DNA of 10,364 bases from Bdellovibrionota bacterium. GTDB lineage: Bacteria; Bdellovibrionota_C; UBA2361; OMII01. The stretch lies in the NCBI GenBank assembly GCA_044345405.1, contig JBIJBE010000067.1, forward strand, positions 1-10,364, written 5' to 3'. The first letter of the stretch is position 1. Each line of letters opens with the position of its first letter. The translations under genes and the position numbers were made by a program. Under the pieces are notes generated by a model, which had not been told where the DNA came from, searched no databases, and saw only the letters and a program-made list of their open reading frames with translations. Of the stretch, positions 1-10,364 are shown one piece after another.

Positions 1-104
1 ACAGACAACTGATTTCGACCCTCGCTTGACCCATCTCGGCGGTACAAGTAGCGGCTGCCTACTACAGTTCAGCTACTTACAAAAAAGCGATCGATCATCC
101 TATC

Positions 105-362
105 CTTCTCGCGCAGAAAGGGTTCCGAGTTGAGGTGGAGAACGGCACCGATTCCTTCAACAAGAAGATCCGAAACGCCGTGACCAGCAAGATCCCCAAC
201 ATCGTCATCATCGGCAACAAAGAAGTCGAGGAAGGGACGATTACCCTTCGTCGCTACTGCGTGAAGGAACAAGCCACGATGCCGCAAGGGGATTTCGTCG
301 CTCGACTCGAGCGGCTAAACCGAGAGCGCGTCATGGACAACTTCGCGGACACTGCCACATAG
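105..362 (+). pseudogene. thrS: 3' fragment of threonyl-tRNA synthetase (C-terminal anticodon-binding domain), disconnected from the catalytic domain
   Basis: The translation LAQKGFRVEVENGTDSFNKKIRNAVTSKIPNIVIIGNKEVEEGTITLRR matches the ThrRS anticodon-binding domain pattern (G-I/F-R-V-E-V..., KKIR.A...K.P...I.G.KE.E.GT.+.R). An in-frame TGA lies at 27-29, and the other two + frames upstream are not ThrRS-like. The domain identity is confident; the pseudogene status and the left boundary are inferred. Confidence 0.75.
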
Positions 363-1277
363 TCACTTCGGCGACTCGAGCTTTTCAGTCGGGCAGAGGC
401 GCGCTCGCTGAAATCGCTGCATGACGAGGAAGGTGATTGCTCCGGTAACGGCGTAACTTGAGAGCCTCATGACGTCGACTAAGAGCCCCTGAGCCACGGC
501 GTTTTGAGTCAGTTTTGACGCCGTCTCGACGAGGGTACTTTGACTGATGGCGGACATCGTCACCATCATCGGCGCTATCATGACGGACATCTCAGCGACT
601 TGACGGAACAACCGACGAACTGGCGCGAGCGACAGCCTCGAGACTTCAGCATCGGGTCGTAATGTGACCTGATATCCGAAACGATTAGTCCGGGACTCTT
701 TCGATAGATCCGTGCTTATGAGGCTCGTCACGAACCTATCTAAACGAGAAACCGGACTCAACGAAATAGTTACTCGCGTTGCCACTCCGCCTATCGAGCA
801 AGACATCTCACGCTTCCACGACGCCTCTTGCGGTCGTTTGAGATCGATTTGTGTCGCCTCGTCGCTGATTCTTTTAAGCTCGGCGATCGCCTCGCGATCA
901 CCCCCCATCTGTTTGCGTAAAATCAGTTCACAGACCTTAAAGGCCTCTTTACTTGGCGTGAAACCCTCAAGTATTCGGTATTTCTCTATGCACGTAGGAA
1001 GCTTGCTCGCATGATCCTTCAAACTCTGCAGCGTCGCCCGAACATCCGTATTGAGCACATGAATATTTGGTCCTCCTACCGAGAAACGGGCTACGATACC
1101 GTCCGCTAACTTCTCGCCAAGGAAGATGTTTCCAAGGGTGCTACTCGGGGCTTTGAGAGCTGAAAAAACACCTCCACTCGAGGAGCACTCGGTCGTCCTA
1201 GGTTCGACACTTTGGGCAGCGGCGCGCTCTGCGTCCGGTGGCTGTACCCCTGTTGTTCGAGTGTCGATCTGTCCCAT
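363..1277 (-). CDS. Hypothetical protein (304 aa) with a low-complexity N-terminus and one or two hydrophobic segments near the C-terminus
   Basis: Long ORF with an ATG start. Hydrophobic stretches are VAEMSVMIAPMMVTMSAI and LSSYAVTGAITFLVM. No family motif was recognised. Its stop codon directly abuts the stop of the thrS fragment. Confidence 0.7.
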   Translation of the reverse strand: MGQIDTRTTGVQPPDAERAAAQSVEPRTTECSSSGGVFSALKAPSSTLGNIFLGEKLADGIVARFSVGGPNIHVLNTDVRATLQSLKDHASKLPTCIEKYRILEGFTPSKEAFKVCELILRKQMGGDREAIAELKRISDEATQIDLKRPQEASWKREMSCSIGGVATRVTISLSPVSRLDRFVTSLISTDLSKESRTNRFGYQVTLRPDAEVSRLSLAPVRRLFRQVAEMSVMIAPMMVTMSAISQSTLVETASKLTQNAVAQGLLVDVMRLSSYAVTGAITFLVMQRFQRARLCPTEKLESPK

Positions 1278-1635
1278 GTAGTCGATATGAAAGAAACGAC
1301 AGGACGCGTCTCAGAATATCCACTGGAATAAGTCCTGGCTTGCCTCACTAATTAGACTTACGCCACAACCTATGATACCTAAACCGACCTATCCATACTC
1401 ATACCGACAGCTACCATCGAATTATAGGGGTGATTTACCCCAATTCGGTCAGCTCGCCCACTTTGTAATCTTTAAGTGTCTTCTAGGTCCTCACCCCTGG
1501 TCGCCTAGACGCAAAAACGGTAAAGATCATTCCCAATACGGGTAGATGAGTGATGACAACGTCTCACGGCTAACAGCACACAAAGCGCTGTAAGTCGTGG
1601 TGATGACGTTTCGTTGGTTCTAATGGGTTTTACCC

Positions 1636-1642
1636 AAGGAGA
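1636..1642 (+). promoter_or_regulatory. Shine-Dalgarno site of the 1649 ORF
   Basis: AAGGAGA lies 6 nt upstream of the ATG at 1649. Confidence 0.7.
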
Positions 1643-1648
1643 AACATC

Positions 1649-2131
1649 ATGCACAAGCCTGACCAGGTCTGTCGGGTGTGTCAGCAACCCTCACCAATCT
1701 CAAGTTTTGGAGAAGTCTGCTCGAATGAATGCGCTGAGCGTCTTTCGGAGACGGAGTACTATGAACTTGAGCTAGTGGAGGCGGTTGCGGAACTGAGCGG
1801 GTTTGAGGAGGGAGTTTACCTTCCATTATTCCTCAAACTCGCGCGTGCCGAGGCCCAGTTGAAGTTCCTTGAGAACGGTATGCGTAACATCTCGCGGAGT
1901 GACCACATGGCCGCTACACCGAGCGACTCGCTCGAGGTTCGGGAGTGGAAAAAAGCTCAGCGGGAGCACGACACTTGGGCACTGTCTCTCGTAAAGAGTC
2001 CTTTGCGACGATTGCGGAAAAAAGTGCGCCAACTCGAGGAACAACTACGAGAGATTGACCAACGGTGGCAATCTCTCTCTGCCCAGAAGGAGGCCACGCT
2101 TGAGAAATTGAGCAAGGCGCGTGGAGACTAG
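1649..2131 (+). CDS. Hypothetical protein (160 aa) with an N-terminal C4 zinc-ribbon-like motif followed by a coiled coil
   Basis: Good RBS. The motif CRVC-x12-CSNEC is followed by a heptad-like charged helical C-terminus (LRRLRKKVRQLEEQLREIDQRWQSL). Confidence 0.8.
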   Translation: MHKPDQVCRVCQQPSPISSFGEVCSNECAERLSETEYYELELVEAVAELSGFEEGVYLPLFLKLARAEAQLKFLENGMRNISRSDHMAATPSDSLEVREWKKAQREHDTWALSLVKSPLRRLRKKVRQLEEQLREIDQRWQSLSAQKEATLEKLSKARGD

Positions 2132-2150
2132 GGATGTTTTGTGAAGTTCT

Positions 2151-2214
2151 GAGTGGGAACCGACACGCGTTGGTGACTACCTCACCGGTTTATCCAACGC
2201 GCGTCATCCCACTC
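2151..2214. other. Long imperfect inverted repeat / stem-loop
   Basis: GAGTGGGA (2151-2158) pairs with TCCCACTC (2207-2214), GAC (2162-2164) with GTC (2203-2205), and CGCGTTGG (2166-2173) with CCAACGCG (2194-2201). It starts 20 nt after the stop of the 1649 ORF and has no long U-tract. Confidence 0.7.
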
Positions 2215-2344
2215 CATAGTTTCCGCGGCAAGACTGCGATACTCACTACCGCCACACCGCCCGACCTTTCCACCCGATCCTCTTCGTTGTGTTGAATCGC
2301 CGCGTTAAAGGCAATCGCAGGGACCAACTCGACACCTCAAACCT

Positions 2345-2406
2345 GCCTCCCTGGTACAACCTACTTTGAAACCCCGCCTCCCTGGTACAACCTACTTTGA
2401 AACCCC
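2345..2406 (-). repeat. Left tandem repeat array of the HUH transposase element: 2 identical 31-bp units
   Basis: GCCTCCCTGGTACAACCTACTTTGAAACCCC occurs at 2345-2375 and 2376-2406. A partial unit (AAACCT, 2339-2344) precedes it and a degenerate inner copy (CCAGGACCATACTTTT, 2405-2420) follows. Confidence 0.95.
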
Positions 2407-2590
2407 AGGACCATACTTTTCCTTGATGAACCGAAGCAAACTAAGAGGAGACGCGCTTTAATTGCAGTTTTTAACAATAGACAGATCGAGAAGTGCGGAA
2501 ATCTATTGGTGAACACCGGCGAACTGTGGAGACGGACGGTTAGTTCGAACTTGCACTCTATGGAGAAAAAATAAAGCTTTTGGAGGCCAT

Positions 2591-3589
2591 TTAACCTGAC
2601 AACGGGAAAGCAAAGCCGGGGGGAAACCAAGGAATAAAAGTACCCGGCGGCCAATCGACGCGGATGCCAGCCTTAGCCTTGCGGTAACACTCCTTGCAGC
2701 GAGCGATGGTAAGTCGAAACGATTCAAGAAGTGATAGCCGTAGCTCTTTGTCGCTACAGATAACAAAGATCTTTCGCTCCTTTTTCTTCGGCTTGTGAGG
2801 CTTCATGTAGGGAGTTCGCTGTAAAGCCTCTCGAGAGGCACTCTTGGTGTGAGACTTAGCCCGAGCTACAGCGTTAGCGCGCTCTTTCTCCCTTACTCGA
2901 GCTATAATTCTTTGGCGAATCCGTTCAATCTCTTGAGGGGTCGTTATTCCAAAGGTCTCTAACCATTTAAAGGGCTTGATAACGAGCGGGTGCCGTACCG
3001 CTTTCTCAGAGTCTCTAAGCTCTCGATAGAGAGCCTCGTCTTGCCGTTGAGATAAAAGGCGCTTATTTGGGATCTGAGGGATCTCAGAAACGGGATACCA
3101 CCGAGCTTCAATTTCCACTTCAGTGTCAATTGATGGGGCGGAATCTTTAAATGCGGCCCAAGAGCTGAGGCCGGGATACTGATCAATGGATTCACAGAGT
3201 CCAGCATTGGACGGGTTACAATAGATGTAGACTACCCGCTCAATCGCATCCTCTAGTGTGGCGATATAAAGCACCCCTGTTCTCTTCTCCCATAGAGAGA
3301 GAGAGGAAAGCCCAAGAAGAGCTTTGACAGCATCGGTAGTCTTCTTTTTGAGTTCCATGTGAAACTTGCTTAGGTTTTCCTCCGTGATTGACACGGCCAT
3401 GGAGTGACTGTGACTATTCATGTCGACGAAATGACAGAGCTCCACCTTGTTGTCTCTCTGCGTCCTTCCGAGAATGCCTAAACGGATCTCGTTAGAGGTT
3501 TGGGTCGGGGGCATAGGAAGAGAGTCCTTCGCTCGAGGGACAATCTCATAAACCGATTTATTTGAATAAGTGCGGCAGTTTCGTGGCAT
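2591..3589 (-). CDS. REP-associated tyrosine transposase-like protein (RAYT/TnpA(REP), HUH Y1 superfamily) with a long basic C-terminal extension
   Basis: The N-terminus reads MPR..R....VYEIVPR. The HUH-like motif is HFVDMNSHSH (H60/H62), followed by LWEKR and the catalytic Tyr motif VVYIYCNPSNAGL (Y121), then DQYPGLSSW. This is the motif order of RAYT/IS200-like Y1 transposases. Confidence 0.85.
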   Translation of the reverse strand: MPRNCRTYSNKSVYEIVPRAKDSLPMPPTQTSNEIRLGILGRTQRDNKVELCHFVDMNSHSHSMAVSITEENLSKFHMELKKKTTDAVKALLGLSSLSLWEKRTGVLYIATLEDAIERVVYIYCNPSNAGLCESIDQYPGLSSWAAFKDSAPSIDTEVEIEARWYPVSEIPQIPNKRLLSQRQDEALYRELRDSEKAVRHPLVIKPFKWLETFGITTPQEIERIRQRIIARVREKERANAVARAKSHTKSASREALQRTPYMKPHKPKKKERKIFVICSDKELRLSLLESFRLTIARCKECYRKAKAGIRVDWPPGTFIPWFPPGFAFPLSG

Positions 3590-3627
3590 ACCGACGTATC
3601 GCCGCGCCCGTCTGGAAGTTGCGTGAA

Positions 3628-3668
3628 AAAGTTGGGTGTTCCAGGGAACGGCGAAAGTACCGTGTACC
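3628..3668 (+). repeat. Inner part of the right repeat array (one degenerate unit plus the first 18 bp of the unit interrupted by IS4)
   Basis: AAAGTTGGGTGTTCCAGGGAACG (3628-3650) differs at 4 of 23 positions from AAAGTACGGTGTACCAGGGAGCG. GCGAAAGTACCGTGTACC (3651-3668) is completed by AGTGAGCG at 5093-5100 once the IS is removed. Confidence 0.9.
3659..3668 (+). repeat. IS4 target-site duplication, left copy (ACCGTGTACC)
   Basis: The identical 10-mer at 5083-5092 immediately flanks the other inverted repeat. Confidence 0.92.
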
Positions 3669-5082
3669 CACGGCCATTAAGTTAAGCTCCAACCTGCCTA
3701 AAACACGGCTTTTCTAGCGAATTTCTGGAAGTGCAAACTCTTGGCGTTTGATTTCAAGGACAGTCGTTCCTTGTCTTTGAATCTATCGGGACGTTGCAAG
3801 GTGGGGCTGATCATGAACAATCGCCTTACCCGATCCTCAAAGTCTGGCGGTGGATCAAACATGAGTAGGATGATGGAATCTTTGATGGCGTGAAAGGAGA
3901 TGGCTTTGTTCACCTGCTGTCGATATCGTGTTCTCTTAGACGCCAGTTCGCCATTTACTTCCGCAGACAGTATTGTCTCCAAACCACTCACGAAGAGGGT
4001 GGAGAAGAAATCTTGCTTGATAGCCTCAACTGTTCTGCCCGTGAAGTTATCAATGGCAAGACGACTCTTAATAGCTTGAAAGAACGTCTCGATTCTCCAT
4101 CGCTTGTAGTAGAGCTTTTTGAAATCTTTTAGTGGGTATCGTTTTTGATCGAGAAGCGATGTCGCTAAGACCTCTACTTCCCCATCCCCGAGGACGATCC
4201 TAAGAAATCTCATGTGCAAACTATGCGGCAGCTCCGCGTCGTCATTGAACCGAGCCGGACGTTCAACTTCAGCGACAATATCGTTGCGAGTGGCATCGGT
4301 GAATAGTTGATGATAGCTCGCATAGGTTTTCTCCTTGATGCGAACGATAAAATCAGCTTTTCGTGCCGTTATTTCAGCAAAAAAAGCGTATGAACCGAAA
4401 CCTCGGTCAGCCATGAGAATGTCTCCAGCTTCGAGGATCTCAAGGTGCTGTAATGATGCCATGATATCATTCGTTCTGCCGGGATGAATGCTCCCCACCA
4501 GCGGTATCTCGTTGAGCACATCATACAGGACGGAGACTTTCGCTTCGACGTTGTCACACGCGACTTCCTGACGATCGTTCATATACCGGACCGTGCCGAA
4601 CGATTCGATGAGTTCCTTGCTTGTCGGAAGACGGAGAGTCGATCCATCGATTGCTAATAACCGGTGTCCCTTAAATCGCTTATGACCTCTGTCGTTGTAC
4701 ATTGGCTTCACCACGCACTCTTCAAGGAGTTCGATAAAAGCCGTATATCGAAATTTCTGACGAGCCTGGCTAAGGGCGCTCGCTGAGATGTACTCGTCAG
4801 CGTCGCGACACCACTCGTTCAATACGCGCTGGAGGGATTTGACGCTTTTTCTCAGCAGGAGGGTTAGCACTGTCGCGAAAGGGAGTTTGCGTTGTCTGGT
4901 AAAACTTCTCTCATCTCTTCGATGTCTTCGCAGGAATGTAGCGGAATCAGTTATAGTGGTGAAGGTTTTTAAAGTAGGCAGCATTTTTTATTTGCTGCGC
5001 GTCTACTCCATTCCATTAGCCAGGATAACTCTATGGTATCGCAAAACTTCTCGGTTAGATACTCCTTAACTTAATGGCCGTG
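3669..5082 (-). mobile_element. Complete IS4-family insertion sequence (1414 bp)
   Basis: Perfect 18-bp terminal inverted repeats CACGGCCATTAAGTTAAG (3669-3686) and CTTAACTTAATGGCCGTG (5065-5082), a 10-bp direct target duplication, and a single DDE transposase ORF. Confidence 0.95.
3698..4984 (-). CDS. IS4-family DDE transposase (428 aa)
   Basis: Motifs FTRQRKLPF, SALSQAR, LLAIDGS (D), MADRGF (D), and the YREK-type YYKRWRIETFFQAIK (E). Confidence 0.95.
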   Translation of the reverse strand: MLPTLKTFTTITDSATFLRRHRRDERSFTRQRKLPFATVLTLLLRKSVKSLQRVLNEWCRDADEYISASALSQARQKFRYTAFIELLEECVVKPMYNDRGHKRFKGHRLLAIDGSTLRLPTSKELIESFGTVRYMNDRQEVACDNVEAKVSVLYDVLNEIPLVGSIHPGRTNDIMASLQHLEILEAGDILMADRGFGSYAFFAEITARKADFIVRIKEKTYASYHQLFTDATRNDIVAEVERPARFNDDAELPHSLHMRFLRIVLGDGEVEVLATSLLDQKRYPLKDFKKLYYKRWRIETFFQAIKSRLAIDNFTGRTVEAIKQDFFSTLFVSGLETILSAEVNGELASKRTRYRQQVNKAISFHAIKDSIILLMFDPPPDFEDRVRRLFMISPTLQRPDRFKDKERLSLKSNAKSLHFQKFARKAVF

Positions 5083-5897
5083 ACCGTGTACCAGTGAGCG
5101 GGACCAGGGAGCGGGGCGAAAATACGGTGTACCAGGGAGCGGGCGAAAGTACCGTGTACCAGTGAGCGACCAGTGAGCGGGGCGAAAGTACGGTGTACCA
5201 GGGAGCGGAGCGCAACTCCCGGAACTCGGAGTTGCGAAGACTGACGCCCCGAATCGTGAGTACCGCAGCTAGCGGTCGCAAACGCATAAGAGGATGCGTG
5301 AATCGCTCGTCCGTCCACACCGTTTCCGTGCAAAGACTCCGCGAGAGAAGCCCTCGCGACGACGACCCGATCAGGGGCCCGGCGATTCAGGTGAGAGAGC
5401 GCTATCTCTAGCTGAGGAACACTTCCATCTTGATAGATCGTTCCGGCAACCGGAAATTCGATTCGTTCCCCTCTCTCTCCCAGGTGTCGACGAAAACCAA
5501 CTCCTCGCAACAAGACGGGTCGCTGAGCGATATCATTAACGCTCTGATTCGGCAGCTCTCTCCGTATCAATCGAGTATCCTCCGCCTCGGAGAATACCAG
5601 GCTTACAACACCATAGCCTTTTACCACGACAGACACGTTGATTGGGGCTATGCGCACTGTACAGTCTCTGTTCGGACACTCTCCATCCTTCAGAAGAAAA
5701 GGGAGCCTACGCAGTGAAAGAAGATCCCCTCGAATGGTCACGTTCGGCGAAAAAGACGCCGGCAGCGCTTCAGCGTAACCACACTGCAGAGCACATAGGG
5801 AGATGGCCAACGTTGTCATCCACCCTGAGATCTGTCGTCGATGAAACGTGCGCGGTTTGAAAAACATGAGGTCCGGGAAAAAGACGCTATACGCCAT
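5055..5897 (-). pseudogene. Probably 3'-truncated gene for a secreted protein; possibly the pro-region of a zinc metalloprotease
   Basis: Signal-peptide-like segment (WMTTLAISLCALQCGYAEA-LP), with an alternative start at ATG 5867. The last ~50 codons translate the repeat array and the IS4 end, and the stop lies inside the IS. A CGT motif just before the break resembles a cysteine switch, but no HExxH is present, so the function is speculative. Confidence 0.55.
5083..5207 (+). repeat. Outer part of the right repeat array: 26-bp units GCGAAA(G/A)TAC(C/G)GTGTACCAG(T/G)GAGCG with interspersed half-units
   Basis: Full units at 5116-5141, 5143-5168 and 5182-5207. Half-units ACCAG(G/T)GAGCGGG at 5103-5115 and 5169-5181. 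Positions 5083-5092 are the right copy of the IS4 target duplication. Confidence 0.95.
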
Positions 5898-6145
5898 GGT
5901 ATATAACGGCGACTAGCCATGGCACCATGAGGTTTTACGGCGCACTCAGTCCGATCCCGCATCCCAGAGGATCCCGATAATCCCCTGAAACAACTACGAG
6001 GGCTCTATTAAAAGAAATTTCGAGAGCTCCGCGTCTTCGTGACCAATACCTACTCGTAGCAACACATGAAACGCGGAATCCCCCCCCTGGAAGTCGCCTA
6101 CACCTACAGCGTCTGTTATGCTTTCGCTTTGAGGATATCACAGTC

Positions 6146-9100
6146 ATGTTGACGCCGAAGCAACATCCCAAACATAAGCCGGCAGGGCCTGAATCAAACG
6201 TTACCCCCGACGCCACAGCCTCTTCCTACACACAGATGCGAGAAGCATCTCTTACGGTTCCCAAGCCATTTCCTCATAACCTTGTAGATGCCAGATCCCA
6301 CTTCTCGCCTCCTCGCTCGTCACTGATAGAGCGAGGAATCACCGCCGCGTGCCGAGAGTATCCGTCGGCTCTGCTTCACCTCATACGCTTCCTTCCGGTA
6401 TCTTTCACAACGAAATCACGAGTGGCAGAGTCTGTTCTGAGGGAACTTTCCTTTGAGGTTGCGATTGAGATACTGCCGAGACTTCGGTTCCCACGCTACG
6501 TCGAGAACGAACTCACCCAGACTTTCGCCGAAAAGGCTATTCAACGGTTTTCTTCGGCCGAATCATTCTGGAAGGCCGTAACCTTCAGACAGAAAACCGC
6601 ACTTCCACCCGACGAACGATTAGCACTGGCTTTGCGGTGCCTTAGGGTAGACCCGGTCAAAACGCTTGGGGTTGTCTCGACATTCGACCTGACAACTCCA
6701 AACCTCCAAGTACCATTTGCCCGCAGTGTGCTTTATTGCTCTGACGTAGCGGCGGTGTGCACGTTGCCGTGGCTGTCGTCACTTGGAACCTCCGATCCAG
6801 CAGGCGCGATGGAACTCGCTACTCTCTGCCTCTCGCACGACCCTTTTCATACGGCGAAGCATCTCGACAGGTTCGGGCTTCCGCTCTCTCCGCTCATTGA
6901 TAAGCTCCTGGATGAAGTCGGGGCGCGATATCGGTGGAAGATTCTCGCCACAGTGTGCGATCTACCAACACTGCCGGAGAACCTTCGAACGGCTCTGGCT
7001 GAGAGTTCTTCTGCCCACTATCCACACGAAACGCTCCGGCGCTTGAATATCTTCAAATTGCCTGAGGGCGACACCGTTATTAATCTTCTTAAGCACGGTC
7101 TCTCCCTAAATCCACGTGCTGTGGCGAGTTACGTTCAGAAACATGCCTCGCCTTTTTTTCGAGAGGTGGCTGAACATATTCTATGGCTTTATGTATCGGA
7201 CATGCCCTGGGAAGCGGCAGACGTCGCCATTCGGGTCGGGATCAATGACCAAAAACTCCTCTGGGTAATAGCCCAAGAAACATTCTCTCGCGATGCCTCT
7301 CGCTCTCTGCGCTTTATTCGAGAGAGCAAAATGTTCTCCCAGGAAACATTATGCGAAGCGGCGCTACAACTATCCGCGATTGATCCTATCTCCGTTTCTC
7401 GCAGCATCGCGCGATTCGGAAACCTTCCGGCTACAACTATAAAAACTATAGCCCTACGCGTCGCGCCCGCCGACCCCGAACGCGCGCTCACGTATCTCTC
7501 AACCTCACATTTTTCAAGCGAGGAGAGCCGTCGAGAGCTTCTTATCTCCATCGCGACATCTCATCGAGGGGCGGCTCTAGCCGCCGAGAATCTCTACAAC
7601 TGCCATTTCTCACGCCCGCACGACAAATTTGAGGTACTCACACGATGCATCGCAATGAATGCGGAATCTACCATCAAATGTCTTAGCCCTGCGTCTCTCT
7701 CGGAACGTATGCACGCAGAGCTCGTCGCACACGTGACAAAGGGAAACGAAAAAGAAGCGAAGCAACTTCTGCATAAAGTCGGCGTTTACTCCTCAAAGGC
7801 GCTTGAGGGGCTTTTCGGGCCCGATTTTATAGCCTCATTTGCTCCGGCTCCACACTCAGAATCGGCCACTCTCGCCCGCAAGGCCGTCGCGTCTACCCCA
7901 GCTAAAGTGGCGGCAAATATCCACAAGTTTAGCCTACCGCACGAGCGTGACCGCGTTGAGATAGCTGTCGCGTGTGCAAAGCGAGCCCCACGAGCTCTCA
8001 CAGACAACTTTTTAGCCTTCGGTATTTATTCTGAGAGCGGACGAAAAGACGTCGCCGCGGCGCTACTTCGAACCTCAGCGGAGTCGGTTCGAGAGGCCAT
8101 CAAGACCTGCGGAGTCACCTCAGATGCCGACATTCAAGACCTCGTAGCTCCCCTGGTTAACGCACGACCCAGAATGCTTGGGGCTTTGAAGAGCCTCACC
8201 CAAAAGCCCTGGTCGATACAGTTCTTCACGAGGCTCTTCTCTCAGGCGATTACTGAAGAAAGGTGGTCTCACGCGTTCGACGTCGGTACGATGGCGGCAC
8301 AAAGCGCCCTGGGGCGCGAACCTCGGCAAGCTGAGAGCCTCAAATCATTCGACGTTCTGCTTGCTGAGATGAAGAAGCTTCCTAACCTATCTGAGCAGAC
8401 CGCGTATCAGATCTCACTTTTGGAACGAGTGCGGCGAGCCGGCACTATTCCTGAGCGCGCTGTGTTACGTGCCTTCACCATCTTCGACGACAGTAGCGAT
8501 GCCTTTGTCGTTGAGGTTCTTCAGCAAGGTGGCCCATCGTCCGGGGCGAATATCGTCGAGGAGATGACCCGAGCCTATAGCAGAAAGAAAACGATCCCAG
8601 AATCGGACCGAGCGATCATAAGAGAGTTTATCTCCAGCGGGTTTCGAGGGTTCTCTCGAACCACTCTTACTGCGGCGATGAAGGCTTTCGGCAAATCGCC
8701 TGACGAAGGCCGACGACTTCTCGCGTCCTGGAAGGCGATCTCCTCGGCCATTCTTCAAGGCAAGCCCCTCGATAGAGAGCTTGAAGAGTCTCCACTTTTC
8801 CCAAACCTCATTTACGCGGCGTACCGACCAGTCGACCTTCGAGTAGCTAGCGTGGCAGCGCAGCTTCCCTACATCCCCGATAACTCTCACCATCTGACGC
8901 CTTGGAAATATCCCGCCAACGGCTACCCGATACACCTCGTTGAACTCGAGGAGATACGCCTGAAGCAGGACGAAACAATAGATCTCAACTCTCTACGGTC
9001 GGCGGCGACTCCGATTCTGTCTCTTTCATCAGCGCAGAGCACCTGCTCTCACGATGAGTTTGTGCAGATCCTTGTCAAAGCGTCTCAGCGTGGGATCGAT

Positions 9101-10009
9101 AGCATTAACAAAGCTAAACTCGTTAAATTCCTCGCTACCCACTCTCGCGATATTCGTGCCGAAGGAACCAATCGAGAGCTTTCCAGCTTGCTCGTTGACA
9201 ACGTCTCGCCTCAGCATGCGGCTCAAGCAATCGACAGGATGAGATCCTTCTTCAACGTGGTCTATGGGGATATGCTCGATCTAGCCCTCAGGGCCTACTT
9301 TGATGGTGGCCGCCTCGAGCTACGAGACCAATTCAAGGCTCGGATAAGGAACATCCTTAAACTACCCGCTGAAGCAGAGATTACGCTCGATCAGATTCGT
9401 GAAACCGTGAGAGGAGAGCTCGATAAGGTGTGGCGGCATGAGCGAACACTCCTCAACCGAGAAAGCCGGAAGTTCACACATCAGATCGGGACGATGCATG
9501 CCGAATACCGGATGTATCTCAGCAAAGCCCGCTCGGCGTTCTTTGGACGCGCAGGGGCGGGCCTGTGCACTCACGACGACTTGTGGAGCTGGAACGAGGC
9601 AAGCTTCCTTCAAATGATCATGGTCGACGAGCGTAAGGGGAGCGTTGTTGGCAACATTCAGCTCCATATCTTTGACGCTCCGGATGGCAAGAGGTCGGTC
9701 CTCGCTCGAATCAATCCGACCGAGAAGTTCCTCTTAACTGTTAGCCCAAAGACCCTTGCGACCGAAATGCTCGGGAGTGTTGAAACGTTCGCCAGAGAGA
9801 ACAACCTGGAAACCTACCTTCCTGGGGCCCACTGTCACCTTCACCTTCTCACCAATCGCGAGTCCTTCGCGCCCCTTCTCAAAGCCAGATACGGGGAGCG
9901 TTTTATGCACGACGTTAAGGTATCGGGTTGGTTAGAGGTGAATGAGATATATCGGCTCATGCCGCCAGTTCTCGAGGGAAACACCTCCTCCCCTCAATCA
10001 AGCCATTAA
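6146..10009 (+). CDS. Large hypothetical protein (1287 aa) with degenerate ~30-aa alpha-helical repeats and a C-terminal alpha/beta domain
   Basis: Uninterrupted 3.86-kb ORF. A 30-aa periodicity is visible over about residues 150-680. No named family was recognised. The start codon is uncertain, with GAGGA at 6131-6135 upstream of ATG 6146. Confidence 0.85.
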   Translation: MLTPKQHPKHKPAGPESNVTPDATASSYTQMREASLTVPKPFPHNLVDARSHFSPPRSSLIERGITAACREYPSALLHLIRFLPVSFTTKSRVAESVLRELSFEVAIEILPRLRFPRYVENELTQTFAEKAIQRFSSAESFWKAVTFRQKTALPPDERLALALRCLRVDPVKTLGVVSTFDLTTPNLQVPFARSVLYCSDVAAVCTLPWLSSLGTSDPAGAMELATLCLSHDPFHTAKHLDRFGLPLSPLIDKLLDEVGARYRWKILATVCDLPTLPENLRTALAESSSAHYPHETLRRLNIFKLPEGDTVINLLKHGLSLNPRAVASYVQKHASPFFREVAEHILWLYVSDMPWEAADVAIRVGINDQKLLWVIAQETFSRDASRSLRFIRESKMFSQETLCEAALQLSAIDPISVSRSIARFGNLPATTIKTIALRVAPADPERALTYLSTSHFSSEESRRELLISIATSHRGAALAAENLYNCHFSRPHDKFEVLTRCIAMNAESTIKCLSPASLSERMHAELVAHVTKGNEKEAKQLLHKVGVYSSKALEGLFGPDFIASFAPAPHSESATLARKAVASTPAKVAANIHKFSLPHERDRVEIAVACAKRAPRALTDNFLAFGIYSESGRKDVAAALLRTSAESVREAIKTCGVTSDADIQDLVAPLVNARPRMLGALKSLTQKPWSIQFFTRLFSQAITEERWSHAFDVGTMAAQSALGREPRQAESLKSFDVLLAEMKKLPNLSEQTAYQISLLERVRRAGTIPERAVLRAFTIFDDSSDAFVVEVLQQGGPSSGANIVEEMTRAYSRKKTIPESDRAIIREFISSGFRGFSRTTLTAAMKAFGKSPDEGRRLLASWKAISSAILQGKPLDRELEESPLFPNLIYAAYRPVDLRVASVAAQLPYIPDNSHHLTPWKYPANGYPIHLVELEEIRLKQDETIDLNSLRSAATPILSLSSAQSTCSHDEFVQILVKASQRGIDSINKAKLVKFLATHSRDIRAEGTNRELSSLLVDNVSPQHAAQAIDRMRSFFNVVYGDMLDLALRAYFDGGRLELRDQFKARIRNILKLPAEAEITLDQIRETVRGELDKVWRHERTLLNRESRKFTHQIGTMHAEYRMYLSKARSAFFGRAGAGLCTHDDLWSWNEASFLQMIMVDERKGSVVGNIQLHIFDAPDGKRSVLARINPTEKFLLTVSPKTLATEMLGSVETFARENNLETYLPGAHCHLHLLTNRESFAPLLKARYGERFMHDVKVSGWLEVNEIYRLMPPVLEGNTSSPQSSH

Positions 10010-10242
10010 GAACGCCGCTATCCGCTTGGTATATTGATTCCGCCTCGGTACGCGAGAATACTCGACCTCCTACCATCACTTACGAAGATCCCGTTAAAGC
10101 CGTCGCCAAGAAATGATCATTGCTCTGCTGAAGTGCACGTCCCGCGCTATCAACTCCATCTTCGCTGTCCCTCAGCGCACACCAGCATGCGCTCTACCTT
10201 AATGTCAGCGGGCCCCACCTAAACGAAGGCCTTCGGGGCACT

Positions 10243-10364
10243 TGATCTGCTCCCCCCAAATAGTACCAGAATGATGTAGAGTTTCCTCTAATCAGGAGGA
10301 ACGAATGAAGAAGAGATACACTGAGGAGCAGATCGTAAAGATCCTCAAAGAGGTGGAAGCGACA
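10243..10364 (+). mobile_element. Left end of an IS3-family insertion sequence (truncated by the window edge)
   Basis: A 5'-TG terminal sequence TGATCTGCTCCCCCCAAATAGTACCA typical of IS3-family left inverted repeats, followed by an RBS and an OrfA start. Confidence 0.8.
10305..10364 (+). CDS. IS3-family transposase OrfA, N-terminal 20 aa (partial)
   Basis: AGGAGGA RBS at 10294-10300. The translation MKKRYTEEQIVKILKEVEAT matches the IS3/IS407-group OrfA N-terminus (MKK.RF/YTEEQI..ILKE.E). Confidence 0.85.
   Translation, partial: MKKRYTEEQIVKILKEVEAT

Follow-up and report, generated by a model that had tools for sequence, protein, structure and literature searches.

A RAYT-like HUH endonuclease gene between opposed arrays of a non-hairpin repeat in a Bdellovibrionota bacterium: a probable TIRtron-like module

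The term TIRYT/TIRtron was introduced in 2013 for RAYT-like genes that have terminal inverted repeats, not REPs, at their flanks (Di Nocera et al., PMC3733652), and these genes were equated in 2018 with TnpA(Y1) subclass 2.1, corresponding to Bertels Group 1 (Quentin et al., PMC6006769). In E. coli REPtrons, the tandem repeats adjoining the gene are known to vary in number, and TnpA(REP) is described as requiring GTAG together with a mismatched hairpin, double-stranded substrates not being bound (Ton-Hoang et al. 2012, PMC3333891). These three sources are used here through excerpts, and the comparisons drawn from them hold for those excerpts.

Here, we analyzed a stretch of 10,364 nt from a Bdellovibrionota bacterium (contig JBIJBE010000067.1 of GCA_044345405.1; the whole stretch is hereafter the window), in which a gene for a RAYT-like Y1 HUH enzyme lies between two opposed tandem arrays of a short non-hairpin repeat. 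A sequence-only reading of this DNA had suggested an undescribed element class, and had also noted that RAYT-like genes with flanking inverted repeats were on record. That remark was correct, as TIRYT/TIRtron dates from 2013, and the suggested novelty lapses before TIRYT/TIRtron, subclass 2.1 and the tandem repeats of E. coli REPtrons. Because RAYT-like genes with terminal inverted repeats were already published (2013, 2018), the locus does not make a new class but is a new variant, set apart by its motif, its C-terminal region and its tandem end arrays. We put at about 60% the probability that it is a TIRtron-like module from a previously unclassified branch of RAYT/TnpA(Y1) class 2, with its own recognition sequence flanking the gene.

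The enzyme and its described relatives

The gene (2591..3589, minus strand) encodes a 332-aa protein with the motifs H60-S-H62, W100-E101, and Y121-IYC-N125-P126 (H60-x-H62 and Y121-x3-NP). Profile NF047646 matched it at E 6.6e-8 (32.6 bits, under the cut-off of 80) and also matched 16 of 17 distant family members, all under its cut-off, and a Pfam search of the protein returned no family. The family alignment profile had TnpA(REP) 4er8 as its sole match among PDB sequences (E 0.0015), with the HuH motif and YIYxNP aligned, and an AlphaFold2 model (pLDDT 87.1, pTM 0.85) gave 4er8_A, E. coli TnpA(REP), as its best Foldseek match (E 1.1e-6, TM 0.71 on the target), followed by ISDra2 and IS608 TnpA structures, with Y1 HUH TnpA at ranks 2-20. 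All 19 sequences compared, with identity as low as 25%, have H60, H62, Y121, N125 and P126. Profile and predicted fold both make it a RAYT-like Y1 HUH enzyme, in agreement with the sequence-only reading. Its C-terminal region of ~190 aa, ending in WPPGTFIPWFPP, is family-specific and conserved; the C-terminal half alone matched no PDB fold (best E 1.5), and Pfam at E up to 10 found the HTH domains Bac_DnaA_C, HTH_23 and HTH_28 in none of 21 members.

As in the excerpted description of TIRYTs, the Y1 HUH protein is RAYT-like and exceeds classical RAYTs in length, inverted repeats other than GTAG-tagged REP hairpins bracket the gene at roughly constant distances from the coding sequence, the repeats are sometimes in dimers or clusters, and one genome can carry several divergent genes, every one with a repeat of its own. 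GGGGWSAS, the motif common to TIRYTs, is absent here, where the core is CTGGWACA, and this sets the locus apart by the published description, as do its tandem end arrays with partial units. Subclass 2.1, as excerpted, has a median of 238 aa, compared with 332 aa here, and C-terminal domains of the three HTH types above. Between its two histidines our family has S, G, N, T, A or V; this counts against our placement, as the residue there is hydrophobic in described class-2 proteins and V, Y or F in subclass 2.1.

REPtrons (E. coli tnpA(REP)/RAYT with REP/BIME arrays, 4ER8) provide the best sequence and fold match and share Y-x3-NP; they are also described as vertically inherited and not behaving as an active unit, with local repeat amplification proposed (PMC3333891). 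In contrast, each REP is an imperfect palindrome of 30-40 nt that carries a 5' GTAG, whereas the units here are unfolded with only [CG]TA[CG] as tetranucleotide, the 332-aa protein is twice the 165-residue 4ER8 chain, and the GTAG-contacting WQ...EH..R is replaced by W100-E101-x-R103. Subclass 2.3, as excerpted (Quentin et al. 2018, PMC6006769), resembles the family in its median of ~325 aa, WE motif, long subclass-specific C-terminal tail, and several divergent copies per genome with no REP nearby, but has a conserved 55-aa insertion between beta3 and alphaC, whereas the HuH-to-Tyr spacing here is 4ER8-like (query 39-139 vs chain 38-133). Its motifs are NHYH and YVDLNP as against NxHSH and YIYCNP, and it is reported from Chromatiales and Alteromonadales, whereas our loci carry the taxon labels Bdellovibrionota, Deltaproteobacteria, Proteobacteria or Pseudomonadota. 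IS200/IS605 TnpA shares the Y1 HUH fold, but its described Y-x3-Q motif, ~150-aa proteins, direct-orientation subterminal hairpins and near-identical multiple copies are not seen here.

Opposed arrays in the window

Both arrays share the core CTGGWACA-NNS-TAS. Downstream of the gene, beyond a noncoding spacer (2426..2590, minus strand), lie two perfect 31-bp units GCCTCCCTGGTACAACCTACTTTGAAACCCC (2345..2406, plus strand), matching the two copies reported earlier (Tandem Repeats Finder, TRF: period 31, 2.0 copies, 100% matches), with the core CTGGTACAACCTAC at 2351-2364 and 2382-2395 by pattern search. The first full unit begins 192 nt past the stop codon, and direct reading adds a degenerate third, innermost copy (~2403..2425, plus strand; minus-strand reading GGAAAAGTATGGTCCTGGGG), which escapes a window-wide pattern search allowing up to 1 mismatch.

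The gene-upstream side by reading holds four full units, one split by an insertion sequence, two partial units (~5100-5112 and ~5168-5178) and one innermost copy. This anchor copy (3623..3652, minus strand), with the core CTGGAACACCCAAC at 3644-3631 (pattern search, 1 mismatch), is the window copy nearest the family consensus and ends, T-run included, 38 nt before the ATG, a position fixed across clade-A loci. The inner part of the split unit follows (3650..3668, minus strand) and its remainder lies at 5083-5099, opening an outer array (5083..5207, minus strand; TRF rows and repeat families D1-D3) that contains three more full 27-28-bp units and the two partial ones, with pattern matches at 5122-5135, 5149-5162 and 5188-5201. 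The minus-strand unit of the outer array reads GCTC[C/A]CTGGTACAC[C/G]GTA[C/T]TTTCGCCCC; direct repeat family D2, GGCGAAAGTACCGTGTACC, has copies at 3650-3668, 5115-5133, 5142-5160 and 5181-5199, and TRF rows over 5083-5208 have periods of 66, 39 and 27, with partial-unit periods of 13 and 11. The earlier count of four full copies plus one degenerate was close, though our own adds the two partial units and the innermost copy is not degenerate; likewise, the claim that the innermost copy is the most degenerate on each side holds downstream and fails upstream.

The opposed orientation of arrays with a common core around the gene, also claimed earlier, is borne out by six inverted-repeat pairs (left arms 2347-2367 and 2378-2398, right arms lying between 5119 and 5205; 21-nt arms, 81-90% complementary). 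With at most 1 mismatch, CTGGWACANNSTAS occurs 6 times in the window, every time inside the arrays (two left copies on the plus strand, four right copies on the minus strand), where 0.17 are expected and 0/200 shuffles of the window reach 6. Folding energies of single units, -0.8 to -1.3 kcal/mol, are not better than those of shuffles, and for the right array every one of 200 shuffles folds better, on either strand (z +3.15 and +3.95); as had been noted, the units have no REP-type long palindrome. GTAC-N3-GTAC, previously taken as a unit feature, is a local accident, because the commonest core of the family, GGAACACCCTAC, cannot pair that way.

Between the anchor copy and the gene, alignment of upstream regions delimits a conserved block (3590..3622, minus strand) composed of GCAACTT (3622-3616), 14 nt, CGATAC (3601-3596), 6 nt and the ATG, which is kept in 18/18 clade-A upstream regions and also visible in other clades. 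It has no Shine-Dalgarno-like sequence, and a sigma-70 scan of 2200-5400 gave 0 sites; from its sequence we regard the block as putatively promoter-like. No Rfam family reached its threshold on the window. The insertion sequence (3669..5082, minus strand; 1414 bp) is of the IS4 family and, as first noted, splits the right array: it has perfect 18-nt terminal inverted repeats (3669-3686 and 5065-5082), a 10-bp duplication ACCGTGTACC on both sides (3659-3668 and 5083-5092) and a transposase ORF (3698-4984, minus strand) matching NF033592 (E 4.3e-58) and PF01609 (E 6.8e-22). It is unrelated to the gene-upstream array, which it entered later, and tblastn with its transposase gave no match in any related locus.

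The repeat across the family

Our family sample comprised 42 related loci from 23 genome bins (307,075 bases in all). A relaxed motif was found upstream in 32/32 evaluable flanks, inverted downstream in 33/35, the other two having none, and on both sides in 24/26; the strict pattern is missing at many loci. The strict motif GG[TA]ACANNNTA[CG] has 36 forward and 0 reverse occurrences in the 450 nt upstream, 44 reverse and 4 forward occurrences in the 750 nt downstream (the four being palindromic cores readable both ways), 0 inside the genes, and only 22 in the 240,821 bases lying farther out than the immediate flanks. The 14-mer CTRGWACANNSTAS gave 83 near-gene matches, 2 of them in unexpected orientation, compared with ~0.6 expected in all 307,075 bases. 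The first downstream motif lies 170-389 nt past the stop codon in 20/21 sources, mostly at 170-280, and subclades do not share a conserved spacer sequence.

Clade A has TACT as the inner part of the motif, clade B has TAGA, and a third clade has GCACTTCTAAAAC in L028/L029 with the related ACACCTCTAAAAC in L027, so that the motif variant follows protein clade. The two ends of one locus differ at a mean of 2.28 of 17 positions, compared with 4.45 between loci, and 0/5000 permutations reach the observed value, though both this test and the co-variation are inflated by the loci's shared ancestry. The homolog-flank check proposed with the sequence-only reading was thus positive in presence, orientation and co-variation of the repeats.

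Tandem and partial units are frequent, with tandem rows in 22/33 upstream and 18/40 downstream flanks (TRF), and the family's units form no hairpins. The arrays turn over, orthologous loci (L004/L006/L025 and L009/L010) differing in copy number and outer sequence; partial-unit break points vary (after CTGGT, CTGGTAC, CTGGAACA and others), and the arrays therefore do not mark one single nick site. Solo arrays occur in L024, L037 and L005 with no detectable gene remnant, and L026:4115-4235 is a MITE-like doublet forming a hairpin with a 12-bp stem (z -1.99; 4/200 shuffles fold as well).

Inheritance, mobility and competing explanations

The arrays had also been proposed as the ends of a ~1.44-kb mobile element, and this stands in part. 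Paralog homology starts at the upstream repeat and stops at the downstream repeat (L006/L007, L007/L037), window DNA similarity to 11 loci extends from the stop codon as far as 3643-3651 and ends there, and relatives at 73-82% amino-acid identity (window, L001, L002, L011, L013) lack flanking synteny by tblastx, which aligned 7985 aa in the control pair L004/L025. All of this would also fit a new IS200/IS605-related family of ordinary, autonomous insertion sequences that have true terminal inverted repeats and still move as a 1.3-1.4 kb unit, leaving the arrays as by-products (aborted events, footprints), as would the presence of 2-6 loci in 9/23 assemblies, truncated or decayed copies (the L017 second copy, L013:3741-4007, an in-frame stop in L006), several contigs ending within the gene, and the L026 doublet. 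We nevertheless consider current autonomous movement unlikely. Distinct copies within one assembly share 66-94% DNA identity and none are near-identical, the 99-100% matches being 119-127-nt overlaps at contig ends; four locus sets are syntenic across species-level genomes, with gene identity similar to flank identity; 28/29 full-length ORFs are intact, and dN/dS is 0.070-0.117 (seven pairs with estimable dS, dS being saturated), indicating purifying selection. No target-site duplication was seen at the module ends that were read, the promoter-like block is kept in all clades, fitting host-integrated regulation, and described class-2 TnpA(Y1) genes likewise behave as residents and not as active insertion sequences (PMC6006769, as excerpted). 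Divergent within-genome paralogs, the four syntenic sets and dN/dS of 0.07-0.12 point to a module that has long resided by vertical descent and occasionally relocated, and not to an active insertion sequence.

Less probable still is that the repeats are regulatory or structural sites instead of catalytic substrates, either operators for autoregulation or host repeats beside which the gene is kept. The fixed position of the anchor copy adjoining the promoter-like block would suit such a role, and linear, non-palindromic units suit double-strand binding by the unexplained C-terminal region, but an operator has no role where the inverted motif recurs, 170-389 nt past the stop codon in 33/35 evaluable flanks, strong purifying selection keeps the catalytic HuH and Tyr invariant, and solo arrays and the doublet exist away from any gene. 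A chance placement beside the gene, with the arrays being slippage products unrelated to it or footprints left by other elements such as IS4, is refuted for practical purposes by the oriented family motif, conserved in relatives without an IS4 homolog, by the window shuffles and by the near-gene excess; IS4 did enter the array with a 10-bp duplication, and the 11-13 bp partial units are near such duplications in size, but they cover another part of the unit.

Under the TIRtron-like reading, we propose as recognition sequence a linear unit of ~17-30 bp, opposed on the gene's two sides and composed of a C-rich lead, CTGGWACA, three variable bases, TA flanked by C or G, and a T-run, at which the enzyme would bind and nick or rejoin DNA. 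As the units lack the hairpin that TnpA(REP) needs, the recognition mode must differ or need both ends; the strand used could be single, with opposed ends, or a short doublet, pairing into a stem in place of the REP hairpin. Arrays of full and partial units may have grown through repeated action or replication stalling at bound ends, and the same process may occasionally seed nearby solo arrays and small doublets. On this reading the whole module has relocated over evolutionary time and today behaves as a vertically inherited resident gene under selection. Relatives in predatory-type bacteria share the layout of a gene between opposed arrays.

Inverted repeats on both sides of the gene family

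Comparison of related sequences indicates that repeats flanking the gene on both sides are a trait of the family of homologs of the 332-aa RAYT-like protein encoded in the window (2591-3589, minus strand). We compared 42 related loci from 23 assemblies, collected in one genome scan from which the source genome of the window is absent, with each gene set to the plus strand; the loci are labelled Bdellovibrionota (25), Deltaproteobacteria or delta proteobacterium (4) and Proteobacteria or Pseudomonadota (13). The 12-mer GG[TA]ACANNNTA[CG] matched 36 times in forward and never in reverse orientation within 450 nt upstream of the genes, and 44 times in reverse and four times in forward orientation within 750 nt downstream, the four forward matches being palindromic cores that read both ways. 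The same 12-mer was absent from the genes themselves and matched 22 times in the other 240,821 bases, where several matches form solo clusters. A 14-mer, CTRGWACANNSTAS, gave 83 near-gene matches, two with unexpected orientation, where about 0.6 would be expected by calculation over all 307,075 bases. This strict pattern was present upstream in 18 of 32 evaluable flanks, downstream in 26 of 35 and on both sides at 14 of the 26 loci with both flanks, and a relaxed pattern, with a calculated chance expectation of about 0.03 per upstream and 0.07 per downstream flank, in 32/32, 33/35 and 24/26, respectively. The sequence-only reading had named a lack of related arrays beside the homologs as a refuting condition and, since the motif is found there, that objection falls away. 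Spacing is also regular: the innermost upstream copy ends 38 nt ahead of the ATG in the clade that contains the window protein, the first downstream copy was found 170-389 nt past the stop codon in 20 of 21 sources (most at 170-280). The inverted arms measure 17-21 nt.

A maximum-likelihood tree of 29 full-length proteins splits into three groups, and the inner part of the motif follows them, bearing out the suggestion that the arrays might track protein phylogeny. The window-containing clade has TACT(TT), the second clade TAGA(A), and in the third (loci L027-L029) L028 and L029 read GCACTTCTAAAAC and L027 the related ACACCTCTAAAAC; the outer CTGG(T/A)ACA is retained in all three, and a position matrix of 137 copies gives C-T-G-G-W-A-C-A. 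The tetranucleotide of the unit is degenerate ([CG]TA[CG]), and we dropped the idea of GTAG as a strand-specific tag, as it reads CTAC, GTAG, CTAG or GTAC by locus, and at some loci (L014, L019) it is not inverted from one end to the other. The two ends of a locus have on average 2.28 mismatched positions out of 17, compared with 4.45 of 17 between ends of different, non-orthologous loci, a difference reached by 0 of 5000 permutations in a test inflated by the kinship of the loci. This similarity shows that ends are paired by lineage, and is not independent proof of function.

Within the window, Tandem Repeats Finder (TRF) and a repeat finder both recovered the two arrays in the opposed orientation first proposed: a perfect 2 x 31 bp tandem repeat at 2345-2406, downstream of the gene, and the right array at about 3623-5207, upstream of it and interrupted by an IS4-family element. 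The shared core CTGGWACANNSTAS, with at most one mismatch, occurs six times in the window, always within the arrays (two plus-strand copies in the left and four minus-strand copies in the right array), against an expectation of 0.17 and a count reached by 0 of 200 shuffles. The innermost gene-upstream copy had been called degenerate; it is in fact the closest of all to the family consensus, and its position is common to all close relatives. In the window and at L011, the outer upstream copies carry the downstream variant and the innermost keeps the clade consensus, as expected if outer copies were copied between ends.

TRF detected tandem rows upstream in 22 of 33 flanks and downstream in 18 of 40; judged by eye, at least four downstream rows (L008, L015, L026 and L029) lack the motif. 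Periods of 11-20 bp combine a C-rich lead with the opening 4-10 bases of the core, those of 25-38 bp whole units, and those of 47-151 bp a unit plus subterminal sequence; because the break points of partial units vary, the arrays indicate no single nick site. Orthologs differ in copy number and outer unit sequence (L004/L006/L025; L009 versus L010), and array turnover is therefore faster than that of the flanking genes. Solo arrays occur at L024, L005 and L037, the last with units of two motif types interleaved, and L026 has a 120-bp doublet (L026:4115-4235) of one left-type and one right-type core; tblastn detected no gene remnant beside any of these solo forms. At L037:320-1330, right-end-type units of two variants span about 1 kb, and subterminal sequence recurs there with a period of about 114 bp, an arrangement that looks like a hot spot collecting the ends of different paralogs.

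The protein and its place among known systems

The window protein has the HUH fold, the HxH motif and the single tyrosine of the Y1 HUH superfamily. The REP-associated tyrosine transposase model NF047646 scored it at 32.6 bits, below the curated cut-off of 80, and matched 16 of 17 distant members at 19-59 bits; Pfam assigned it no family, PF01797 included, and PF01797 matched only 7 of 21 members (best E 0.012). A profile of 21 members returned one entry among PDB sequences, the E. coli TnpA(REP) 4ER8 (E 0.0015), with NHSH aligned on EHMH and YIYCNP on YIYINP. An AlphaFold2 model of the window protein (pLDDT 87.1, pTM 0.85) had 4er8_A as its best Foldseek match (E 1.1e-6, TM 0.71 on target), followed by the ISDra2 and IS608 TnpA, and residues H60, H62, Y121, N125 and P126 are invariant among 19 sequences down to 25% identity. 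Its Y-x3-NP signature (Y121-IYC-N125-P126) is that of class 2, as opposed to the Y-x3-Q of IS200 (PMC6006769), and places the protein in TnpA(Y1) class 2, the RAYT clade.

Two features are unusual. The residue between the histidines is not hydrophobic, being S in the window protein and S/G/N/T/A/V in the family, and the C-terminal half, about 190 aa ending in WPPGTFIPWFPP, is conserved and has no convincing Pfam or NCBIfam domain (21 members searched against Pfam). Modelled alone with AlphaFold2, this half gave a best Foldseek E of 1.5 and probabilities of at most 0.09 against the PDB, a negative fold result that is weak since the isolated model is of moderate quality only (pLDDT 75.9, pTM 0.48). 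The family comprises 144 clusters at 90% identity (E <= 0.001) and, as 50%-identity representatives, 650 at E <= 0.001 and 400 at E <= 1e-10, mostly of about 330 aa.

The proposal of an undescribed element class has to be withdrawn in that form, as RAYT-like genes with terminal inverted repeats (TIRs) in place of REPs were named TIRYT/TIRtron in 2013, with some TIRs in dimers or clusters and the motif GGGGWSAS common in the majority group (PMC3733652). Our family fits the general TIRtron definition, with non-REP inverted repeats at roughly constant distance, but its core is CTGGWACA rather than the GGGGWSAS given in the text of that study. In 2018, TIRYTs were equated with subclass 2.1, with C-terminal HTH domains, and the text of the same survey reports no repeats beside subclasses 2.1 and 2.3 (PMC6006769). 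None of the HTH domains of subclass 2.1 (Bac_DnaA_C, HTH_23, HTH_28) was found in 21 family members at Pfam E <= 10, and the family lacks the motifs and the 55-aa insertion that the same text describes for subclass 2.3. The family also differs from REPtrons, whose repeats carry GT[AG]G at the base of an imperfect hairpin, and from IS200/IS605, with their subterminal hairpins and near-identical multiple copies. In the abstracts and text passages covered on RAYT-, TIRtron- and REPtron-type genes and on IS200 and repeats in Bdellovibrio, we found no description of the family or of tandem non-palindromic arrays beside a RAYT-like gene. As it shares the TIRtron definition, lacks the features of subclasses 2.1 and 2.3 and has no description in those sources, we regard the family as a variant and not as a class of its own.

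Proposed recognition of a hairpin-free site

The units lack a REP-type palindrome, as had been noted from the sequence, since neither units nor arrays fold better than their shuffles. Neither single units (-0.8 to -1.3 kcal/mol) nor the left array (z +0.08 and +0.42) improve on shuffles, and on each strand the right array (128 nt) folds worse than all 200 shuffles (z +3.15 and +3.95), owing to its strong strand asymmetry, with a G-rich outward and a C-rich inward reading. Folding both strands of units and arrays as DNA thus rules out a hairpin or REP reading of the units, as does RNAalifold, which predicted no pairs across 18 upstream regions. At L004, L007 and L025, the inner half of the upstream motif pairs with bases before the ATG (z -1.5 to -1.9), a stem that occurs in one subclade and is not conserved.

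Ahead of the ATG, genes of all clades share a promoter-like block, located at 3590-3622 (minus strand) in the window and within the 60 nt upstream of each gene in the related loci: GCAACTT, 13-14 nt, (C/T)CGA(A/T)(A/T)A, 6-9 nt, ATG. Its second box is identical to the CCGATA found in attack-phase FliA/sigma-28 promoters of B. bacteriovorus (TTAAG-N16-CCGATA; PMC3627812), whereas its first box differs. The block contains no Shine-Dalgarno sequence, and from its layout a leaderless or nearly leaderless mRNA would be expected.

It is established that TnpA(IS200/IS605) and TnpA(REP) cut and rejoin single-stranded DNA by way of a 5'-phosphotyrosine link (PMC3333891), and by homology the family enzyme should act in the same way. 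The flanking unit would most likely be its substrate, because its position and orientation are conserved, it co-varies with the protein and it is the only conserved noncoding feature besides the promoter-like block. A unit without a hairpin implies that recognition must differ from that of REPs. Opposed ends, or the two halves of a doublet, might pair into a stem on single-stranded DNA, and the L026 doublet does fold into a predicted stem of this kind, a 12-bp-stem hairpin of -20.1 kcal/mol (z -1.99, equaled by 4 of 200 shuffles). Alternatively, the C-terminal half might read linear or duplex DNA. Tandem growth, in turn, could result from repeated cut-and-rejoin between neighboring units, as has been proposed for BIMEs (PMC3333891), or from replication slippage against tightly bound protein; slippage accords better than cut-and-rejoin with partial units whose break points vary.

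Taken jointly, we put at roughly one in four the probability that the family is a sizeable, separate and domesticated Y1 HUH subclass (650 representative clusters at E <= 0.001) that has lost hairpin recognition, whose linear site of about 17-30 nt is read by the C-terminal half or by end pairing, that writes tandem copies at its own borders and nearby, and that in Bdellovibrionota-type bacteria is expressed from a conserved sigma-28-like leaderless promoter. If this joint reading were true, it would constitute a repeat-generating system with a mode of recognition not described for HUH transposases; if the enzyme were inactive on the repeats, the finding would shrink to a new family annotation in Bdellovibrionota-type genome bins. 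The family bears on the role of RAYT-like enzymes without REPs (Group 1, subclasses 2.1 and 2.3, TIRYTs), and offers dozens of natural co-varying enzyme-site pairs with a short, linear and easily synthesized site. Given these pairs, the short site and the turnover of arrays between orthologs, both specificity and the amplification step are directly testable. HUH enzymes that link covalently to defined single-stranded DNA sequences serve as protein-DNA tagging tools, for which orthogonal hairpin-free sites would be useful.

Movement, residence and the surroundings of the window gene

Taken together, comparison among the loci points to both movement and residence, each on a time scale of its own. 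Movement is indicated by homology between paralogs that begins and ends at the repeats, by the 2-6 loci present in each of 9 of the 23 assemblies, by decayed copies at L017, L013 and L006, and by the 73-82% protein identity that the window, L001, L002, L011 and L013 share with no common flanking synteny. No synteny of the window with any locus was detected by tblastn of seven neighboring ORFs, blastn or tblastx, where the control pair L004/L025 aligned over 7985 aa by tblastx. For residence, distinct copies within one assembly are only 66-94% identical in DNA, matches at 99-100% being short contig-end overlaps; four sets of loci keep their synteny across species-level genomes (L004/L006/L025; L005 with L033/L036; L009/L010; L028/L029), with gene identity similar to flank identity; and 28 of 29 full-length ORFs are intact. 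The dN/dS ratio was 0.070-0.117 in the seven pairs with estimable dS, dS being saturated in both pairs that include the window, and no target-site duplications were found at the ends examined. Divergent, resident copies are the pattern of class-2 TnpA(Y1)/RAYT genes and not of insertion sequences (PMC6006769; PMC5581495), and the family shows the low copy number, divergent paralogs and vertical inheritance of RAYTs, although with up to six loci per assembly its copy number is above the RAYT norm.

Two of the decayed copies can be described further. The decayed second copy of L013 (L013:3484-4007), 1.3 kb upstream of its intact gene, consists of duplicated left ends and the promoter-like block, then an 88-aa ORF with the N-terminal family motif only, after which comes a J-domain-like ORF. 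At L006:5001-5984, codon 44 of an otherwise full-length gene, about 88% identical in DNA to the syntenic L004, is an in-frame stop, which reflects either recent pseudogenization or an error in the assembly.

The element that splits the right array is a 1414-bp IS4-family insertion (3669-5082) with perfect 18-nt terminal inverted repeats and a transposase matching NF033592 at E 4.3e-58. A 10-bp direct repeat, ACCGTGTACC, stands on both sides, and removal of the element with one ACCGTGTACC copy restores a complete repeat unit; the IS4 element is therefore a later, unrelated insertion, in agreement with the sequence-only reading. Its insertion point lies inside one repeat unit, and no homolog of its transposase occurs in the 42 loci.

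Elsewhere in the window, ORFs without a family match lie at 363-1277 (minus strand) and 1649-2131 (plus strand), and a 1287-aa ORF at 6146-10009 matches nothing in Pfam or NCBIfam at E <= 0.01 and has no counterpart beside any of the 42 related loci. Rfam gave no matches across the window, and neither sigma-70 promoters nor intrinsic terminators were predicted in 2200-5400. The window opens with the 3' end of a threonyl-tRNA synthetase gene (thrS, up to 362), whose frame 3 matches thrS models from about nt 60 on and has a TGA at 25-27; thrS (1-362) may be broken, or the stop may sit in a divergent stretch. A 41-nt piece of its 3' coding sequence (68-108) is 92.7% identical to L017:5853-5893, directly next to the L017 family gene, itself truncated at residue 285, and the same stretch compares with L008:1779-1830 at 80.8% identity over 52 nt; beyond these stretches no other similarity was found around the sites. 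A thrS adjacency common to the window and L017 was rejected, the match covering only 13 aa. On the other side of the gene, a 280-aa ORF without a family match (5055-5897, minus strand) spans the whole outer array into the end of the IS, so that its final 50 or so residues are translated repeats, and an inverted repeat with a 9-bp stem, CGCAACTCC...GGAGTTGCG, lies at about 5209-5239, just beyond the right array.
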